DNA from: Saprospiraceae bacterium
Lineage (GTDB): Bacteria; Bacteroidota; Bacteroidia; Chitinophagales; Saprospiraceae
Reading direction: 5' to 3'
Length of the DNA: 64,000 nt
NCBI GenBank assembly: GCA_041749255.1
Contig: JBGTBR010000056.1
Coordinates: forward strand, 38,621 to 102,620
Shown: positions 1-64,000 of the stretch, in pieces
How the letters are laid out: each line of letters starts with the position of its first letter
Position numbering within the stretch: position 1 is the stretch's first letter
Made by a program: the position numbers and the translations under genes
Notes under the pieces: model-generated
What the model was told of the DNA's origin: nothing
What the model saw: only the letters and a program-made list of their open reading frames with translations
The model's database searches: none

Positions 1-685
1 ATTAGCAAGCAAACTCTTCGTTATCAGCCTTATTGCATATTCTTCTCTTTCTGGACAGGAAAGAAATCTGGATTCTTTCACTAAACTTAGAACTTTAGGA
101 AGCATAGAGGTTACTTTACAAAAAGGCAACCAGCATAGAGCAGAAATTGAAATGATAAGAGGAGATTTCGAAGATCTACTTACTGAAGTTAAGAATGACA
201 TATTGTTGATCAAATTCAAAGACAACCTTTTTAGCAACTGGAACAATAACTCCAAAGCTAAAATAACACTGTATTACAAAAGCCTTCAAAGTGTAGAAGT
301 GGCTGCCGGTTCTCGTTTGGTGAGTAAAGACGAGTTAAAGTCTCCTAAAATGTCAGTGGATGTATCATCCGGAGGCTCATGTTCTCTTGTGCTTAATTCA
401 AATGATTCCAATATAAACATTACTTCAGGTGGTTCTTGCACTCTATCAGGATCTTCAATAAATTCAACTGTTCAGGTTAATTCAGGTGCCAGTTTTAATG
501 GCAGTGAATTTAAATCAGACATGGTTAAAGTAAATGTTACATCAGGTGGTTCTGCCAGAGTATGGGTAACAGACAAGATCATAGGTACAGCTAATAGTGG
601 AGGATCTATCCGTTATAAAGGTGAACCAAAAGAAAAGATTTTAGATGCAGGGAAATACAGTGGAGGAAGTATTAAAAATATGTGA
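1..685 (+). CDS. Head GIN domain (DUF2807)-like secreted protein; the 5' end runs off the window
   Basis: The frame of ORF 152..685 stays open back to nt 2, where LASKLFVISLIAYSSLSGQE looks like a signal peptide. An SGGS/TSGGS motif recurs about every 20 aa, as in DUF2807 putative adhesin heads. Confidence 0.6.
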   Translation, partial: LASKLFVISLIAYSSLSGQERNLDSFTKLRTLGSIEVTLQKGNQHRAEIEMIRGDFEDLLTEVKNDILLIKFKDNLFSNWNNNSKAKITLYYKSLQSVEVAAGSRLVSKDELKSPKMSVDVSSGGSCSLVLNSNDSNINITSGGSCTLSGSSINSTVQVNSGASFNGSEFKSDMVKVNVTSGGSARVWVTDKIIGTANSGGSIRYKGEPKEKILDAGKYSGGSIKNM

Positions 686-720
686 TCCTCGTGTAGAATT
701 TTATAAAATCTGCAAATGAT

Positions 721-760
721 AAAAGGTGTAGAGACAATCAGTCCTTACACCTTTTTTATT
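721..760. terminator. Bidirectional intrinsic terminator between the convergent DUF2807 gene and rpsT
   Basis: AAGGTGTA (723-730) pairs with TACACCTT (746-753). An A-run lies 5' and a T-run 3', so the hairpin reads as a terminator on both strands. Confidence 0.55.
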
Positions 761-785
761 TTCTTTAATTCGAACAAAAGATCTT

Positions 786-1046
786 TTAAGCCACCTCTAA
801 AGCATGTACATGCTTCATTAACTTACTCTTCAAATTTGAGGCCTTGTTCTTATGCCAGGTATTTTTCTTTGCCAGTTTATCGATCATACTTACAACTTTG
901 GGTAAAAACTGCTTTGCTTCTTCCTGATCTGTCATTTCCCTTAATTTGGCAATAGCAGTTCTGGCAGACTTCTTATAATACCTGTTTCTAAGCCTGATTT
1001 TAGCATTTTGTCTGATCCTCTTTTTCGATGATTGATGGTTCGCCAT
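786..1046 (-). CDS. rpsT: 30S ribosomal protein S20
   Basis: 86 aa, very basic. The N-terminus MANHQSSKKRIRQNAKIRLRNRYYKK is typical of S20. Confidence 0.95.
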   Translation of the reverse strand: MANHQSSKKRIRQNAKIRLRNRYYKKSARTAIAKLREMTDQEEAKQFLPKVVSMIDKLAKKNTWHKNKASNLKSKLMKHVHALEVA

Positions 1047-1081
1047 AAATCTATTATACTTTCTATTATTTAAATGGAGTG

Positions 1082-1089
1082 CAAAATTA
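1082..1089 (-). promoter_or_regulatory. Candidate Bacteroidota -7 promoter box (TAnnTTTG) for rpsT
   Basis: The minus strand reads TAATTTTG, 35 nt upstream of the rpsT ATG. This is a motif match only. Confidence 0.3.
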
Positions 1090-1536
1090 ATATATTTTTT
1101 GGAATAAGTAAATATTTTATTGATGATATCCTTTATTTTTTCTTTACAAACGGTTTGCTTTAATGTAGAGAGTGTATATGGTAGAATTTAAACTGTAGTT
1201 ATTCAAGCGACTATACGATACATATATAGTATACGTGCTCCACATACCTATGATTTCATTCATTTACACTGATTTATTTATTAATCAAAATACCAAAAGA
1301 TATTTACATGATTATTACCCAATTTGTGAAAATATGGGTTGGGAATTAATCTAAAAGCATAAAGGTCTTTATATCCTTTCGCATCAGTCTTCCGATTAAT
1401 AGTTGTTGAAAAGACAACACAAAATTTCAAACTTTCCTCTACAAAATAACATTTAAAATACTGAAGATTATTTATAATAGATTGATATTTGCTTTTCGTT
1501 ATAACCCAAATTTCACTTAAAGAATTTAATTGCTAT

Positions 1537-4263
1537 ATGACTGATTATTCTTATGTATTTAATGCACATCCCTCATACATTGAAACCATTTATAAGGATT
1601 TCAAAAAGGATCCAACCTCTATTGATGAAGGGTGGAGGACTTTTTTTGAAGGTTTTGAATTTGCTCAAAATGGAAATGGTCACATTGAAGAGTCTATATT
1701 ATCATCTTCTGATATAAAAAAAGAATTTGGAGCGTTATCCATCATTTTTGGCTTTAGGCAAAGAGGGCATTTACTTTCTGATACCAACCCTATAAGAAAG
1801 AGAAAGGATCGAAGACCCCACTTAGACCTCAGCGACCATGGCCTGGAAGAATCTGATCTGGATAAAGTTTTTCAAGCGAGCCTGGAAATAGGATTGGAAA
1901 ATGCCACATTGCGAGAAATCATCCAACGTTTACAAGAAATATATGCTGGCCCTATTGGTATCGAATACTCCCACATAGAAGACCGGGCTAAAAGGATATG
2001 GGTAAGAAAAAAGATGGAAGAGAGGCCATTGAAAGGTGGATATGGTTTGGGCATAAAAAAGAAGAAGAGAATTTTGGAAAAACTCAATGGTGCCGTAGTA
2101 TTTGAAAACTTTCTACACACCAAATATGTGGGTCAAAAGAGATTTTCTTTGGAAGGCGGTGAAACTACCATTGCTGCATTGGATGCCATTATCACCAAAG
2201 CCACTGATGATAAAGTAGAAGAAGTGGTTCTTGGAATGGCACACAGAGGTAGATTGAATGTTTTAGCCAATATAATGGGAAAAACCTATGAGCAAATATT
2301 TAATGAATTTGAAGGAACCGCTGTTCCTGATTTGAGCTATGGTGATGGTGATGTGAAGTACCATTTAGGGTTTAGTTCGCAAATACAACGCGAAGATGGA
2401 AAGACCATACATTTAAAAATGGTACCCAATCCATCGCACCTGGAATCAGTTAATCCGGTTTTAGAAGGTTTTTCAAGAGCAAAAGCAGATATTCTATACG
2501 GTAGCGACTACGACAGAATTCTTCCTTTACTCATACATGGAGACGCCGCTATTGCCGGACAGGGTGTTGTGTATGAAACAGTACAGATGAGTCAGTTAGA
2601 TGGGTACTACACCGGTGGAACCATTCACTTTGTCATCAATAATCAAATCGGTTTTACCACAGATTTTGATGATGCGAGATCATCTACTTATTGCACGGCA
2701 GCTGCCAGTTTGGTGCAGGCTCCGGTCTTCCATGTAAATGGTGACTATCCGGAAGCTGTTGTATGGGCCAGTGAGCTCGCAACTGAATATAGGCAAAAAT
2801 TCAACAATGATGTTTTCATTGACATGGTCTGCTACCGGAAACATGGGCATAACGAAGGAGATGACCCAAAATTTACCCAACCTTTGATGTATAACATCAT
2901 CAATAATCATCCAAACCCACGAGAGATATATCTAAAAACGCTGCTTGAAAGAGATTTTGTTGAAAAGAAACTTGCTGAAGATATGGAGACATTCTTTTGG
3001 GATGATTTACAGCGCAAGTTGGATTTAGTGAAAGAGAAGCCCCTACCCTACAACTATCAGGAACCAGAAAATGAATGGAGGAAATTGGATTTTGTTAAAG
3101 ACCCATTAAAAGTAGATCAGCAACCTGAAACGGGAGTCCAAAAAGATGTATTTGACAAAATTGTCCGACATATCATGTCCATGCCCAACGGCTTTGAGCC
3201 ATTACCAAAAGTGAACAGGCTCATGAAGAGTACCCAAAAGTTGCTTGATCAGGGTTATCTGGATTGGGCTATGGGTGAATTAGCGGCATACGGCACCCTG
3301 TTGTTAGAAGGTCATGATGTAAGAATGAGTGGACAGGATGTTAAAAGGGGTACATTTTCGCACAGGCATGCAATATTCAGGGATTCAAAAACTTTTGAGC
3401 CCTACACTCGTCTAAGTGGCATGAGCGATCAGCAAGGTCGGTTTATGATTTACAACTCTTTGCTTTCTGAGTTTGCCGTTATGGGTTTTGAATACGGATA
3501 TTCCTTAGCGACTCCAAATTCTTTGGTATTGTGGGAGGCTCAATTTGGAGACTTCTATAATGGCGCGCAAACCATAATTGACCAGTATATTAGTGCAGCA
3601 GAAAGTAAATGGAGAAGAATGAGCGGTCTCGTTTTATTGCTGCCGCATGGATACTCAGGTCAGGGCCCGGAGCATTCGAGTGCAAGACTTGAAAGATTCC
3701 TGCAAGCTTGTGCTGAGTACAATATGATCATTACCAATATAACAACCCCTTCTAATTTTTTTCATGCTTTACGACGACAACTCGCCCTACCTTTTAGAAA
3801 ACCTTTAATCAATATGGCGCCAAAATCTCTGCTAAGGCATCCAAAATGCGTATCGGGCAAGGAAGACTTTATTTCCGGAACTTCATTTCAACCAATCATT
3901 GAGGATCCGGTTGGGAAATCGAAGATAAATAAAGTTCTATTTTGCAGTGGTCAATTATACTATGATTTATTGGAAAGAAAAGAAATGGAAGAGCGGGATG
4001 ATATAGCTCTGGTTAGAATTGAACAACTTTATCCCTTACCTGAAATCGAAATGAGAAATATTATGAAAAAATATTCTGAATCTCAATTTGTTTGGGTACA
4101 AGAAGAGCCCTTAAATATGGGAGCCTGGGATTATATGGTTCGGTATTTCAGAAAAGATCCTTTGGAAGTAGTAGCGAGGAGGGCATCGGCTTCACCCGCA
4201 ACTGGATATAAGAAAGTACATGATGACCAACAAAAAGATGTTATAGACAGGGCGTTTGCATAA
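1537..4263 (+). CDS. sucA: 2-oxoglutarate dehydrogenase E1 component
   Basis: 908 aa from the ATG at 1537 (MTDYSYVFNAHPSYIE). Motifs GMAHRGRLNVL, IHGDAAIAGQGVV and LLLPHGYSGQGPEHSSARLERFLQ are present. The TTG at 1489 is probably a spurious extension. Confidence 0.95.
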   Translation: MTDYSYVFNAHPSYIETIYKDFKKDPTSIDEGWRTFFEGFEFAQNGNGHIEESILSSSDIKKEFGALSIIFGFRQRGHLLSDTNPIRKRKDRRPHLDLSDHGLEESDLDKVFQASLEIGLENATLREIIQRLQEIYAGPIGIEYSHIEDRAKRIWVRKKMEERPLKGGYGLGIKKKKRILEKLNGAVVFENFLHTKYVGQKRFSLEGGETTIAALDAIITKATDDKVEEVVLGMAHRGRLNVLANIMGKTYEQIFNEFEGTAVPDLSYGDGDVKYHLGFSSQIQREDGKTIHLKMVPNPSHLESVNPVLEGFSRAKADILYGSDYDRILPLLIHGDAAIAGQGVVYETVQMSQLDGYYTGGTIHFVINNQIGFTTDFDDARSSTYCTAAASLVQAPVFHVNGDYPEAVVWASELATEYRQKFNNDVFIDMVCYRKHGHNEGDDPKFTQPLMYNIINNHPNPREIYLKTLLERDFVEKKLAEDMETFFWDDLQRKLDLVKEKPLPYNYQEPENEWRKLDFVKDPLKVDQQPETGVQKDVFDKIVRHIMSMPNGFEPLPKVNRLMKSTQKLLDQGYLDWAMGELAAYGTLLLEGHDVRMSGQDVKRGTFSHRHAIFRDSKTFEPYTRLSGMSDQQGRFMIYNSLLSEFAVMGFEYGYSLATPNSLVLWEAQFGDFYNGAQTIIDQYISAAESKWRRMSGLVLLLPHGYSGQGPEHSSARLERFLQACAEYNMIITNITTPSNFFHALRRQLALPFRKPLINMAPKSLLRHPKCVSGKEDFISGTSFQPIIEDPVGKSKINKVLFCSGQLYYDLLERKEMEERDDIALVRIEQLYPLPEIEMRNIMKKYSESQFVWVQEEPLNMGAWDYMVRYFRKDPLEVVARRASASPATGYKKVHDDQQKDVIDRAFA

Positions 4264-4333
4264 GTTATACCATCTGTAAAAGGTGATGTGAGGATGAACC
4301 ACTTCCCAAAGCCTCTTACAGCGAAATTTAAAA

Positions 4334-4420
4334 ATTACGAATTACGAATGATGCTTTAATCACAAAAAAAAATGTAAAGGACACATTATCTCGTAATTCG
4401 TAATTGATAAATCGTAATTG
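4334..4420. repeat. ATTACGA heptamer repeats forming a 14-bp inverted repeat; probable bidirectional terminator
   Basis: ATTACGAATTACGA (4334-4347) is the perfect reverse complement of TCGTAATTCGTAAT (4391-4404). A further CGTAATTG copy follows. The locus sits between the convergent sucA and beta-barrel genes. Confidence 0.6.
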
Positions 4421-4445
4421 AAAGTACTCTCTATTCTAAATGTAG

Positions 4446-5345
4446 TTAATTTTCTTTTCTGCTTTTAACCGTAAAAACCCGGCTAATATTAAAACCAAAA
4501 TGAATGTCTCCATCTTCCCATCTACCTCTTGATTCGGTAATAAATCCCTTTTCTATCATGGAAGTACTGTTGGTAAAGTGAAGTTGGAAAACATGACCTC
4601 CGGTTTCAATATCGAATCCCAATGACAGAGAATTGGTAAATTGATTATCTAGTTGGTCGGGCAATACGTAAATATATTCAGCATTTAAAGCAACTCTTTT
4701 AGACAATTTAATTCTGCCCCCGGCTCCAAGAGCGTAGACATCATTGCTTTCCTGCAGTGTTGCGACTAAATTTCGATGCACAACCGTTGGGCTTAACTGA
4801 AGTGTAAACGAGTCACTAAATTTCCTGCCTAAAATCATCTGAAAAGTGTAATATAACCTGGAGCTAAAAAAATTATCTCTTTCCGGAATGGGCCACCTGA
4901 GAGTCTGTATGGCCGTTGTGGTTAAAAGGGCAGCTGAAAAGGGAAAACTTCTCTTGCCACTGCTTTGTCTTAAAAATTTCCATTTGAAATAACCGTCATA
5001 CGTTTTCTGAAAACTACTCCTGCCCAGTCCGATCATTATATTATCATTAAGACCATAATCAAAACCAAATCTTACTGAGGAATTATCTAAACCAAATAAT
5101 TCATAAAATCCTCCACTTATAAAACCAAACCTATGGGAAATTTTGAAATCTAAAACGCCTCCAGCCGTATTTTCTAATGAATGAAGATTGATAACGCGAT
5201 TGGTTTTGAAGCTCGCATCCGCATAATCAGTGATCTCTTCCTCTTCTATAAGTGAAAGTAAATCAGTGCCTTCCTGAGAAACCAAAGTTGAAACAAGGCT
5301 ATTAAATACTAGAAAAATTAAAGCTATAAATTTCAATGTTTGCAT
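4446..5345 (-). CDS. Outer-membrane beta-barrel protein (DUF5777-like)
   Basis: It has a signal peptide, alternating hydrophobic beta-strand patterning, and a C-terminal aromatic segment (HFGFNISRVF). The family assignment is from memory of RefSeq naming. Confidence 0.55.
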   Translation of the reverse strand: MQTLKFIALIFLVFNSLVSTLVSQEGTDLLSLIEEEEITDYADASFKTNRVINLHSLENTAGGVLDFKISHRFGFISGGFYELFGLDNSSVRFGFDYGLNDNIMIGLGRSSFQKTYDGYFKWKFLRQSSGKRSFPFSAALLTTTAIQTLRWPIPERDNFFSSRLYYTFQMILGRKFSDSFTLQLSPTVVHRNLVATLQESNDVYALGAGGRIKLSKRVALNAEYIYVLPDQLDNQFTNSLSLGFDIETGGHVFQLHFTNSTSMIEKGFITESRGRWEDGDIHFGFNISRVFTVKSRKEN

Positions 5346-5425
5346 TAATTCTTTTTTATTAAGTCGTTTATATCAAAATAATTTGTCATGACAATATTGA
5401 ATTAGCCAGGTTAGATAAAATCAAA

Positions 5426-5977
5426 TCACTTTTTTAATTCCTCCAATGTTGCCGACACATTTACTTCTACAGTTTTGGCAATTTTGTCTCTTACGACGGA
5501 GGGAATTGAGATGTCATAATCTGCCAAGGTTACGATAAAATTAGCCTTTACATCGACACCATTTTCTGTTACGGATATAGTGCATGGAGATTCAACATTC
5601 TTGGTGATATTCCTCATTGTCAATTCACCAGAGACATTACAATTATGGACACCAACAGTAGCTAAATCGATTGGAGTATATTCCGTTACAGATCCTTTAA
5701 ATACAGCCTTAGGAAATTTGTTGCTCTCCATATAATTTTCATTGAAATGCTCTTGCATGAGAGCTTTATCAAATTGAAAACCTTTTATAAGAGTAGCTGC
5801 TTCTATCTGACCTTTAGTAAAGTCAAATACTATACTTGATGATCGGTTAATTGCTTCAATCTTTTCCAAAGGTGTATCAGAAAAAAAAGTAATCTCCCCA
5901 TTCCTGGTGTAATATATTTGTCCACACACGATACCATACATATGTACAAGCAAAAGTAAAATCCAAAATGCCTTCAT
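5426..5977 (-). CDS. YceI-family periplasmic polyisoprenoid-binding protein
   Basis: 183 aa with a signal peptide. The YceI-like pattern is present (ITFFSDTPLEKIEA...KFPKAVFKG...GELTMRNITK). Confidence 0.8.
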   Translation of the reverse strand: MKAFWILLLLVHMYGIVCGQIYYTRNGEITFFSDTPLEKIEAINRSSSIVFDFTKGQIEAATLIKGFQFDKALMQEHFNENYMESNKFPKAVFKGSVTEYTPIDLATVGVHNCNVSGELTMRNITKNVESPCTISVTENGVDVKANFIVTLADYDISIPSVVRDKIAKTVEVNVSATLEELKK

Positions 5978-6005
5978 AATAAACTTGTTTATATATACGA
6001 TTGAT

Positions 6006-6431
6006 TTATTTATTTAGTACGATACATCTCTCAAGACTTATATCCATCAATTTACCAGAGCAAAGGCCTCTTATAGAAACCAGATCTCCTTCCTCGAGTT
6101 CTTCAACTTCTGATATCTCCATAAAAGCACAATTAATATCACCAAACGCGCTACCTGTATCCAGATATAAGTTTGCAGTATCTTCTGATCTTTTTATAGA
6201 TTTCAATTTACCATTAACCTGTATGACTTTACCCAAATACTTTTCGTTTGCCACTTCTTCATTATCGTCATAATCATGATATAATTGCTGTGCAGTAATT
6301 GTATGTGCTGGTTTAATATTTGAAAAATCAGCGTGTGGTTTATGGTACATTGAATAAGCTATCCATGCCAAAATGACAACTATGATCAATAATAGAGGTA
6401 AGAGTATTTTAATTTTGAATAGTGATCCCAT
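6006..6431 (-). CDS. Membrane-anchored OB-fold protein (tRNA_anti-like family)
   Basis: An N-terminal TM helix is followed by ITAQQLYHDYDDNEEVANEKYLGKVIQVNGKL, the typical layout of this family. Confidence 0.55.
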   Translation of the reverse strand: MGSLFKIKILLPLLLIIVVILAWIAYSMYHKPHADFSNIKPAHTITAQQLYHDYDDNEEVANEKYLGKVIQVNGKLKSIKRSEDTANLYLDTGSAFGDINCAFMEISEVEELEEGDLVSIRGLCSGKLMDISLERCIVLNK

Positions 6432-6456
6432 AATTAAAAAAAATTACAATCAAATT

Positions 6457-6828
6457 TTAATTGTTACGGCTTCCTTCTTCAACCCATTTTTCTATTTTTT
6501 GAATATCACAGGCCGGAAGTTTTGGTGCATCCTCTGGCATTGGTATAAAACCACTTTCATGATTGATTGAACCTACCAGACTTCCTCTGTTAACGTAAAT
6601 AAGAACTTCGTTAAAATCTTCAAGACTTACATCTCCTAATCTCGCACTTGAACTGTGGCAAACAAAACAGGTTCTCACAAATATAGGCAGGATTTCTGAA
6701 GAATAACTCACATTTACCGGATTGCACTCTTCACCAGGATAAAGAACTTCTTCTACATCGTAAAAACAACCGCTTAGATTAAAAAATAGTATACAAATGA
6801 CAATGCAAAAAAATAGTTTATTTAACAT
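6457..6828 (-). CDS. Small c-type cytochrome-like lipoprotein
   Basis: One CxxCH haem motif (CFVCH) and a downstream MP. The likely start is the ATG at 6828 (MLNKLFFCIVICILFFNLSGC, lipobox-like). The longer ORF extending to 6972 looks spurious. Confidence 0.6.
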   Translation of the reverse strand: MLNKLFFCIVICILFFNLSGCFYDVEEVLYPGEECNPVNVSYSSEILPIFVRTCFVCHSSSARLGDVSLEDFNEVLIYVNRGSLVGSINHESGFIPMPEDAPKLPACDIQKIEKWVEEGSRNN

Positions 6829-7024
6829 AATGGCCTTTATCTTTATTAATAATATTGATAAAAGAAAAACGAACATATACGGAGTTTCGTATTCTGTGAG
6901 AAATTGTGAATTGAAAACATTCAATATCTCTTTAAAAAATATGGAAATGAAAAAACCATACCATAAATACATATACGGTATCGATGTATTAGATGGATTG
7001 ATAAAAGCAAAATTCTTTTACTTT

Positions 7025-8344
7025 TTATTCGCAGCCCATATCGTTTCTTGAAAGAATATCATTATTTGGAAAACACATTCCAGAGATTACCTGATCAGGT
7101 ACATATCTTTCTAAATTTGGATCTCTTAACCCATTTCTTAAAAATTCAACTAAATCGGATTTTTCCTGATCGGTTAAGCCGAGTGGTCTCAGGTAAGTGG
7201 ATAGTTGAGATGAGGGTACACGTGGGTTTTCAGGTACTCCTGTATTAAAATATTCAACCACATCTTCCAAAGTTTCCTTACTACCTCCATGAAAGTAGGG
7301 GCCACTATCTCCAAGATTATATAACTGTGGTGTTCTGAATTTAAACATATCTTCAGATCTACCTGTAAATCCTCCTCTTCCAAAATTTCGAAGATCATTT
7401 TCTGAGGTTTTCAAACCTCCCTTCTCATATAAATCTCTGACGCCAAGTGCCTCAAATCGCATAGAACCTAAATTCTTCTCAAAATGGCAAGTATTACATG
7501 CGGCCTTACCAAAAAATACTATGGCTCCTCTTTTCTGTTGATCTGTCATGCCCGCATTATTGCCTCTTAACCATAATTGAAATGGCGCTTCGTTGGTAAC
7601 CAATTGGCGTAGAAAAGCAGAAATAGCAAAACTGGCTCCCTTTCTTGAATACTTTTCTTCAGGAGATAAATCTGGAAAAGCCTGATCAAACATTTCTTTG
7701 TAACCTGCTTCTTCAATAATTTTTTCAGTATACATCATTCTGTGCACAATAAGGCCTTCAATATTCTGACCTTCCAAAGCACCAAGTCTTTCATGATTTC
7801 TGGCTGTACCAGGATCAAAAACTCCCCATACTTGTTCTGTGCCTGTGTTATGGCCGTCTGATCCAAATGAACCATTCCACATCGTATTCTCAACAAAGGC
7901 CACATTCAATGTAGCCAAAGGTCTTGCTCCTTGTGCATCAATATCATGATCCATGTAATATGGAGCTTTAGTCCTTGCCTCACCCTTAATACCCATCCCA
8001 AAACCACCATCAGCAATTCCCTGCATTCTTCCCGGTCTAAAACCCGATTCAGCTATGTGACATGTACTACATGTGAATGTAAACAAATGATTACTTCGCA
8101 TGGCTTCATTAGCAAACTTGGGTTCAAAAAACAGCATTTTACCCAAATTCACCTTTTCAGGAGTAAGAGGGTTTACAGGCGATTGGGGTATGGCTTGATA
8201 ATCTGTCGAATTAGGAAGAGTGTATTGCTCTTTCTTTCCTATTAATTGGGTTAATTCAACGTCTAAAGCAACCACTTCCTGATGGTTACAGCTATATATA
8301 ACAAAAATAAATAATATTATTAAAAAGGGTATAATTCTTTTCAT
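7025..8344 (-). CDS. Di-haem cytochrome c peroxidase (CCP/MauG family)
   Basis: Two CxxCH motifs (CSTCH, CNTCH). FRTPQLYNLG and PYFHGGS segments are characteristic of CCP/MauG enzymes. Confidence 0.9.
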   Translation of the reverse strand: MKRIIPFLIILFIFVIYSCNHQEVVALDVELTQLIGKKEQYTLPNSTDYQAIPQSPVNPLTPEKVNLGKMLFFEPKFANEAMRSNHLFTFTCSTCHIAESGFRPGRMQGIADGGFGMGIKGEARTKAPYYMDHDIDAQGARPLATLNVAFVENTMWNGSFGSDGHNTGTEQVWGVFDPGTARNHERLGALEGQNIEGLIVHRMMYTEKIIEEAGYKEMFDQAFPDLSPEEKYSRKGASFAISAFLRQLVTNEAPFQLWLRGNNAGMTDQQKRGAIVFFGKAACNTCHFEKNLGSMRFEALGVRDLYEKGGLKTSENDLRNFGRGGFTGRSEDMFKFRTPQLYNLGDSGPYFHGGSKETLEDVVEYFNTGVPENPRVPSSQLSTYLRPLGLTDQEKSDLVEFLRNGLRDPNLERYVPDQVISGMCFPNNDILSRNDMGCE

Positions 8345-8997
8345 AGTTTCAGACAGGTTATTTCTTTACAAATATAGAAACAAGTTTTGGAAGTGTAAGA
8401 AAAAAAATCGTGAATTTTATTAAAATTATTTAATGCTAAATTGTTATATATATTTCTAATTTATAAGCATATACGTATTTATATATGAACTTAGGCTCCA
8501 TATTAACTATAATATTTGTATTCAACAAAAAGTTACAGCGTTAAATATAAAATATTTATATATGAATATTTCATAATAATATCTCCAATACGTCTTTACG
8601 GTTTATACTATAGGGTGACAATGGATGCAAAACTTGCATTGTTTTAGAAGGTGAACAGTTAATATTAAGATCAAAAAAGGTTAGATTTTTTGTAATATTT
8701 ACTCAAATCTCAAAAAACCAAATTGATTTTAATATTAAATGCATCATTATGAGTCCTTTACCCAACAATCCTTAAAATAAAGAAACCTAAGTGATCATTG
8801 ACATATTAAAATGGTGACTTTCACCTTGAGAAATTCAAACTTGTATTTATTGATTCCAGGTGGTTCCATAACCAATTAATTTGAAAATGTCATATATACA
8901 AATAATTGTAAAGCTTTTATCATATTTATAGGTGATTATATATTTTGTGATAAAACTTAGATATTTATACAAGTTTCCACCTAATTTATCATTTCAA

Positions 8998-10896
8998 ATG
9001 ATGAGAAAAAAAATAAAAATTCATCAAGTCGAGGGTAAATCGCAAAGAAAATCTTCTTTAAAAGACAATACAAGATCTGGTTTTTTACCAAAATGGAATA
9101 ATAGTCAATGGATGTTATCATTGATCCTGATTCTTCTTCCATTTCTCATCTACTACAAGAGCATTTCATTTGGATATGTACTGGACGACAGTGTAGTTAT
9201 AACAGGTAATTCATTTACAAAAGAAGGATTGAAAGGCATTGGAAAAATTTTTTCGACAGAGAGTTTTACAGGGTATTTTGGCGAGCAAAAAGATTTGGTC
9301 CAAGGGGCCAGATATCGGCCTTTGTCTATTGCCAGTTTTGCTGTAGAATATGAAATATTTGGTGAAAACCCTCAAATAAGTCATTTCATCAACACCCTTT
9401 TATATGGTATTTTGGGTGTGGTATTATTTTACTGGCTTCATATACTGATGCTCCAAAAACCTTATCATTGGTTGTTAAATGTAGCTTTTATTGGAACATT
9501 GATCTTTATAGTTCATCCGATTCATACAGAAGCTGTCGCCAATATTAAGGGTCGGGATGAAATTATGGCTTTTTTATTTGGTGGGGGTGCCCTCATATTT
9601 TCAACACTTTGGCAATCAAAAAAAAATGTGAGTTTGGGTGTTGTAAGTGGCATATGTTTTTTCATGGCACTTATGGCTAAAGAAAATGCCATCACTTTGC
9701 TGGCGATAATTCCACTTTCCATGTATTTTTTTAGAAATACTTCTGTCATTACATCTTTGAAATTTGCAATCCCGGCTCTTTTGGCTACCATCATTTATTT
9801 ATGGATAAGATATGCGGTCATCGGTTACTTGTATAGTAGTGGTGAGAGCATTCAGGATATCATGAATAATCCATTTGTAGAAATGGATGGTAACCAGAAG
9901 TATGCAACTGTATTCTATACTTTATGGAAATACATCCAACTCTCTATCTATCCTCATCCCTTGTCTCACGATTATTACCCATATGCCATTTCGAAGCTAG
10001 AGTGGTCACATCCAGGTGCATATTTATCCCTTTTAACTTATATAGGATTATGCACGCTTGCTCTTTATGCTGTAGTACGGAGAAATAATAAGTGGTTTGG
10101 ATTAATTTTCTTTTTAATCACCTTGACCATTGTATCTAATCTGGTCATCAATATGGGTACATTTATGAATGAAAGATTCATTTTTATGCCCGTATTTGGG
10201 ATATGTACTCTTTTGGCTGTTTTTATAACTGAATTAATAGCAAAAAAAGATAAATTATGGGTATATCCAATCATTGGGTATTTTCTACTAAGCTCTATCC
10301 TGGTCGGGTATATCTATAAAACCATGAGCAGGGTTCCCGATTGGGAAAACGCATTAACCTTAAATAGATCTGCCGTAAAAGTTAATCCTGGCAGTGCCAG
10401 AGCCAACACCTTTATGTCTACTGCGTTATTTGAAATGTGGAAAGTTGAACCTGAGTCAGAAGAAAAATATCAATGGATGAAATTCGCTTATTATTATGCA
10501 GATCAATCGACTAAGATTCTGCCTAATTATAAAAATGGACACATCATGAAAGCAGGAACTGCAGCAGAATTATACAAGTTTGATAAGGATTTATCCAATC
10601 TACTTCAAGTATTTGGTGAGGTAGTCATTGCCAGACCTGATATAGGATATATTAAAGATTATCTTGAATACCTGGGAGGTCGAGTCCCGGAAGATATTTT
10701 GATACATTGGTATTTAGAAAATATTTACCAAAAATTAGCAGTTGATAAAAAATCGATTGATTACGCTTTGGTTTATCTGAATTTGGCACAAAAACAATTT
10801 CCTGGAAACCAACAAATTCAGGAGGCTTTAGCTAACTCATATCAATTGGCTGGTAACTTGCCAAAAGCACAACAAATAATGCAAAATCTTTATTAG
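8998..10896 (+). CDS. Polytopic membrane protein with C-terminal TPR; TMTC/PMT-like GT-C glycosyltransferase candidate
   Basis: YVLDDS and VHPIHTEAVANIKGRDEIM motifs (DUF1736-like), more than 10 hydrophobic helices, and a TPR-like tail. The ATG at 8998 is preferred over the upstream start at 8932. Confidence 0.6.
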   Translation: MMRKKIKIHQVEGKSQRKSSLKDNTRSGFLPKWNNSQWMLSLILILLPFLIYYKSISFGYVLDDSVVITGNSFTKEGLKGIGKIFSTESFTGYFGEQKDLVQGARYRPLSIASFAVEYEIFGENPQISHFINTLLYGILGVVLFYWLHILMLQKPYHWLLNVAFIGTLIFIVHPIHTEAVANIKGRDEIMAFLFGGGALIFSTLWQSKKNVSLGVVSGICFFMALMAKENAITLLAIIPLSMYFFRNTSVITSLKFAIPALLATIIYLWIRYAVIGYLYSSGESIQDIMNNPFVEMDGNQKYATVFYTLWKYIQLSIYPHPLSHDYYPYAISKLEWSHPGAYLSLLTYIGLCTLALYAVVRRNNKWFGLIFFLITLTIVSNLVINMGTFMNERFIFMPVFGICTLLAVFITELIAKKDKLWVYPIIGYFLLSSILVGYIYKTMSRVPDWENALTLNRSAVKVNPGSARANTFMSTALFEMWKVEPESEEKYQWMKFAYYYADQSTKILPNYKNGHIMKAGTAAELYKFDKDLSNLLQVFGEVVIARPDIGYIKDYLEYLGGRVPEDILIHWYLENIYQKLAVDKKSIDYALVYLNLAQKQFPGNQQIQEALANSYQLAGNLPKAQQIMQNLY

Positions 10897-10909
10897 TTGG
10901 AGTACAAAT

Positions 10910-12007
10910 ATGACAGAGGAGTTATTATATATTATTGCTTTAACAAAGGTAAAAAATGTGGGTCCCGTCACTGCCAGACAGTTAATCAGTCATTGTGGAG
11001 GTGTTAAGGAGATTTTTTCTTGCCCTGAAAAAGATATTCTCAGCATTCCGAATATAGGTCCTACCGTTTTCCGCGAACTAAAGTCATCTCACATATGGAA
11101 AGAAGCCGAAATAGAATTGCATTTTATCAATAAAAATGGTATTAGCCCACTATTCTTTCTTCAGGAAGGTTATCCCAGAAGGATGAAACAATTTGATGAT
11201 AGCCCTATCCTATTGTACTTTAAAGGAAAGGTCAATTTAAACCACTACAGAACTGTAGGCATTGTAGGAACCCGAACTCCTTCTGAATACGGTCGACTGA
11301 TGACGGAAAAAATCATAGAAGGACTCATCCCTTACAATCCGATTATAATCAGCGGAATGGCTTACGGAATTGATTCAATTGCCCATCGCAAAGCGGTTGA
11401 ATCAGGATTGGCCACCATTGGTATTTTGGGACATGGATTACATATTATGTATCCTCAATCCAATCGCGGATTAGCACAAAAAATGGTCGAAAATGGAGGT
11501 TTGATTACAGAATTTGGATGTTCCACCGGGCCGGATAAAGAAAACTTCCCGATGAGAAACAGGATTATTGCTACCATGAGTGATGCCCTGGTGGTCATTG
11601 AGTCAAAAGTAAAGGGAGGGTCTATGATCACTGCAAACTTTGCTAATCAATACTATAAAGATGTTTTTGCAGTACCGGGCAAAACGGATGATGAAAAATC
11701 GACTGGATGTAACAGGCTAATAAAAATACATAAAGCCGCTCTTATAGAATCCGCAGAAGATATTGTGTACATTATGAGGTGGGAACAACTGGATACTGAA
11801 AGAAGCAACCAAACTTCTTTATTTGTGGAATTAGATGATACTGAACAAAAAATCATTCAACTACTTAGGGAGAATAAAGAAATGACCATTGATACCTTAC
11901 ATTATAAATTGGACATGACCGTTTCGGAAGTTTCGGCTCTGTTGCTAAAGATGGAGTTTAAAGGGATCATATCCAGTTTGCCTGGAAAGAGATATGTCGC
12001 AAGCTGA
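10910..12007 (+). CDS. dprA: DNA-processing protein DprA
   Basis: VGIVGTRTPSEYG, SGMAYGIDSIAHRKA and GGSMITA motifs; 365 aa. Confidence 0.9.
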   Translation: MTEELLYIIALTKVKNVGPVTARQLISHCGGVKEIFSCPEKDILSIPNIGPTVFRELKSSHIWKEAEIELHFINKNGISPLFFLQEGYPRRMKQFDDSPILLYFKGKVNLNHYRTVGIVGTRTPSEYGRLMTEKIIEGLIPYNPIIISGMAYGIDSIAHRKAVESGLATIGILGHGLHIMYPQSNRGLAQKMVENGGLITEFGCSTGPDKENFPMRNRIIATMSDALVVIESKVKGGSMITANFANQYYKDVFAVPGKTDDEKSTGCNRLIKIHKAALIESAEDIVYIMRWEQLDTERSNQTSLFVELDDTEQKIIQLLRENKEMTIDTLHYKLDMTVSEVSALLLKMEFKGIISSLPGKRYVAS

Positions 12008-12246
12008 AAGGCAAAAACAGCATATTTTAAACTTCGTTCATTTATGGGTATTAAAAATCATGTTATAATATTATATAATATTTTATATTTTGTATTTCAG
12101 TTATTTATATCAAAATAGAAATATAATAAACCATTCCAAATGCTTAACATAAATTTATTATTAGTGTTAAATAATCATTTTTATCGGTTACTTTGAACTG
12201 TAAAAGCTTCATAATTCGTTATAAAGACTGTATAATAAATACTAAC

Positions 12247-12624
12247 ATGAGATTTTTCATAATTTTAAGCATTATTAGTACTGCTTTGGGTATTAAAGCC
12301 CAGGAAAATCAATTTTTTAATGCTATGAGAACGGGCAGTATTTCTGGTATTTCTCAATATTTGGACAATAAGGTGGAATTAAGTATTATAGATGATCATA
12401 ATATGTATTCTCGCAATCAAGCCATTCAAAAAATTAACTCCTGGCTAAATAAAAGTAATCCATCGTCTGTACAAAATTTACATGGCGGTGAATCCAACGA
12501 TAATTCTTCATTTTATCATGTGGCCAAACTCACTACAAGATCAGGACATTATCGTGTTTTTGTCTATTTTGAAAGGGGTGGAAATTCAGCGATCATCAAA
12601 AAAATTCAAATAGATCCTTTTTAA
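12247..12624 (+). CDS. Small secreted protein (DUF4783-like)
   Basis: A signal peptide starts at the ATG at 12247 (MRFFIILSIISTALGIKAQ). Size and layout fit DUF4783; the family call is from memory. Confidence 0.5.
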   Translation: MRFFIILSIISTALGIKAQENQFFNAMRTGSISGISQYLDNKVELSIIDDHNMYSRNQAIQKINSWLNKSNPSSVQNLHGGESNDNSSFYHVAKLTTRSGHYRVFVYFERGGNSAIIKKIQIDPF

Positions 12625-12694
12625 GGTGTATTCTGAGAACGTTTACATTTCTTTCTGCTAAACTTAAAGACCAGTTCGTGCTTTTACATGCATG

Positions 12695-13480
12695 CTACAA
12701 AAAATTTCGTTTGTTCTCCATTACACCCATACCAAATAATGCGAAATCATACTTTATAGGGTCATTCGGGTCTAATAATTGAAGTTGTTCTGTCAATTCA
12801 AGAACCGATTTCCAGTCTGCTTGTTTTCTTTGCAATAACCCAATATTTCTTGCAACTCTGCCTACATGAATATCCAAAGGGATTTTTAAATCCGCTGGAT
12901 GAATTTTATGCCACAATCCGAAATCAATTCCATTTTTGTCCTTTCTCACCATCCACCGAAGAAACATATTAATCCTCTTACAAGATGATTTTTTGAATGG
13001 TGCTGCAATGTGTTTACCAGTCCGTGCAAGAAAATCCGGTTGTGATATAAAAATCGAATGTAAACGATTGATCCCTTCCTCAACTATGTCGGTTTTATTT
13101 GTTGCAGGATGAATGAATACCTCCTCCAATGATTCATAAGATGAATAATAATTTTGGAAAAATGAAACCATACACAAGGCATCTGAACCATTAAATGTGC
13201 GATGGCTAAATTTTTCCAACTTCCTGCGTTCTTTGTCACTACTGTAGAGTATGAATTCAAGAGGAGAATGATCCATAATCTCACAAAGTTCAAGTGCTTT
13301 ATTTATAATCGTTTTCCTAAGCCCCCAGGATAGGATTGCTGTCCAGAATCCTATTATTTCTATATCCTGTAAAGATTTAAATCGGTGAGGTATGGATATT
13401 GGATCTCCCTCAATAAACGAGGGATTATTATACAATTCTACTTTTCCGTCCAGGAATTCCTTTAGGCGCGCTGCCTCCAA
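12695..13480 (-). CDS. TIGR02757 (DUF2400) family protein
   Basis: 261 aa with a TTG start 2 nt after the infB stop. The motif DIHVGRVARNIGLL is present. Confidence 0.65.
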   Translation of the reverse strand: MEAARLKEFLDGKVELYNNPSFIEGDPISIPHRFKSLQDIEIIGFWTAILSWGLRKTIINKALELCEIMDHSPLEFILYSSDKERRKLEKFSHRTFNGSDALCMVSFFQNYYSSYESLEEVFIHPATNKTDIVEEGINRLHSIFISQPDFLARTGKHIAAPFKKSSCKRINMFLRWMVRKDKNGIDFGLWHKIHPADLKIPLDIHVGRVARNIGLLQRKQADWKSVLELTEQLQLLDPNDPIKYDFALFGMGVMENKRNFL

Positions 13481-13482
13481 AC

Positions 13483-16230
13483 CTAAGAAAGTGTTTGTTT
13501 AGAAAGAGTTTGTTTCTTTTCAATAATTTCATAAACCTCTATAAAGTCTCCCACTTTTATATCGTTGAAGTTTTTCACTGTAAGCCCGCATTCCATTCCT
13601 GCTTTTACCTCTTTTGCATCATCTTTAAAGCGTTTTAAGGTACTGAGTTCAGCATTAGCACCTTCCTTTTGAGGATAAATGACTATACCATCCCGGATAA
13701 TACGAATAAGTGAATTTCTGGTGATTTTTCCTTCCTGGACAAAACATCCTGCCACAGTCCCTACTTTGCTGATCTTGTATACTTCACGCACTTCTACCAT
13801 ACCTAAAATATGCTCTTCTTTAGTAGGTTCAAGCATACCTTCCATAGCCATTTTAATTTCTTCTATTGCCTCGTATATGATCGAGTAGGTTTTGATTTGT
13901 ACTCCTTCTTTTTCAGCGAGATTTCTGGCTCCGAGTGATGGTCTTACCTGGAAACCAATGATGATGGCATCAGAAGCTGAAGCAAGTAAAACATCAGATT
14001 CGGCAATAGCTCCTACAGCTTTGTGTATCACGTTGACTTGTATTGATTCTACTGAAAGCTTTATTAGAGAATCGGCTAGTGCTTCTATTGAACCATCCAC
14101 ATCTCCTTTCACAATAAGGTTTAGTTCTTTAAAATTGCCAAGTGCAAGCCTTCTTCCAATTTCATCCAAGCTAATACGCTTACTGGCTCTATTGGTTTGT
14201 TCTCTTTCAATTTGCGCTCTTTTGGTAGCTATCTGTCTTGCTTCCTGATCGGAAGTTACCACTTTAAATTTTTCACCTGCCTGAGGTGCTCCACTTAAAC
14301 CCAGAACAAGGATGGGAGTAGAAGGTCCTGCCTTTTTCAGGCGTTTACCTTTTTCATTAAACATTGCCTTTATTCTGCCTGAATAGGCACCCGCTACCAA
14401 TGAGTCTCCTATATTCAGCGTTCCTCCCTGAACAAGGCACTTGGTTACATATCCTCTTCCTTTGTCCAAAGAAGCTTCAATTACTGTACCTACGGCTTGC
14501 TTATCAGGATTAGCTGTAAGTTCAAGAATTTCAGCCTCAAGGAGAAGCTTTTCCAAAAGGAGATCAATATTTAAACCGGATTTTGCAGATATATCCTGAG
14601 ACTGATACTTACCACCCCAAGATTCTACAAGAAGGTTCATGGAGGCCAGTTCCTGTTTGATCCTTTCCGGATCGGCTCCTTCTTTATCTATCTTATTTAT
14701 AGCGAACACTATGGGAACACCTGCAGCCTGAGCGTGGCTTATTGCCTCTTTCGTTTGGGGCATAATACGGTCATCAGCTGCAATAATTATTATAACTATA
14801 TCCGTAATTTTAGCACCTCTTGCCCGCATAGCTGTGAAGGCTTCATGACCAGGTGTATCCAGGAAGGTGATTTTTTTTGAATCAGGGCCTACTCTTACTT
14901 CATATGCTCCTATGTGCTGAGTAATACCACCAGCTTCCCCACCAGCTACATCGGTTTTCCTGATATAATCCAATAGAGATGTTTTACCATGGTCTACATG
15001 TCCCATTACAGTTACAATTGGTGCCCTTGGTTCAAGATCATCCGGATCATCTTTTACTTCAATTTCAACATCTACGTGATCTTCAGCACTAATAAACTCT
15101 ACTTCATGACCAAATTCTGTTGCCAATAATTCAATGACCTCAGCATCCAGTCTCTGATTTATTGAAACGATTACACCTAAATTCATACAAGTTGTAATAA
15201 CTTCAGAAACTGTGACATTAAGTACACTTGCTAATTCACTGACAGAAATAAATTCTGTAACTTTAATGGTTAAATCCTGGCTTTCAATATCTTTTAATTC
15301 CTGTTTTTCGCGTTTAACATCCCTGTTATCTCTTCTGATCTTTTGTCGCTTGTTTTTACTACCGCCAGAAATTCTGGCCATAGTAGCTTTTATCTTATCT
15401 TCAATTTCTTTTTGAGTGACTTCCTTTACTGCTTCTTCTCTCTTTCCTCCTTGTTTGCCAGATTGTTGCACATTGGCTGGAGCAACCTTTTTTCGCTTTC
15501 GTTTTCTCTTGGAAGCCTTTTGGGTTTCAGTTTCAGCTTTTTTTGGAGTATCAGCTTTGGGTGCCTCTTGTTTGACCTTTTTCTTTTCCGATTTGAATTG
15601 ATCTGTATCAATTTTTCCCATGATCTTCAACCCTTGCAACTGTGGGGTTTTGGCCCTCATCATTTCTTCTTCAAGTGGCTTTGAATCTGCTTTTTTTACA
15701 GGTTCTTCTTTAACCGGGGTTGGTTTTTCGGACTTGGGTGGAACAGTGACTTCAGGCTTTTCTACATCACTGATTTCTGCAGGTTTTTCTTCCTTTTTAT
15801 CTACTTTCTCCGTTTTTTCTATTTTATCTTCAATCTCAGGTTTTGGCTTTTCAAGGTCAATTTTTCCTACTACTTTCAACTGAGGTGATTCAATTTTTGC
15901 CCTGACCACTTCCTCTTGTTTAGGAGGTGGAGTTTGAATTACCGGAGTTTCTTTTTTTGTACGGTCTTCTCTATGGTACGTATCAACACCTGTAGATCGG
16001 GGAGTAGCTTCTTCTCTCGGTGATGAGCGACCCCCTATAGTCATTTTATCGGCTTTTTCTTTAATAGCCATGGAGTTGCTAAATTCTTTGAGCAGCTCAG
16101 AGTACATCTCATCACTAACTTTTGAAGTCGGTTTATTGTCAATTTCAAATCCTCTTCCCGTTAAGAAATCTACGATGGTAGAAGTCCCTACATTCAACTC
16201 TTTTGCTATTTTTACTAATCTTTGTGACAT
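13483..16230 (-). CDS. infB: Translation initiation factor IF-2
   Basis: GTPase motifs [17 protein letters not shown] and NKID. The N-terminal region is long and K/E/P-rich. Confidence 0.97.
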
Positions 16231-16273
16231 TCAGGCTTTTTAATTAAAAAATCACTCGCGAACTAGATTTGGA

Positions 16274-17512
16274 TTAATCCTCTTCAAATTCGGACGCTAA
16301 TATACTAATCACTTCATCAATAGTCTCCTCTTCCAGGTCTGTTCTTCTTATTAATTCTTCTTTGCTAAGCTGCAATACAGATCGGGCAGTATCACATCCA
16401 ATGTTTTTGAATGCGGTAATAATCCAATCTTCAATTTCATCTGAAAATTCATCCAAATCAACGTCTTCAATTTCAAATTCATCAGTTTCTCTGTAAACAT
16501 CTATTTCATAGCCGGTTAATCTACTGGCTAATTTGATGTTACTGCCACCTTTACCAATAGCCAGCGAAACCTGATCAGGTTTAAGAAATACAGCCGCCTT
16601 CATCTCTTCATTATCAAGTTGTATACTCGATACTTTTGCAGGTGTAAGAGATCTTTGTAAATAAAGAATGACATTATTTGTGAAATTGACAATATCAATA
16701 TTTTCATTTTTCAATTCTCTGACGATACCGTGTATTCTTGAACCTTTCATACCAACACAGGCACCTACAGGATCTATTCTGTCATCGTATGATTCTACTG
16801 CAACTTTTGCCCTTTCACCTGGTATCCTAACAATATTTTTTATTGTTATCAATCCATCTTCAATTTCAGGTACTTCCTGTTCTAATAGTTTCTCCAAAAA
16901 CTTATTATCTGTTCGTGAAAGGATGATTGCTGGAGAATTATTTCTCATTTCTACCTTCTTGATAACCGACCTAACCATGTCTCCTTTACGGAAAAAATCA
17001 CCTTTAATCATTTCGGTTCTGGGCAATATGAGTTCATTTCCCGTTACATCATCGAGAACTAAAATTTCTTTTTTTAATATTTGACCTACTTCTCCGAGTA
17101 CTATTTCTCCAATTCTATCCATATATCTCTTATAGATATCATCTTTTTCAAGTTCGCTCAATCTTGAAATCAATGTCTGTCTGGCTGCCATGATGGAACG
17201 TCGGCCAAACTCCTCTAAAAAAAGCTGCTGGAAACACTCTTCTCCAACTTCATAGTCTCCGTCAATAGCTTGTGCTTCCGATACCGATATTTGGCTGTTT
17301 TCGTCCAATACTTCACCATCGGGAACTATAGCCCTTACCCTCCACATTTCAAGGTCACCGTTTTGAGGATTTATGATCACATCAAAATTTTCATCAGATC
17401 CGTATTTCTTTCTGATTAATGTTCTGAAAACATCCTCCAAAACCCTTACCATGGTAGGCCTGTCAATACTCTTCCCAGCTTTAAATTCCGAAAATGATTC
17501 TACTAAGTTCAT
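16274..17512 (-). CDS. nusA: Transcription termination/antitermination factor NusA
   Basis: S1 and KH domain motifs (GACVGMKGSRI, AIGKGGSNIKLAS). It lies in the conserved order rimP-nusA-infB. Confidence 0.97.
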   Translation of the reverse strand: MNLVESFSEFKAGKSIDRPTMVRVLEDVFRTLIRKKYGSDENFDVIINPQNGDLEMWRVRAIVPDGEVLDENSQISVSEAQAIDGDYEVGEECFQQLFLEEFGRRSIMAARQTLISRLSELEKDDIYKRYMDRIGEIVLGEVGQILKKEILVLDDVTGNELILPRTEMIKGDFFRKGDMVRSVIKKVEMRNNSPAIILSRTDNKFLEKLLEQEVPEIEDGLITIKNIVRIPGERAKVAVESYDDRIDPVGACVGMKGSRIHGIVRELKNENIDIVNFTNNVILYLQRSLTPAKVSSIQLDNEEMKAAVFLKPDQVSLAIGKGGSNIKLASRLTGYEIDVYRETDEFEIEDVDLDEFSDEIEDWIITAFKNIGCDTARSVLQLSKEELIRRTDLEEETIDEVISILASEFEED

Positions 17513-17522
17513 ATGTTATTAA

Positions 17523-17993
17523 TTAAAAACTTATTTTAATTTTTGCTTGCTCAATATTTAAATAATCAATCGTCTCTTCCCTGACAATAGTTTCTTTTTT
17601 TGATCCTGTTTTTATTTTTTCCTCCCAACTAATGGAAATATTCTTATCATCTGCATATAACAATTTCCCTTTTAGGGTTTTGTTATCATTCATCTTTATT
17701 TCTATTTCCCTGCCTACATTCTTTTTATACTGTCTGGGAAATAATAAAGGTCTGCCAACACCAGCTGAGGAAACTTCTAATACATAATTTATTCCAAACC
17801 AACCTTCCTTATCGAATCTTTCTTCCAGATGGCGACTGATCTGTTTACACTTGGCAAATGTAACATCTTGATCACTATCTATAAAAATTTCAATTTTGGG
17901 AGAGTTTATATTAATATCTATCAAAAAACAATCTTCCAACCCGTTGTTTGTCAAATAGTCAGAGATGAAGCTACCTAATGTTTCTTTATCCAC
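17523..17993 (-). CDS. rimP: Ribosome maturation factor RimP
   Basis: 156 aa immediately upstream of nusA, with the motif LEVSSAGVGRPL. Confidence 0.9.
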   Translation of the reverse strand: MDKETLGSFISDYLTNNGLEDCFLIDININSPKIEIFIDSDQDVTFAKCKQISRHLEERFDKEGWFGINYVLEVSSAGVGRPLLFPRQYKKNVGREIEIKMNDNKTLKGKLLYADDKNISISWEEKIKTGSKKETIVREETIDYLNIEQAKIKISF

Positions 17994-18010
17994 TTTCCGA
18001 ATCTATATAA

Positions 18011-18037
18011 TTAAAAAAGGGAACCATTCGTTCCCCC
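18011..18037 (-). terminator. Intrinsic terminator downstream of rnr
   Basis: The minus strand reads GGGAAC-GAATG-GTTCCC followed by TTTTTT. Confidence 0.5.
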
Positions 18038-18134
18038 ATTCTACAATCCGCCGCAAATATAAACAATTTATAAGTATTAATTCATTTTTCCTTTAAGTAT
18101 ATAGTCAAATCCTTCGGTAATCTAAATCCAGGTA

Positions 18135-20291
18135 TTATATAAAAGACAATTCAATTTGACGCATCTCCAAATCTGCGTCTTTAATCAAAACATTTACTTT
18201 ATCTCCCATTTTTATCACTTTACCTGTACGTTGACCCTTTGCAAATAATCTTGACTCAGGAACCTTAAAGGGTTCATCAAAATCATCGAATGGAATCATC
18301 CCTTCTGCTAATGAAGGTAATAGTGCCACAAATACTCCTCGTTCTATTATACCCGAAATATAACCTTCCATTTTATCTCCGATGTGATTCCTTATGTATT
18401 CAACCTGTTTGTACTTTACTGATTCTCTTTCAGCTGAATTGGCTTTTCTTTCCTGATTTGAAATATGTTTGCATTTTAACTCCAATGTTTCCTTACCAAC
18501 TCTATAATCTTTTTTGAGATTCTCATTTAATATTCTATGTACGAGAACATCAGCATATCTTCGAATGGGAGAAGTAAAATGAGCATATTTTTCAAATGCC
18601 AGCCCATAATGACCGATATTGTTGGTTGAATACTCCGCCTTTGCCATTGTTCTAATGGCAAGGGGTTCCAATAATTTTAAATTTTGGTTCTCTGCAGCTT
18701 TCTCAGCTAGCAAATTAAATGACTTGGCTACCTGGCCAGGTGTATCCAACTCCATTTTAATACCCATTTCTTTGGCAAACAGAGCAAAATCCGCCAACTT
18801 CTGAGGATCGGGTTCATCGTGAATTCTATATACAAAAGGTATTTCAGTACCATGTTTTCTCGCTATAAATTCAGCCACTTTTCTATTGGCAAGCAACATA
18901 AATTCTTCTACCAATTTGTGCGCATCTTTTCTAACTTTTACATGTACAGAAACAGGTACATCATTTTCGTCTAATTCAAAATAAACTTCGTCCGATTCAA
19001 AAGCAATAGACCCAAATTCAAACCTTTTATCCCTTAGTTTGCCTGCAATCTTATTTAAAATAGAAAGTTCTTTGGCATAAGACCCTTGAGCAGTTTCCAT
19101 TGTTTCCTGAGCCTCCTCATAAGTAAACCTCTTATTGGAGTGGATAATTGATTTTCCAAACCAGGTCTTTTGCAATTTTCCTTCTTTGTTAAATATAAAT
19201 GTTCCGGAAAAAACAAGTTTGTCCTCATTGGGATTGAGAGAACACAGGTCATTTGATAGTTTCTCGGGCAACATAGGCACTACCCTGTCTACCAAATATA
19301 CTGAAGTGGATCTTTTTAATGCTTCTTTATCCAATGCACTTCCTTCTTTCACAAAATGTGTGACATCAGCTATATGAACTCCTATTTCAATATTCTCATT
19401 TTCAATAAATTCAATAGAAAGTGCATCATCAAAATCCTTAGCCGTAAGCGGATCAATGGTAAAGGTTAAGACATTTCTAAAATCCCTCCTCTCATTAACA
19501 TCCTTACTCGTAATGTTTCCTTCAATTTCTGAAACTTCATCTATAACTTCTATGGGAAATTCTATTTCAAATCCATTGGAAGCTATAATGCCCTGCATTG
19601 CAATTTCGTTTTCAGAAGACTTGTCAAGTATTCTGGTAATCCTGCCCCAGATTCCTTTATTCTGGCTCATACCCCAGTTAGTAATTTCTGCTATAACATA
19701 AGTCCCATTTTCAATTTCTTCCAACTCAGAGGTATTGATATGTACTTTGGGTGAACGATCATGTAATAAAGGAACCACCACTCCGTATCTTTCAAATATA
19801 TGTAAAGCCCCCATAACATGGGTATGCTTCCTTTTTATCACTTCCTTTATTTTTCCTTCAGGTTTTTTTCTACCGGGTGTTTTCCTCACTTCAACAATGA
19901 CGGTGTCTCCATCAAATGCTCCATTCGTATACCTGGAGGGTACATAAATATCTATTTCACTTTCTTCCGTTATGATGTATGCCGCACCTGATCTGGTCAT
20001 GTCAACAAAACCAGTATACGTAGTTACGTTTATCTCACCAGATGAATCTCCAGACACTACACTTCGATCCAGTCTGAATTTATTGTCTCCAGTCTCGTAT
20101 AGTAATCCTTCTCTATGAAGTTCATCCAGTATATTTTTTACAGCATTTACCGACGCCTCTAACTCCAATCTCTTAATGAGTTGCTTGGCGTTGTATCTTT
20201 TCTTGGGTTTATCAGTAAAAACGTTACGTATTTGCGCTTTCAAGTTATCCGGCTGATGCGTTTTTTGATTCCGGTTTCTTTTTTTGTTCAT
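18135..20291 (-). CDS. rnr: Ribonuclease R
   Basis: RNB-domain motifs (DPLTAKDFDDALS, HYGLAFEKYAHFTSPIRRYADVLVHR) and a C-terminal S1 domain. Confidence 0.95.
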   Translation of the reverse strand: MNKKRNRNQKTHQPDNLKAQIRNVFTDKPKKRYNAKQLIKRLELEASVNAVKNILDELHREGLLYETGDNKFRLDRSVVSGDSSGEINVTTYTGFVDMTRSGAAYIITEESEIDIYVPSRYTNGAFDGDTVIVEVRKTPGRKKPEGKIKEVIKRKHTHVMGALHIFERYGVVVPLLHDRSPKVHINTSELEEIENGTYVIAEITNWGMSQNKGIWGRITRILDKSSENEIAMQGIIASNGFEIEFPIEVIDEVSEIEGNITSKDVNERRDFRNVLTFTIDPLTAKDFDDALSIEFIENENIEIGVHIADVTHFVKEGSALDKEALKRSTSVYLVDRVVPMLPEKLSNDLCSLNPNEDKLVFSGTFIFNKEGKLQKTWFGKSIIHSNKRFTYEEAQETMETAQGSYAKELSILNKIAGKLRDKRFEFGSIAFESDEVYFELDENDVPVSVHVKVRKDAHKLVEEFMLLANRKVAEFIARKHGTEIPFVYRIHDEPDPQKLADFALFAKEMGIKMELDTPGQVAKSFNLLAEKAAENQNLKLLEPLAIRTMAKAEYSTNNIGHYGLAFEKYAHFTSPIRRYADVLVHRILNENLKKDYRVGKETLELKCKHISNQERKANSAERESVKYKQVEYIRNHIGDKMEGYISGIIERGVFVALLPSLAEGMIPFDDFDEPFKVPESRLFAKGQRTGKVIKMGDKVNVLIKDADLEMRQIELSFI

Positions 20292-20717
20292 GTTTTATGT
20301 ATTTCTGGCTCTATCTTCTCTTTTAATATATAAATTTTTCCATAATAATATAAGCAGTCTATAACTTTTCCAAAACCAATATGAGAAATATAATTTCTAC
20401 AATTTTATGGCTTATTGAGAAATTCTTATTGTTGGAAGATAGAACGGGAACAGTTAAATGTAAAAGTTTTCATTTCGTATAAGACAATAAACAAATTTAC
20501 AATTATATAGTTCGTGTTTGTTCTGCAATATTGCATTTTGACTTATACATGTTAAACTAACCTGATGACCTACTTTTGTTTTCCTTAAGTTCATTTTTTA
20601 CTTTAATATGAACACCCTTTACCAGAAAAGTAATTGGTTATAGAGTCATAAATGCTTCTATACAATTCAAAAGCTACATTTTAATAAATGCACCTTATTG
20701 GAAGAAACAAATCCATT

Positions 20718-21773
20718 TCAAAATAATGACAATTGTTTGGTTTTATTTTCTTTATATAAAGTAAGATTAAAGTCAAATGGCTTATTTTCGATAAGATATA
20801 AGCGCCGGGCAATATCAAATTGCCGGTGAATCATTTCGGCAATAAGTCCGCTACCTTTCATGCGCTCAGTAAAATTTGAATTGCTCAGTTTTCCATTGTG
20901 TAAGTCTTTTATCTTATTCAAAACTTTTTTGGCTCGATCCTGATAATGAATTTCCAACCAATCCTCAAATATTTCAGGAAGATCTCCATTGAGCCTGACT
21001 ACGATTTGGTAAATATTTCCAGCTCCTGCTTCAGCGCATTTTTTCACCAGTGGGAATATATCATTATCATTGAGTCCCGGTATGATCGGTGCCGCTAAAA
21101 CATTAACCGGAATAGCATGATCAGCCAGTTGTTTTACCAGCGCTAAGCGTTTACCTATTGAGGACGCTCTGGGTTCAAGTTTTTTACGCAAATCATCATC
21201 CATGGTGTTAATGGAAACTGAAACCGATACAAGCCGGTGCAAAGCCAGATTTTTCAAAATATCCAAATCTCTCAGAATCAAAGCACTTTTTGTAACAATA
21301 CACACAGGATGTTTATGCTTCCACATAATTTCCAGTATTTTCCTGGTTATCATTGTAGTTTTTTCAATAGGTTGATAGCAATCCGTGTTTCCCGAAAGCA
21401 TAATCGGTGTAGCTATCCAGGACGAAGAGGATAATTTTTGATCCAACAATTCCGGAGCATTTCTTTTAACCAGAATTTTTGTTTCAAAATCAAGCCCGGC
21501 ACTATACCCCCAATAAGTGTGGGTATTTCTGGCATAACAATAGACACATCCATGTTCGCATCCCTGATAGGGATTCAATGAATATTCTCCACGCACATCC
21601 GGGCTACCCACTTTGTTTAAAATCGATTTTGCATCTACTTCGATGATTTGAGTAGAAACATGAGGATTTTCCATTTCATCTTCAAATAAAAGCGGATTCT
21701 TGGGTCTTATTTCATTATGAAATGGATTGTGGGTGTTGATTTGGGCTCCTCTACCTTTTAGAATATTTCTCAT
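20718..21773 (-). CDS. Radical SAM protein (PA0069/SplB-like family)
   Basis: CEHGCVYC matches the CxxxCxxC cluster motif; 351 aa. Confidence 0.8.
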   Translation of the reverse strand: MRNILKGRGAQINTHNPFHNEIRPKNPLLFEDEMENPHVSTQIIEVDAKSILNKVGSPDVRGEYSLNPYQGCEHGCVYCYARNTHTYWGYSAGLDFETKILVKRNAPELLDQKLSSSSWIATPIMLSGNTDCYQPIEKTTMITRKILEIMWKHKHPVCIVTKSALILRDLDILKNLALHRLVSVSVSINTMDDDLRKKLEPRASSIGKRLALVKQLADHAIPVNVLAAPIIPGLNDNDIFPLVKKCAEAGAGNIYQIVVRLNGDLPEIFEDWLEIHYQDRAKKVLNKIKDLHNGKLSNSNFTERMKGSGLIAEMIHRQFDIARRLYLIENKPFDFNLTLYKENKTKQLSLF

Positions 21774-21972
21774 ATTGTCGTATTTCGCGTCATAAATAAA
21801 ACGAATTATCCGACTAAATTACTAATTTATTCGAAATGAGTCAAGAGGGACAAAAAAAAGAGTTAATAATTGTATATAATTGGGGTAAATAGATAGACAT
21901 ATTCTACTTAATTGCCAAAAAAGGCTTGGAAAACACCACATCTTTATACAAGATCCCTGTTGTGAAAAATAA

Positions 21973-22656
21973 TTACTTCTTTAATAATCTTTCACAAAAG
22001 TAAAAGATCATTTCTTCCAATTGATCCAATTTGGTTTCCGTGTTAACAATCTCCGTCATAGAAGGCAGGTGTTCAGCTAAATACAAATGGTTTATGGCCA
22101 TTTCAATAATAGTGGTTGCAATGGATCTTGGATATTTAAATCCGGGATTAACCTCAAGAATAAGTTCTGAAATAAAATGACTCAATTCCCTGTAATTGGC
22201 ATAGATCCCCACTTTATTTTCTTCATCTATCTTCTTTGTATGGTAGGCATTTGTAGCCAATTCGACCATAAGATGGTGTAATTTGTGGAGATCGATAAAA
22301 TGAGATGAATCCGAATCTTCATCCAACAAACCCGAAACCATAGTTTTAATAGCAATTCTCAGGCGTGTTTTTTCATCATGTATGAATTTGATATTTGATT
22401 TAATCAAATAAAGCATAAACTCCCAATACCAACAAGTGAGATATAGCAAAAGCATATGCTTGTTTTCAAAATAGCGATATATGGAAGCCTCAGTCGAAGA
22501 AATCCTGACAGCTAATTCCTTAAAATTAAAAGAATTTAAACCCACTTCTTTGAATAAAATAAGGGAATGTTGAAGAATCCTTCGACCCAGGTCGGTTTCC
22601 AAAGGATCCTTCAGAAATATGTTTTCATTTACATTCACTGACACACTTACAGGCAT
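21973..22656 (-). CDS. TetR/AcrR-family transcriptional regulator
   Basis: An N-terminal HTH segment FNFKELAVRISSTEASIYRYFENK is followed by an all-helical C-terminal region. Confidence 0.7.
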   Translation of the reverse strand: MPVSVSVNVNENIFLKDPLETDLGRRILQHSLILFKEVGLNSFNFKELAVRISSTEASIYRYFENKHMLLLYLTCWYWEFMLYLIKSNIKFIHDEKTRLRIAIKTMVSGLLDEDSDSSHFIDLHKLHHLMVELATNAYHTKKIDEENKVGIYANYRELSHFISELILEVNPGFKYPRSIATTIIEMAINHLYLAEHLPSMTEIVNTETKLDQLEEMIFYFCERLLKK

Positions 22657-22788
22657 GCTTAACGATCTTTTGTCGTAAGAAAAATAAATACAGATCTCGA
22701 GTCATGATAGAGTGATTCAAATAAAATGCATTATAAAATTACTCTGATATGATGACAATTCTAAAATATTAGTTAAACTCCTGAATTT

Positions 22789-24393
22789 CTATTTAGAATC
22801 ATTAGCTATAGTTGAAGATTCCTCAACATCATTTTCAATACTGATTAGTTTTTCAAACTTTTTAATTTGATCATGAAAATTACTTTTCCTCCTGTCAATA
22901 ACAGTCAGATCAATGTTCTTATATTTAGCATTTTCTTCAAAATCCTCTATAATATCTATCACATCATGATCTATATTTACAGTATCAGAAGCATCCAGTA
23001 TTACTTTTGATCCACGTGGAATGGCAGCGAGCGTTTTTTGTATACTTGCTTTATTTAGGAAAGTAACCTCTTCTGACAATTTTAAATGGATTGCATCATC
23101 ATGATGTTCTTCTAACACGAGGAAAGGCGTTTTGTAATTATCCATCAATATATAAAAGATGGCTACTACCATACCTATACCGATCCCCATCAACAGATCG
23201 GTAAAAACAATTCCAATAATGGTTATCATAAACGGGGCAAATTGTCTCCATCCCAGTTTATACATGGCTTTAATCATAGAAGGTTTAGCGAGCTTATACC
23301 CTACCACAATAAGTATCACAGCCAATGTAGCCAAAGGGATCATATTGAGTATGCCGGGAATAAAAGCAACGCATACCAGGATTAATATACCATGGTACAA
23401 AGCGGCCATCTTAGTGCGACCACCAGACTGAATATTGGCAGAACTTCTTACGATAACCTGTGTTACTGGTATTCCTCCAATGAGACCTGAGATCATATTA
23501 CCAATACCTTGGGCTTTGAGCTCCAGATTAGTAGGAGTTACCCTTTTATAACGATCCAGTTTGTCAGTAGCCTCGACGCATAAGAGAGTTTCAAGACTTG
23601 CGATAATAGCTAAGGTAATAGCCGTAATATACACCTGGGGATTGCCAATGGCAGTGAAATCTGGCAAGGTAAACTGGCCAAAAAATTCTGTTACATTTCC
23701 GGCTTTTGGAAGTTGTACCATTTGCTGAGGAGCAAAGGCATACGAAGTTCCCTCAAATAAGACATAAATTACAATTCCACCAGCTACTGCGACCAAAGGT
23801 CCCTGGACATATTGAAGGGCTTTGATATTTTTTATAAATTTAGTTTCCCAGAGAATTAATACAAAAAAGGAGAATGCAGTGACTATAACCACACATGGAG
23901 ATAGTAGCTCAAAAGCTCTTTTAAGAATATTTATAGAATCGCCTGTTCGATCTTTTGCGAGGAATATAGCATCCATTTGATCGCCAAAATATCCAAGGGC
24001 AAAGGGAATTTGCTTGATGATGATAATTATCCCAATTCCAGCCAACATGCCTTTAATAACAGAATTGGGAAAGTAATACCCTATAATACCCGCTTTAGCA
24101 AATCCTAAGGCTACCTGGAGGATTCCAGCTATAAAAGTGGCCAACAAAAATATTTCGAAGGTGCCCAGATCCTGAATTGCTGTCAATACTATAACTGCCA
24201 ATCCAGCTGCAGGGCCACTGACTCCAAGTGCAGACCCACTGATGAGAGTAACCACTATACCACCCACTATACCGGCAATAATACCGGAAAACAATGGTGC
24301 TCCGGAAGCCAATGCTATTCCCAGACATAATGGTACAGCGACCAGGAAAACTACAATACCGGCAGGAAAGTCGTATTTAAAGTGCTTAAACAT
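22789..24393 (-). CDS. SulP-family inorganic anion transporter with C-terminal STAS domain
   Basis: About 11 hydrophobic helices, the SulP signature region (IVRSSANIQSGGRTKMA), and a STAS-like tail. Confidence 0.9.
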   Translation of the reverse strand: MFKHFKYDFPAGIVVFLVAVPLCLGIALASGAPLFSGIIAGIVGGIVVTLISGSALGVSGPAAGLAVIVLTAIQDLGTFEIFLLATFIAGILQVALGFAKAGIIGYYFPNSVIKGMLAGIGIIIIIKQIPFALGYFGDQMDAIFLAKDRTGDSINILKRAFELLSPCVVIVTAFSFFVLILWETKFIKNIKALQYVQGPLVAVAGGIVIYVLFEGTSYAFAPQQMVQLPKAGNVTEFFGQFTLPDFTAIGNPQVYITAITLAIIASLETLLCVEATDKLDRYKRVTPTNLELKAQGIGNMISGLIGGIPVTQVIVRSSANIQSGGRTKMAALYHGILILVCVAFIPGILNMIPLATLAVILIVVGYKLAKPSMIKAMYKLGWRQFAPFMITIIGIVFTDLLMGIGIGMVVAIFYILMDNYKTPFLVLEEHHDDAIHLKLSEEVTFLNKASIQKTLAAIPRGSKVILDASDTVNIDHDVIDIIEDFEENAKYKNIDLTVIDRRKSNFHDQIKKFEKLISIENDVEESSTIANDSK

Positions 24394-24939
24394 ATAAATA
24401 TTTTTTAATATTTGTTAATTTTTGAAAATAAGAACTATATGAAGTATTTAAATAAATTTATAAGAGAGGATAATGAAATATCGCCAACAAATAATGCATC
24501 ATTTTCTGTCTTCCTTTAATTCCAAAAAATTATACTTTGTCATATTTGAATATTTCTGTAACTGGCTGGTTTCCATTTTTTTTAAATCCATCTATCCCAA
24601 TAGGAAGTTGTGGAAGGTTGGATTTTCTTTCATTTTTCAAAACAAATTATTAAAATAATTCTTGCATTAAAACTACATGAGTAATAACCACAAATTTAAT
24701 AGTAATGCTTCTATAAATGAAAGTTATACTAAAAAGTTTAATTTTACTCTCCTATTTTAACAGATTTTTAACAAAAAAGAAATTGCCCTGCGAATTCAAC
24801 AATTTATCACCATTGATTTTGTTTAAAATAAATGGTTTCCCGCGATGAAAATATCATTTTTGCATTTTATTACCGGCTTTTAAAAAAGCACTGAACAAAA
24901 CAAATCCAGGTGATATTACATCATTAAAAACATTATACA

Positions 24940-26388
24940 TTGGGAAACAAAGTAAAAATTACCATCGCTAAAGGTGATGGAATCGGTGAAGAGATCATGA
25001 ATGTCTGTTTGGACATTATCAAAAAATCGGGTGCTCCGGTTGAATTTGAAGAAATTCAGGTAGGCAAAGAAGTATACCTTAGAGGTATTGAATCGGGAAT
25101 TCCGGACTATGCGTGGGAAGTCATGTCGCGCAATAAAGTATTATTAAAGGGTCCTATAACTACGCCTCAAGGAGGCGGATACAAAAGTCTTAATGTGACC
25201 ATCAGAAAAACAATGGGTTTGTTTGCAAACGTAAGACCTGCCCATTCCTTCGACCCATTCGTTCGCACCCATTTTCCACATATGGATTTGGTTGTGATCC
25301 GAGAAAACGAAGAGGATCTTTATGCCGGAATCGAACATCAACAAACACCTGAAGTTGTTCAATGTCTTAAGTTGGTTTCCAGACCTGGAAGTGAAAAGAT
25401 CATTCGATATGCATTTGAATATGCAAAAGCATATGGAAGAAAGAAAGTCACTTGTATGACAAAAGATAATATCATGAAACATACCGATGGGTTGTTTCAT
25501 CAGATTTTTGACGAAGTAAGATTAGAGTACCCAGAAATCGATAGTGAACACTATATTATTGATATAGGAGCAGCCAGACTAGCCAACACACCTGAAAAAT
25601 TTGATGTTATTGTAACACTCAATTTATATGGTGATATCATTTCCGACATCACCGCAGAAGTTTCGGGTTCTGTTGGGCTGGGAGGTTCTGCGAATATAGG
25701 TGAAAACTTTGCCATGTTTGAGGCTATTCACGGCTCAGCACCAGATATCGCTGGAAAAAATGTCGCTAACCCAAGCGGTTTAATTCAGGGAGCTTGTTTG
25801 ATGTTGGTGCATGTAGGAATTCCGGAATATGCGGCTAAAATACAAAATGCCCTGTACAAAACCATTGAAGATGGAATCCATACTGCCGACCTGAAAAGTG
25901 CCCACTCTGAAGAAATTGTAGGTACAAAAGAGTTTGGTCAGGCTGTTATTAAGCGTCTTGGCATGTTGCCCGACAAGATTCGACCCATGCGCATTTCAAA
26001 TCATAAGATCAATATCAAATTAAAAAAGAGAGTTCGGCCCTCTAAGAAGTTGGTTGGTGCGGATATATTCATAGACTGGGATGAGGCTGACAGGGATCCT
26101 GATATACTGGGACAACAGCTAGAAAAAATAACCAATGAGGATTTGCAACTTAAAATGATAACCAACCGCGGAGTAAAGGTATATCCCGAAGGACGGAAAG
26201 AAACGTTTTGCTCTGATCACTGGCGATGCAGATATGTGTCTAAAGCAAATGATAAAAAGGAAATTTCTCAAGCTGCCATAATTAAGTTATTGGGAGATTT
26301 AGTGAAAAAAGGGCCAGGTTTTATAAAAGTTGAAAATCTCTATCTGTTTGATGGAGTCAGAGGTTATTCTTTAGGGCAAGGAGAATAG
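24940..26388 (+). CDS. icd: Isocitrate dehydrogenase (isocitrate/isopropylmalate dehydrogenase family) with a ~140-aa C-terminal extension
   Basis: TTG start. Motifs SLNVTIRK, VVIRENEEDLYAGIEH, NLYGDIISD and HGSAPDIAGKNVANP are present. Confidence 0.85.
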   Translation: MGNKVKITIAKGDGIGEEIMNVCLDIIKKSGAPVEFEEIQVGKEVYLRGIESGIPDYAWEVMSRNKVLLKGPITTPQGGGYKSLNVTIRKTMGLFANVRPAHSFDPFVRTHFPHMDLVVIRENEEDLYAGIEHQQTPEVVQCLKLVSRPGSEKIIRYAFEYAKAYGRKKVTCMTKDNIMKHTDGLFHQIFDEVRLEYPEIDSEHYIIDIGAARLANTPEKFDVIVTLNLYGDIISDITAEVSGSVGLGGSANIGENFAMFEAIHGSAPDIAGKNVANPSGLIQGACLMLVHVGIPEYAAKIQNALYKTIEDGIHTADLKSAHSEEIVGTKEFGQAVIKRLGMLPDKIRPMRISNHKINIKLKKRVRPSKKLVGADIFIDWDEADRDPDILGQQLEKITNEDLQLKMITNRGVKVYPEGRKETFCSDHWRCRYVSKANDKKEISQAAIIKLLGDLVKKGPGFIKVENLYLFDGVRGYSLGQGE

Positions 26389-26447
26389 TTTCCATTGGTA
26401 TTGCAGGATGCATAATTTGAGTTTAACACATATTTTAATCCAAAACA

Positions 26448-27725
26448 ATGAATCCACCTTTAGCGGAAAGAATGCGGCCAACCACTCTCAATGAATTTGA
26501 AGGGCAACAGCATCTTACCGGTGAAGGATCGGTACTCAAAAAAACTATTGAGAATGGTAATATTCCTTCCTTTATATTGTGGGGACCTCCAGGCGTAGGA
26601 AAAACCACTCTGGCATTTATCATCTCTCAGACCTTAAAGAGACCTTTCTATAGCCTGAGTGCGATCAATTCCGGTGTAAAAGATATAAGAGAAGCCATAG
26701 ATAAAGCCAAAAAACAGCAATTTTTTAACCGCCCCAATCCGATTTTATTTATAGATGAGATACACCGGTTTAGTAAATCACAACAGGATGCCCTGTTGGG
26801 GGCAGTAGAAAAAGGCATTATCACTCTAATTGGTGCAACAACAGAAAATCCATCTTTTGAAGTCATACCAGCTCTATTATCGAGATGCCAGGTATATATC
26901 ATGAATCCTTTAAGTGTCGAGGAACTTATACGCTTAGTAAATAAAGCCATTAAAACGGATGATGAGTTTAAAAACAGAAATATTACCATTGAATCCTATA
27001 AAGCACTTATCAGGTTTTCAGGTGGAGATGCAAGAAAACTGCTCAACAGCCTGGAGATAGTGGCAAGAAAGAATTTGGCTTCAGATCCATTGGTCATAAC
27101 TGACGAAATGGTCCAGGAGAGTATACAGCAAAATATGGCCTTATACGACAAGGCCGGTGAACAGCATTACGATATCATCTCAGCATTTATAAAATCCATA
27201 AGAGGATCAGATCCTAATGCTGCAGTCTATTATCTTGCCAGGATGATTGAAGGAGGAGAAGACCCTCGCTTTATATGTCGTAGAATGGTTATTTCCGCAT
27301 CTGAGGACATCGGTATGGCTAATCCTAATGCTCTCTTGTTGGCCAATGCATGTTTTGATGCCGTTCATAATATAGGTATGCCTGAAGGTCGTATCGTTAT
27401 GAGCCAGGTCGCCATTTATCTTGCTTGCTCCCCAAAAAGCAATACATCATATATAGCCATTAATGAAGCAGTCAATTCAGTTAAAAAAACCGGAAACCTA
27501 CCTGTTCCCCTCCATTTAAGAAATGCCCCAACGCAGCTTATGAAGTCTCTTGATTATGGAAAAGACTACCAATATGCCCATGATTTTACCCATAATTTTG
27601 TCGACATGGAAATGCTGCCCAAAGAAATTTCTGGTAGCGCTTTCTACCATCCTGGAAAGAATAATGCTGAAGATAATATTAGGGAAAGGTTAAAAAGTTT
27701 ATGGAAAGAAAAATACGGGTACTAA
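26448..27725 (+). CDS. rarA: Replication-associated recombination protein A (AAA+ ATPase)
   Basis: [34 protein letters not shown] and [18 protein letters not shown] motifs. Confidence 0.93.
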
Positions 27726-27881
27726 TAAACCCATATCAATAGCCAGTCAAGTCTGTTAAGGGTAAGGGTAAGGTTGAGGTTGAGGTTGAGTCCAAGGTTT
27801 CGTCTTCGGAAGGAGAAGTTGAGAAGGAGAGCTTAAAGGTGAGAGGGCCAGGTTGAGGTTGAGGAGTTGAGGAGTTGAGAA

Positions 27882-28022
27882 GTCATTGGCTTCGCGTCAT
27901 TTGGCTACGCCGCCATTTGCTCTATTCCGTCATTTGCGCTACGCGCGTAATCTTGTTATGAATGGATCCTATTGCCAACTGCATACTGCATACTGCCCAC
28001 TGTCAATGCCAACTGTATACTG
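27882..28022 (+). repeat. Core A copy 1 (conserved non-repetitive core plus flanking GTCATT and CTGCATA repeats)
   Basis: Contains GCTACGCGCGTAATCTTGTTATGAATGGATCCTATTGCCAACTGCATACTGC, which differs from copy 2 at about 4 positions by eye. Confidence 0.85.
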
Positions 28023-28424
28023 TTACCAGCTACGAGATTCGACCTTAATAGGTCTGAAAGTCGAAGGTCTGAAAGTCGAAGGTCTGAAAGTCGGAAGGTC
28101 TGAAAGTCTGAAAGTCGGAAGGTCTGAAAGTCTGAAAGTCGGAAGGTCTGAAAGTCTGAAAGTCGGAAAATTGAAAATTGAAAATTGAAAATTGAAAATT
28201 GAAACTTGAAACTTAACAAAAACAAAAACTAAAACCAAAACAAAAACCAAAACTAAAACCAAAACAAAAACAAAAACAAAAACAAAAACTAAAACTAAAA
28301 CTAAAACTAAAACCATTTGCAACCAGCTACGAGCTATGAGCTAAAATGGTGTGAAAGTCGAAGATCTGAAAGTCTTAAGGTCGAGGTTAAGGATAAGGTT
28401 GAGATTGAGGTTGAGGTTGAGAAG

Positions 28425-28555
28425 GTCATTTGCTGCGCGTCATTGGGCTTCGTCGTCATTTGCGCTACGCGCGTTATTTTGTTATGAAAGGAACCTATTG
28501 CCAACTGCATACTGCCAACTGCATACTGCCCACTGCTAACTGCCAACTGCATACT
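28425..28555 (+). repeat. Core A copy 2
   Basis: Contains GCTACGCGCGTTATTTTGTTATGAAAGGAACCTATTGCCAACTGCATACTGC. Confidence 0.85.
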
Positions 28556-28791
28556 TGACAGAAGTTCGAACGCTCTGAAAGTCGTAAGGTCTAAGGTCAG
28601 AAATCCGAGGTTAAGGCATAATCCTGCGAACTATCAACTACGAGCTACGAACTAATGCTAATTGCTAAAAGCTAATAGCTTCGATAGAACTTTTTGTATT
28701 ACCTTTGGTTTTTAGATATTAATCAAACGAGCTGGTGAATAGAATGTTTTCACCTAATATCCTATCGTTTAAAATGAAATTAGACTGAATT

Positions 28792-29934
28792 ATGAGCCCG
28801 GAAGTATTGGAAAATCTTGACATGATCACAAAGAGCGCAAAAGAATTTGCGGAAAAAGAAATTCTACCTTACGTAATGGAATGGGATGAATCACAGTATT
28901 TTCCAAAAGAACTTATGCATAAAATGGGAGATTTTGGATTTTTAGGTGCGTTGGTACCAGAAGAATATGGAGGAACGGGATTAGGCTATCAGGAATACGT
29001 GTCTATTATAGTTGAAATTGCAAAGGTTTGCGGCTCCATTGGTTTATCGGTAGCAGCGCATAATTCTCTTTGTACCGGACATATCCTTGCATTTGGTAAT
29101 GAAGATCAAAAAAGAAAATACTTGCCACTTCTCGCAGCCGGAAAATGGATCGGAGCGTGGGGATTGACTGAGGCCAATACCGGATCTGATGCTATGCGGA
29201 TGAGTTGTGTTGGTGAAAAGGATGGAGAATATTTTGTCATTAATGGATCAAAAAACTGGATTACACATGGCATATCAGGTGATGTAGCTGTAGTGTTAGT
29301 GCGAACCGGAGAATTACTGGATAGTCGGGGTATTTCAGCTTTTATTATAGAAAGAGACACCCCTGGTTTCAAAGCAGGTAAGAAAGAGAATAAACTGGGA
29401 ATGCGCGCATCTGAAACATCTGAAATGATTTTTGAAAACTGCCGTGTTCACAAATCCCAAATGCTGGGGAATGAAGGAGAAGGTTTTATTCAGGCAATGA
29501 AAGTACTGGATGGTGGTCGTATCAGTATTGCTGCACTATCCATTGGCATTGCCAAAGGAGCATATGAAGCTTCGGTACGATACGCACAGCAAAGAGAACA
29601 GTTCGGAAAACCTATTGCCAGTTTCCAGGCCATTTCATTCAAACTTGCCGATATGGCTACGAAAATCCAGGCCGCTGAACTTCTCACCCGGAAAGCTGCC
29701 GATATGAAAAACGAAAAAGAAGATGTCACTACCCAAAGTGCCATGGCTAAGTATTACGCTTCTGAAATCTGTGTAGAAATAGCTACTGACGCCATTCAGG
29801 TATTTGGAGGCTATGGTTATACCAAGGAGTTTCCAGTAGAGAAATACTTTAGAGATTCAAAACTTTGTACCATCGGCGAAGGTACCAGTGAAATACAGAA
29901 ACTTGTTATTTCGAGAAATATTTTAAGAGAATAG
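28792..29934 (+). CDS. Acyl-CoA dehydrogenase
   Basis: 380 aa. GAWGLTEANTGSDA, QFGKPIASFQA and GGYGYTKEFPVEKYFRDSK motifs are present. Confidence 0.9.
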   Translation: MSPEVLENLDMITKSAKEFAEKEILPYVMEWDESQYFPKELMHKMGDFGFLGALVPEEYGGTGLGYQEYVSIIVEIAKVCGSIGLSVAAHNSLCTGHILAFGNEDQKRKYLPLLAAGKWIGAWGLTEANTGSDAMRMSCVGEKDGEYFVINGSKNWITHGISGDVAVVLVRTGELLDSRGISAFIIERDTPGFKAGKKENKLGMRASETSEMIFENCRVHKSQMLGNEGEGFIQAMKVLDGGRISIAALSIGIAKGAYEASVRYAQQREQFGKPIASFQAISFKLADMATKIQAAELLTRKAADMKNEKEDVTTQSAMAKYYASEICVEIATDAIQVFGGYGYTKEFPVEKYFRDSKLCTIGEGTSEIQKLVISRNILRE

Positions 29935-29966
29935 CGACCGTCCTTCCATTTAAACCATCACACGGA

Positions 29967-30677
29967 CTAAACACCTATTTTTTGTCCTTCAATGGACTGG
30001 ATAACATCGCTATCGACCTGTCCATCCAGCAGTTTGACTATACGATGGGCATGCAAGGCAATATCGGGTTCATGAGTAACTAATATAACGGTATTTCCAG
30101 AATGGTGTATTTTGTCAAATATTTCCATGATTTCCAATGAAGTTTTTGTATCGAGATTCCCTGTTGGTTCATCCGCTAAAATAATAGCTGGGTCATTAAT
30201 TAAAGCCCGGGCTATTGCCACACGTTGCTTTTGACCTCCAGACAATTCATTGGGTCTATGTTGTACGCGATCACCAAGACCTACCATGTTAAGCACATGC
30301 ATCGCTTTATCCTTTCTAACCGCTCTTTTCATTCCGGCATACACCAACGGAAGAGCCACATTATCAAGAGCTGAAAGTTTAGGCAGCAAATTAAATGACT
30401 GAAAAACAAATCCTATCTCCTTATTTCTTACTTCCGCCAGTTCACTATCCGTCATAGAAGATACATCAATACCATTGAGAATATAAGTGCCTGAAGTAGG
30501 AGAATCCAAACACCCTATGAGATTCATAAGTGTAGATTTACCGGATCCGGATGGCCCCATTAAAGCTACGTACTCATTTTTTTGTATATCCAGGTTAACA
30601 CCTCTCAAGGCATGAACTTTATGAATACCCATGATGTAGGTTTTAGTCAAATCCCTGATCGATATTATTTGTTGCAT
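29967..30677 (-). CDS. ABC transporter ATP-binding protein (MacB/LolD-like)
   Basis: Walker [10 protein letters not shown], signature [15 protein letters not shown], and Walker [12 protein letters not shown]. Confidence 0.9.
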
Positions 30678-30745
30678 TACAGTTGTTTTTCTTTAAAAAG
30701 ATGATACAAAAGGAAGTAGTAAAAATTTAATCTCAAAATCAACCC

Positions 30746-31036
30746 TCATTTATTGATTACTTTGGGAATAACGAAATAATTGCCCTCCTTTTCCGGAGCT
30801 AAATCTAAAGCCTTATTTACCTCATCGAACTCTTCTGCAATATCTTGTCTTGGATCTGCAAAGACTTCGGTAAGGTATTTCAATGGCATCACACCTTCAG
30901 TATTAAGTTCATTGAGTTTATCTACCATTTTGAGAATATTTCTCAAATCTCCTACCATCCTATCTCTTTCTTCTTCCGAAAGTTCAAGTCTGGATAAATT
31001 TTCAAGTTTTAAAATTAGATTTTTATCAATGATCAT
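30746..31036 (-). CDS. gatC: Asp/Glu-tRNA amidotransferase subunit C
   Basis: 96 aa. KLENLSRLELSEEERD...LNELNTEGV is the typical GatC pattern. Confidence 0.85.
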   Translation of the reverse strand: MIIDKNLILKLENLSRLELSEEERDRMVGDLRNILKMVDKLNELNTEGVMPLKYLTEVFADPRQDIAEEFDEVNKALDLAPEKEGNYFVIPKVINK

Positions 31037-31388
31037 GGCAATATATTCGATAGGTTACAGGAATGCTTCGGCAAAAATAGCTATAAGATGCAAATCAAAG
31101 CTTAATTTAAACTTCTGTTTACAAAACTTGAAGATGAGTAACTATGCAGGTATGATCGGATTTGCTTTCCTATAAAAAGGCTAATTTTTAATTCAAGAGT
31201 GTAAAGCAGAATTGGTTTTAAAATTTTTCATCAATTTTAACAGAGAATATATTTGTACAATTATCTTAGCATGCTGCTGCAATTCAATTTCAGCTGAATG
31301 AAATAGAATACTGTAAAGATAGCCGTATTTTCGAAATCCTTGCAGAAGCTACAATTATTGATAATGATGAATAAAATATAATGTTTGT

Positions 31389-32009
31389 ATGATCAAACAC
31401 ATTGCCATAGCAGGAAACATTGGTGCAGGTAAAACGTCGCTTTCCGAATTGTTATCTAAACATTTTGGATGGGAAGTCCACTATGAGGATACGGGCGATA
31501 ATCCTTACTTGAGCGACTTTTATAACGATATGCGCAGATGGTCATTCAATCTTCAAATTTACTTTCTCAATTCAAGATACAAACAAATACTGAGAATTCA
31601 ACAGGGAGAAAATGTTGTTGTTCAGGACAGAACCATTTATGAAGATGCCTATATTTTTGCTCCTAATTTATACGAAATGGGATTAATGTCTGAACGGGAT
31701 TATGAAAACTATTTTGATCTCTTTAAAACGATGTCATCGCAAGTACGCCCTCCGGATCTGCTGATTTATTTAAGATCAAATATTTCAACACTTGTGCAAC
31801 ATATACAAAACAGGGGAAGAGAATATGAAGGCAATATGTCACTTGACTACCTGAAAAAACTCAACGAAAGATACGAAAATTGGATTTCGAACTACAACAA
31901 AGGCCGGCTTTTGATCATAGATAATGACAATTTGGACTTCATTTCGAATCAGGAAGATTTGGGCACAATCATTGAAAAGATTAATTCTGAACTTTTTGGT
32001 CTGTTTTAA
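31389..32009 (+). CDS. Deoxynucleoside kinase
   Basis: P-loop GNIGAGKTS, plus the DRTIYED and LIYL segments of the dNK family. Confidence 0.85.
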   Translation: MIKHIAIAGNIGAGKTSLSELLSKHFGWEVHYEDTGDNPYLSDFYNDMRRWSFNLQIYFLNSRYKQILRIQQGENVVVQDRTIYEDAYIFAPNLYEMGLMSERDYENYFDLFKTMSSQVRPPDLLIYLRSNISTLVQHIQNRGREYEGNMSLDYLKKLNERYENWISNYNKGRLLIIDNDNLDFISNQEDLGTIIEKINSELFGLF

Positions 32010-32244
32010 CTTTATAAAGAAGTATAATTTATCGATTGAATAAATTGGTAAACTTGAAAATACTTTGGGTCTTTACACATCCAAATAATTCAAAAAAACA
32101 CATATAATTATACTTATCACAAAGTATATTAATATTTTATAAATTTCAAAAATATTAATGTAATAAATCTGAAAAATTTGATTTTTACATTAGCTTTGCA
32201 GAGTTAAAACACATTCATTTTATTATTAATGATATTTTTATTGA

Positions 32245-33486
32245 ATGACATTTAAAGAATTTGGTCTTATAGAGGAACTTCAGGAAGCCCTTTCCTATAT
32301 GAAGTTTGAAAAAGCAACACCTATACAAGAAAAGGCAATTCCGGTTATTCTGGAAGGTAGGGATCTTTTAGCCTGTGCTCAAACGGGAACGGGTAAGACA
32401 GCGGCATTTATTTTACCTGTACTTAGTATGTTGTCACAAAAAGACAGAAATCATACCAGTGTATTGGTTTTGGCTCCTACCCGGGAATTGGCAATTCAAA
32501 TTGAACAACAAATTCAAGCATTTGCCTATTTTGTTGACGTATCATCTATTGCCGTATATGGGGGAGGCAGCGGTCAGGATTTTGAAACTGAAAAAAAAGC
32601 TTTAAAAACCGGAGCAGATATCATAGTAGCTACACCGGGACGTCTCATATCCCATCTCAATATGGGTTATACCAAATTTGGTAAAATTGAATATCTGATA
32701 CTTGATGAAGCGGACAGAATGCTCGATATGGGTTTTTTCGAGGACATTCAAAAGATAGTGGCTTTTATTCCAAAACAGCGACAAACTTTACTTTTTAGTG
32801 CTACCTTCCCACCTAAGATCAAGCAATTGGCACAATCCATATTAAGAGATCAGGCAGAAATTTCCATTGCCGCTTCAATGCCTGCTGAAGGTGTATTACA
32901 AGCTGCTTATCTTATTTATGACCAACAAAAAATAGGATTAATTAAGCATTTGATTGATGAAAAACCAAATTACCACAGCATACTTATTTTCACCTCTACC
33001 AAAAAGAACGTAGCGGATATAACCCGAGCCTTCAAAAATACTGATTATAAGGTATTGGGAGTATCTTCAGATTTAGCACAAAATGACAGAGAAGATGCGC
33101 TCAAACGATTCAGATCACGTGAGATCAGAGTCCTGGTGGCGACTGATGTATTAAGTAGAGGTATTGATATTCAAGATATTAATTTGGTGATCAATTTTGA
33201 TGTGCCCGGCGATGCTGAAGATTATGTGCATCGGATTGGTAGGACTGCCAGGGCTGAAACAACCGGAGTTGCTCTCACTTTGGTGAATGAAAATGATATG
33301 TTTAAATTCCACAAAATCGAGCAGTTAATAGGGAATGAGGTTATGAAAGTCTCCCTTCCAAGATCAATAGGAGAAGGCCCGGCCTGGAACCCACATGGTG
33401 GAGAAAGAAAAAATTTCCGCAATTTCAAATCAAAACCAAAAGAAGGAAAGAATAAGAATTTTAAAAGAAGGGCATCAAAGCATTGA
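32245..33486 (+). CDS. DEAD-box ATP-dependent RNA helicase
   Basis: Q-motif region, AQTGTGKT, DEAD, SAT and HRIGRTAR motifs, with a basic C-terminal tail. Confidence 0.93.
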   Translation: MTFKEFGLIEELQEALSYMKFEKATPIQEKAIPVILEGRDLLACAQTGTGKTAAFILPVLSMLSQKDRNHTSVLVLAPTRELAIQIEQQIQAFAYFVDVSSIAVYGGGSGQDFETEKKALKTGADIIVATPGRLISHLNMGYTKFGKIEYLILDEADRMLDMGFFEDIQKIVAFIPKQRQTLLFSATFPPKIKQLAQSILRDQAEISIAASMPAEGVLQAAYLIYDQQKIGLIKHLIDEKPNYHSILIFTSTKKNVADITRAFKNTDYKVLGVSSDLAQNDREDALKRFRSREIRVLVATDVLSRGIDIQDINLVINFDVPGDAEDYVHRIGRTARAETTGVALTLVNENDMFKFHKIEQLIGNEVMKVSLPRSIGEGPAWNPHGGERKNFRNFKSKPKEGKNKNFKRRASKH

Positions 33487-33521
33487 TAATACAACCCAGT
33501 AAAGCTTTTCAGATGTATCTT

Positions 33522-34754
33522 TTATCGGCAAAAAGCTAAGTGTACTTCTTCGGCAAAAGAAAAACCCCTTCTCGTACTTACTTCCAGTTCATCACACCCG
33601 GTGACTACCTGATTTTTCAGAATATAGGCAAGAGCTTTGTTAAAAGTGCCCAACGGATCTCCGGGGTAAAAATCTAAATAATAGGTGAAATCCGATATCG
33701 CCTTTGTGTAATCACCATATATAAAATATAGACATCCCCTCAGGTAAAAAGAAGAAGGATCTCTTGGGTTTTCTATCATGCTGTTATTGATTTGAAAATA
33801 AGCCTCTGTATAATTACCCGTCATCATGAGACAAAAAATCCAATTATAATGGGCTTCCTCAAAGCTGGGGTCTGCATTTCTGGCAGTATTAAAATCTTCC
33901 AATGCAGCATCAAAACGACCCATTTGCAAATAAACTAAGCCCCTTTGAAAAAATAGTTCACTCTGACCCGGATCAAGGGCTATAACCTGGTCGTAATCCA
34001 TTAATGCCATTAACAAATTTCCAGATTTCAAATAGGTATAAGCTCTGTTTTGAAATGCCTGACTGTAATGAGGTTCTTTTGTAATCGCCAGTGTAAATGC
34101 TTCTCTTGCATCATCATAACCTTCATTTTGCAAAAATATCAACCCTTCAATATCATGCAATAAAGAAGAGTACATTTCCCTTTCTTTCATTTCAGCTATC
34201 AATGTCATTGCTTCTGCATAATCCCCACGATTAAATAAAAGCAAAGCATCGCGTAAATAAAGTTGCTCGTCATCTTCTGCAACACGCAATTTCAAATCAA
34301 GATTATTAAATGCATCCTGATATCGATCCATCATCATCCTTTCAGTCAAGTGAAAGGACGAAGAAAATGACCCTACCCCATCGATAAATGGTAAAAAATT
34401 CAGATCCTCGTTTGCCCCGAAGTAATTTTTTGCCATCAGTTCCATCCTCGCTTTACCCAGGTAGTAAACTCCTGCAAAAGGATTATAAAACAACGCTCTA
34501 TCATAATCCTTTTTTGCAAGGTCTGCATTTCCTGTAATCTCGTAAACCCTGGCTCTTTTAATGTATGCTTTTGCACTGGTATTGTCTATATCGATTGCAG
34601 TTGAATACATATTTATAGCTGAGATCCAGTTACCCAGCTTCATAGCATGGTCACCTTCACTGATAAAAGTGGCGACCCTTTGCCCATTTAAATCAGGGGC
34701 TAAACTTAAAGTCATTAAAATGATGAACACTATCTGTATCGATCGGATATTCAT
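33522..34754 (-). CDS. Secreted tetratricopeptide-repeat protein
   Basis: A signal peptide is followed by repeated A..Y...A.....P TPR patterns along the whole protein. Confidence 0.7.
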   Translation of the reverse strand: MNIRSIQIVFIILMTLSLAPDLNGQRVATFISEGDHAMKLGNWISAINMYSTAIDIDNTSAKAYIKRARVYEITGNADLAKKDYDRALFYNPFAGVYYLGKARMELMAKNYFGANEDLNFLPFIDGVGSFSSSFHLTERMMMDRYQDAFNNLDLKLRVAEDDEQLYLRDALLLFNRGDYAEAMTLIAEMKEREMYSSLLHDIEGLIFLQNEGYDDAREAFTLAITKEPHYSQAFQNRAYTYLKSGNLLMALMDYDQVIALDPGQSELFFQRGLVYLQMGRFDAALEDFNTARNADPSFEEAHYNWIFCLMMTGNYTEAYFQINNSMIENPRDPSSFYLRGCLYFIYGDYTKAISDFTYYLDFYPGDPLGTFNKALAYILKNQVVTGCDELEVSTRRGFSFAEEVHLAFCR

Positions 34755-34957
34755 ATTATGTTTTATTTCTTACTGGGTATATAAAAAATGGTAAGATAAA
34801 AATATTCAAAAATATTCACATTCTATCCAATCAGGCTTAAATATTTTGTCTCTTCAAACATCCTGGTTCTTTAAATGTTAAATTGACCTGAGTGTAATAG
34901 TTGTAACCTTTTATTTGAATTATTTAAAACTAACTTTTCATTTGAAAGTAAGTTTCT

Positions 34958-34977
34958 TAACTTTGCATTTATATTTG
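34958..34977 (+). promoter_or_regulatory. Two candidate TAnnTTTG -7 boxes upstream of the 35002 gene
   Basis: TAACTTTG (34958-34965) and TATATTTG (34970-34977) lie 25-44 nt upstream of the ATG. This is a motif match only. Confidence 0.3.
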
Positions 34978-35001
34978 CATTAATAACTTAAAATCAGTTC
35001 A

Positions 35002-35463
35002 ATGAAAATAGCGAATTCGCTTTTGTTTTTATCTTTTATATCATTTTTTGTCTTTGCTTCCTGTAAGGATAAAAATACATCTGTAAGAGACGACGCACGA
35101 AATTCCTTGAATGTACCTGAGAATGTGACTCCGGTAACTCCTTCTCTCAATCAGGCAACTGCAGGGCTTGTACAACATTACATATGTCCAAACAATTGTG
35201 CAGGTAGTGGTGGAGCCGCACAGGGAACTTGTCCGGTTTGTGGAGCTCAGTATCTACACAATCAGGCATGGCACGACCAGCAGACTCAGACTGGTGCTCA
35301 ACCTGCTGCAGAACCTTTTCAGCAACCCGATGCACTTCCTGGTCAAAATTCATTAGGAGTGTGGCACTACACATGCACTGCTGGTTGTCCAGGTGGGTCA
35401 GGTTCAATGGGCAACTGCACAACTTGTGGAGCAGCATTGGTGCATAATGATGCTTATCACTAA
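35002..35463 (+). CDS. Secreted lipoprotein with two variant heavy-metal-binding (YxCP..C...CPxCG) modules
   Basis: Lipobox FASC, then HYICPNNCAGSGGAAQGTCPVCGAQYLHNQAWH and HYTCTAGCPGGSGSMGNCTTCGAALVHNDAYH. These are paralogous to the module in ORF 54347..54613. Confidence 0.65.
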   Translation: MKIANSLLFLSFISFFVFASCKDKNTSVRDDARNSLNVPENVTPVTPSLNQATAGLVQHYICPNNCAGSGGAAQGTCPVCGAQYLHNQAWHDQQTQTGAQPAAEPFQQPDALPGQNSLGVWHYTCTAGCPGGSGSMGNCTTCGAALVHNDAYH

Positions 35464-35523
35464 TAAGGTTGCTGAACATGAGTTCGCTATCCTTAGATTT
35501 AAAAAAGTAATAGATTCTACTTC

Positions 35524-35555
35524 AAAAACCAGGGAGATGATTCTTCCTGGTTTTT
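35524..35555. terminator. Candidate bidirectional terminator hairpin
   Basis: AAAAACCAGG (35524-35533) pairs with CCTGGTTTTT (35546-35555), between the convergent 35002 gene and the MarR gene. Confidence 0.45.
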
Positions 35556-35723
35556 GACATACACTACATTGATTTAATATCTTTTGTTTGGTGCCTGGCT
35601 CTTCCGAATACCGGCCGATACCGGTTTGCTGTAATATAGTGTATCCTGAAGTTCCAATGATGTGAATCGATTTCGCTATACACAAATTCAGATTATGTAT
35701 AGCGAAATTTTTGTAATTAAAAA

Positions 35724-36203
35724 TCATCCACACATATCCTTATCCAGAATCTCAATGCATTTATTAAGGTATTCCAGAAAGTTACCCAGTTCTTCCTGAT
35801 CGAAGTGAGAAAATAGTTCTCTATTCAGTTCTTCTCTTGGAACCTGCAGTTCCATGAGAAGTTCCCATCCTTTTTCTGTAAGTGTGAGACTTTTTCTCCT
35901 TTTATCAATGTCATCATCGGTTTGTGTAATAAGATCCTTTTCCAATAATACATTGGTGATGGCAGTGATATTGGGTCGAGTCACATGAAGTGAATCTGCC
36001 AATTCGGAAGACAGCAAAGGCCTTTTTTGAGTAAATCTCTCGAGAAATGGAATGTTTTGATCATAAGCCAGATGCAATAAAATAAGCCACTGTTGGGTAG
36101 AAACACCCAGGTCATGGGAAATTTTATGTTTTCTGCTTTTTAATTGATCTGAAAGTTTGAGAATACGGAGAATGATAGATTCTTCCATCCTTTTTTTGAA
36201 CAT
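35724..36203 (-). CDS. MarR-family transcriptional regulator
   Basis: 159 aa. The winged-HTH region is SSELADSLHVTRPNITAITNVLLEKDLITQTDDDIDKRRKSLTLTEKG. Confidence 0.8.
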   Translation of the reverse strand: MFKKRMEESIILRILKLSDQLKSRKHKISHDLGVSTQQWLILLHLAYDQNIPFLERFTQKRPLLSSELADSLHVTRPNITAITNVLLEKDLITQTDDDIDKRRKSLTLTEKGWELLMELQVPREELNRELFSHFDQEELGNFLEYLNKCIEILDKDMCG

Positions 36204-36557
36204 AAGGTTCAGGTTTAGATTTTTTCAATAATAGAACAAAACCGCCTCCCAATACTGAAATAAAGATCAATATAATCAATCCTTTATTATATGAAGCATA
36301 TGCTGCCCTTAATTTTACCCTTACAACTGATTACCACATACGACAACTAATTGTATTTAGTCACAATTCGCAGTACTTTCTTTAAATGGTTCCCTGAAAA
36401 ATCCAACAATCAATACTAAAAATATAACCCATTTAAGTCCCTTACTTTTTGTTAAATACAGGATATTTAAAAAGGATGACTTTGTCATGTAAATATTTTA
36501 TTTCCACACATAAAGTGTTTTTAAATAATTGCGATATTTGCAAAGTAGTTCTAGAAT

Positions 36558-36641
<84 letters not shown>

Positions 36642-36806
36642 CTGAAAGTCTTCAAATAGCAAAGAAATTTATTGGGTTTTTAAGAATTTTGTAACCCTAT
36701 TCACCTTTAACAATATTCAATTGATCTTGAAGTTGGCTCAATCTCAACCTCATTTTAGCTGGTAGCTCGTATCTGGTAGCTCGTAGTGATTAGTTCGTAG
36801 CTCGTA

Positions 36807-36896
36807 GCAGTATGCAGTATGCAGTATGCAGTTGGCAATAAGTTCCTTTCATAACAAAATAACGCGCGTAGCGCAAATGACGACGAAGTCAAATGA
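36807..36896 (-). repeat. Core A copy 3 (inverted)
   Basis: The reverse complement reads GCTACGCGCGTTATTTTGTTATGAAAGGAACTTATTGCCAACTGCATACTGC, one mismatch from copy 2 by eye. Confidence 0.85.
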
Positions 36897-36956
36897 ACTC
36901 TCACCTCCTCACCTTAACTCTTGACTTTCCGACCTTCCGACTTTCAGACTTTCAGA

Positions 36957-37474
36957 CCATTTTGCTCGTAGCTCGTAGCTGGTTACAAATGGTTTTAGTT
37001 TTAGTTTTAGTTTTGGTTAATTTTCAATTTTCCGACTTCCGACTTTCAGACTTTCAGACCTTCGACCTTCAGACCTTCGACTTTCCGACTTTCGACCTTC
37101 CGACCATTTTAGCTCGTAGCTCGTAGCTGGTTGCAAATAGTTTTAGTTTTAGTTTTAGTTAATTTTCAATTTTCAATTTCCGACTTTCCGACCTTCCGAC
37201 TTTAAGACTTTCAGACCATTTTGCTCGTAGCTCGTAGCTGGTTGCAAATGGTTTTAGTTTTAGTTTTGGTTTTGGTTAATTTTCAATTTTCCGACTTTCG
37301 ACTTTCAGACTTTCGACTTTCAGACTTTCGACTTTCAGACCTTCAGGCCATTTTAGCTCGTAGATGGTAGCTCGTAGCTGGCAGCAAATGGTTTTAGTTT
37401 TAGTTTTAGTTTTGGTTTTTCATTGGTTAACTTTCAACTTTCAACTTTCGACCTTCAGACTTTCGACCTTCAGA
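36957..37474. repeat. Higher-order tandem array of four superunits (about 147, 112, 132 and 127 bp)
   Basis: Each unit starts with CCATTTT(G/A)(G)CTCGTAG..GCTGG(T/C)(T/A)(G/A)CAAATGG at 36957, 37104, 37216 and 37348. TTTTAG/TTTTGG, AATTTTC and (C/A)GACTTTC runs follow. Confidence 0.9.
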
Positions 37475-37529
37475 CCGTTTACCGTTCACTGCTCACCATT
37501 CACCGTTTTTCTACCTGCCAAAGGCGAAG
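37475..37529 (+). repeat. Module B copy 1
   Basis: CCGTTTACCGTTCACTGCTCACCATTCACCGTTTTTCTACCTGCCAAAGGCGAAG. Confidence 0.8.
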
Positions 37530-37994
37530 ACCTCAACCTTGCCTCAATCTTAGCACGTAAGACTTTCCCAGATGAGAATGAGTTAATTATATCAACCGGT
37601 CTTTACCTTTAGGATTTTGTGCATTACATTTTGGGAAACCGACTTCCTTAAATGATAAAATACCATCATATTTTCGATAAACAAAATGCATACATCCACA
37701 TGATTACATATACTTTGGATAAAAACAAAAATTTAAACCGCTTTGGTCAAATTTTAACACAGGATAAAATTAAATGATCAAACTTTTATATTAAACTATA
37801 AATCAAATATTTAAAGTCCAATATTACCTACAAAAACTTTTTCCAGCTATGTAAATAATTTCTTTCAAAAATTTTATGGGGAATTTAAAAGGCAGCGTAC
37901 CGGATAAATAATAAGTTAATATTAAACGTCCCAGTTTCAACTGGGTCCGTTGATGCAAAATTTTATTCAATCACTCAATTTTAAATTTAACCAG

Positions 37995-40900
37995 ATGATC
38001 AGAAAAAGTTTGGGAAAAGTTATTTTCCTGCTGTTTTTTGCAACGCAAATGGTTTTTGCCCAGCAAAAAACCATTACAGGAAAGGTAACCGATTCTACCG
38101 GTGAACCTTTGATCGGAGCCAACGTATCAGTACAAGGTACAACACGCGGCTCTATTACAGATATTGACGGGATGTATACCATCCAGGCAGAAGCATTAGA
38201 AGTATTGGTCTTTTCTTACCTTGGGTATCAGGAGGTAAGTATGGTTGTAGTTGGGGAAACTTCAATTATGAATATCCAAATGGAAGAAGACGCCACGACT
38301 TTGGACGAAGTTATTGTTATTGCTTATGGTACTGTAAAGAAAGAATCGTTTGTAGGTTCAGCCTCTCAGATCAAATCAGAAGATTTCGAAGGCAGAGCCA
38401 TTACAAATATCTCCCAGGCTTTGGAAGGTACTGCAGCAGGTGTACAAGTAACTCCGGGCAGCGGACAACCAGGAAGTGGTCCAAACATCAGGGTCAGAGG
38501 AATTGGTTCCGTTTCTTCATCTAATGCCCCATTATATGTTGTTGATGGCGTAATATTTACCGGAAACTTAGCCAGTTTAAACCCCAATGATATAGAAAGC
38601 CTGACAGTCCTGAAAGATGCAGCTTCGACTTCACTTTATGGATCCGGTGCTTCTAATGGAGTGATCATGATCACCACGAAAAGAGGAAAAAAAGGAGTTA
38701 AAGATAGGATTACAATGAACATCAGTCACGGGGTAACGGGCAGATCGGTACCTGAATATCCAAGAGTAGGTCCGGAAGATTATTATGTACTCATGTGGGA
38801 AGCCCTCCGAAACAGTAAAGTGAGTGCGGGTATAGCTCAGGATGCCGCCAATCAGCAGGCCTCATCAGAAATTTATGGTCTTTTGGGTTACAATCCATTT
38901 TCTGTAGCCAATGATCAGATCGTTTTGCCCAATGGTGCAATAAACCCTGCCGCTTCGCTTCGTTATGGTACCCTTGACTGGCAGGATGAATTGTTCCAGG
39001 TTGGATCAAGAAGCAATGCTGACCTTTCCATATCGGGAGCTAATGACAAAACGGATTATTTTATATCAATGGGTTACCTTAATGAGGAAGCTTATGTGAT
39101 CAATTCTGATTTTGAGCGTTTTACAACCAGGATCAGTGCCAATTCCAGAGTTAAAGATTGGTTAAGAACGGGTTTGAACATTGCAGGATCATATTCTGAT
39201 TCAAGGCAAGCAGTAGATGGAGCTGCAAGTTCAGCATCTTTTGTCAATCCATTCAGAACTACCAGAGTAATCGGGTCTATATATCCGGTTTACCTGCACG
39301 ACCCTATGACTGGTCAACTTATATTAGATGATAATGGCAATAGGATTTTCGATTCAGGAGATCTTTTTGAAATAAGAGGCCCAGGAGCATCACCAGGCAG
39401 ACATCCCATTCAGGAAAACTTATTAAATATTGATCGCGATAAAGTCCTGAATTTAAATACCAGAACATTTGCAGAGATATCATTTCTCACCAATTTTAAG
39501 TTTACAACGAATCTTGGTTTTGATAGAAGATATTTCAACAACGAACGTCTTCAAAATGCCATAATAGGTGACGCTGCTCCATCGGGCAGAGGGTTTAGAA
39601 CCAATACGGTTACCACTGGGATCAACCTAAATCAGCTGTTGGAATACAATAATAATTTCGGAAAACACAATTTGGGATTATTGGTAGGGCACGAAAGTTT
39701 TTCCTATGAATTCAATTCATTGACCGGTACCCGACAAGATCAGGTTATTGAGGGAAATACAGAATTGATCAACTTTGTCAATATCACCAATCTCAACTCT
39801 TTCACCAGAGAATTAAGAAGAGAGGGATTTTTCAGCCGTCTTAATTATAACTGGGACAATAAGTACTTTTTGTCAGGTTCTGTGAGAAGGGATGGGTCGT
39901 CAAGGTTTGCCCCAGATGTCAGATGGGGAACTTTCTGGTCAGTGGGTGGAGCCTGGAGAATTATAGAAGAATCGTGGTTTGATAATATGAGATGGCTCAA
40001 TGACTTAAAACTAAGAGCATCTTATGGACAAGTTGGAAATGACTCCAATTTAAGCCACGGAGACCTATCATTTTTTGCTTTTCAACCTTTAGCTAGTTTG
40101 GGATTCAATAATGCCGCTGAAGCAGGGGCAGTGTTAAGCTCAGCCGGAAACAGAGCCTTAACCTGGGAGTCAAATAACCAGTTTGACGTGGCTGTTGAAT
40201 TTTCATTATTCAGCAATAGGATCTCGGGTTCTGTGGAATATTATTGGAGAGAATCTGACGGCTTAATTTTTGATGTTCCTCTACCTGTATCTTCCGGATT
40301 GGATAATGTATCGGAAAACATAGGAGCCATGTTCAATAGAGGTATTGAACTTTTTATCAATGCAGATGTAGTAAGAAGCAGGGATTTTATCTGGAATGTA
40401 AACTTCAATGCTTCTACGCTGACCAATAGAATAACTAAGTTGCCTCAGGAAGAAATTATAACGGGAACCAAGAAATTGGTAGTAGGAAGTTCCATCTTCG
40501 AATATTGGTTAAGAGAATGGTATGGTGTAGATCCTACTGATGGTTCAGCTCTTTACATTCCCACACCAGACGCTATTGAAACTGGAGGTTCTGATATCAG
40601 AGAAGTCAATGGAATACAGGTTACAACAAATCAAAATAACGCTGAATTCAATTTTGTAGGCACAGCCGTTCCGGATCTGTTTGGTGGTATAGGAACTTCA
40701 CTTCAATACAAAGGTTTCAGGGTAAATGCTTTGGTAACTTACCAAATTGGTGGGTTGACATACGATAGTAATTTTTCTTCTTTAATGGATGCTGGTGATT
40801 ATGGTCGTGCACTCAGTACAGAAATGCTGAACAGATGGCAACAACCGGGAGATGTAACAGATGTTCCCAGGATGGATGCAAGTGCAAGACCTCAGATCAA

Positions 40901-41153
40901 TGCTGCTTCTTCCAGATGGTTGGTAGGATCTGATTTCCTTGCTTTCAGACAATTGGGATTATCGTACAGCATACCTAACAATACTGCCAGAGATTGGGGA
41001 ATCGAGGGCTTGAGATTCAATATCAATGCTGAAAATATTTTCGCTTTGACACAAAGAGATGGTTTAGAACCATCACAGAACTTTAATGGTACTACACAAA
41101 ACAGATTTACTCCAGCCAGGATTCTTTCAGTAGGGGCAAGTTTAGTTTTTTAA
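37995..41153 (+). CDS. SusC/RagA-family TonB-dependent outer-membrane receptor
   Basis: A signal peptide starts at the ATG at 37995. It has a carboxypeptidase-regulatory-like N-domain (ITGKVTDSTGEPLIGANVSVQGT), a plug domain, and the C-terminal residue F. Confidence 0.93.
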   Translation: MIRKSLGKVIFLLFFATQMVFAQQKTITGKVTDSTGEPLIGANVSVQGTTRGSITDIDGMYTIQAEALEVLVFSYLGYQEVSMVVVGETSIMNIQMEEDATTLDEVIVIAYGTVKKESFVGSASQIKSEDFEGRAITNISQALEGTAAGVQVTPGSGQPGSGPNIRVRGIGSVSSSNAPLYVVDGVIFTGNLASLNPNDIESLTVLKDAASTSLYGSGASNGVIMITTKRGKKGVKDRITMNISHGVTGRSVPEYPRVGPEDYYVLMWEALRNSKVSAGIAQDAANQQASSEIYGLLGYNPFSVANDQIVLPNGAINPAASLRYGTLDWQDELFQVGSRSNADLSISGANDKTDYFISMGYLNEEAYVINSDFERFTTRISANSRVKDWLRTGLNIAGSYSDSRQAVDGAASSASFVNPFRTTRVIGSIYPVYLHDPMTGQLILDDNGNRIFDSGDLFEIRGPGASPGRHPIQENLLNIDRDKVLNLNTRTFAEISFLTNFKFTTNLGFDRRYFNNERLQNAIIGDAAPSGRGFRTNTVTTGINLNQLLEYNNNFGKHNLGLLVGHESFSYEFNSLTGTRQDQVIEGNTELINFVNITNLNSFTRELRREGFFSRLNYNWDNKYFLSGSVRRDGSSRFAPDVRWGTFWSVGGAWRIIEESWFDNMRWLNDLKLRASYGQVGNDSNLSHGDLSFFAFQPLASLGFNNAAEAGAVLSSAGNRALTWESNNQFDVAVEFSLFSNRISGSVEYYWRESDGLIFDVPLPVSSGLDNVSENIGAMFNRGIELFINADVVRSRDFIWNVNFNASTLTNRITKLPQEEIITGTKKLVVGSSIFEYWLREWYGVDPTDGSALYIPTPDAIETGGSDIREVNGIQVTTNQNNAEFNFVGTAVPDLFGGIGTSLQYKGFRVNALVTYQIGGLTYDSNFSSLMDAGDYGRALSTEMLNRWQQPGDVTDVPRMDASARPQINAASSRWLVGSDFLAFRQLGLSYSIPNNTARDWGIEGLRFNINAENIFALTQRDGLEPSQNFNGTTQNRFTPARILSVGASLVF

Positions 41154-41171
41154 ATTTAAAAAATAATAACA

Positions 41172-42656
41172 ATGAAGAAATTAATAATAAAGCCATTTTT
41201 AATTATAGGATTATTTGTCCTGTTTTCCTGTGGGGACGACTTCTTGGAAACTCTACCTACAGAGGATATTTCCTCTGCTTCCATTACAGCTACTACAGGA
41301 AACTTGTTACTGGGTATCAATGGAATTCATCGATCCTTGTATGTTCGTTACAGTTCTCAAGGTGAAGGAGGAGTTGGAGGTGTTATGATCACCATGGATG
41401 TTATGGGAGAAGATTTTGTCATGACTTCCGCAGGTAATGGATGGTATAACTCTGAATATCAATGGAATACTCATACTAATGCCAATGCTGCCAGAACTTT
41501 GTATCCATACCGTATTTATTATAGATTTATAAGAAATGCCAATGTACTCATCAACGGTGCAGATGATGCAGAAGGCCCTCAAACCATTAAAAATATGGTC
41601 AAAGGACAGGCTCTGGTGTATAGGGCATTTTGTCACTTCCAACTGGTACAATTATACGGTAGTCGTTATGTTGCGGGTAGTCAAAATAACCAACCGGGTA
41701 TTCCTATCAGACTTATTGACGACAATGAAACACTTGCCCGTTCGTCAGTAGAAGAAGTATATGCCCAAATTCATGCAGACCTCGATGAAGCTATTCAATT
41801 GTTGGCCGGGTATGAAAGACCCAATAAGTCCCATTTGGATCAAAGCGTAGCCCAAGGCATAAAAGCCAGAGTAGCACTGGTGCAAGGAAATTATCAAATG
41901 GCTATTCAGCAGGCTCAAATTGCACGACAGGGTTATCAGTTAATGACTAATGATGAGTATGTTTCTGGCTTTAATGATTACAACAACAGAGAATGGATGT
42001 GGGGAAGCCATATGCAGGAAGATCAGACATTATTCTTTGCTAATTTTGGAGCTTATGTATCAAGGAATTTCAATTCCACGAATATCCGTACAAACCCAAA
42101 GGCAATTTTTAGTGTCCTTTATGATCAACTACCTGAAAATGATATAAGGAGATCTCTATGGGATCCAAGTGGACAACATGGTAATCTTCCTGCCGGTGTC
42201 ACATTACCATCTAATTTTGTGAAGAGACCATACACCAGCCAAAAGTTTATCGCTGCGGGGACGGCCGATAGTCGTATGGACGTGGTATATATGAGAGCTG
42301 CTGAAATGTACCTGATCGAGGCAGAGGCAAAAGCACGTTTAGGCGACGCAGATGCAGCTCGGGTACTATTTGAATTAGTGAGTCCCAGAGATAGTGAATA
42401 TACCATGAGTACCAATACCGGACAAGCGCTCATTGATGAAATTCTTTTCTATAGAAGAATTGAACTTTGGGGCGAAGGATTCCGATGGCTGGACTTAAAA
42501 CGATTGAATCAATCTCTCGATCGCAATGGAGGAAATCATCAAGCCAATTTAATAAATAATTTATTTGATGTACCTGCAGGAGATAATCGATGGACTTATC
42601 AAATTCCTCAAGACGAGATCAATAATAATCCACTTGTCGAGCAAAACCCTCAATAA
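41172..42656 (+). CDS. SusD/RagB-family nutrient-binding lipoprotein
   Basis: Lipobox LFSCGDDFLE and motifs YRRIELWGEGFRWLDLKR. It starts 18 nt after susC. Confidence 0.92.
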   Translation: MKKLIIKPFLIIGLFVLFSCGDDFLETLPTEDISSASITATTGNLLLGINGIHRSLYVRYSSQGEGGVGGVMITMDVMGEDFVMTSAGNGWYNSEYQWNTHTNANAARTLYPYRIYYRFIRNANVLINGADDAEGPQTIKNMVKGQALVYRAFCHFQLVQLYGSRYVAGSQNNQPGIPIRLIDDNETLARSSVEEVYAQIHADLDEAIQLLAGYERPNKSHLDQSVAQGIKARVALVQGNYQMAIQQAQIARQGYQLMTNDEYVSGFNDYNNREWMWGSHMQEDQTLFFANFGAYVSRNFNSTNIRTNPKAIFSVLYDQLPENDIRRSLWDPSGQHGNLPAGVTLPSNFVKRPYTSQKFIAAGTADSRMDVVYMRAAEMYLIEAEAKARLGDADAARVLFELVSPRDSEYTMSTNTGQALIDEILFYRRIELWGEGFRWLDLKRLNQSLDRNGGNHQANLINNLFDVPAGDNRWTYQIPQDEINNNPLVEQNPQ

Positions 42657-42699
42657 GGAATCTTGTATTTTGATCAAACCCGTATTTTACGGTAAAAAT

Positions 42700-42737
42700 A
42701 AAAGCCACCTATATTAACCAGGTGGCTTTTATTTTTT
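42700..42737 (+). terminator. Intrinsic terminator after the susCD pair
   Basis: AAAAGCCACCT (42700-42710) pairs with AGGTGGCTTTT (42720-42730), followed by ATTTTTT. Confidence 0.75.
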
Positions 42738-42985
42738 AAATTGGATTAATCAAGCCTTCAAAAGTCGTGTCTCTGATATGTGCCAATTACTCATTTGATG
42801 TCGTCCTTATCTCAACAGGTAAGTACTTCTTCATTTGGATTCCCTGTTCTTCTTAATATTCCCACCAAAGGAGTATATTGTCTTCAGTTTCCCAATGATG
42901 ATCCAGGGTCATCTACTTGTGCCTTCAATTCCTGATGATATTTTCTCATTAGGGTATTGGAGATAGAAATACAAAACAAATTTAT

Positions 42986-44107
42986 ATGATAAAAATACAA
43001 AGCCTGGTTCTCGTATATTTAGTATATGGTGTAGCAGGTATAAGTATAATCGGACAAGAAAATATTGCGAATACAGGTATCAGCGGTGTTTATGAAGTGG
43101 TTCTGGCTGTTGACGATATCGACTATGCCAGGGCATATTGGAATGAATTTGGGTTCAGGGTAGTAGATACTGCTATTGTTGATGCAGACCAGGCTTTGTT
43201 GCTATACAATGTGAACAGCCGGCTGTACAGTTACAGGTTGCAAAATGGTAATATCGATAGTCATGGATTGTTGCGACTTATAAAATGGGAAACATCATTA
43301 GGTCGGGGTGTAGGTTATACCACGCCGGAGGCCATCGGTTCAAGAATGTCTGTGATGAAGACACAGGATATTATGAGACTCTACGATGTATATAGTTTTT
43401 TACGAAGTCAGGGTCAGAAATGGCTACCTACAGAGCCCATTACATACGATTTATTCGGATTAAACGATGGTGGTAAAGACTTCCTGAAACGACCCATATT
43501 GGTAAGAGAGTCTGCTGTGTATGGAGAAATGATCAATCATGTGTTTTTTCAACGCTACGGATATGAAATTCCAGGTTATGGCTCGATCCATCCCAACACT
43601 CCTTTAAAAACCAGTGAATTTACCCATCATGAATTTTTTATTAAGGCACCTTCATTGGATGTATTAGATTATATAAGTGAAGTTCTGGGTTTTCAACCTG
43701 AAAAGGAAGGGGTAGTACCGGAAGAATGGCGAAAAGAATCTAAAAGAGGATTTATGATGGATCCCGGATCTACTCATATGTATAAAGGATTTGTATCGCC
43801 GAATAATATTTGCGGTAAGCTGAAATTTTATTTGCTGTCGGAAATAAAGCCAGATAGATCAAAGCATCTGAGGATGGGAGAACTCGGCAATACCATGCAT
43901 ACTTTATTTGTCGCAGATATCGTCCAACTAAGAAATCTGGCTGAAAATTATCAGGGACTGACGGTAAGTTCTATCCGTGCCAATGAATTTGGCGAACAAT
44001 CTTTTACTATCCTGGATAGTGTAGGAATACTTTGGCAAATCATAGAAAAGAAAGAAACCTTGCACAAACCGGAAACAGTGCTTCGATTTGAATTTACAAA
44101 TAATTGA
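42986..44107 (+). CDS. Secreted hypothetical protein with glyoxalase/VOC-like modules
   Basis: An N-terminal hydrophobic signal, then GVYEVVLAVDDIDYARAYWNEFGFRVVD, which resembles the first beta-alpha-beta of the VOC fold. The assignment is weak. Confidence 0.4.
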   Translation: MIKIQSLVLVYLVYGVAGISIIGQENIANTGISGVYEVVLAVDDIDYARAYWNEFGFRVVDTAIVDADQALLLYNVNSRLYSYRLQNGNIDSHGLLRLIKWETSLGRGVGYTTPEAIGSRMSVMKTQDIMRLYDVYSFLRSQGQKWLPTEPITYDLFGLNDGGKDFLKRPILVRESAVYGEMINHVFFQRYGYEIPGYGSIHPNTPLKTSEFTHHEFFIKAPSLDVLDYISEVLGFQPEKEGVVPEEWRKESKRGFMMDPGSTHMYKGFVSPNNICGKLKFYLLSEIKPDRSKHLRMGELGNTMHTLFVADIVQLRNLAENYQGLTVSSIRANEFGEQSFTILDSVGILWQIIEKKETLHKPETVLRFEFTNN

Positions 44108-44153
44108 AAACCAACTTAGAAGTTAGCTCGTAGTTTTTAGCTTTTATCAGTTC

Positions 44154-44241
44154 GCAGTATGCAGTATGCAGTTGACATTTGGTAATAGGATCCTTTCATA
44201 ACAAAATAACGCGCGTAGCCAAATGAAGCGAAGCCAATGAC
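44154..44241 (-). repeat. Core A copy 4 (inverted, most diverged)
   Basis: The reverse complement reads GCTACGCGCGTTATTTTGTTATGAAAGGATCCTATTACCAAATGTCAACTGCATACTGC. Confidence 0.8.
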
Positions 44242-44300
44242 TTCTCAATTCCTCAACCTTAACTTCTGACTTTCAGACTTTCGACCTTCAGACCTTCAGG

Positions 44301-44356
44301 CCGTTTACCGCTCACTGCTCACCGTTCACCGTTTTTTCAACCTGCCGAAGGCGAAA
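44301..44356 (+). repeat. Module B copy 2
   Basis: CCGTTTACCGCTCACTGCTCACCGTTCACCGTTTTTTCAACCTGCCGAAGGCGAAA. Confidence 0.8.
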
Positions 44357-44553
44357 CCCTCAACCTCATTTTAGCTAGTAGCTCGTAGTTGACAAATGAT
44401 TTTGGTTTTAGTTTTGGTTTTAGTTAACTTTCAACTTTCAAACTTTCAAACTTTCAACTTGTTCCCGACCTTCAGACTTTCCGACCTTCAGACTTTCCGA
44501 CCTTCAGACTTTCGACTTTCAGACTTTCGAATTTCAAACTTTCGACCATCTGA

Positions 44554-44607
44554 CCGTTTACCGTTCACTGCTCACCGTTCACCGTTTTTTCGACCTGCCG
44601 AAGGTAA
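44554..44607 (+). repeat. Module B copy 3
   Basis: CCGTTTACCGTTCACTGCTCACCGTTCACCGTTTTTTCGACCTGCCGAAGGTAA. Confidence 0.8.
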
Positions 44608-44632
44608 AAACCTTAACCTTAACCTTAGCCTT

Positions 44633-45127
44633 TCAATCCTTGCTCTTCATTTCATCATAACATATCTGTAAACGGTAAATTTCTATCGTAATATGCGAAT
44701 AAGAAATCGCACTAAATAAGGTAATGACCATGAATAAAGGCAAATTGGAATTAAGCATAGCCCAGCCGGCTGCAATAATGCAGGCGATGACTCCTCCTAT
44801 TAATAGTATCCCATTCATCTGCTGCCATGACTCCATAGATTGCAATTTTAGTTCTATGTCTCTGCTTTCAGGAATGGAATCAGAGGAAATTTCACGGCTA
44901 ATCTTATAGTACAGAAATGAATTGAACATCATAATTGCAAATCCAGCAATGATCAGATAAGGGTAGAGTGCAAAATACGTTGTTTGATTTAAAAACTTTT
45001 GAATAGCAAAGCCGATAATCAGTATGATGAGACCAGACATCAAAAAGTAAACAGATATCTTTGTACTTCCTTTCAGATACGTAACATATCTTTTCCTCCA
45101 ATCCATTTTTTCTAAAGGATCCATCAT
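44633..45127 (-). CDS. Hypothetical four-helix membrane protein
   Basis: Four hydrophobic helices. The ATG at 45127 overlaps the acylphosphatase stop codon as ATGA, which suggests translational coupling. Confidence 0.55.
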   Translation of the reverse strand: MMDPLEKMDWRKRYVTYLKGSTKISVYFLMSGLIILIIGFAIQKFLNQTTYFALYPYLIIAGFAIMMFNSFLYYKISREISSDSIPESRDIELKLQSMESWQQMNGILLIGGVIACIIAAGWAMLNSNLPLFMVITLFSAISYSHITIEIYRLQICYDEMKSKD

Positions 45128-45396
45128 CGTTTTATTTCGAATGAGGTTGGAATTACGCTCATATCCCAATTATCGATCTGTACCTCAGCTACCAGGGATG
45201 CCGGTGATCCGGAATGACACCATTTTACCATCTTGCGTACAGCTTCACTCTCTCCGGCAACGTATACTTTTACGCTACCATCGGGTAAATTCATTACATA
45301 ACCGGTCAAGCCAAGCTCCAATGCCTTTTCCCGGGTGTAATGCCTGAAAGCTACTCCCTGCACTCGTCCTGAAATCCGCAATTGTACTTTATTCAT
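45124..45396 (-). CDS. acyP: Acylphosphatase
   Basis: 90 aa. RISGRVQGVAFRHYT and GYVMNLPDGSV motifs are present. Confidence 0.88.
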   Translation of the reverse strand: MNKVQLRISGRVQGVAFRHYTREKALELGLTGYVMNLPDGSVKVYVAGESEAVRKMVKWCHSGSPASLVAEVQIDNWDMSVIPTSFEIKR

Positions 45397-45519
45397 AATT
45401 TTAAATCAGTTTACACACAAAAAATGAAATTTGGAAATGTAAGTTGAACGTACAAAAACCATTGTTCTATGTAAAGTTCATTTCTGAAACAGATTAAATG
45501 TAAGAACTACTCAGATAGA

Positions 45520-45550
45520 TTGCGAATTTTCAATTACGATTTAGCAATTG
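45520..45550. repeat. Short ATTACGA/TTTTCAATT-type repeat patch
   Basis: TTGCGAATTTTCAATTACGATTTAGCAATTG uses the same words as the loci at 4334-4420 and 63014-63055. Confidence 0.5.
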
Positions 45551-45659
45551 TGTTTTCATCATGCATGAATTGTCAATTATTATCTTTTTAAACCTTTTAA
45601 AACAACTATTTTTGTTTCACAATGTTAAGTAAAAAATTAAACAAAAAAAATCATTCTCT

Positions 45660-46355
45660 ATGTATAAGCCAAATGGCCATCACATCCTTTCAACGCAAGA
45701 TAAAACAGATATTCTAGGAGATGCACATTTTTCTTCAAGCATGGAGACGCCTTTGAGGGTAGATGCATTCAACAAAACGGATGAAGAAAAAGTCCAAATA
45801 ATAGAAAAACATTTTAAAGCCATCATGGAAACGCTGGGTCTCGATCTATCAGACGATAGTTTGTCCGGCACTCCACAAAGGGTAGCAAAAATGTTTGTTA
45901 TGGAAAAATTTAAAGGACTCAATCAAAAAAACCAACCTGCTATCTCACTTTTTGAGAATAAATACCAATACAATAAGCTTCTTATTGAAAAAAATATAAA
46001 CGTCCAAAGCACTTGTGAACACCACTTTCTGCCCATTTACGGAAAAGCCCACGTCGGCTATATTTCTTCTGGTAAAGTTATAGGCCTGTCTAAAATAAAC
46101 AGGCTGGTAGATTACTTCGCGCGTAGACCTCAGGTACAGGAAAGGATGACCAGACAAATACTCCAGGCTCTTCAGGAAGCACTGGATACCCATGATGTAA
46201 TTGTTGTCATTGACGCAAAGCACATGTGTGTTTCTTCACGCGGAATTCAGGATCACAGCAGCAGCACGTTAACCATAGATTACAGTGGAACCTTCATAAA
46301 TCAGGCAAAGAGAAATGAATTTCTCCATTTCATTCAGGGAGATTCAGGAATATAA
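45660..46355 (+). CDS. folE: GTP cyclohydrolase I (FolE type)
   Basis: GTPQRVAKMF, CEHHFLPIYGKAHVGYI and QVQERMT motifs. Confidence 0.92.
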   Translation: MYKPNGHHILSTQDKTDILGDAHFSSSMETPLRVDAFNKTDEEKVQIIEKHFKAIMETLGLDLSDDSLSGTPQRVAKMFVMEKFKGLNQKNQPAISLFENKYQYNKLLIEKNINVQSTCEHHFLPIYGKAHVGYISSGKVIGLSKINRLVDYFARRPQVQERMTRQILQALQEALDTHDVIVVIDAKHMCVSSRGIQDHSSSTLTIDYSGTFINQAKRNEFLHFIQGDSGI

Positions 46356-46476
46356 TAGCATAAATTTTAAGGAATCTAATTTACTTTTGGGGTGTTGTGT
46401 TTCGTTGTAAAGTCATCCACTTTTAATAACACTTATTAATGCTAAATAAAATCAATCTTTGTAATTCGAATAAACT

Positions 46477-46484
46477 TATCTTTG
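46477..46484 (+). promoter_or_regulatory. Candidate TAnnTTTG -7 box upstream of the metal-efflux cluster
   Basis: TATCTTTG lies 22 nt upstream of the ATG at 46506. This is a motif match only. Confidence 0.3.
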
Positions 46485-46505
46485 ATTGGCAATTATATAT
46501 CAATT

Positions 46506-46814
46506 ATGCTTAAATTTTATGTCCTATACTTATTTTTCACATTTGGTGCTTTTTCGTGCTCAACAACAAAAAACAGCAGGTGTATTGGAGGTATTACGGT
46601 AACCTTGACAGATAAATCCGGTCTCGACGGCTGCACATGGCTATTTACCATGACAGATGGTAAGATGTTGCATCCCATTAACCTTGATGACTATATCGAA
46701 AACCCTGTAGATGGTAAAAAGTATATTATCACCTATACCAAAGCTGAGGATATGTTTTCCATTTGCATGGCAGGAGAGATGATCACACTAAGCTGTGTAT
46801 CAGGTATTAATTAA
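46506..46814 (+). CDS. Small Cys-rich lipoprotein, unknown function
   Basis: Lipobox-like FSCSTT and six Cys in about 100 aa. It is the first gene of the cus-like cluster. Confidence 0.5.
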   Translation: MLKFYVLYLFFTFGAFSCSTTKNSRCIGGITVTLTDKSGLDGCTWLFTMTDGKMLHPINLDDYIENPVDGKKYIITYTKAEDMFSICMAGEMITLSCVSGIN

Positions 46815-46922
46815 ATATGCTGTGCATATATGTGAAATTAATATGGTAAGATTATTGTATCAAATAAAATAAAAAGTACACTTTTACTATTTTTATTGCA
46901 AGTGAAAACAACAGGATTAAAA

Positions 46923-47321
46923 ATGTGGTGTATTCTCATGGCGAATTGGCTTTTGTTCAGTTCTCTGGGGATTTCTATTCATACCCACTATTGTCAGGGA
47001 TCCGTTAAAAACAAATCACTGTATACCGCAGCCGAGAAATGCAAGAACGAAAAAAAACAAACCTGCCTTTCTGACCTTACCCAACATTCTATTAAACGGG
47101 CAGCTTGCTGTTTTGATACTCACGACCTTCATCAGTTTTCCGCAGACTTTTTGGGAATCAATAAAGATAATAATCAACAAGACTGGGTTGGGCTACCTGC
47201 AGTCCTTGATGTAACAAACGATAGAATGGCATTAGCATCCGCTTCTGTTACCTACCCATGTTACAGACCTCCTCCTGACTTAACCGATAGGAGAATTCTT
47301 TATCAGTCATTCCTTTTATAG
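46923..47321 (+). CDS. HYC_CC_PP-family small membrane protein
   Basis: An N-terminal TM helix, then the motifs HTHYC, ACCFD and RPPPD in that order. The family name is recalled from RefSeq naming. Confidence 0.55.
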   Translation: MWCILMANWLLFSSLGISIHTHYCQGSVKNKSLYTAAEKCKNEKKQTCLSDLTQHSIKRAACCFDTHDLHQFSADFLGINKDNNQQDWVGLPAVLDVTNDRMALASASVTYPCYRPPPDLTDRRILYQSFLL

Positions 47322-47404
47322 CAAATTAATCGATTTTGCGATGCATACGGTGAAGTACTGTGTGCCATTTCTGTTTTCATTACAGTCGATTAATGCCATA
47401 AAAA

Positions 47405-50400
47405 ATGATCAATTCAATCATAAAATTTTTTTTAGAAAATAAGCTGATAGCCTATTTGGTGCTGATATTGCTTGCCATGTGGGGTTTAATTCACTCTCCA
47501 TTCAATTGGAATGTACCATTTCTTCCTTCCAATCCCATATCTGTAGATGCCATTCCCGACATTGGTGAAAACCAACAAATTGTATATACCCAATGGCCGG
47601 GTCGTTCGCCCCAGGATGTAGAAGATCAAATCACCTATCCTCTCACATCATCTTTGCTGGGCATACCTGGCATTAAGAGTATTCGGAGTAATTCAATGTT
47701 TGGTTTTTCCAACATTTTTGTAATTTTTGATGACGATGTAGATTTTTACTGGAGCAGATCCAGAATATTGGAAAAACTAAATGCTCTACCGCCAAATTTA
47801 CTACCAGTAGATGTAAAACCATCATTGGGACCCGATGCCACTGCTTTGGGTCAGATCTTTTGGTACACCATTGAAGGGGTGGACAAAAATGGTTCTCCTA
47901 CTGGAGGTTGGGATTTGGACGAATTAAGAACCATTCAGGATTTTTATGTAAAGTATAGTCTGGTTTCTGCCAAAGGCGTGGCAGAAGTGGCCTCTATAGG
48001 TGGATACATTAAAGAATACCATGTAGATATAGACCCTGACAAGCTTAAAGCGAGAAATCTCAGTCTACAGCAAGTCATGCAAGCCATAAAAAACAGCAAT
48101 CTGGATATCGGAGCACAAACCATTGAAATCAATCAAGCAGAATACTTTGTCAGAGGTCTGGGATACATCAAATCTATTCAGGATTTGGAAGAAAGCGTGA
48201 TAACCACAATTCAAAATATTCCGGTTAGAATCAAAGATGTAGCCCGTGTACAATTTGGCCCAGCTGTTAGGAGAGGTATATTGGATAAATCGGGTGCAGA
48301 GGTAGTAGGAGGCGTAGTTGTGGCCAGATTTGGCAGCAATCCCATGGAGGTAATCCAAAATGTCAAAAAACAAATCGCTGCAATAGAACCAGGTCTACCA
48401 TCTAAAACTTTAGATGACGGTACCCTTTCACAACTCAGGATTGTCCCTTTTTATGACCGGACACAGCTCATTCAGGAAACAATAGGAACGCTGGAAGATG
48501 CTTTAATTCTGGAAATTCTCATCACTGTAATCGTGGTTATTCTCCTTTTAATGAATCTAAAAGCTTCTTTGGTCGTTTCAGGACTTCTTCCAATAGCCGT
48601 TCTGATGTGTTTCATCGCGATGAATTTCTTTAATATAGAAGCCAATATAGTGGCCTTATCGGGTATAGCTATTGCCATTGGTACAATGGTAGACATGGGT
48701 ATAGTACTCACTGAAAATATATATGAAAGGGTCACAAAGGCTCCCGCAGGAGAGTCATTACTAAGCTCTGTGTTCGAAGGTAGCAGAGAAGTAGGATCTG
48801 CAGTGGTAACTGCGGTAGCCACAACCATCGTAAGTTTTCTGCCAGTCTTTGCCATGGAAGCCGCTGAGGGAAAATTGTTCAAACCATTGGCTTATACCAA
48901 AACATTCGCACTCATAGCCGCTGTGATCGTTGCCATATGTTTCATTCCACCCCTGATGCACTCACTTCTGAAAAAGAGATTTGATAAAAAACTGTGGAGC
49001 GGAATATGGCTGATAGTCATCTCTGTCTTTGCTTTGTATATATGGTTTAGATTTGATCATGCTTTCATATGGGTCATTCCCGTTGTAGTAACTCTAAGCT
49101 TCATTAAATTTTTAATAGACCACTTTGACCTATTGCCAAAAGGTATTTCTGGCACTGTTTTGAATATAAGTTATGCCATCATTATCGGTTACATTCTGGC
49201 TTTTATTTGGATGCCTATAGGGGCTGATAAGTCTACATTAGTCAATTTTTTATTCGTTTTTATATTAATTGCAAGCTTATTAACCCTTTTCTGGTTGGTT
49301 ATCCACTATTACGCTGACATTTTACGGCTCCTTTTAAAAATAAAAACCATTTTTTTAATGGTTGTAGTTGTATTGATATATCTGGGATATAGTATTTTTT
49401 CCAATATGCCTGAAGAGTTTATGCCTTCTTTGAATGAAGGATCTTTTTTGCTCATGCCTACATCCATGCCTCATTCAGGGGTACAGGAAAATATCAACAA
49501 TCTCCGACTCCTGGATATGGCTGTCACTGCCATACCCGAAGTGGAAATGGTGGTAGGTAAAGCAGGCAGGGTTGAAAGTGCACTCGATCCGGCACCCATG
49601 TCCATGTATGAAAATGTCATAATATACAAATCCGAATTTAAGACGGATGAGAATGGTAGAAAGAGGCGTTTTAAAGTGGATAAAAGAGGGCAGTTTGTCA
49701 TGGATGATTCCGGTGAATTAATACCCGATGAGAAGGGTAAATATTTCAGACAATGGAGAGATTACATCAAAAGTGCCGATGATATCTGGAATGAAATAAC
49801 TCAGGTCATTCACATCCCGGGGGTCACTTCAGCTCCAAAATTACAACCCATAGAAACCCGTCTCATCATGTTACAATCGGGCATGCGCGCTCCTATGGGC
49901 ATTAAAGTGAAAGGGCATGAATTGAATGAGATTCAGGAATTTGGTCTGGAATTAGAAAGCCTTTTACGAGAGGTGGAAGGAGTAAAAGCTCCGGCTGTAT
50001 TTGCAGAAAGGATAGTAGGAAAACCTTATTTACTCATTGACATAGACAGAGAAGCTATTGCCCGGTATGGACTCTCCATTTCTGAAGTTCAGGAACAAAT
50101 ACAAGTTGCCATTGGAGGTATGGTGATGACAACCTCAGTGGAAGGGAGGGAGCGATTTAACATACGCCTCAGATATCCCAGGGAACTGAGAAGCGATACC
50201 GAAGACATTAACCGCATATTCATTCAAACCAAAGGATATGGTCAAATACCACTAGGTGAATTGGTTACCATCAGGTATGAGCAGGGACCGCAGGCTATAA
50301 AAAGCGAAGACGGGTTTCTCATCGGATATGTATTATTTGACAAGACTCCGGGATATGCCGAAGTATCTGTAGTGAACAGTGTAGAAAATAAAATTAAAGA

Positions 50401-51094
50401 ATCTTTGGCTGATGGGTCATTAACCATGCCGGCAGGAATTCACTATAGTTTTGGAGGCAATTACGAGCAGCAGGTCAGGGCAAAGAAAAATCTCAGCCTC
50501 CTGGTTCCGGTTTCTCTCATCCTTATATTTCTGATTCTTTATTTTCAATTCAGGTCTACCCTCATTAGCCTCATGGTTTTTTCGGGAGTTTTTGTCGCCT
50601 TTTCAGGGGGTTTTATGATGGTATGGTTATACGGACAACCCTGGTTTATGGATTTCGACTTTTTTGGCACTTCCATGAGAGATTTTTTGCAAATTCATCC
50701 TGTCTATCTCAGTGTAGCGGTTTGGGTAGGTTTCCTTGCCTTATTTGGGATCGCTACAGATGATGGTGTATTGGTGGCAACGTATCTTAAGGACAGTTTT
50801 CAAAAGAATAGTCCTCAATCCATTGAAGAAATAAGGGAAACTGTGGTAGAGGGAGGTCTACGAAGAGTCAGGCCTGCTATGATGACTACGGCCACAACTA
50901 TTCTCGCTCTTCTTCCCATATTAAGTTCTACGGGTCGTGGTGCCGACATTATGATCCCTATGGCGATTCCCTCCTTTGGCGGGATGGTATTGCAGGTAAT
51001 CACCATGTTCACTGTACCGATATTATTTGCCGTATGGAAGGAATCAGAATACAAATGGTCAAAAAAATTTAAAAATGATGAAGAAGGATTATAA
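47405..51094 (+). CDS. cusA: CusA/CzcA-family heavy-metal efflux RND permease (1229 aa, with insertions)
   Basis: RND architecture, with ALSGIAIAIGTMVDMGIV (TM4 region) and GIATDDGVLVATY present. There are extra hydrophobic helices between the two halves. Confidence 0.9.
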   Translation: MINSIIKFFLENKLIAYLVLILLAMWGLIHSPFNWNVPFLPSNPISVDAIPDIGENQQIVYTQWPGRSPQDVEDQITYPLTSSLLGIPGIKSIRSNSMFGFSNIFVIFDDDVDFYWSRSRILEKLNALPPNLLPVDVKPSLGPDATALGQIFWYTIEGVDKNGSPTGGWDLDELRTIQDFYVKYSLVSAKGVAEVASIGGYIKEYHVDIDPDKLKARNLSLQQVMQAIKNSNLDIGAQTIEINQAEYFVRGLGYIKSIQDLEESVITTIQNIPVRIKDVARVQFGPAVRRGILDKSGAEVVGGVVVARFGSNPMEVIQNVKKQIAAIEPGLPSKTLDDGTLSQLRIVPFYDRTQLIQETIGTLEDALILEILITVIVVILLLMNLKASLVVSGLLPIAVLMCFIAMNFFNIEANIVALSGIAIAIGTMVDMGIVLTENIYERVTKAPAGESLLSSVFEGSREVGSAVVTAVATTIVSFLPVFAMEAAEGKLFKPLAYTKTFALIAAVIVAICFIPPLMHSLLKKRFDKKLWSGIWLIVISVFALYIWFRFDHAFIWVIPVVVTLSFIKFLIDHFDLLPKGISGTVLNISYAIIIGYILAFIWMPIGADKSTLVNFLFVFILIASLLTLFWLVIHYYADILRLLLKIKTIFLMVVVVLIYLGYSIFSNMPEEFMPSLNEGSFLLMPTSMPHSGVQENINNLRLLDMAVTAIPEVEMVVGKAGRVESALDPAPMSMYENVIIYKSEFKTDENGRKRRFKVDKRGQFVMDDSGELIPDEKGKYFRQWRDYIKSADDIWNEITQVIHIPGVTSAPKLQPIETRLIMLQSGMRAPMGIKVKGHELNEIQEFGLELESLLREVEGVKAPAVFAERIVGKPYLLIDIDREAIARYGLSISEVQEQIQVAIGGMVMTTSVEGRERFNIRLRYPRELRSDTEDINRIFIQTKGYGQIPLGELVTIRYEQGPQAIKSEDGFLIGYVLFDKTPGYAEVSVVNSVENKIKESLADGSLTMPAGIHYSFGGNYEQQVRAKKNLSLLVPVSLILIFLILYFQFRSTLISLMVFSGVFVAFSGGFMMVWLYGQPWFMDFDFFGTSMRDFLQIHPVYLSVAVWVGFLALFGIATDDGVLVATYLKDSFQKNSPQSIEEIRETVVEGGLRRVRPAMMTTATTILALLPILSSTGRGADIMIPMAIPSFGGMVLQVITMFTVPILFAVWKESEYKWSKKFKNDEEGL

Positions 51095-51106
51095 AATATA
51101 TGAACC

Positions 51107-52372
51107 ATGAAAAGAAAAAGTAAGCGTTTTTACAAAAATTCAGCCGAAAGGATATTTCTCCTTTGTGTTTTTCTCTGTTCATCTTATATGACAGAGGCTC
51201 AATCTATAGAATCACTCCTGGCATTAGCACGGAATGAAAATGCATCGCTTAAAGCACTCGACCAGGAGTACCGCTCAGCCGGGCATACTATTGGCCAGGC
51301 CGGATCCTATCCAGACATACAATTTGGCACTGGATTCGGAATTTCTCACCTTGAAACCTTTACAGGTCCTATGCAATTAAGTTTGAATGCATCACAGGCT
51401 ATTCCCTGGCCTGGGTTACTAAAAGCCAGAAAAGAAGTAGCTATAAACAATGCAGAAATCTTTAGCACTGGTAGTATGGAAAAGATGATTGAAATAGAAT
51501 TTGCCATTCGATCTGCCTATTATGAATTAATAGGATTAGGATTAAAGCAAGAAAAAATGAGAGAAATCATCCTGATATTGAATGCTATGAACGATATGGT
51601 GACTGCACGTGTTGAGTCCGGAAAATCCAATCTTGCAGATGTTGTTATTCTACAAAGAAAAATACTGGAAATGGAGGGAAGAATTGCTGTTTTTGAAAAG
51701 AAAAAGCTGCAACCCACCATTATGATTAACCGTTTGACTTACAGAGAATTGGACACGCCTGTCGTCATTGATGAAAATGAATGGTTTCAAAATCGCGACA
51801 TGTCCCTGGAGTTGCAAACGTCCGTCATCCACCACCCTTCCCTTGACAGACTTGATGCAGGTAAAGATCTGGCACTATCAAAAAGTAAGCTTGCAGATCT
51901 GGAGTCAAAACCTAAATTCATGGTAGGTATAGATTATTGGTTTATCGGACAAAGGGATGGACAAATGTTCGAAGGTGCAGGTAGAGATGTCATTATGCCA
52001 AAGGTAAGCGTAACCTTACCCATAAGTCGCAGAAGATTTCACTCTATAAAAGATGAACAGAATGTAAGAATTCGTTCCATCGAACTCAATCAGGAAGACC
52101 TAAAGCGTGGCTTTGAAGCTGAAATCCTTTCGGCTGAGCAGGAAGTGTTGGAATTCGAGGAGTGGATTTCAATACTGGACGATTTAATCCAAAGTACGCA
52201 ACATGTTATTGATTTGACTATATCAGCATATACTGGCGGAAACGCATCGGTAAATGAGATTCTGGAAGTGACAGAATCGGGAATTCAATACGAAATTGAA
52301 AAAATCGATGCAGAAAAAGCAATATTATTGGCATTGGCAAGAAAACAAAAATTCATACAACCCATCAGATAA
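51107..52372 (+). CDS. TolC-family outer-membrane efflux protein
   Basis: 421 aa with a signal peptide and two repeats of coiled-coil plus beta segments. It lies between the RND permease and the adaptor. Confidence 0.8.
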   Translation: MKRKSKRFYKNSAERIFLLCVFLCSSYMTEAQSIESLLALARNENASLKALDQEYRSAGHTIGQAGSYPDIQFGTGFGISHLETFTGPMQLSLNASQAIPWPGLLKARKEVAINNAEIFSTGSMEKMIEIEFAIRSAYYELIGLGLKQEKMREIILILNAMNDMVTARVESGKSNLADVVILQRKILEMEGRIAVFEKKKLQPTIMINRLTYRELDTPVVIDENEWFQNRDMSLELQTSVIHHPSLDRLDAGKDLALSKSKLADLESKPKFMVGIDYWFIGQRDGQMFEGAGRDVIMPKVSVTLPISRRRFHSIKDEQNVRIRSIELNQEDLKRGFEAEILSAEQEVLEFEEWISILDDLIQSTQHVIDLTISAYTGGNASVNEILEVTESGIQYEIEKIDAEKAILLALARKQKFIQPIR

Positions 52373-52395
52373 TACATTTATAAACTTGGATAAAA

Positions 52396-54147
52396 ATGAA
52401 AATTAAACAAAAAACAATTTTAATAGGAGTGGCCATATTCATCGTTGGGCTGCTCATTGGAAAATGGGTTTTTAGCAGCTCTGAAGGTCATGACCATACA
52501 CAGGTTGACCAGGAATCTTCAGGAAATACGGTGTACACCTGTTCCATGCATCCGCAAATCAGACAAAACGAACCTGGCATTTGCCCTATTTGTGAAATGG
52601 ATTTGACACCACTTAGCGATCAAATTAACACGGAAGATCCGGCCATTCTTCAAATGACCCCTGCAGCTGTTAAGCTGGCTCAAATTGAAACCATCATTGT
52701 AGGTTCTGAAAGCCTTTCATCCGCTGATAAGATAATACGATTAGAAGGCACAGTCCAGGTCGATGAAAGACAGGTAAGCAGTCAAACTGCCCATGTCGGT
52801 GGTCGTATTGACAAGATTAATATAGGATTCACAGGAAGCTATGTACGAAAAGGTCAAGTGGTCGCATCGATTTATTCTCCAGAGCTATTTAGCACAGGAC
52901 AGGAGTTACTCACAGCATATAAAAATCGGGAAACGGTTCCGGGACTCTACCCCGCTGTAAGAGAAAAGTTGAAAAACTGGAAACTTAACGATGTCCAGAT
53001 TCAACAAATACTGGACTCAGGCAAAGCTCCGGAAACCATCGATATTATTGCAGAGGAGTCGGGATATATCACTTCACGAAGGGTATCTTTAGGTGATTAC
53101 ATCGAAGTGGGTGGCATTTTCTACACACTCACCAATACAAGCAGAATCTGGGCAGTTTTTAATGCCTTTGAAAGCGATTTGGCCTTCATTCGTCCTGGAT
53201 CAAAAGTTACATTTCAAACACCTTCTCTTCCCGGCAAAACCTTACTGGCTACCATTTCTTCCATTGATCCTATTTTGGATTCCGGTACCAGATCAGTTCA
53301 GATAAGAGCTCTTATAGGAAGTGAGGGAGGCCTTGTAAAACCAGGCATGATTATACGCGGAGAATTGGCCGTAAAAGAAAAACCAAATCAAACCCAATCA
53401 GTCATCATCCCTCAATCATCCGTGCTTTGGACAGGAAAAAGGTCTGTGGTGTATGTCCAGGATCCGGAACAGGAAATACCTACATTTAATTACAGAGAGG
53501 TTGAGTTGGGTGACAGAGTTGGTAACCATTATACTATTTTATCAGGAATTGAGTTTGGTGATCGTATTGTGGTAAAAGGAGCTTTTGCTGTCGATGCTTC
53601 AGCACAGCTCAGTAACAGGTTAAGCATGATGAATAAAAATGTAACTGTTGCAAGTCCAAACGCCCCAACACAAGTCCAATCATTCAAAGATCAAATGACG
53701 GATTCATTGAGCAAAAAATTATTGCAATTGGCAGATCAGTATTTGCTTTTGAAAGATCAATTGGTAAACTCCAATCCAAACGGAGCAAAAGCAGAAGCGG
53801 AAAAGATCATTATTCAAATAGAAGAAATGAATGTTTCGAATCTTTCAGAAGAGGCAATGTCCACATGGAATATACAGGTAAGTGCTATTAATGAACACGT
53901 ACAAAAACTCATCGATTCCAGTGATATAGAGGCTCAAAGAAAGCAATTCCAATTTATTTCAGATGCGCTCATTACCATGATGAAATCGTTTGGTATTTAT
54001 GAAGGCAGCTTGTTTGTACAGCATTGTCCTATGGCTTTTGATAATGCAGGAGCCAATTGGCTAAGCGATGAAAAAGCAATAAGAAACCCATATTTTGGGG
54101 ACAGGATGATGAAATGTGGAAGTGTTATTGAAGAAATTCATCCTTAA
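52396..54147 (+). CDS. cusB: Efflux RND periplasmic adaptor (CusB-like) fused to an N-terminal heavy-metal-binding domain and a C-terminal DUF3347-like domain
   Basis: YTCSMHPQIRQNEPGICPICEMDL at the N-terminus, the HlyD/MFP core, and HCPMAFDNAGANWLS near the C-terminus. Confidence 0.88.
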   Translation: MKIKQKTILIGVAIFIVGLLIGKWVFSSSEGHDHTQVDQESSGNTVYTCSMHPQIRQNEPGICPICEMDLTPLSDQINTEDPAILQMTPAAVKLAQIETIIVGSESLSSADKIIRLEGTVQVDERQVSSQTAHVGGRIDKINIGFTGSYVRKGQVVASIYSPELFSTGQELLTAYKNRETVPGLYPAVREKLKNWKLNDVQIQQILDSGKAPETIDIIAEESGYITSRRVSLGDYIEVGGIFYTLTNTSRIWAVFNAFESDLAFIRPGSKVTFQTPSLPGKTLLATISSIDPILDSGTRSVQIRALIGSEGGLVKPGMIIRGELAVKEKPNQTQSVIIPQSSVLWTGKRSVVYVQDPEQEIPTFNYREVELGDRVGNHYTILSGIEFGDRIVVKGAFAVDASAQLSNRLSMMNKNVTVASPNAPTQVQSFKDQMTDSLSKKLLQLADQYLLLKDQLVNSNPNGAKAEAEKIIIQIEEMNVSNLSEEAMSTWNIQVSAINEHVQKLIDSSDIEAQRKQFQFISDALITMMKSFGIYEGSLFVQHCPMAFDNAGANWLSDEKAIRNPYFGDRMMKCGSVIEEIHP

Positions 54148-54346
54148 TCAGGTGCAACAGTATAATAATTGTTTAATTTTGAATTCATTTTATACTGGGT
54201 ACTATACCTGAAATGAGTAATATTGAATTAAAGTATACCTGTCTGCTACCTGTCGCACATGCAGGAACACTCAAGTACAATATGGCAGGAAGGAATATTA
54301 TAATGTATAATCTGGATTAAACACATAACACTTTAAATCAAAACGT

Positions 54347-54613
54347 ATGAAAATTTTATTTTTTAGTTTGTTAATGACTTTTGCATTTTTGGCCTGTAAA
54401 CAGGGGAAAGACCACTCGCACGACAAAATGGAAGGCACAGAAATGGAAACTGATATGTCCGGACCGGAATATACCTCTGCCTATGTTTGCCCTATGCATT
54501 GCAAAGGAAGCGGCAGTGATAAGCCGGGAGAATGTCCGGTTTGCGGAATGGATTATGTAATGAATGAAAACACGCAAGGAACGCATGATGATCATTCAGG
54601 TCATGACCATTAA
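54347..54613 (+). CDS. Small His-rich lipoprotein with a variant heavy-metal-binding domain
   Basis: Lipobox LACKQ. The module is YVCPMHCKGSGSDKPGECPVCGMDY, with His-rich ends (HSHD, HDDHSGHDH). Confidence 0.7.
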   Translation: MKILFFSLLMTFAFLACKQGKDHSHDKMEGTEMETDMSGPEYTSAYVCPMHCKGSGSDKPGECPVCGMDYVMNENTQGTHDDHSGHDH

Positions 54614-54667
54614 TGCAATTGACTGGTTACGCTTGGATGATATTATAAATTGAATGTAAAAAAATAA

Positions 54668-55660
54668 ATGAAGTACTGGCTATTTTGTTTCATTACCATC
54701 GCATGGGTGGCTATCTCATGTAAGCAAATAAAACAAGAAAAATCACTTCCTGATCACATCGAGGTGTTGGATTCTTCCCTGTTGGATATATTCTCATGGG
54801 AAAATAGCCCAGACACATTGGGTGGTGGTTATGTTTGGTCAGAAGGGCCGTTTTATGCAACTGAGGGTGATATGCTTCTATTTAGTGATGTACCTACCAA
54901 TCGTATCTATAAATGGACAGAAGCCGCGGGAGTCGAGGTGTATTTGGAACCTTCTGGTTATACTGGTGAGGAAACTCAAGGTGAAGAAGGATCCAATGGC
55001 CTAATTATAGATAATGAAGGTCGACTTTTGATTTGTCAACATGGAGACAGGAGAGTAGCTTTTATGAATGCACCCCTGCATGAGCCTACATCTCAATTTA
55101 CCACACTGGCTGACCATTTTTCAAATAAAAAATTCAATAGCCCCAATGATCTTTGTCAATCTAAGGGCGGAAATATTTATTTTACAGATCCGCCATATGG
55201 GTTGTCTAAAAACGCAACCAGGGAATTGGACTATCACGGAGTATACAGGATTGATACTTCCGGTGTTGTAACTTTACTCATCGACTCATTAACCCGACCC
55301 AATGGAATTGCTCTTTCTTCTGATGAAAAAACGCTCTATATCACCAATTCAGATCCGGAGAAAGCTTATTTGTATGCCTATAAGTTAGACGATTCGAATG
55401 GTGAGGTTAGCGATGGAAAAGTATTGCTGGATATGACCTCTCGTGTTAAAAATCATAAAGGATTACCTGATGGGTTAAAAATTCACCACACCGGCCTTAT
55501 ATTCACTACCGGCCCCGGTGGTGTATTGATTGTTCATCCGGATGGAAAACACCTGGGAACTATAAAAACATCGAAGGCAACTTCTAATTGTGCCTTTGGT
55601 CCTGATGAAAAAGAGATTTTTCTCACCAATCACGACCTTTTGGTAAGAGTTGGATTATAA
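54668..55660 (+). CDS. SMP-30/gluconolactonase/LRE-family beta-propeller lipoprotein
   Basis: EGPFY, NSPNDL, FTDPPYG and RPNGIALS motifs. Confidence 0.85.
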   Translation: MKYWLFCFITIAWVAISCKQIKQEKSLPDHIEVLDSSLLDIFSWENSPDTLGGGYVWSEGPFYATEGDMLLFSDVPTNRIYKWTEAAGVEVYLEPSGYTGEETQGEEGSNGLIIDNEGRLLICQHGDRRVAFMNAPLHEPTSQFTTLADHFSNKKFNSPNDLCQSKGGNIYFTDPPYGLSKNATRELDYHGVYRIDTSGVVTLLIDSLTRPNGIALSSDEKTLYITNSDPEKAYLYAYKLDDSNGEVSDGKVLLDMTSRVKNHKGLPDGLKIHHTGLIFTTGPGGVLIVHPDGKHLGTIKTSKATSNCAFGPDEKEIFLTNHDLLVRVGL

Positions 55661-55710
55661 TGAAAGTGTCGAGTTAAGTGTATATTGATGAAATGCTACA
55701 AAAGCAGAAA

Positions 55711-56619
55711 TTAACTTATGCTATTGAAAAACATTTTTTTGCTTACGATACCTACTGCAAAAATTAAAAATAATAAAAATAGAATAATTATGCCCCAATG
55801 AGAAAGGGTCGGGATGACGATCGCACTGTAAGAAATTACAATTTGACCATTACCTGAATTTATTCCTGGAATTGCTTCTTCTTCAGTTCCTGAAGGGTCA
55901 ACATAAGAAGTTCCTCCTCCTGCATCTACATTCATTCCCCCTCCATTTCCGCCTGAGTAGCCTCCGCCACCTCCACCCCAAGCTCTGCCTCCGCCACCTC
56001 CGCCGAATCCGCCTACACCTAGGCTTCCAGAACCTGCTGATCCACCACTTAAGCCATTAGCGAAACTTGATCCACCAGTAGCTCCAAAGGGAAGTACAGC
56101 AGCTCCATCTGCGCCATTACCATTGAAACCAGCACCCCCGCCTCCGTCACCTCCAGCACCTCCATTTCCTGCACCTGCAAATCCCTCTCCATTTAAGCCA
56201 GAAATGCAAATTTGAATACAGCTACCTCCACCTCCGCCCCCGGCAGCTAAAAGAAGGACATTTCCAGTACCAACAACAAAGGAGCCTCCGCCTCCGCCAC
56301 CTCCAGTATTAAGAAAAGTACCGTTACCTCCACTTTGTCCAACTGCAACCGTTAGTATATCACCAGGAATAACTGCAAATACCGCACTTGCTTCAGCACC
56401 TAATCCACCTGTACCTACACTCATACCATCATTACCAGTTCCAGTTCCTCCAGAGCCACCAATAGCGGTAATAGATAAACTGAATACATTTGCGGGAACA
56501 ACAAATTGTTCAGTTGCTCCGGTATAATTAAAAGTAATTTGATTTGCTTGAGCAAAAAGTTGATTTGAAAAGAATATCAATGAAAATCCGCAGAATAGCG
56601 TAGTAATTAACTTTTTCAA
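55711..56619 (-). CDS. Glycine-rich domain protein (Pfam Gly_rich / ALK-LTK GlyR-like) with an IPTL-CTERM-like sorting tail
   Basis: Signal peptide, then FNYTGATEQFVVPANVFSLSITAIGGSGGTG, VAVGQSGGNG, GGGGGGSFVV and LLLAAGGGGGG. The C-terminus is IPTLSHWGIIILFLLFLIFAVGIVSKK. Confidence 0.7.
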   Translation of the reverse strand: MKKLITTLFCGFSLIFFSNQLFAQANQITFNYTGATEQFVVPANVFSLSITAIGGSGGTGTGNDGMSVGTGGLGAEASAVFAVIPGDILTVAVGQSGGNGTFLNTGGGGGGGSFVVGTGNVLLLAAGGGGGGSCIQICISGLNGEGFAGAGNGGAGGDGGGGAGFNGNGADGAAVLPFGATGGSSFANGLSGGSAGSGSLGVGGFGGGGGGRAWGGGGGGYSGGNGGGMNVDAGGGTSYVDPSGTEEEAIPGINSGNGQIVISYSAIVIPTLSHWGIIILFLLFLIFAVGIVSKKMFFNSIS

Positions 56620-56810
56620 TTTAGTTGATTTTATAGTTTTTAAAATTTATGTAAGTATAATATATATATTTTAACATTTCAGTCTGAAAATATGTAATTT
56701 AATAAAAAAGAGAATTTTATCCACCAATAAGTAATTGTTTTAGTTGATTTTGTAAATAATATTATTGTAAATTATTATGTGTAAATCATTAATAATTAAA
56801 TTTTTGTATT

Positions 56811-57005
56811 ATGATTACGCAACAAGAAATCACCATTTTAAGGTCTTATCTCCAAGAAGCGGAAAATCGCTTTTTGAAACTTGAAGACGAGTTTAAGATA
56901 ATCGTTGCACAAAATGCTGCTTTATCACAGCAACTCACTCAAAAGGATGAACAGATGAAACAACTCACCCAAGAGCTCGAAAAAATTCAAACATCGAAAG
57001 GATAG
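56811..57005 (+). CDS. Small coiled-coil protein, unknown function
   Basis: 64 aa with heptad-like patterning, rich in L/Q/E. Confidence 0.4.
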   Translation: MITQQEITILRSYLQEAENRFLKLEDEFKIIVAQNAALSQQLTQKDEQMKQLTQELEKIQTSKG

Positions 57006-57137
57006 CAATTTTAGTCCTACACCAATTCACCCCACATAGTTCCCTTCTATTGTATGGGTATACGAATTCTCACTTTCCCGCTTTCCATAGGAACCTTTCC
57101 AATTATTTTAAACATTATTATTTTTAAACGCGGAAAT

Positions 57138-57695
57138 ATGGAAGAGGATATCACATCAAAGGATTTGAAAGAAATGCTCAGTGAATTGATAAAGAGCCAA
57201 AAAGAAACTGACGTCAAATTCAAAGAAACTGATGTCAAATTTAAGGAAACAGATAAAAGAATAAAAGAGGCATTTGATTTATTCACCTCTCAATGGGGAA
57301 AGTTAATAGAATCATTGGTGGAAGGTGACCTCCTCCGGCTGTTGAATGAAAGGGGAATTTATGTGAGAGATACTTCTCTTAGAAGAAAAGGCAGCCATAA
57401 TGGTCATAACTACGAATTTGATATCATTGCACACAATGTAAGGGAAGTCGTCATTGTGGAGGTCAAAACCACATTAAGGGTTAGTCAGGTTAAGCACTTT
57501 TTAAAAAAGCTTCAGAGCATTAAAAAATGGATAAGAGAATACGAAAACTTCAAAATTTACGGTGCTGTAGCTTTCCTAACTGCTGAAGAAGCCAGCGATC
57601 TGTTTGCTGAAAAAAATGGATTATTTATTATCAAAGCAACCGGAGATTCCGCTAGCATTATTAATAAGAACGATTTTGTACCCTATGTATTTTAA
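57138..57695 (+). CDS. Coiled-coil plus PD-(D/E)XK nuclease-fold protein (DUF3782-like)
   Basis: YEFDIIAHNVREVVIVEVK gives D-x12-E-V-K. An alternative upstream ATG at 57054 would add a hydrophobic N-terminus. Confidence 0.6.
   Translation: MEEDITSKDLKEMLSELIKSQKETDVKFKETDVKFKETDKRIKEAFDLFTSQWGKLIESLVEGDLLRLLNERGIYVRDTSLRRKGSHNGHNYEFDIIAHNVREVVIVEVKTTLRVSQVKHFLKKLQSIKKWIREYENFKIYGAVAFLTAEEASDLFAEKNGLFIIKATGDSASIINKNDFVPYVF
57201..57253 (+). repeat. In-frame 21-nt tandem repeat (about 2.5 copies) encoding KETDVKF
   Basis: AAAGAAACTGACGTCAAATTC / AAAGAAACTGATGTCAAATTT / AAGGAAACAGA. Confidence 0.85.
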
Positions 57696-57880
57696 ACCCG
57701 CATAATTCATGAAGGCTTCTATTACAAGGCTAGATGCCTTCATAAATGGGCACGTGTTCGATTTTCTGTCCTCAACCCCCAAAGCTTTGGGGGCTATTTC
57801 TGCGGAAAAAAATCTTCACGAGCACCCATTTCTATTGGCTTCCAGCCTTTCATGACGAATCCCTCATGAATTATGCGGGT
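57696..57880. repeat. 185-bp nested-palindrome element with ~20-bp terminal inverted repeats (MITE-like or a long bidirectional terminator)
   Basis: ACCCGCATAATTCATGAAGG (57696-57715) versus CCCTCATGAATTATGCGGGT (57861-57880), 19/20 complementary. Internal hairpins: ATGAAGGC/GCCTTCAT (57709-57743) and CCCCCAAAGCTTTGGGGG (57776-57793). TAA flanks both ends. Confidence 0.6.
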
Positions 57881-57943
57881 TAATAATACCGCTAACCTGA
57901 GATTCTGGGGTTATCCAATAGAGATGACTTTTTATTGCCAACT

Positions 57944-58723
57944 TTATTCTTCAAGATAATTTCGCAGAAGGTTGAAGTATTTTTCCGTATCCCTGGTAAT
58001 GGCTTCCATATGATTGCCTTCAAGCACATGCAATTCACCTTGTACTTTCATGTTTTGCTGTAATCGCCTTCCCATTGAAACGGTAGTGAGATCATCAATC
58101 TTGCAATAAATTAAAAGTAACTTCCCGGGCTTTTTCACTTCCCGGATTCTCCTGTAATAAGAAAAAAATCGATTGGCAGATGGTACGAAAGGAAATAAAA
58201 ACAGCGATATAAAATACAAAGAACGATTTCGGCTTTTGTAATAATGGGCGGCATGATCCAGGCAATTTTCAATGATGGCTTTATCAAAATGACAAACATT
58301 CCCTGCAAGTCCGTTGATTAAAACTGCTCCTCCAAATGAAATTCCATGTCCTGTCAGCAAGTGGATATTCCATTTTTGGTGGCAGAAATTATAAATCATT
58401 CTTACATCTTCACCAAAATTAAAATCAATATCCTCACTTTCGCCAAAACCATTGGCATCAAAAATTACTACATGAAAGCCCAATTGGTGATAAAAATCTG
58501 CATGTCCGGTATGTAGAAAATAGTCTTTGGCCTCTTTCCTGTAAGGATGCATAAGGATGACCACTTTCCCATCATCACAATCAGCTGACCAATACCTTAC
58601 GGCCAGTTTCCTTTCTCCTTCATTTAGAATCACATGGTGCCAGTATGTAGGAATATCTGTAGGAATAGAATATTGGCTTCCTCTTCCGAGAAACTTTCTT
58701 TTCCAAAAGTTGGCCTTGTACAT
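57944..58723 (-). CDS. Alpha/beta hydrolase
   Basis: Nucleophile elbow GHGISFGG, with later D (KIDD) and H (EGNH) candidates. It lies 4 nt downstream of the response regulator gene. Confidence 0.7.
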   Translation of the reverse strand: MYKANFWKRKFLGRGSQYSIPTDIPTYWHHVILNEGERKLAVRYWSADCDDGKVVILMHPYRKEAKDYFLHTGHADFYHQLGFHVVIFDANGFGESEDIDFNFGEDVRMIYNFCHQKWNIHLLTGHGISFGGAVLINGLAGNVCHFDKAIIENCLDHAAHYYKSRNRSLYFISLFLFPFVPSANRFFSYYRRIREVKKPGKLLLIYCKIDDLTTVSMGRRLQQNMKVQGELHVLEGNHMEAITRDTEKYFNLLRNYLEE

Positions 58724-58727
58724 AGGG

Positions 58728-59384
58728 TCAATCTAAAATTTTATTTTCAATAGCTATTCTCACCAATCCTGCACTGTTTCGGGCATTTAATTTTGCAAGC
58801 AATGAGGATCGGTGGGTCTCGACTGTTTTAAGGCTAATAAAAAGTTTCTCGGCGATTTCAGGTGTAGTGTATTCTTCTATTATGAGTTTGAGGATCTCCT
58901 TCTCTCTCCTTGAAACTTTTGGCAGAAACGCATTGGTCTTTGCAGATTTTTTTCGTCTCTTCATCAAAGAATTCATGATGGTTTGGGTCACGTCTTTACT
59001 GAAATAGGTTTGTCCACTATGTACAGTCTCGATGGCTTTAATCAATTCATCCTTTCCTGTATTTTTAAGGATATATCCTTTTGCCCCATTATTGAGCATT
59101 TCTGTAACCATGCTTTCTTCATTGAACATTGAAATGGCAATGATCTTAATATCGCCATTGGTTTCTATCAATCGCTTGCACACTTCGATACCATTTAGTT
59201 CGGGTAAATTGATATCCAGAAGGATAATATCAATCTTATTATTTTTTACAAAATCAATTACCGATGGACCATCATAGCATTTTCCTTTGACAGAAATATT
59301 TACTTCATCTTTTAAAATGGAGTCTAAACCATCTACAAACATAGCGTGGTCATCAGCAATTACCAATTCTATCATATTCCGCAA
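58728..59384 (-). CDS. NarL/FixJ (LuxR-type HTH) response regulator
   Basis: REC domain (VIADDH, DIILLDINLP, KIIAISM, K at GAKGYILK) and a C-terminal HTH (LSRREKEILKLIIEEYTTPEIAEKLFISLKTVETHR). Confidence 0.9.
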   Translation of the reverse strand: MRNMIELVIADDHAMFVDGLDSILKDEVNISVKGKCYDGPSVIDFVKNNKIDIILLDINLPELNGIEVCKRLIETNGDIKIIAISMFNEESMVTEMLNNGAKGYILKNTGKDELIKAIETVHSGQTYFSKDVTQTIMNSLMKRRKKSAKTNAFLPKVSRREKEILKLIIEEYTTPEIAEKLFISLKTVETHRSSLLAKLNARNSAGLVRIAIENKILD

Positions 59385-59625
59385 CTTATTATCGACACGA
59401 TTTAAAAATTACTTTCACTTGTTGTCGTCCGGGCGCTTTTTGAAAAACTTCATTCAAAATGATTGATTTTGAGCTTAGAAATAGTATTTCGTTGACATTC
59501 AATAAACTACTCCCCCATGTAACCATCCCATATAAGGATATATTTTAAAATCACTTCGATATTTAAATATTAACGGAAATCCTTATTCCAATGGTATGGC
59601 TAAATTACTCTGGAAGAACGCAAAA

Positions 59626-59647
59626 AATTCAGGGTTTTCCCTGAATT
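59626..59647 (-). terminator. 9-bp perfect hairpin followed by a T-run on the minus strand
   Basis: AATTCAGGG-TTTT-CCCTGAATT preceded by AAAAAA on the plus strand, which is TTTTTT after the hairpin on the minus strand. No annotated minus-strand gene ends here. Confidence 0.4.
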
Positions 59648-59728
59648 TATAAAATGGGGGTAAACATGGATGTAGGAAGGATAAATTCAAACCATATTTG
59701 TAATATCAAAAGCAAATAAAAAAACGCA

Positions 59729-59920
59729 ATGCAAAAAGAATTACAAGGAGAAAGCTTAGACCGGTTTACAAGGTGGGCTTTATACCTGATTCTTGCAAGC
59801 GTCACATTCGGAGGTAAATTGCTTAAAACACATACTCCGCAAAAACAGGAAAAGTTCGTTTTAGATAGTTATTTCAAAATGGAAGATTCTGTACAGGCTC
59901 CTGTAGAGGATTTTCAGTAA
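59729..59920 (+). CDS. Possible small membrane protein (63 aa)
   Basis: An ORF with one hydrophobic helix (WALYLILASVTFGG). No homology is recognised, so coding status is uncertain. Confidence 0.3.
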   Translation: MQKELQGESLDRFTRWALYLILASVTFGGKLLKTHTPQKQEKFVLDSYFKMEDSVQAPVEDFQ

Positions 59921-59982
59921 AAGTCGGTCGTCTAAAGAGACAACCCACGTTAAAATTTTCTTTTATCGGTTTACGGAAATGA

Positions 59983-60106
59983 GCAATAAGAGAGTTAAGG
60001 GGCCTTGCGCCCGGTTTATGCCTAATAATACACAATTATCCAATTCCGCCCATCGGCTCTATTTACCCAATAAATAGCGGTAAGGCAACCTTAACTCAAT
60101 TATTGC
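59983..60106 (+). other. Candidate structured RNA element
   Basis: GCAATAA/TTATTGC, GAGTTAAGG/CCTTAACTC and GCCTT/AAGGC stack into a long closing stem. An internal hairpin CTATTTA-CCCAA-TAAATAG lies at 60059-60077. Confidence 0.3.
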
Positions 60107-60166
60107 ATCATAAAAAAAGTAAAAGATTCAATGCTCATTGGGATTGACATTTGCATTAAACTAAAA

Positions 60167-60204
60167 GAATAACCTCAAAAAGTTGTAGGTTATTCTTTTT
60201 TTTT
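60167..60204 (+). terminator. Strong intrinsic terminator
   Basis: GAATAACCT (60167-60175) pairs with AGGTTATTC (60187-60195), followed by nine T. Confidence 0.7.
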
Positions 60205-60289
60205 GACCATGCAAACCTTTGCAATTTAATAATAGGAACAAATTACCCTATCTTTACAATGTTGTTTGTTCTCTTTATGTTATCGATAT

Positions 60290-62098
60290 ATGGCTGGATT
60301 CTACAAATATTTTTTGTTTCCTCTTCTCTTCCTGTCGTGTTTATCCAACACAGCACTCTGTCAGGTTCACCTCGATTCTATTTACACATTACAAGAACTC
60401 AATCAAATTCTCAAAGAATCAAGGGATAATTACATTTCCAGTTCAGTAAAAACACCGGATGATGAGAAAAAATTGGCGGATGCCTATTTCTTAATGGCTG
60501 AATATGAGGAAAGAAAATTCAACCATAAAAGATCATTCGACATGTATAAGGAAAGTTTAATTCATTATAAACTGTCTAATGATACGACACAAATAATGAA
60601 GATAACCCGGTCGATAGCATTCCGGTCTAAAGAAGCAGGCTTATACAGTGAGGCACTCTCATTATACAATGAAGTCATTTCATACTACGAAAGCAAAAAC
60701 GACCTGATCATGATGGCCAGGCTATATGCTGAAGTAGCCCACTTATATGCTGAAAGGGGAGATGCTGAAGCAGAACAAAGCTATATCAATAGAGCAATTG
60801 CACTCAATGAGACCATCAATGATACTACATTGATGATACGCTTTATAATGGACAAAACAGCCAATTATGAAAGACTCAATGAAATTGACAGTGCTTTGCT
60901 GTTCGCATTTGATGCTTTTAAACTGGCTGATCAAATTGGAGATAATCTAATGATCAGCAAAAGTCTCTACACCATTGGATATCTGAATCGATTACATTCT
61001 GAGTACCAACTCGCTATCAAATACCTGTTGCAAAGCCTTATCTTGCTTGAGCATAAGCCCTACGACGAACATAGGAGAAATGTGTACAAGAGTTTGTCTG
61101 AAACATATTCCAGGCTCAATGATTATGATCACGCTTACAGATATGCTTTAATGTATTCTGCACTCAATGATTCCATCTTGCAGAAAGACAGAGTAGAAGC
61201 TATGAACAATGCTGCAGTCCGGTTTGATGTAGCTCAAAAAGAAAAAGATATTGCCATACTCGAATTGGAAAAAATCAATACCCAAAAAGCAAATCAAATC
61301 CAAAGAAGGGCTTTATATCTCCTCACAGGAGGGTTACTTTTATTGCTTTTGCTCATTTATTATTTGGTGAGGTTCTATTCACAAAAAATAAGAACAGAAA
61401 AGATCATTTCACAACAGATCAAGGAAATCAATCATCAGAAAATGAGAGAGATGGAAGTCAATATGAAAATGAACTCAATGGAATCGGTTATTGAAGGACA
61501 GGAAATTGAAAGGGAGAGAATTGCCAAAGATTTGCACGACAGTCTTGGAGGATTGTTGTCTACCATCAAGTTACAGTTTGATTCTATCAGATCGGGAAAT
61601 GGCAGCCTTACCCAAACACGTGAATATAATAAAGCCAATGATCTATTAGATACGGCAGTAGCTGAGGTGAGAGCCATTTCGCAAAATTTACAACCTGGAT
61701 CCCTGGTGAAACTGGGACTTATACCTGCTATCAACGACCTGATTAATCGATTTGAAGTAGACGGCAATCCCGATATCGATTTTCAATATTACGGGGTTCC
61801 TGAGAAAATGAATCACATTGTAGCTTTATCTGTGTACAGGATCATTCAGGAACTTTTACACAATACCACAAAACACGCTGAAGCCAAAGAAATACTTCTC
61901 CAAATCAATACCCTTGGTGATGAATTAATCATCCAATTTGAAGATGACGGAATAGGTTTTGATATCAATAATATCGAAAAAAGAGGGATGGGAATTGACA
62001 ATATTTTTTCCCGTGTTCATTACTTAAAAGGTACCATCGAAATTGATTCTAAACCTGGTGAAGGCACTTCTTACCTCATCCAGATAAAACTCAAATGA
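60290..62098 (+). CDS. Sensor histidine kinase (periplasmic TPR sensor, HisKA_3 plus HATPase_c; NarL-type partner)
   Basis: A signal peptide from the ATG at 60290, TPR-like repeats, one TM helix (ALYLLTGGLLLLLLLIYYLV), the H-box ERERIAKDLHDSLGG, and N/G boxes (HNTTKHA, DDGIGF, GMGIDN). Confidence 0.88.
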   Translation: MAGFYKYFLFPLLFLSCLSNTALCQVHLDSIYTLQELNQILKESRDNYISSSVKTPDDEKKLADAYFLMAEYEERKFNHKRSFDMYKESLIHYKLSNDTTQIMKITRSIAFRSKEAGLYSEALSLYNEVISYYESKNDLIMMARLYAEVAHLYAERGDAEAEQSYINRAIALNETINDTTLMIRFIMDKTANYERLNEIDSALLFAFDAFKLADQIGDNLMISKSLYTIGYLNRLHSEYQLAIKYLLQSLILLEHKPYDEHRRNVYKSLSETYSRLNDYDHAYRYALMYSALNDSILQKDRVEAMNNAAVRFDVAQKEKDIAILELEKINTQKANQIQRRALYLLTGGLLLLLLLIYYLVRFYSQKIRTEKIISQQIKEINHQKMREMEVNMKMNSMESVIEGQEIERERIAKDLHDSLGGLLSTIKLQFDSIRSGNGSLTQTREYNKANDLLDTAVAEVRAISQNLQPGSLVKLGLIPAINDLINRFEVDGNPDIDFQYYGVPEKMNHIVALSVYRIIQELLHNTTKHAEAKEILLQINTLGDELIIQFEDDGIGFDINNIEKRGMGIDNIFSRVHYLKGTIEIDSKPGEGTSYLIQIKLK

Positions 62099-63009
62099 TG
62101 CTCTCCGAAGATATCCGGATTCCCAGTCCGGTGGAAGAGATTGACTTACCTATTTTCAGGGAAAAGAAAGTAAAGGTGTTTGTCAAAAGAGAGGATCTGA
62201 TACATCCTATGCTTTCTGGCAATAAATGGAGAAAATTAAAATACAACCTGGATCATTACACTTCAAACGGATATAGTCGTATGATTACATTCGGAGGAGC
62301 GTTTTCTAATCATCTGCATGCATTTGCGTCTGCCTGTAAAATTTTTTCTGTTGCCGGAACTGCATTTGTAAGAGGTGATGGATTCGACGCCAGCAACCCT
62401 ACCCTCACCCATCTGAAAGATTGCGGCGTAGAAATGGTTTTTTTGGATAGAGAAGCTTACAAACTTAAACAACAGGCAAAAAAAGCCATGGAATATTTAA
62501 AATCCGGAAAGGTTTTCATATTGCCGGAAGGAGGTAGCAATGAGCTGGGTATGAAGGGAGTAAAAGAAATGATGGAAGAAGTCCATCCTATGATGCCTAC
62601 TCCCGATGTGATACTTGTATCTGCAGGTACCGGATGTACCGCAGCAGGAATTATTGCCTGTACAAATATTAAAGTTGAAGTATATCCTGCACTCAAAGGT
62701 TCATTCATGCCTGATTTGATCAATCAACATTTAAATGGGGTTCGTGTAAATTTTAAATGTATAGAAGATTACCATTTTGGCGGTTATGCCAAAGTAAGCG
62801 AAGATTTAGTGTCGTTTATCCGGGCATTCAAAGAAGATACTGGGATACCGTTGGACACGGTTTATACGGGTAAATTGTTTTACGGTATGGTAGAGAGAAT
62901 TAAAAAAGATATGTACGCCAAAGGCTCAGTCCTGTTAGCCATTCACACCGGAGGATTGCAGGGCATTGAGGGATTTAACAGTAGGTTTGGATCAAAATTC
63001 AGGCTTTAA
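62095..63009 (+). CDS. PLP-dependent 1-aminocyclopropane-1-carboxylate deaminase / D-cysteine desulfhydrase-family enzyme
   Basis: SGNKWRKLKYNL (PLP-lysine region), GGAFSNH and AIHTGGLQG. Its start overlaps the kinase stop as ATGA. Confidence 0.8.
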   Translation: MMLSEDIRIPSPVEEIDLPIFREKKVKVFVKREDLIHPMLSGNKWRKLKYNLDHYTSNGYSRMITFGGAFSNHLHAFASACKIFSVAGTAFVRGDGFDASNPTLTHLKDCGVEMVFLDREAYKLKQQAKKAMEYLKSGKVFILPEGGSNELGMKGVKEMMEEVHPMMPTPDVILVSAGTGCTAAGIIACTNIKVEVYPALKGSFMPDLINQHLNGVRVNFKCIEDYHFGGYAKVSEDLVSFIRAFKEDTGIPLDTVYTGKLFYGMVERIKKDMYAKGSVLLAIHTGGLQGIEGFNSRFGSKFRL

Positions 63010-63013
63010 ACCA

Positions 63014-63055
63014 TTTTCAATTACGATTTATCAATTACGAATTACGATTTACGAG
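63014..63055. repeat. ATTACGA-type heptamer repeat patch
   Basis: TTTTCAATTACGATTTATCAATTACGAATTACGATTTACGAG overlaps the last codons of purN. Confidence 0.6.
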
Positions 63056-63630
63056 ACAACTTCCATCTCTTGTAAAATATAATGAATAACTCGTGGATAA
63101 TATTGATGCTCAAGTGACAATACCCGGCGAGCAATATCATCCGGTGAATCTTCCTTTTTCACAGGGCAGGAGACCTGAAACAAAATCTTTCCTTCATCAA
63201 AATTTTCATTGACCAGATGGACTGTCATTCCGGATAATTTTTCACCACTTTCTTTTACCGCCTTATGAACGCTCATTCCATACATACCTTTTCCTCCGAA
63301 TTTAGGCAACAATGCCGGATGGATATTTAATATTCTGTTTTCAAAGGCTTCTACCAAATATGCTGGAATCAGCCACAAAAATCCTGCTAATACTATTAGA
63401 TCAATTTTTCTACTATCCAGTTCAGCCAGAATGTATTTTTCGTGATAAAAGCTGTCTCTGGTAATCAATAACCATGGGATACTATGGTTTTCTGCCTTTT
63501 GTATGACAGCAGCAGTGGGGTTATTACACAAAATGAGTGAAACCTCAATATCGTTTTTTCCTGAAAAATAATTGATAATACTTTGGGCATTACTGCCACC
63601 ACCTGAAGCGAAAATGGCTATACTTTTCAC
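63049..63630 (-). CDS. purN: Phosphoribosylglycinamide formyltransferase
   Basis: IAIFASGGGSNAQ and NIHPALLPKFGGKGMYG motifs. The GTG start overlaps the upstream stop as GTGA. Confidence 0.92.
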   Translation of the reverse strand: MKSIAIFASGGGSNAQSIINYFSGKNDIEVSLILCNNPTAAVIQKAENHSIPWLLITRDSFYHEKYILAELDSRKIDLIVLAGFLWLIPAYLVEAFENRILNIHPALLPKFGGKGMYGMSVHKAVKESGEKLSGMTVHLVNENFDEGKILFQVSCPVKKEDSPDDIARRVLSLEHQYYPRVIHYILQEMEVVS

Positions 63631-64000
63631 CGCAATACATTGTACCTGGTCGCATTGGAAGGATCAATTCTTACTAGAGTGGTATAGACACTGGTTTTTT
63701 CACCAGAGTCTGCTACTTTAAAGATTTCAATTATTTCATTGGATTTTGAATCTACAATAGTATTAAGCAGGTAACTATTGGGATATGAAGTATTGGCTTC
63801 ATTCATTGTTTTCATGGCTGTAAGAATTACTGCCCTACCCTTGTCGGGCTCTTCTGCCATGATGTCCAGTCCTTTACGGTGGTAATCGTAAAATGCAGTT
63901 CTTACATTTCGCATTCTCGGATTGAAAATATTTTCAATGAGCCAAAACCGATTTCTGGGTCCGCTATTTTGATTCCACCCCCTATCATTGGTGCTTATAG
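63627..64000 (-). CDS. Hypothetical protein, C-terminal part only (N-terminus lies beyond the window)
   Basis: The reading frame of ORF 63627..63914 stays open to nt 64000 (ISTNDRGWNQNSGPRNRFWLIENIFNPRM...). No family is recognised. Confidence 0.5.
   Translation of the reverse strand, partial: ISTNDRGWNQNSGPRNRFWLIENIFNPRMRNVRTAFYDYHRKGLDIMAEEPDKGRAVILTAMKTMNEANTSYPNSYLLNTIVDSKSNEIIEIFKVADSGEKTSVYTTLVRIDPSNATRYNVLR

Follow-up and report, generated by a model that had tools for sequence, protein, structure and literature searches.

Composite islands of short tandem arrays with shared cores in the intergenic DNA of a Saprospiraceae bacterium, a candidate satellite-like family

Simple repeats of the heptamer type have reportedly been noted in bacterial intergenic DNA since 1990, and the STRR sequences of cyanobacteria are said to go back to Mazel et al. 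in that year. To our knowledge, the origin and the role of such bacterial heptamer clusters are still unexplained. BIMEs and BOX elements are extragenic mosaics in which a few motifs occur in a fixed order with a variable number of internal modules, and they are non-coding and non-autonomous. BIMEs, which go together with RAYT (Y1) transposases, have imperfect palindromic REP units of 20-40 nt as their building blocks, while the modules of BOX elements are 45-60 nt long and are not simple repeats. From the intergenic DNA of Bacteroidetes, MacGregor 2015 (PMC4679880) described heptamer arrays of different kinds that lie together in clusters; these clusters are absent in close relatives and break assemblies, and "larger assemblages of heptamer repeats" were reported in the same work for Gramella, Aequorivita and Elizabethkingia. 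Heptamer simple repeats are over-represented in intergenic DNA according to Mrazek 2007, as summarised in PMC4679880, and also according to Rehm 2015 (PMC4692102) for Xanthomonas and Nostoc, where the repeats exhibit an asymmetry towards the upstream ORF, as they do in the loci described here. Three STRR heptanucleotides are present in Calothrix PCC 7601 (PMC4692102).

We analysed a stretch of 64,000 nucleotides (the window) from a Saprospiraceae bacterium, in which three loci, designated A, B and C, consist of ordered short tandem arrays (Table 1). As in the known long simple sequence repeats (LSSR) and heptamer clusters, head-to-tail arrays of 5- to 11-nt units, several kinds of them side by side, occupy intergenic DNA near the 3' end of the upstream gene. 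Their length and sequence likewise vary among close relatives, the closest of which may have none, assemblies stop inside them, and their function is not established. The preliminary description of this DNA did not recognise the phenomenon, and in this respect it has to be corrected, as heptamer array clusters had already been described in Bacteroidetes (PMC4679880). The present arrays differ from these clusters in being tied to three cores in a fixed-order composite that is found at several loci, with the whole mosaic being homologous. The set of units is also different, neither the TAACTGA arrays of Beggiatoaceae nor the CCCCAGT arrays of cyanobacterial STRR being found with up to 2 mismatches allowed, and the array density at locus A is extreme, with seven exact array classes per kb, which was matched by only 3 of 238 array-seeded public loci.

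With regard to the other described systems, the cyanobacterial STRR sequences are also families of tandem heptanucleotides that are dispersed between the genes of a filamentous bacterium and have no known function. In contrast to the islands, they belong to another phylum, have other units, and each family comprises one heptamer and not a multi-array composite with cores. The islands share with BIMEs and BOX elements the organisation as non-coding, non-autonomous mosaics with a fixed order and a variable module number, but they exhibit no palindromic units and consist mainly of 5- to 8-nt arrays. CRISPR loci consist of 23-55 nt repeats with unique spacers of similar length, whereas the arrays of the islands are head-to-tail without spacers, as determined by TRF. 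The view that the islands are not REP/BIME, ERIC-like, CRISPR or MITE sequences is upheld as far as it is testable, with no palindromic units or terminal inverted repeats, no repeat-spacer layout and, on the three loci, nothing in Rfam at E<=1; at the gathering threshold, Rfam returned the tRNA only. Inverted heptamer arrays followed by T8, which resemble true terminators, were observed at positions 4560-4700 of the public contig L007 and 4333-4421 of the window. The arrays of these terminators are like those of the islands and occur in the same genomes or family at gene 3' ends. There, however, pairs of inverted arrays make one long hairpin with a T-run, whereas the mosaic islands have a strictly one-stranded polarity and form hairpins solely in the short cores J and K.

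Locus A lies downstream of rarA, the homologues of which, from Saprospiraceae, are annotated as replication-associated recombination protein A. The region 27757-28684 is a mosaic of tandem arrays with units of 5-17 nt, as determined by TRF, and the first array is located 31 nt past the rarA stop codon. Every feature of the preliminary description was recovered where it had been placed. The degenerate H core of this locus is 62-64% identical to the H cores of loci B and C and was missed by the H profile. With copy numbers taken as assembled, TRF identified 3.9 copies of a 17-nt unit in the X array (27882-27944), an ACTGCAT array at 27978-27996, 15 copies of period 8 or 5 copies of period 24 (90% matches) in the O array, 6.6 copies of period 7 in the T array (28166-28211, 97% matches) and a 6/24-nt array in module P (28215-28313). 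The G-free stretch that had been noticed in module P is exactly 110 nt long and is the longest G-free run of the window, in which about 1e-5 such runs are expected. The CCATTT...AAATGG sequence, previously read as a junction, is instead the recurring module J, which has six copies in the window and always sits between an AAAAC-type array and an octamer array. The second repeat series spans 28375-28680 according to TRF. The spacer had been described as two tandem copies, which is correct for the S-X-K-Q block, present twice, but not for the O-T-P-J block, of which only one complete copy is present.

The right end of the element at locus A is at 28683-28684, and from about 28683 onwards the sequence is again homologous to that of L004, the relative without arrays. 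The conserved block that follows contains a TAnnTTTG-type box, which we take to be a promoter on the basis of the Bacteroidetes -7 consensus, and TAnnTTTG is found 30-140 nt upstream of many genes of the window. TAnnTTTG boxes inside the elements were also considered as promoters and were rejected; all five coincide with TAGTTTTG, the unit of the P array when read antisense, and are therefore indistinguishable from repeat sequence.

Table 1. Coordinates of the three array islands and of their neighbours in the window
Feature	Position	Strand	Basis or remark
rarA/mgsA gene, left neighbour of locus A	26448-27725	+	Pfam MgsA_C, AAA_assoc_2, AAA
Locus A, module S: (TAAGGG)2.8 and (AGGTTG)3.3, both hexamer arrays	27757-27790	+	TRF, module map
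Locus A, degenerate core H (TTCGTCTTCGGAAGG and decayed heptads)	27791-27849	+	Alignment
Locus A, modules S and X: (GGTTGAGG/AGTTGAGG)n, then (GTCATTkGCTnCGC) units of 15-17 nt	27850-27944	+	TRF, alignment
Locus A, core K copy 1: 5-bp GC hairpin TGCGCTACGCGCG and T-rich tail, with palindrome ACGCGCGT, then TTATGAAtGGAtCCTATTGCCA	27935-27977	+	Terminator-like match; nhmmer E=1.7e-21
Locus A, modules Q and R: heptads (ACTGCAT/ACTGCCC/ACTGTAT), then CAGCTACGA	27978-28051	+	TRF, module map
Locus A, module O: GTCTGAAA/GTCGGAAG octamers grouped into higher-order units of 16-24 nt	28050-28169	+	TRF
Locus A, module T: (GAAAATT)x5 and GAAACTT variants	28166-28214	+	TRF
Locus A, module P: AAAAC/CTAAAA/CCAAAA array, G-free stretch	28209-28318	+	TRF and composition count
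Locus A, core J: CCATTTGCAACC(AGCTACG-like)2 ..AAAATGG hairpin	28314-28350	+	One of six J copies
Locus A, second series: S array and X units after a short O remnant	28351-28470	+	TRF, alignment, module map
Locus A, core K copy 2	28461-28503	+	nhmmer E=2.6e-22; terminator-like scan, palindrome search
Locus A, 7.4 copies of Q (TGCCAAC/TGCATAC), O and S units in degenerate form, then R (AACTACG/AGCTACG/AGCTAAT heptads)	28499-28684	+	TRF
Conserved block outside the element: putative acyl-CoA dehydrogenase promoter (TTTTTG ... TAccTTTG)	28684-28715	+	Identical in L004
Gene to the right of locus A: acyl-CoA dehydrogenase	28792-29934	+	Pfam Acyl-CoA_dh_N/M/1
tRNA-Leu(CAG), left neighbour of locus B	36558-36642	+	ARAGORN, Rfam
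Locus B, inverted: S H (O T P J)x4 O S X K Q R S	36735-37560	-	Module map, nhmmer profiles
Locus B, K	36833-36875	-	nhmmer
Locus B, J copies	36949-37000, 37096-37148, 37208-37259, 37340-37399	-	nhmmer
Locus B, H	37470-37543	-	nhmmer
ORFs flanking locus C, convergent	42986-44107 (+), 44633-45169 (-)		Locus C occupies the entire spacer
Locus C, inverted: S H O T P J S H O S X K Q R	44108-44640	-	Module map, nhmmer profiles
Locus C, K	44180-44230	-	nhmmer
Locus C, H copies	44296-44368, 44549-44624	-	nhmmer
Locus C, J	44358-44407	-	nhmmer

The inverted recurrence of the modules in the same order, previously reported for 36.7-37.6 and 44.1-44.6 kb, was found again by two approaches. The 11-mers shared with locus A are concentrated in just two regions, 36.7-37.5 kb and 44.1-44.6 kb, where they always lie on the opposite strand, and the module map gives the common order S-H-(O-T-P-J)n-O-S-X-K-Q-R for all three loci, with ten module types. 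The unit periods are 7 for Q, R, T and the H heptads, 6 for S, 5-6 for P, 8 for O and 15-17 for X, with higher-order 24-nt units in the O and P arrays and with invariant positions inside the units, such as GTCnGAAr and ACTGCnn. Strict tandem periodicity accounts for 44%, 46% and 24% of the three loci, compared with a background mean of 0.04% and a maximum of 4% in 900-nt windows. The non-repetitive cores H, J and K (40-75 nt) are 83-93% identical between loci. Profiles of these cores matched K four times, J six times and H three times, every match lying within the three loci, with nhmmer E values from 1e-11 for the weakest J copy to 1e-23, and the unique parts of the three loci differ by about 15%. 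Because a single module order is combined with cores that are 83-93% identical, the three loci, which lie inside 17 kb of one genome, are by their sequences copies of one composite element and not separate slippage events, in agreement with what the preliminary description had proposed.

Heptamer arrays of any sequence arise often, and short-read assemblies break at these loci. Nevertheless, we consider it barely credible that the islands have no common ancestry and are either hot spots of independent slippage or an artefact of assembly, as this reading is contradicted by the shared non-repetitive cores, by the identical order of ten modules and by the presence of an array at the same site in related genomes. 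The possibility of an assembly artefact, raised previously as a point to be checked, is unlikely because the divergence of about 15% between the unique parts could not be produced by a collapsed or chimeric assembly, and because a separate short-read contig matches. This contig (Logan), possibly from the same sample, is 100% identical to positions 23448-27910 of the window, matches the first 154 nt of the element exactly and stops within it.

The three islands together comprise about 2.3 kb, or 3.6% of the window, and sit only in gene-free space, from a stop codon to the next promoter or stop codon; locus C extends from stop codon to stop codon. Their orientation relative to the flanking genes is mixed, as the gene upstream of each of loci A and C runs in the direction of the element and locus B is antisense to both neighbours. 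Block duplication is seen both between loci and in tandem inside a locus: locus B exhibits super-units of 111-259 nt with 85-87% identity (TRF), and its O-T-P-J units are 76-90% identical to one another. In relatives with 92.5% and 89.7% rarA DNA identity, the element is found after rarA with S units that differ from those of the host, and their short-read contigs break within the element. The contigs of L002 and L003 have a like array with other units after rarA and end in that S array. The contigs L001 and L246 also terminate in arrays. The relative L004 (82.2% rarA DNA identity) has a 330-bp spacer without arrays and with an unrelated 220-bp filler in their place. The arrays thus change from one close relative to another. 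The closest homologue for locus C, with 75% identity, lies in another gene neighbourhood and was rejected as an orthologous site.

The occurrence at three intergenic sites in both orientations, the similar right ends of loci B and C (GAGCYAACTTC-AAG, read by eye), the copy adjoining a tRNA gene and the site without element in a relative would be in line with a mobile non-autonomous element, MITE- or REPIN-like, which is moved in trans by a distant transposase or RAYT and the arrays of which are cargo that was later expanded. We nevertheless judge such mobility to be quite unlikely. The loci exhibit neither terminal inverted repeats nor palindromic units, no target-site duplication is common to the flanks of the three loci, and the L004 site, with its different filler, is not a clean empty site. 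The 28 window proteins scanned, which are housekeeping or unassigned, include no transposase, integrase, reverse transcriptase or RAYT, and no mobility gene was found in the 64 kb. The copies vary by the number of blocks and not as whole units. The cores are also missing from viral, plasmid and phage collections. The K pattern CGCGCGTWATYTTGTTATGAAWGG gave 0 matches in species-representative genomes, metagenome contigs and viral contigs, and the H pattern gave 0 matches in viral contigs. In viral contigs, the J pattern matched nothing but a mini AGCTACG array that two nearly identical phage contigs carry, and blastn against plasmids and phages returned nothing relevant, only a 48-nt array match.

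We favour, with a probability of roughly 0.55, the explanation that the islands are a lineage-specific, non-coding, non-autonomous, satellite-like family that has spread by block duplication or gene conversion and has grown by slippage. Whole blocks would be copied to new intergenic sites, or homogenised, through homologous recombination or gene conversion, for which the shared arrays may supply the homology. Unequal crossing-over would amplify blocks locally, and replication slippage would expand, contract and diversify the arrays up to sequence that is under selection. The island DNA is probably near-neutral for the host, and its placement, from stop codon to promoter block at locus A and from stop codon to stop codon at locus C, fits the filling of neutral space. 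However, array types and order are kept although the copies have diverged by about 15%, which could equally mean selection for the architecture and not neutrality. With regard to coding capacity, the ORFs inside the loci are low-complexity. The 72-aa ORF across K has no homologue in the protein database, and the ORF across J, P, T, O and H has 4 low-complexity matches among 1.84 billion representatives. A small ORF from K (MKGTYCQLHTA...) was considered and rejected because the peptides diverge: the hand-translated copies agree over about 15 residues only, the divergence being attributed to frame shifts from 7-nt copy-number differences.

As far as can be judged from motifs and predicted folds, transcriptional punctuation is the most plausible effect of the islands. 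Core K exhibits a 5-bp GC stem followed by TTATTTTGTT on the sense strand, with a terminator-like match in three of the four copies, and the folding of its hairpin is at the level of shuffled sequences (z +0.18). The J core of locus A, the stem of which is AU-rich, has a folding energy of -11.1 kcal/mol on the sense strand and of -15.8 kcal/mol (z -3.5) on the antisense strand, where the hairpin is followed by the U-rich P array, (GUUUUA)n. J and K are thus predicted to be weak terminator-like hairpins that cover both directions. As a hairpin with a U-run is present on each strand, a transcript from either side would meet a terminator-like signal within a long stretch that is devoid of local self-complementarity.

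These motifs could also belong to a selected RNA or transcription device with functional arrays, such as a bidirectional terminator or insulator, a C-rich unstructured RNA for Rho loading, or a long unstructured UTR or ncRNA with protein-binding motifs. In the J stem, a paired change from C..G to T..A is observed at the outer position in locus C and a G-U-compatible variant in another copy. No inverted repeat of at least 10 nt within 200 nt was found in loci A and B, and at any distance only array-level pairs were found. One strand is 58-61% purine, the antisense strand contains more C than G, and module P is free of G on the sense strand. The persistence of array types and order at about 15% core divergence would also fit selection of this kind, as would the terminator-like inverted heptamer arrays with T8 in L007 and in the window and the altered promoter output caused by Nostoc heptamer repeats in reporter assays (bioRxiv 10.1101/2022.06.06.494920). 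We still consider such a device unlikely. Orientation with respect to the flanking genes is inconsistent, as locus B shows, the S array differs among relatives at about 90-92% rarA DNA identity, one relative copes with an array-free spacer, and the islands match no Rfam family. Across 240 public loci, with crude ORF calls, no clear strand preference relative to the flanking genes was observed (19 versus 19 for O, 18 versus 31 for Q).

The palindrome ACGCGCGT, perfect and GC-rich in a genome of 37% G+C, is confined to the K cores, with 4 matches compared with 0.08 expected. Together with the invariant positions of the units and the A-tract arrays T and P, it could suggest a DNA platform, on which sequence-specific or nucleoid-associated proteins bind the heptad and octad sites and the palindrome, with a role in chromosome organisation, a centromere-like role or a role in A-tract curvature. 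Heptad arrays are bound by proteins elsewhere, for example by SARP regulators (PMC5930380). In contrast, no candidate binding protein is linked to the islands, the unit periods of 5 to 8 nt are out of phase with the DNA helix, the arrays differ among relatives, and binding sites are not distinguishable from slippage products by the present data. This role therefore appears very improbable to us.

Searches in public sequences place single arrays in a wider context. More than 118 genomes contain ACTGCAT arrays, and single arrays are common across phyla; they are generic. In viral contigs, ACTGCAT arrays were found 7 times, compared with 3, 10 and 18 times for scrambled heptamers of the same composition. 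A cross-phylum "(ACTGNNN)n system", prompted by the ACTGCAT arrays and by ACTG-rich neighbour arrays, was rejected as unsupported because scrambled heptamers are equally or more frequent and because 5 of 27 loci amount to a weak, pseudo-replicated enrichment per locus. The unrelated metagenome contigs L143, L131 and L158 also contain similar islands of several arrays, each with cores of its own.

A more speculative reading, which we regard as improbable, is that the islands are a selected, programmatically built architecture in which ordered 5- to 8-nt sites surround three cores, and which would form a new class of bacterial "satellite". The sites might be read by sequence-specific proteins on single- or double-stranded nucleic acid; alternatively, a repeat-adding activity might be the writer, and insulation or chromosome organisation the use. 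If so, the islands of L143, L131 and L158 would indicate that this logic has arisen repeatedly.

The known clustering of bacterial repeats is extended here by a composite with cores, the novelty being that the arrays are tied to H, J and K in a fixed order across loci. The copies are therefore recognisable as homologous and can be counted, dated and compared. The family thus allows three questions to be tested, namely whether such clusters are neutral slippage products spread by recombination, whether they are mobile, and whether they are selected punctuation. As each copy interrupts the short-read assemblies of the lineage, the islands are also a hidden cause of fragmented metagenome-assembled genomes.

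With regard to loci A, B and C, the best-supported account is that they are copies of a lineage-specific, non-autonomous, satellite-like composite repeat, to which we assign a probability of roughly 0.55. With loci B and C oriented like locus A, labelling of the units by pattern matching distinguishes ten module types. The arrays are S (hexamers of the GGTTGA/GGTAAG type), O (octamers GTCTGAAA/GTCGGAAG), T (heptamers GAAAATT/GTTGAAA), P (units AAAAC/CTAAAA), X (units GTCATTTGCGCTACGC), Q (heptamers ACTGCAT/ACTGCCA) and R (AGCTACG-like heptamers). The unique cores are H (a 75-nt core, TTCGCCTTCGGCAGG, followed by an A-run and heptads of the GGTGAAC type), J (CCATTTGCAACC(AGCTACG)2-3..AAAATGG) and K (a 41-nt core, GCTACGCGCGTTATTTTGTTATGAAAGGAaCcTATTGCCAA).

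Coordinates and content of the composite loci and of other repeats
Feature	Sequence	Position	Strand	Setting or content
Locus A	window	27757-28684	+	spacer rarA / acyl-CoA dehydrogenase gene; S H S X K Q R O T P J O S X K Q (O S) R
Locus B	window	36735-37560	-	spacer tRNA-Leu / SusC-like gene; S H (O T P J)x4 O S X K Q R S
Locus C	window	44108-44640	-	fills the entire gap between the stop codons of two convergent ORFs; S H O T P J S H O S X K Q R
Small inverted arrays	window	4333-4421		(AATTACG)n ... (CGTAATT)n between convergent genes
tRNA-Leu trailer	window	36642-36662		CTGAAAGTC, a single O-type unit, orientation opposite to locus B O arrays
21-nt unit	window	57201-57250		AAAGAAACTGACGTCAAATTC, 2.4 copies, 89% matches, within ORF 57054-57695 (Tandem Repeats Finder)
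Multi-array island	L143	1000-1950		metagenome; L126 is the other strand
Multi-array island	L131	1200-1830		metagenome
Multi-array islands	L158	100-450, 10090-10450		metagenome
Heptad array	L059	4380-4880		~490 bp, purely GCAGTAA/GCAGTCG/GCAGTAT
Heptamer array	L059	1099-1180		(ATTTTAG)x11.7
Inverted arrays	L007	4560-4700		gene 3' end; (CAGTATG/CAGTTGG)n vs (ACTGCCA/ACTGCCT)n
Heptamer array	L007	5220-5290		gene 5' end; (GCAGTAT)6 immediately upstream of start codon
Phage array	L247, L248	9678-9704, 6435-6461		short intergenic CTACCAGCTACGAGCTACGAGCTACCAGCTGC array

In locus A, arrays run in unbroken series from 27757 to 28680 (Tandem Repeats Finder), and every unit listed in the preliminary description was seen on direct reading. 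The G-free run reported at 28209-28318 is exactly 110 nt long and is the longest in the window, with ~1e-5 such runs expected. Strict short-period self-similarity covers 44%, 46% and 24% of loci A, B and C, against a background mean of 0.04%. The reported inverted recurrence was also recovered: bulk 11-mer sharing with locus A is confined to 36.7-37.5 and 44.1-44.6 kb and involves the opposite strand throughout. The idea of two tandem copies within locus A holds for S-X-K-Q, of which there are two blocks (75% identical), and fails for O-T-P-J, of which a single complete block is present. The segment with CCATTT/AAATGG ends, formerly read as a junction between these copies, is module J, as its position in the module orders indicates: it occurs six times, each between P and O.

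The loci share this composite at the sequence level. In alignments of the unique parts, S-X-K-Q is 83-85% identical among the second copy in locus A and loci B and C, the 41-nt K core being ~93% identical between loci; S-H is 83-86% identical among locus B and the two copies in locus C, and the O-T-P-J units are 73-90% identical. Profiles detected exactly four copies of K, six of J (plus one degenerate) and three of H in the window (E values 1e-11 to 1e-23). That the loci are of independent origin, or an artefact, is scarcely credible. Each K copy has one instance of the palindrome ACGCGCGT, which gives four in the window against 0.08 expected. A role of the element as a DNA platform for protein binding is considered very unlikely. 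As 24-nt higher-order units are seen in the O and P arrays and super-units of 111-259 nt with 85-87% identity in locus B (Tandem Repeats Finder), the arrays were amplified in place. The trailer unit CTGAAAGTC is 74-81% complementary to the locus B O arrays across 19-21 nt, probably by chance. The 21-nt unit AAAGAAACTGACGTCAAATTC contains the palindrome TGACGTCA.

The window is core chromosome of the Saprospiraceae bacterium: its RarA homologues carry Saprospiraceae names, and its genes include a SusC/SusD pair, infB, nusA, rnr, icd and sucA. A scan of 28 window proteins revealed no mobility genes, the loci have no terminal inverted repeats, and transposition of the element, mobilised in trans, appears distinctly improbable. 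A short-read contig (SRR28170463) is identical to window 23448-27910 and terminates within module X. In relatives at 92.5% and 89.7% rarA DNA identity, contigs terminate at the same position in an S-type array of different units, and a relative at 82.2% has an array-free spacer of 330 bp. Homology to the latter ends with the rarA stop codon and is regained from 28683, in a conserved TAccTTTG-bearing block, so that the limits first proposed for locus A are the true limits of the element. Many window genes have TAnnTTTG, a match to the -7 promoter consensus of Bacteroidetes, 30-140 nt upstream. Elsewhere in the window, the cumulative GC skew reaches its minimum at ~24.4-24.9 kb, where a 547-bp spacer contains a AATATTTGTT repeat; genes are mostly on the minus strand from 4.4 to 24.4 kb and mostly on the plus strand from 24.9 kb. 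This may be a replication-origin-like strand switch.

A coding role for the loci is unlikely, since their ORFs are low-complexity, no relatives of the K-spanning ORF were found in the database, and copies of a short ORF starting in K, translated by hand, read differently beyond ~15 residues. For the ORF that runs through J, P, T, O and H, the only matches are four low-complexity repeat proteins. At the RNA level, the Rfam search suggested earlier matched no family to the loci, no local inverted repeats were found in loci A and B, and one strand has a purine share of 58-61%. The K sense strand carries a 5-bp GC stem followed by TTATTTTGTT, picked up in three copies by a terminator scan; its hairpin folds no better than shuffled sequence. 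Module J folds at -11.1 kcal/mol in sense and -15.8 kcal/mol (z -3.5) in antisense, array P, as U-rich (GUUUUA)n, comes immediately after it on the antisense strand, and one J copy shows a paired change (C..G to T..A) at the outer stem position. With these K sense and J antisense hairpins, each gene facing the element meets a hairpin and a U-run in its reading direction. The orientation of the element relative to genes is inconsistent, locus B being antisense to both neighbours. That the whole architecture is under selection for a transcription-level or RNA-level function is unlikely, if the strongest of the alternatives.

The small inverted arrays at 4333-4421 resemble a hairpin terminator. 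Their 31-mer CGTAATTCGTAATTGATAAATCGTAATTG recurs at 63013-63054, a short-read contig (L246, 4130-4167) terminates there, and these arrays thus look like a second small repeat that is dispersed in this genome. In L007, a Saprospirales metagenome-assembled genome, a membrane-protein gene has heptamer arrays at both ends, those at the 3' end forming a long hairpin, after which come T8 and a TAccTTTG box. From their sequences, the inverted heptamer-array pairs with a T-run in L007 and at 4333-4421 look like genuine terminators.

The K pattern has no match in 185,579 species genomes, JGI metagenomes and IMG/VR, and profile and pattern searches did not find H, J, K, X, T, P or S in ~2 Mb of fetched loci. 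Arrays taken singly are widely distributed: (ACTGCAT)2.7 occurs in more than 118 stretches of genomes that represent many phyla and (GTCTGAAA)2.4 in more than 120 metagenome contigs, both lower bounds. The Q and O units are not special in this respect, as three scrambled heptamers of ACTGCAT composition occur in 3, 10 and 18 viral contigs versus 7 for ACTGCAT. This accords with published accounts in which heptamer simple repeats are in excess generally (PMC4679880, PMC4692102). Locus A has seven exact array classes per kb, a density that just 3 of the 238 array-seeded loci attain. "Larger assemblages of heptamer repeats" have been described in intergenic regions of three Bacteroidetes, absent from their closest relatives and truncating contigs (MacGregor 2015, PMC4679880).

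A few other contigs (L143/L126, L131, L158) have multi-array islands of their own with their own cores. These islands combine octamers GTCTGAAA/GTCGGAAA with AGGGCAR, GCGAAGG, GACTGCC and other heptamers, their cores bear hairpins, one strand is purine-rich in each (read by eye), and the L143 island is present as a tandem duplicate. The arrays in L059, a Saprospiraceae metagenome-assembled genome, show that the family has at least one further member with long heptamer arrays. The CTACCAGCTACGAGCTACGAGCTACCAGCTGC array of two near-identical IMG/VR phage contigs (L247, L248) resembles module R and inner J, without the J stem or other modules. At GTCTGAAA-seeded metagenome loci, crude ORF calling gave a median ORF-end-to-array gap of 10-17 nt for co-oriented upstream ORFs and ~100 nt in the opposite orientation; such arrays may begin with the stop codon or even provide it, and the array's own TGA codons could produce this gap pattern. 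Units containing ACTG/CAGT make up 18-28% of heptamer arrays near seeds (L005-L242) against ~5.5% expected, an enrichment that is weak per locus (5/27) and unsupported by the scrambled-heptamer controls. Two STRR units also include this tetramer. So does TAACTGA (PMC4679880).

The element works like known long simple sequence repeat clusters and STRR-type arrays and has their general features, and it belongs to neither the STRR nor the TAACTGA family. Within the window it lacks the defining features of REP/BIME, MITE and CRISPR, as had been surmised. The composite is shared among loci, with block duplication, in-place amplification and turnover between relatives, and is confined to dispensable spacer DNA. 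The satellite-like repeat would spread by recombination or gene conversion, would grow by slippage, and may exert a modest terminator or insulator effect. The novelty is that an entire multi-array mosaic, held by unique cores, behaves as a single heritable unit, dispersed and fixed in its order.

Follow-up and report, generated by a model that had tools for sequence, protein, structure and literature searches.

The TIGR02436/PF05635 family includes the protein of 23S-rRNA intervening sequences (IVSs) and resembles the DGR accessory protein Avd. In the ORF-bearing IVSs of Coxiella burnetii and Leptospira, a small PF05635-family ORF (S23p) lies between arms whose complementarity allows a long stem, the element is excised by RNase III, and its sporadic distribution suggests horizontal transfer (PMC4990558); PF05635 is also related to the DGR protein Avd (PMC10053308). 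Intergenic assemblages of various 6-8-nt tandem repeats, among them the LSSR, STRR and TAACTGA repeats, are found in Bacteroidetes, Cyanobacteria and Beggiatoaceae, where they are strain-specific and patchy (PMC4679880). REP/BIME elements, which are associated with RAYT, consist of hairpin units that share a word at the 5' end, lie outside genes in large numbers and build composite mosaics (PMC2817692). Finally, the DNA mini-hairpin GC-GNA-GC (GCGNAGC), known from the single-strand origins and priming signals of phages and plasmids, is extraordinarily stable, and its RNA form is much less so (PMC13037366). Here we compare with these systems a repeat family from the intergenic DNA of a Saprospiraceae bacterium.

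The window, by which we mean the whole 64,000-nt stretch of contig C56 that was analyzed, comes from a Saprospiraceae MAG (G000, the source genome below; 4.63 Mb in 91 contigs, 37.8% GC) that was assembled from a hot-spring metagenome. A preliminary description of the window had singled out a conserved, non-repetitive sequence of about 50 nt, which we call Core A, as the part of several repeat mosaics most likely to be under selection. All four copies reported there were recovered on the strands given (Table 1); for the 52-mer, which matched exactly at copy 2 and with one mismatch at copy 3, 100 shuffles gave an expectation of no chance match. The three loci that hold them are intergenic mosaics of short tandem repeats whose words run head-to-tail in a single orientation; TRF repeat rows of variable copy number adjoin every core, in agreement with the preliminary description, and the centre of the core is itself non-repetitive. 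The most diverged copy, at 44 kb, has its first heptamer out of register and lacks the preceding TCGTCATTTGC / GTCATTTGC unit. The palindrome ACGCGCGT pointed out earlier is present, but the structurally relevant palindrome is the mini-hairpin of Table 1, which belongs to the left half of Core A; this half is the last unit of the GTCATT-arm that runs into it, and its grammar is the same in other phyla. Among the matches listed, which were the longest ones, Logan contigs of the source run confirmed the unique flanks and broke inside the mosaic, copy 1 lay inside an exact 197-nt contig, and the left junction of copy 2 was covered by near-identical contigs alone. Because the source-run contigs break within the mosaic, the exact tandem arrangement of the first locus is that of the MAG assembly.

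Table 1. Positions of the Core A copies and of their adjoining modules, counted from the first letter of the window.
Feature	Position	Strand	Remark
Core A copy 1	27938..27989	+	4 substitutions vs the 28.46-kb copy
Core A copy 2, reference 52-mer	28464..28515	+	exact match
Core A copy 3	36821..36872	-	1 substitution vs reference
Core A copy 4	about 44168..44219	-	~5 substitutions
GTCATT-arm of copy 1	27882..27955	+	17-nt period array (TRF 27882-27944)
GTCATT-arm of copy 2	28425..28479 (C56:67045-67099)	+	three (GTCATTx + mini-hairpin) units, GTTATTT at end
GTCATT-arm of copy 3	36856..36897	-	
GTCATT-arm of copy 4	44203..44241	-	shortened
Mini-hairpin GCGC-TAC-GCGC	28462..28472	+	minus strand GCGC-GTA-GCGC, G-N-A triloop
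Linker TGTTATGAAAGGAACCTAT	28480..28498	+	non-repetitive; ATG at 28484-28486; poorly conserved among copies
(NNACTGC)n heptamer module	28499..28555	+	independent module; elsewhere behind other modules

Core A is not confined to the window. An nhmmer search of the source genome gave 65 matches. About 28 of these were partial; the 37 near-full ones all lay in intergenic DNA (37/37). A fuzzy search with the first 28 nt found 27 copies. Several sites (on contigs C1, C23, C56 and C69) hold two or three tandem copies in one spacer. The same modules, (GGTTGAG)n-GGAGGTGAGA-(GTCATTT-hairpin)n, always lie upstream, and the core is followed by NNACTGC heptamers and then by runs of CTACGAG. Since the heptamer module also stands behind other modules, the modules combine freely. 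We measured conservation as mean pairwise identity over the 37 near-full copies. Identity was highest in the GTCATTT word (96%), intermediate in GTTATTT (82%), in the hairpin GCGCTACGCGC (GCGC-TAC-GCGC; 80%) and in TTTGCC (80%), and lowest in the non-repetitive centre TGTTATGAAGGGATCG, which includes the ATG (71%), in the heptamers (69%) and in the preceding repeat unit (68%). The centre is without visible constraint, at 71% against 68-69% in the repeats that flank it. Outside the window it has diverged as fast as its surroundings, the outcome that the preliminary description had itself named as refuting its proposal, so selection on the centre is not supported. The apparent conservation of the window copies has two sources: they are part of one young subfamily, together with copies on C28, C38 and C23, and a junction cannot slip. 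Members of this subfamily are 91-94% identical over 200-250 nt, microsatellite modules included.

The left half of Core A, GTCATTT-GCGCTACGCGC-GTTATTTTG, is one unit of a (GTCATTT + GC mini-hairpin)n array. Each unit joins the 7-nt word to a hairpin of 7-11 nt with a stem of 2-4 bp. The source genome holds 63 GTCATT arrays, and the array pattern occurs 35 times. Loops are T-N-C (TTC, TAC or TGC; G-N-A when read from the opposite strand) in 119/160 units of the source genome and in 292/382 units elsewhere (74-76%). The 4-bp stem covaries between units: 82% of stem cells were paired versus 62% in shuffles, and 41 cells had changed on both sides versus 11.5 expected, a value reached in 0/500 shuffles. 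Like d(GCGNAGC), the GTCATT units place a G-N-A triloop on a GC stem, with C-G as the closing pair; on one strand they read GC-GNA-GC, GGC-GNA-GCC or GCGC-GNA-GCGC with N free and with G and A kept. We know of no tandem genomic array of this mini-hairpin beside a constant heptamer.

These arrays reach well beyond the Saprospiraceae. The exact 25-mer pattern GTCATTTGCGCTNCGCGCGTNATTT, from the left half of Core A, was present in more than 113 stretches, taken from MAGs that span several phyla and are labeled Bacteroidales, Lentimicrobiaceae, Rikenellaceae, Saprospiraceae, Balneolaceae, Calditrichaceae, Desulfobacterales/Deltaproteobacteria and Thioalkalivibrio. In these stretches, (GTCATTT + GC hairpin)n often leads on to further arrays, in which the reversed word, AATGAC, recurs with a 10-11-nt period. 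The distribution is patchy: among 400 sampled other Bacteroidota genomes, the exact 25-mer and hairpin-type arrays were absent and two genomes had one plain tandem run each, and among 40 relatives the sister species (G001) alone gave weak matches. No recurrent partner gene was found around 113 array loci, where only generic families recurred, and the linker TGTTATGAAAGGAACCTAT was absent from every other-genome locus compared. We also considered phage as a vector and rejected it, as neither the 25-mer nor the linker had a match in viral contigs (0 each). One foreign family is an element of ~450-500 nt, present in about 30-45 near-identical copies in the Bacteroidales MAG Tobar18m-G2 and a related Bacteroidota MAG (L018-L123), in which GTCATT units and the same 25-mer occur along with a unique centre (TGCTTTACTATATTCTAAGTCATTTACTTCAGGGCTTTCTGAGACGG...) and with an array of AATGAC; this element had no Rfam match.

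Arms of this kind flank a gene in intact elements. In the sister species, on a contig that matches Saprospiraceae MAG record L058, a 124-aa PF05635 gene has GTCATT words in its 5' arm and a 3' arm that reads ...AAATGAC-GCAAAGC-AAAATAAC-GCGCGAAGCGC-AAATGAC..., in which AAAATAAC-GCGCGAAGCGC-AAATGAC gives, when reverse-complemented, GTCATTT-GCGCTTCGCGC-GTTATTTT, the left half of Core A. At locus L177, from a Lentimicrobiaceae MAG, GTCATT stands 15 times on the 5' side of the gene, and AATGAC is found together with GCGCGAAGCGC on the 3' side; its protein shares 71.6% identity with that of the sister species, and each of the two matches TIGR02436. We collected 78 metagenome loci encoding relatives, of which 61 had enough flank for word counts. 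AATGAC occurred at least twice downstream of the gene at 27/61 loci and GTCATT at least twice downstream at 0/61, and the sense strand of the 3' arms held 48 G-N-A hairpins versus 1 T-N-C. The flanking word (GTCATT, GTAATT, GTAAAG or GTCATA) tracks the clade of the protein: word labels changed 11 times on the protein tree versus 23.4 times when shuffled, a value reached in 0/200 shuffles. This tracking could reflect simple co-inheritance rather than recognition.

The source genome has 12 PF05635 matches, 10 of them above the family cut-off, and 8 of these 10 genes have inverted flanking words of their own. Under a strict inverted-word score, 3/10 qualified versus 7/3472 ORFs. At five of these genes, the words belong to the vocabulary of the mosaics (GTGAACG/CGTTCAC, AAAACT/AGTTTT, CTCGTAG/CTACGAG, GGTTAAG-GGTTGAG/CCTTAAC and CTTCAGAC). 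One such word links back to the window, where the ACGGTGA/GTGAACG heptamers of Module B (44301-44356, 44553-44586 and 37474-37507) correspond to the word in the arms of a PF05635 gene, C25:62153-62455 (GTGAACG 5', CGTTCAC 3'). The surroundings of that gene, outside the window at C25:62000-75500, contain at least eight PF05635 genes or fragments amid biosynthesis-looking genes (dehydratase-like, DegT-like and, downstream of one cassette, CysD-like); all are accompanied by inverted word arrays of their own, which gives the impression that cassettes had entered a single cluster between its genes. A PF05635 gene was present in 34/41 relatives, and gene and arrays co-occurred in 23/23 genomes; because PF05635 is common in the order, this co-occurrence is not discriminating, and we rejected presence of the gene as a predictor of arrays. 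The only small non-PF05635 ORF with strong inverted word arrays on both sides encodes 140 aa (MINKDYKYSELTSKIIGCAMTVHAELGNGFQEVIYQRALE...; C67:13191-13613). From its motif, we take it to resemble a GxxExxY/PD-(D/E)XK-type protein, and it may represent a second gene family that uses the cassette design.

The GTCATT arms of the source genome have no such gene. The GTCATT-type protein has no close homologue there (the best match is 32% identical), so the arms are orphans, and as the MAG is in 91 contigs the cognate gene could lie in a gap. There was no PF05635 match in C56 or beside any core; Core A is therefore at most a remnant and not a member of a cassette. It shares a homologous arm with the intact element of the sister species, but the complementary arms around an ORF that define gene-bearing cassettes are not found in the window mosaics, which are one-armed, with words that all run one way so that nothing can fold back, unlike real cassettes. 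We found no gene relic beside Core A: a blastn-short comparison of the linker with 42 PF05635 loci gave chance-level matches, and the idea that the linker is the relic of a PF05635 gene start or end was dropped. The reverse-complemented linker has a by-eye likeness to the codons of a C-terminal ...SIGK..ND.K, which is very short, and we claim no relic from it. Because no gene relic adjoins Core A, it is from the arm that we infer descent from a decayed cassette.

The sister species also dates the mosaic. The spacer between rarA and the acyl-CoA dehydrogenase gene measures 1066 bp in the source genome versus ~260 bp, repeat-free, in the sister species, so this mosaic arose after the species split; the two spacers are too diverged for the empty-site comparison to place element boundaries. 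The genes that flank the sister-species cassette had no homologue in the source genome. A further sister-species locus (L004, 1180-1640) has the same module order, with GGTCTGAAG, GGTTGAG, GGAGGTGAG and GTCATTT-hairpins; the junction after its arm differs, and the linker is therefore lineage-specific.

Given these features, we conclude that Core A is probably the junction of an orphan arm that belongs to a family of IVS-like cassettes, and has no function of its own. In intact elements, the array arms are inverted around a small TIGR02436/PF05635 four-helix-bundle gene, with GTCATT 5' of the gene and AATGAC with G-N-A hairpins 3'. In the source genome, the arm appears to have been joined by the lineage-specific linker to arrays of GGTTGAG, NNACTGC, CTACGAG, GTCTGAAAG and AAAAC, several of which are arm words of other PF05635 paralogues, and the composite would then have given rise to the 37 or so copies between genes, frequently through local duplication in tandem. 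The four-helix-bundle protein may read the arms, or the arms may co-evolve with the protein, and the arms could fold back in a transcript or in single-stranded DNA. The copies of the source genome would descend from decayed cassettes and would persist and expand by slippage and recombination.

Compared with the systems described at the outset, the cassettes of the sister species and of the Lentimicrobiaceae share the design of the ORF-bearing IVSs, the described elements that come closest, including a sporadic distribution that suggests horizontal transfer. Unlike IVSs, they lie between ordinary genes and not in 23S rRNA helices 9, 25 or 45, and their arms are arrays of 6-7-nt words with G-N-A mini-hairpins in place of a unique 28-bp stem; Core A is moreover a gene-less, one-armed remnant. 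With the long simple-sequence repeats (LSSR) that Mrazek reportedly described in 2007, the mosaics share head-to-tail short units, variable copy number and an intergenic position, and their patchiness extends across the same phyla; unlike LSSR and STRR, Core A is a non-repetitive junction, and the GTCATT unit has a covarying hairpin. The BOX elements of Streptococcus pneumoniae, with their modular boxA-boxB(n)-boxC design, are likewise dispersed, and the copy number of one of their modules varies too, but they have no sequence relation to Core A and belong to another host phylum, and we know of no gene family associated with them. A link of PF05635 to heptamer repeats was not described in the papers found, the literature searched held no paper linking IVSs, PF05635/Avd and heptamer assemblages, and a literature search by sequence words returned primers only.

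A broader hypothesis is possible, and we put it forward tentatively. PF05635 genes with inverted arrays of a subfamily-specific word might be widespread, horizontally moving IVS-like cassettes outside rRNA, in which the protein would recognize its own word (for this subfamily, GTCATT with G-N-A mini-hairpins) on single-stranded DNA or RNA and so homogenize or propagate the arrays, the mosaics of the source genome being gene-less products. If true, this would give a mechanistic origin to the heptamer-repeat assemblages of Bacteroidota, Cyanobacteria and sulfur bacteria. If the protein does read its own flanking word, the family would be one of programmable protein-oligonucleotide recognition and would explain a widespread class of junk-like bacterial DNA. 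Core A itself is ordinary, a junction; it connects three things, namely heptamer/microsatellite assemblages, G-N-A mini-hairpin arrays and multi-copy genes for four-helix-bundle/intervening-sequence proteins.

We also asked how far the orphan-arm reading could be replaced by a working function. The preliminary description had proposed a recognition site for a DNA-binding protein, and in spirit this holds for the left part of Core A, with its 96% identical word, its stem that covaries between units and its 25-mer that is identical across phyla; it does not hold for the centre. The GTCATTT-hairpin part could then be a candidate binding array for a PF05635 paralogue (the source genome has about ten such genes) or for another factor acting in trans, and might serve in DNA organization, as a decoy or as a regulatory site, with copies kept by selection and not as debris. 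An orientation bias in other genomes is consistent with such a role: AAATGAC lies mostly on the sense strand of co-directional neighbors (40 vs 7), and a hand tally without two multi-copy MAG families still gave 26 vs 8, roughly 3:1. In the source genome, however, orientation to genes in co-directional spacers was unbiased (17 vs 14), spacer types occurred at background frequency and none of them was preferred. The cognate protein subfamily is absent from this genome, copy number and unit number vary freely, and single changes break the hairpin in many copies. We therefore regard a working binding array as rather unlikely.

A role at the RNA level, as an sRNA core or as a weak terminator or 3'-end stabilizer formed by the mini-hairpin and the following UUAUUUUGUU, is improbable. 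A terminator scan flagged TGCGCTACGCGCG with TTATTTTGTT as terminator-like in both copies of the first locus, and arrays elsewhere lie mostly in co-directional spacers, but the flagged stem has 5 pairs and a weak score, the stem overall is of 4-5 bp only, and orientation to the flanking genes of the source genome is inconsistent. Neither the window nor six foreign loci had an Rfam match for these elements in gathering or E-value mode, RNAalifold over 30 copies returned 0 pairs, and folds were no more stable than those of shuffled sequences (z +2.8 to -0.25), so the sRNA core suggested earlier is not supported. The stability of G-N-A mini-hairpins, much lower in RNA than in DNA (PMC13037366), points the same way. 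The sequencing runs containing the sequence were DNA metagenomes only. A Bacteroidota promoter, for which the consensus is -33 TTTG / -7 TAnnTTTG, was considered and rejected, as no spacing fitted this consensus and a sigma-70 scan gave weak 9/12 matches.

It is more improbable still that the units serve a RAYT/Y1 (HUH) single-strand DNA transposase, for which the preliminary description had advised looking, as REP-like substrates. Each unit does join a hairpin to a constant 5' word, the units are high-copy and extragenic, their G-N-A loops point to single-stranded DNA, and the source genome does encode one RAYT (NF047646, 93.8 bits). Its flanks, however, carry a different hairpin, TTCGAAGTTGCAAACTTCGAA (8 copies), and no GTCATT units; ten RAYT loci in array-bearing genomes are without GTCATT arrays; the most array-rich MAG has a weak, stop-containing match; and two array-bearing MAGs have none. 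The units also differ from REPs in form, with stems of 2-4 bp versus ~10, a single orientation, and neither the ~20-40-nt palindrome nor the GT[AG]G tetranucleotide. The RAYT gene itself (C23:97500-98000; L126 1207-1800, minus) is followed by a duplicate of its own 3' end and by TTCGAAGTTGCAAACTTCGAA; this is a small, separate REP-like family.

We give almost no credence to a small Cys-rich peptide: the ATG does open the Cys-containing frame described earlier (MKGTYCQLHTA...), is kept in 26/37 copies and recurs with MKGS/MKGT N-termini, but it is missing in 11/37, the ORFs range from 3 to 72 aa, the frame runs into the heptamers after ~6 codons, where 7-nt units shift it, and nucleotide conservation is here the lowest of the core, all in line with the preliminary description's own argument, from the loss of the frame, against coding.

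Two minor observations concern the surroundings of the cores. A tRNA gene (Rfam RF00005, 55 bits) lies at window positions 36558-36641, ~100 nt from the second mosaic locus, and no association of cores with tRNA genes was seen genome-wide. At four loci of the source genome, on C1, C13, C81 and C91, a second conserved, non-repetitive segment (...aaatccttttaaagtaccaacggtgcgaaatgaattct) precedes the NNACTGC arrays and forms a further junction core, where two other modules meet.

Follow-up and report, generated by a model that had tools for sequence, protein, structure and literature searches.

What kind of object is the tandem array that lies between a tRNA-Leu gene and a SusC/SusD gene pair in a Saprospiraceae bacterium (Bacteroidota)? 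A first-pass annotation, made from the sequence alone, described it as a higher-order array of four superunits, each itself composed of microsatellites. The present analysis covers the window, that is, the whole 64-kb stretch of DNA containing the array. It shows that the array does not stand alone: it is the fourfold expanded form of one module, here called beta, which belongs to a mosaic family dispersed over three loci in the window.

The window is a chromosomal segment of 37% G+C. According to a Pfam scan of its ORFs and Logan gene calls, its genes are of housekeeping and outer-membrane character. Encoded are 2-oxoglutarate dehydrogenase E1, NusA, RNase R, isocitrate dehydrogenase, RarA/MgsA, an acyl-CoA dehydrogenase, the SusC/SusD pair, and an RND efflux system. 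The closest species-level genomes are Saprospiraceae MAGs, in which RarA/MgsA is only ~71% identical. The left neighbour of the element, lying outside it, is a tRNA-Leu(CAG) gene at 36558-36642 (+), called by ARAGORN and scored as tRNA by Rfam (55.2 bits). The array begins 314 nt downstream of this gene, in agreement with the first estimate of about 300 nt. Its neighbours further include MarR, SusC, and SusD genes; the SusC start is at 37995, with the beta array 520-1040 nt upstream.

Architecture of the array

The beta array spans 36957-37475 and consists of four head-to-tail units of 147, 112, 132, and 128 nt. Multiple alignment reveals a block order common to all units: a junction word (J), hexamers of the form (TTTTAG/TTTTGG)n (H), heptamers of the form (AATTTTC/AACTTTC)n (F), and (C/A)GAC(T/C)TTC repeats of 7-8 nt (G, also written (GACTTTCM)n). 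Hexamer, heptamer, and (C/A)GACTTTC blocks of variable copy number had been described from inspection, and the alignment confirms them. J, the first element of each beta unit, reads CCATTTT(A)GCTCGTAGCTCGTAGCTGGTTGCAAATGG. The search pattern GCTCGTAGYTG-N0-4-CAAATNRTTTTRG matches once in each of the four units, at 36971, 37119, 37230, and 37370 (14, 15, 14, and 22 nt past the CCATTTT starts), as a near-identical junction word in every unit would predict. Elsewhere in the window it matches at 28307(-) and 44381(+), giving six matches against 0.00 expected from 100 shuffles.

Junction matches and alignment together place the four unit starts exactly where they were first drawn. Beta unit 1 (36957-37103, +) opens with J in the form CCATTTTGCTCGTAGCTCGTAGCTGGTTACAAATGG and continues with four hexamers, two AATTTTC heptamers, and ~72 nt of GACTTTC-type repeats. 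The J of beta unit 2 (37104-37215, +) carries CCATTTTAGC and AAATAG, which breaks its closing stem. Beta unit 3 (37216-37347, +) shares a 1-nt deletion, CCATTTTGCTCG, with unit 1 only; the deletion is found neither in units 2 and 4 nor in the single beta copies at the other two loci. Beta unit 4 (37348-37475, +) has a 7-nt insertion (GTAGATG) in J, an extra TTTTTCATTGG, and an F block of the AACTTTC type. Pairwise identity among the units is 89-99% over aligned columns, and their length differences are nearly all indels of whole microsatellite repeats.

Tandem Repeats Finder (TRF), proposed at the outset as a check and run here on the window, returns periods of 111, 140, and 259 nt over 36923-37476 (scores 361, 378, and 758), with 6-, 7-, and 8-nt arrays nested inside the longer periods. 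The nested periodicity first noticed is thus borne out, at three levels (6-8, ~130, and 259 nt) rather than two. The 133 nt at 36923-37055 have a counterpart at 37182-37314, 97% identical without gaps and offset by 259 nt. Given the 259-nt period and the deletion common to units 1 and 3, duplication of a block of two units is the most likely way in which the array grew. The 259-nt period most likely reflects a recent duplication of this kind, and units 1 and 3 are sister copies with a derived deletion. Slippage or unequal recombination, suggested early on from variation in unit length, is still the natural reading of the copy-number differences, the deletion in units 1 and 3, and the 97% identical block.

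A dispersed mosaic family

Three mosaic intergenic loci (L1, L2, and L3) lie within 17 kb, all composed of alpha, beta, and gamma units, and the family is described from these three loci of one strain. It is built of 6-8-nt microsatellite blocks joined by short unique linkers, namely J, core A, and module B. An alpha unit runs through (TAGCTCG)n, (GCAGTAT)n, core A (…CCTTTCATAACAAAATAACGCGCGTAGCGCAAATGACG…), (CTCAACCT)n, and G; with S for the TAGCTCG-type block, Q for (GCAGTAT)n, and P for (CTCAACCT)n, its order is S-Q-core A-P-G. A beta unit is J, H, F, and G. A gamma unit is module B (CCGTTTACCGTTCACTGCTCACCGTTCACCGTTTTTTCGACCTGCCGAAGGCGAA) followed by (CTCAACCT)n. TRF finds at least seven different microsatellite words, with periods of 6, 7, and 8 nt, in the three loci. 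Four copies of core A and three of module B occur in the window, against 0 expected for either.

L2 (36737-37554, +) contains the array in question and reads alpha, four betas, gamma. Its alpha unit (36737-36956, +), delimited from the sequence, TRF, and module coordinates, comprises P (CTCAATCTCAACCTC, 36737-36751), S heptamers (36751-36806), Q (36807-36839), core A (36840-36897), P (36898-36922), and G (36923-36956). Its gamma unit (37476-37554, +) is module B (CGTTTACCGTTCACTGCTCACCATTCACCGTTTTTCTACCTGCCAAAGGCGAAGA, 37476-37530) with a P tail. These units account for the caps that had been reported at the two ends of the array: core A indeed has the opposite orientation to its copies at 27.9 and 28.4 kb, and module B closes the other end.

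L1 (27755-28680, -) reads alpha, beta, alpha', and a degenerate gamma and separates rarA/mgsA (26448-27725) from the acyl-CoA dehydrogenase gene (28792-29934). Its single beta (28038-28349, -) holds ~16 hexamers, 7 heptamers, and ~128 nt of G units. A beta unit of L2 has 3-4 hexamers and 2-3 heptamers, and this difference indicates that H and F blocks expand and contract. L3 (44123-44643, +) reads alpha, gamma, beta, gamma, with one beta copy at 44368-44553 (+), and is flanked by a 373-aa gene (42986-44107) and a convergent 178-aa gene (44633-45169). Beta is therefore the same unit in differing tandem number, present once in L1, four times in L2, and once in L3.

The alpha units of L2 and L3 are 82% identical over 96 nt, the gamma unit of L2 is 70-85% identical to the two of L3, and beta unit 3 is 99% identical to the L1 beta over aligned columns. 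Since identity between loci is as high as within the array, the copies are related by recent descent rather than by independent slippage in place. All unit copies within one locus are in direct orientation, and the loci occur in both orientations. L1 and L2 each lie between co-directional plus-strand genes, yet they are oppositely oriented. A gene block of SusC, SusD, and the 373-aa gene is flanked by L2 and L3 in direct orientation.

Distribution and assembly support

The family is new to the collections searched (GTDB species genomes, JGI metagenome contigs, and viral contigs). The junction pattern has no match in 185,579 GTDB species genomes, one per species. JGI metagenome contigs contain a single match to it, within a protein-coding gene and without repeats around it, which is thus ascribed to chance. 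Viral contigs give no match to the J, core A, or module B patterns, and BLAST of the L2 locus against plasmid and phage records gives none. Eighty related Bacteroidota loci are without the module words, save for a few isolated chance 11-13-mers.

Orthologous sites point in the same direction. In the MAG GCA_964441795.1, whose RarA/MgsA is 89% identical, the L1 site is a 330-bp spacer without the mosaic, and the family is lineage-specific to the extent of being absent there. The right flank of this spacer, ATAGAACTTTTTGTATTACCTTTGGTTTTT, is common with the window from 28686 onwards; ~220 bp of unrelated DNA stand in the mosaic's place, and this comparison, with the only empty site found, shows neither a target-site duplication nor a clean boundary of insertion. 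In two closer relatives (96% and 94%), contigs end 41 and 118 nt past the stop codon at the L1 site, both inside TTAAGGATAAGGA / (AGGTTGAGGTTA)n, which is a P block in the L1 orientation. P-like arrays also occur in unrelated Bacteroidota, so these two relatives show an array at the L1 place and not the whole mosaic. A search of the protein collection for an L2 orthologue returned a SusD of 82% and a MarR of 74% identity at best. In the relative with the 82% SusD, tRNA-Leu(CAG) is followed by five genes and then SusC-SusD, with no short-period array in 21 kb. Gene order differs and arrays are absent in the three relatives examined for L2. To judge from these comparisons, the family appears not to be conserved beyond very close relatives.

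A separate observation concerns gene order around the loci. L2 and L3 bracket the SusC-SusD-373-aa block, and all three loci lie where gene order or spacing differs from that of relatives, which hints at the self-propagating element considered at the end of this report.

A single assembly supports the copy number of four. The strain has one other, Logan SRR28170463, which is 100% identical over 26 kb and whose contigs break at 36586 and resume at 37482. Its contigs also end in L1 (27910 and 28501), in L3 (44336), and at 63044 inside a different heptamer element (AATTACG). That the four units are all mutually different argues against a simple assembler loop or collapse. Logan contigs extend the window by 3.2 kb; no more than 11 nt at their end resemble module B, which is not counted as a fourth locus.

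Coding, RNA, structure, and mobility

The array shows no sign of RNA, protein, or CRISPR function. L2 offers only low-complexity ORFs of 41-82 aa, on which grounds a repeat protein was rejected. Rfam 15, at the gathering threshold and at E<=1, finds tRNA only and no family for the array, and the predicted folding of the 520-nt array is no more stable than that of dinucleotide-shuffled sequence, whichever strand is taken (z +0.81 and +1.19); a structured ncRNA was discarded accordingly. The same unstructured fold, a weak J stem, and copies in direct orientation instead of inverted pairs do not match the stable imperfect palindromes of REP/BIME elements. A MITE with terminal inverted repeats was set aside because none of the three loci ends in such repeats. 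Transposase, integrase, RAYT, reverse-transcriptase, and cas domains are absent from the 30 longer ORFs of the window (Pfam) and from the precomputed Pfam marks of the Logan gene calls over 16.4-44.3 and 57.8-63.0 kb.

The array is like a CRISPR array in having a ~35-nt, partly palindromic word at regular intervals. Unlike CRISPR spacers, the intervals (76-111 nt) consist of simple repeats shared by all units, and no cas genes were found nearby in the scanned ORFs. The array is therefore not a CRISPR, and the remark that its layout resembles a repeat-spacer array only superficially was apt.

J is predicted to form a weak hairpin with a CCATTT/AAATGG stem of 6-8 bp (dG -3.4 to -7.6 kcal/mol); five of the six copies have z values between about -2 and -3.5, and the stem is broken in beta unit 2. 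The J of L3 carries one compensatory change in the stem (TCATTT/AAATGA). Recurrence of the predicted hairpin and this change may be a hint of structure, not proof. The length of J varies between 32 and 43 nt, as does the distance from CCATTT to AAATGG, so J is a poor fit to a rigid dimeric protein site. Core A, on the opposite strand, contains a small terminator-like GC hairpin followed by a T-run (TTATTTTGTT). This predicted hairpin has the right direction to end the transcript of the neighbouring gene in L1 and L3 and the wrong one in L2. Both the J and the core A hairpins, as modelled, could reflect selection, against a purely neutral view. A promoter and terminator scan of the beta array, which covers sigma-70-type sites only in a Bacteroidota host, yields nothing convincing, and comparison by eye of core A with the Bacteroidetes promoter consensus finds the spacing wrong. 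The repeats are strongly strand-asymmetric, with an AT skew of about -0.34 over the array.

Comparison with known repeat systems

The closest published description is that of the intergenic heptamer assemblages of Gramella forsetii, Aequorivita sublithincola, and Elizabethkingia anophelis, which are missing in close relatives that share the gene neighbourhood and inside which draft contigs end (MacGregor, 2015; PMC4679880). The same work treats a general excess of heptanucleotide repeats in prokaryotes (PMC4679880, citing Mrazek et al., 2007). The initial view of the array as unusual for a prokaryote thus stands only in part, given the assemblages already reported in other Bacteroidetes and in cyanobacteria. 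As in heptamer/LSSR assemblages, several adjacent arrays with units of 5-11 nt lie in non-coding DNA here. Further likenesses are adjacent yet different 6-8-nt arrays in long intergenic regions, near-identical assemblages at more than one locus, relatives without them, and contigs ending inside them. Unlike the published assemblages, the family has a fixed grammar with the unique linkers J, core A, and module B, repeats a composite module in tandem with 130-nt and 259-nt periods, and has no TAACTGA among its words. The short tandem repeat assemblages of cyanobacteria (STRR) are comparable. To our knowledge, three-level periodicity with a fixed module grammar has no prokaryotic description.

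BrickBuilt elements of Porphyromonas gingivalis are species-restricted, intergenic, and multi-copy, with a leader, a variable number of tandem bricks, and a tail; the bricks are plain 23-nt units, and the element ends are small inverted repeats (PMC4596501). The present family shares the Bacteroidota host and the intergenic, multi-copy occurrence, and the alpha, beta-brick, and gamma layout of L2 corresponds to that of BrickBuilt. Its bricks differ in being microsatellite mosaics of 112-147 nt (306 nt in L1); no inverted ends were found at its loci, and unit order varies by locus.

Other systems resemble the family in single respects. The MIRU/VNTR loci of Mycobacterium tuberculosis are dispersed intergenic tandem units of ~50-100 nt whose copy number varies by locus and strain. 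MIRU units are not built of microsatellites; they lie inside operons in one orientation and may carry short ORFs. Beta likewise occurs at several loci in differing tandem copy number but is built from microsatellites, and the operon position, single orientation, and short ORFs of MIRUs are not seen here. BIME/REP sequences of enterobacteria and BOX elements of pneumococci are intergenic mosaics in which an inner module is tandemly amplified (BIME-2 and boxB). Their modules are stable imperfect palindromes, and REPs occur in inverted pairs linked to RAYT transposases. The present family shares with them a few module types in varied order and number, an intergenic position, and an amplified inner module. 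In contrast to REP and BOX, its array is as unstructured as shuffles, only J is weakly hairpinned, and no RAYT was found in the window. Eukaryotic higher-order satellites consist of monomer variants in duplicated dimers, arise by slippage and unequal crossing-over, and extend over kilobases to megabases. Nested periodicity and a duplicated dimer are found here as well, but in four units and 0.5 kb, with no centromeric or heterochromatic context. MIRU VNTRs, BIME/BOX, and eukaryotic satellites are functional or architectural analogues of the family, not its relatives.

Alternative explanations

The family might be a non-autonomous mobile element of the MITE, BrickBuilt, or BIME-like kind, in which an alpha leader, beta bricks, and a gamma tail are moved by an enzyme encoded elsewhere. 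Such an element would explain why copies are dispersed, always intergenic, in both orientations, and highly identical between loci, why L2 has exactly the layout of leader, four bricks, and tail, and why the site is empty in the 89% relative; BrickBuilt provides a Bacteroidota precedent (PMC4596501). The explanation is nonetheless unlikely. Terminal inverted repeats were not found at the loci, nor a target-site duplication against the single empty site, no transposase or RAYT was found among the scanned ORFs of the 64-kb window, and the empty-site comparison reveals a replacement in lieu of a clean insertion. The order of units also differs between loci (alpha-beta-alpha'-gamma', alpha-beta4-gamma, and alpha-gamma-beta-gamma), so the unit of movement is not a fixed element. 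A cis-acting role had been thought conceivable from the outset, as a protein-binding or structural DNA array. It could take the form of an insulator or regulatory platform for SusC/SusD or of BIME-like binding of nucleoid proteins or gyrase. Short words and the partly palindromic J do recur at ~130-nt spacing, 520-1040 nt upstream of the SusC start, and L2 and L3 bracket the SusC-SusD-373-aa block in direct orientation. No support for such a role was found, and it is very unlikely: the J half-sites are variably spaced and one is broken, at least seven microsatellite words would demand many binding specificities, L1 lies oppositely oriented between two housekeeping genes, and relatives that keep the same genes lack the elements.

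Transcription of the array into an ncRNA, either a single-stranded U/C-rich or purine-rich sponge for an RNA-binding protein or a precursor of RNAs processed at the J hairpins, would fit its strand asymmetry, its largely unstructured prediction, and the small J hairpin with one compensatory change. We give this idea scant credence: no Rfam family matches, orientation relative to flanking transcription is inconsistent between L1 and L2, the sigma-70-type scan of this Bacteroidota array gave no convincing promoter or terminator, and the family is apparently not conserved past very close relatives. An assembly artefact, with the true number of betas fewer or more than four or with units chained from other loci, is suggested by the same-strain short-read contigs, which stop and restart around the array (36586 and 37482) and break in L1, L3, and the AATTACG element. 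It is highly improbable in the face of four units that differ in substitutions, an insertion, and block lengths. Single betas with unique flanks at L1 and L3 also speak against it and show that the beta unit itself is genuine.

Proposed origin and significance

The probable explanation, which we hold with moderate confidence, is a mosaic repeat family that is non-coding and restricted to its lineage, most likely neutral or selfish, with beta amplified fourfold at this locus. Replication slippage would alter the lengths of the blocks. Unequal homologous recombination or slipped realignment between adjacent betas may have built the array, with beta giving rise to a beta-beta' dimer and the dimer then being duplicated. 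Recombination, gene conversion, or a trans-acting activity might spread copies between loci or homogenise them. If the family is neutral or selfish, it would, as side effects, give rise to VNTR-type polymorphism, offer substrates for rearrangement, and fragment short-read assemblies.

A bolder and decidedly doubtful reading posits an undescribed class of self-propagating microsatellite-mosaic element in this Saprospiraceae lineage that reshuffles gene blocks. Alpha, beta, and gamma units could then copy themselves between intergenic sites without inverted ends, forming satellite-like higher-order repeats as they go and serving as substrates for the recombination that moves the gene blocks.

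The underlying phenomenon is known and little studied, and no new functional system is opened by the family. Read as a mosaic repeat family that is neutral or selfish, it would offer a compact case of satellite-style evolution in a bacterial chromosome, combining slippage, unequal crossing-over, and higher-order repeats, and a ready VNTR marker for an uncultured or poorly sampled Saprospiraceae lineage. The loci are fragmentation points of short-read assemblies in this organism and its relatives, and they may mark gene-order change beside a polysaccharide-utilisation gene pair.

Repeat families and assembly breaks

Repeat families are the chief cause of assembly fragmentation in the window. 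Short-read contigs from the Logan assembly of this strain (run SRR28170463), 100% identical to the window, end at 27910, 28501, 36586, 37482, 44336 and 63044. Four of these six ends fall within or at the edge of the microsatellite-mosaic loci, one lies in an element built on the heptamer AATTACG, and the last is inside the tRNA-Leu gene. The AATTACG element is a second dispersed heptamer-based element, present at 4333-4421 and 63013-63054. At 4333-4421, AATTACG runs form an inverted pair between convergent genes; the copy at 63013-63054, again between convergent genes, carries the 31-nt word TCAATTACGATTTATCAATTACGAATTACGA in common with the 4.3-kb element. One of the strain's short-read contigs, L091, terminates within this 63.0-kb copy.

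Another Logan contig, L092, lies to the right of the window and ends, at its positions 1-40 (about 67150-67184 in window coordinates, past the window end), at AATGTTTTAGGCCTGTAAGGCCGTTTACC. In this contig end, GGCCGTTTACC matches the beginning of module B, and AATG-TTTTAG matches the junction between word J and hexamer block H. A fourth mosaic locus may have its edge here, but a match this short does not allow a call.

Hairpins of core A

Read on the opposite strand, core A of the mosaic family contains the small GC hairpin GCGC-TAC-GCGC with TTATTTTGTT after it, a terminator-like arrangement. The putative terminator hairpin lies on the minus strand at 36863-36875 in L2, the mosaic locus with four tandem beta units, and on the plus strand at 27930-27960 and 28455-28490 in L1. 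In L1 and in the third locus, L3, its orientation would suit termination of transcription from a neighbouring gene; in L2 it would not. Elsewhere in the window, a 213-aa ORF (57054-57695) weakly matches PF01870, the Hjc domain of archaeal Holliday-junction resolvases, at E 4.9e-6 and 26.8 bits.

Array-armed palindromes in another Saprospiraceae

In the Saprospiraceae MAG contig JAEUUT010000228.1 (locus L051), a near-perfect palindrome of about 135 nt (1476-1611) begins directly 3' of the rarA/mgsA stop codon, with a unique palindromic core and (AAGTCCT/GAGTCCT)n heptamer arrays as its arms. A second copy occurs 10 kb away at 11281-11415, and the same 21 kb hold three further inverted array pairs. 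In a further locus, L041, a G-rich core is flanked by (AGAGAGTG)n and (CTCTCACT)n at 22-406. In the Saprospiraceae clade, hairpin elements with arms of this array type may be common, each lineage with its own words.

Gene order at L2 and L3

L2 (36737-37554) and L3 (44123-44643) bracket, in direct orientation, a block at 37995-44107 made up of a SusC-SusD pair and a gene encoding 373 aa. Gene order near tRNA-Leu, SusC/SusD and GTP cyclohydrolase I departs from that of two array-free loci in relatives (L088 and L090) exactly at L2/L3. Recombination between L2 and L3 would excise the SusC-SusD-373-aa gene block.
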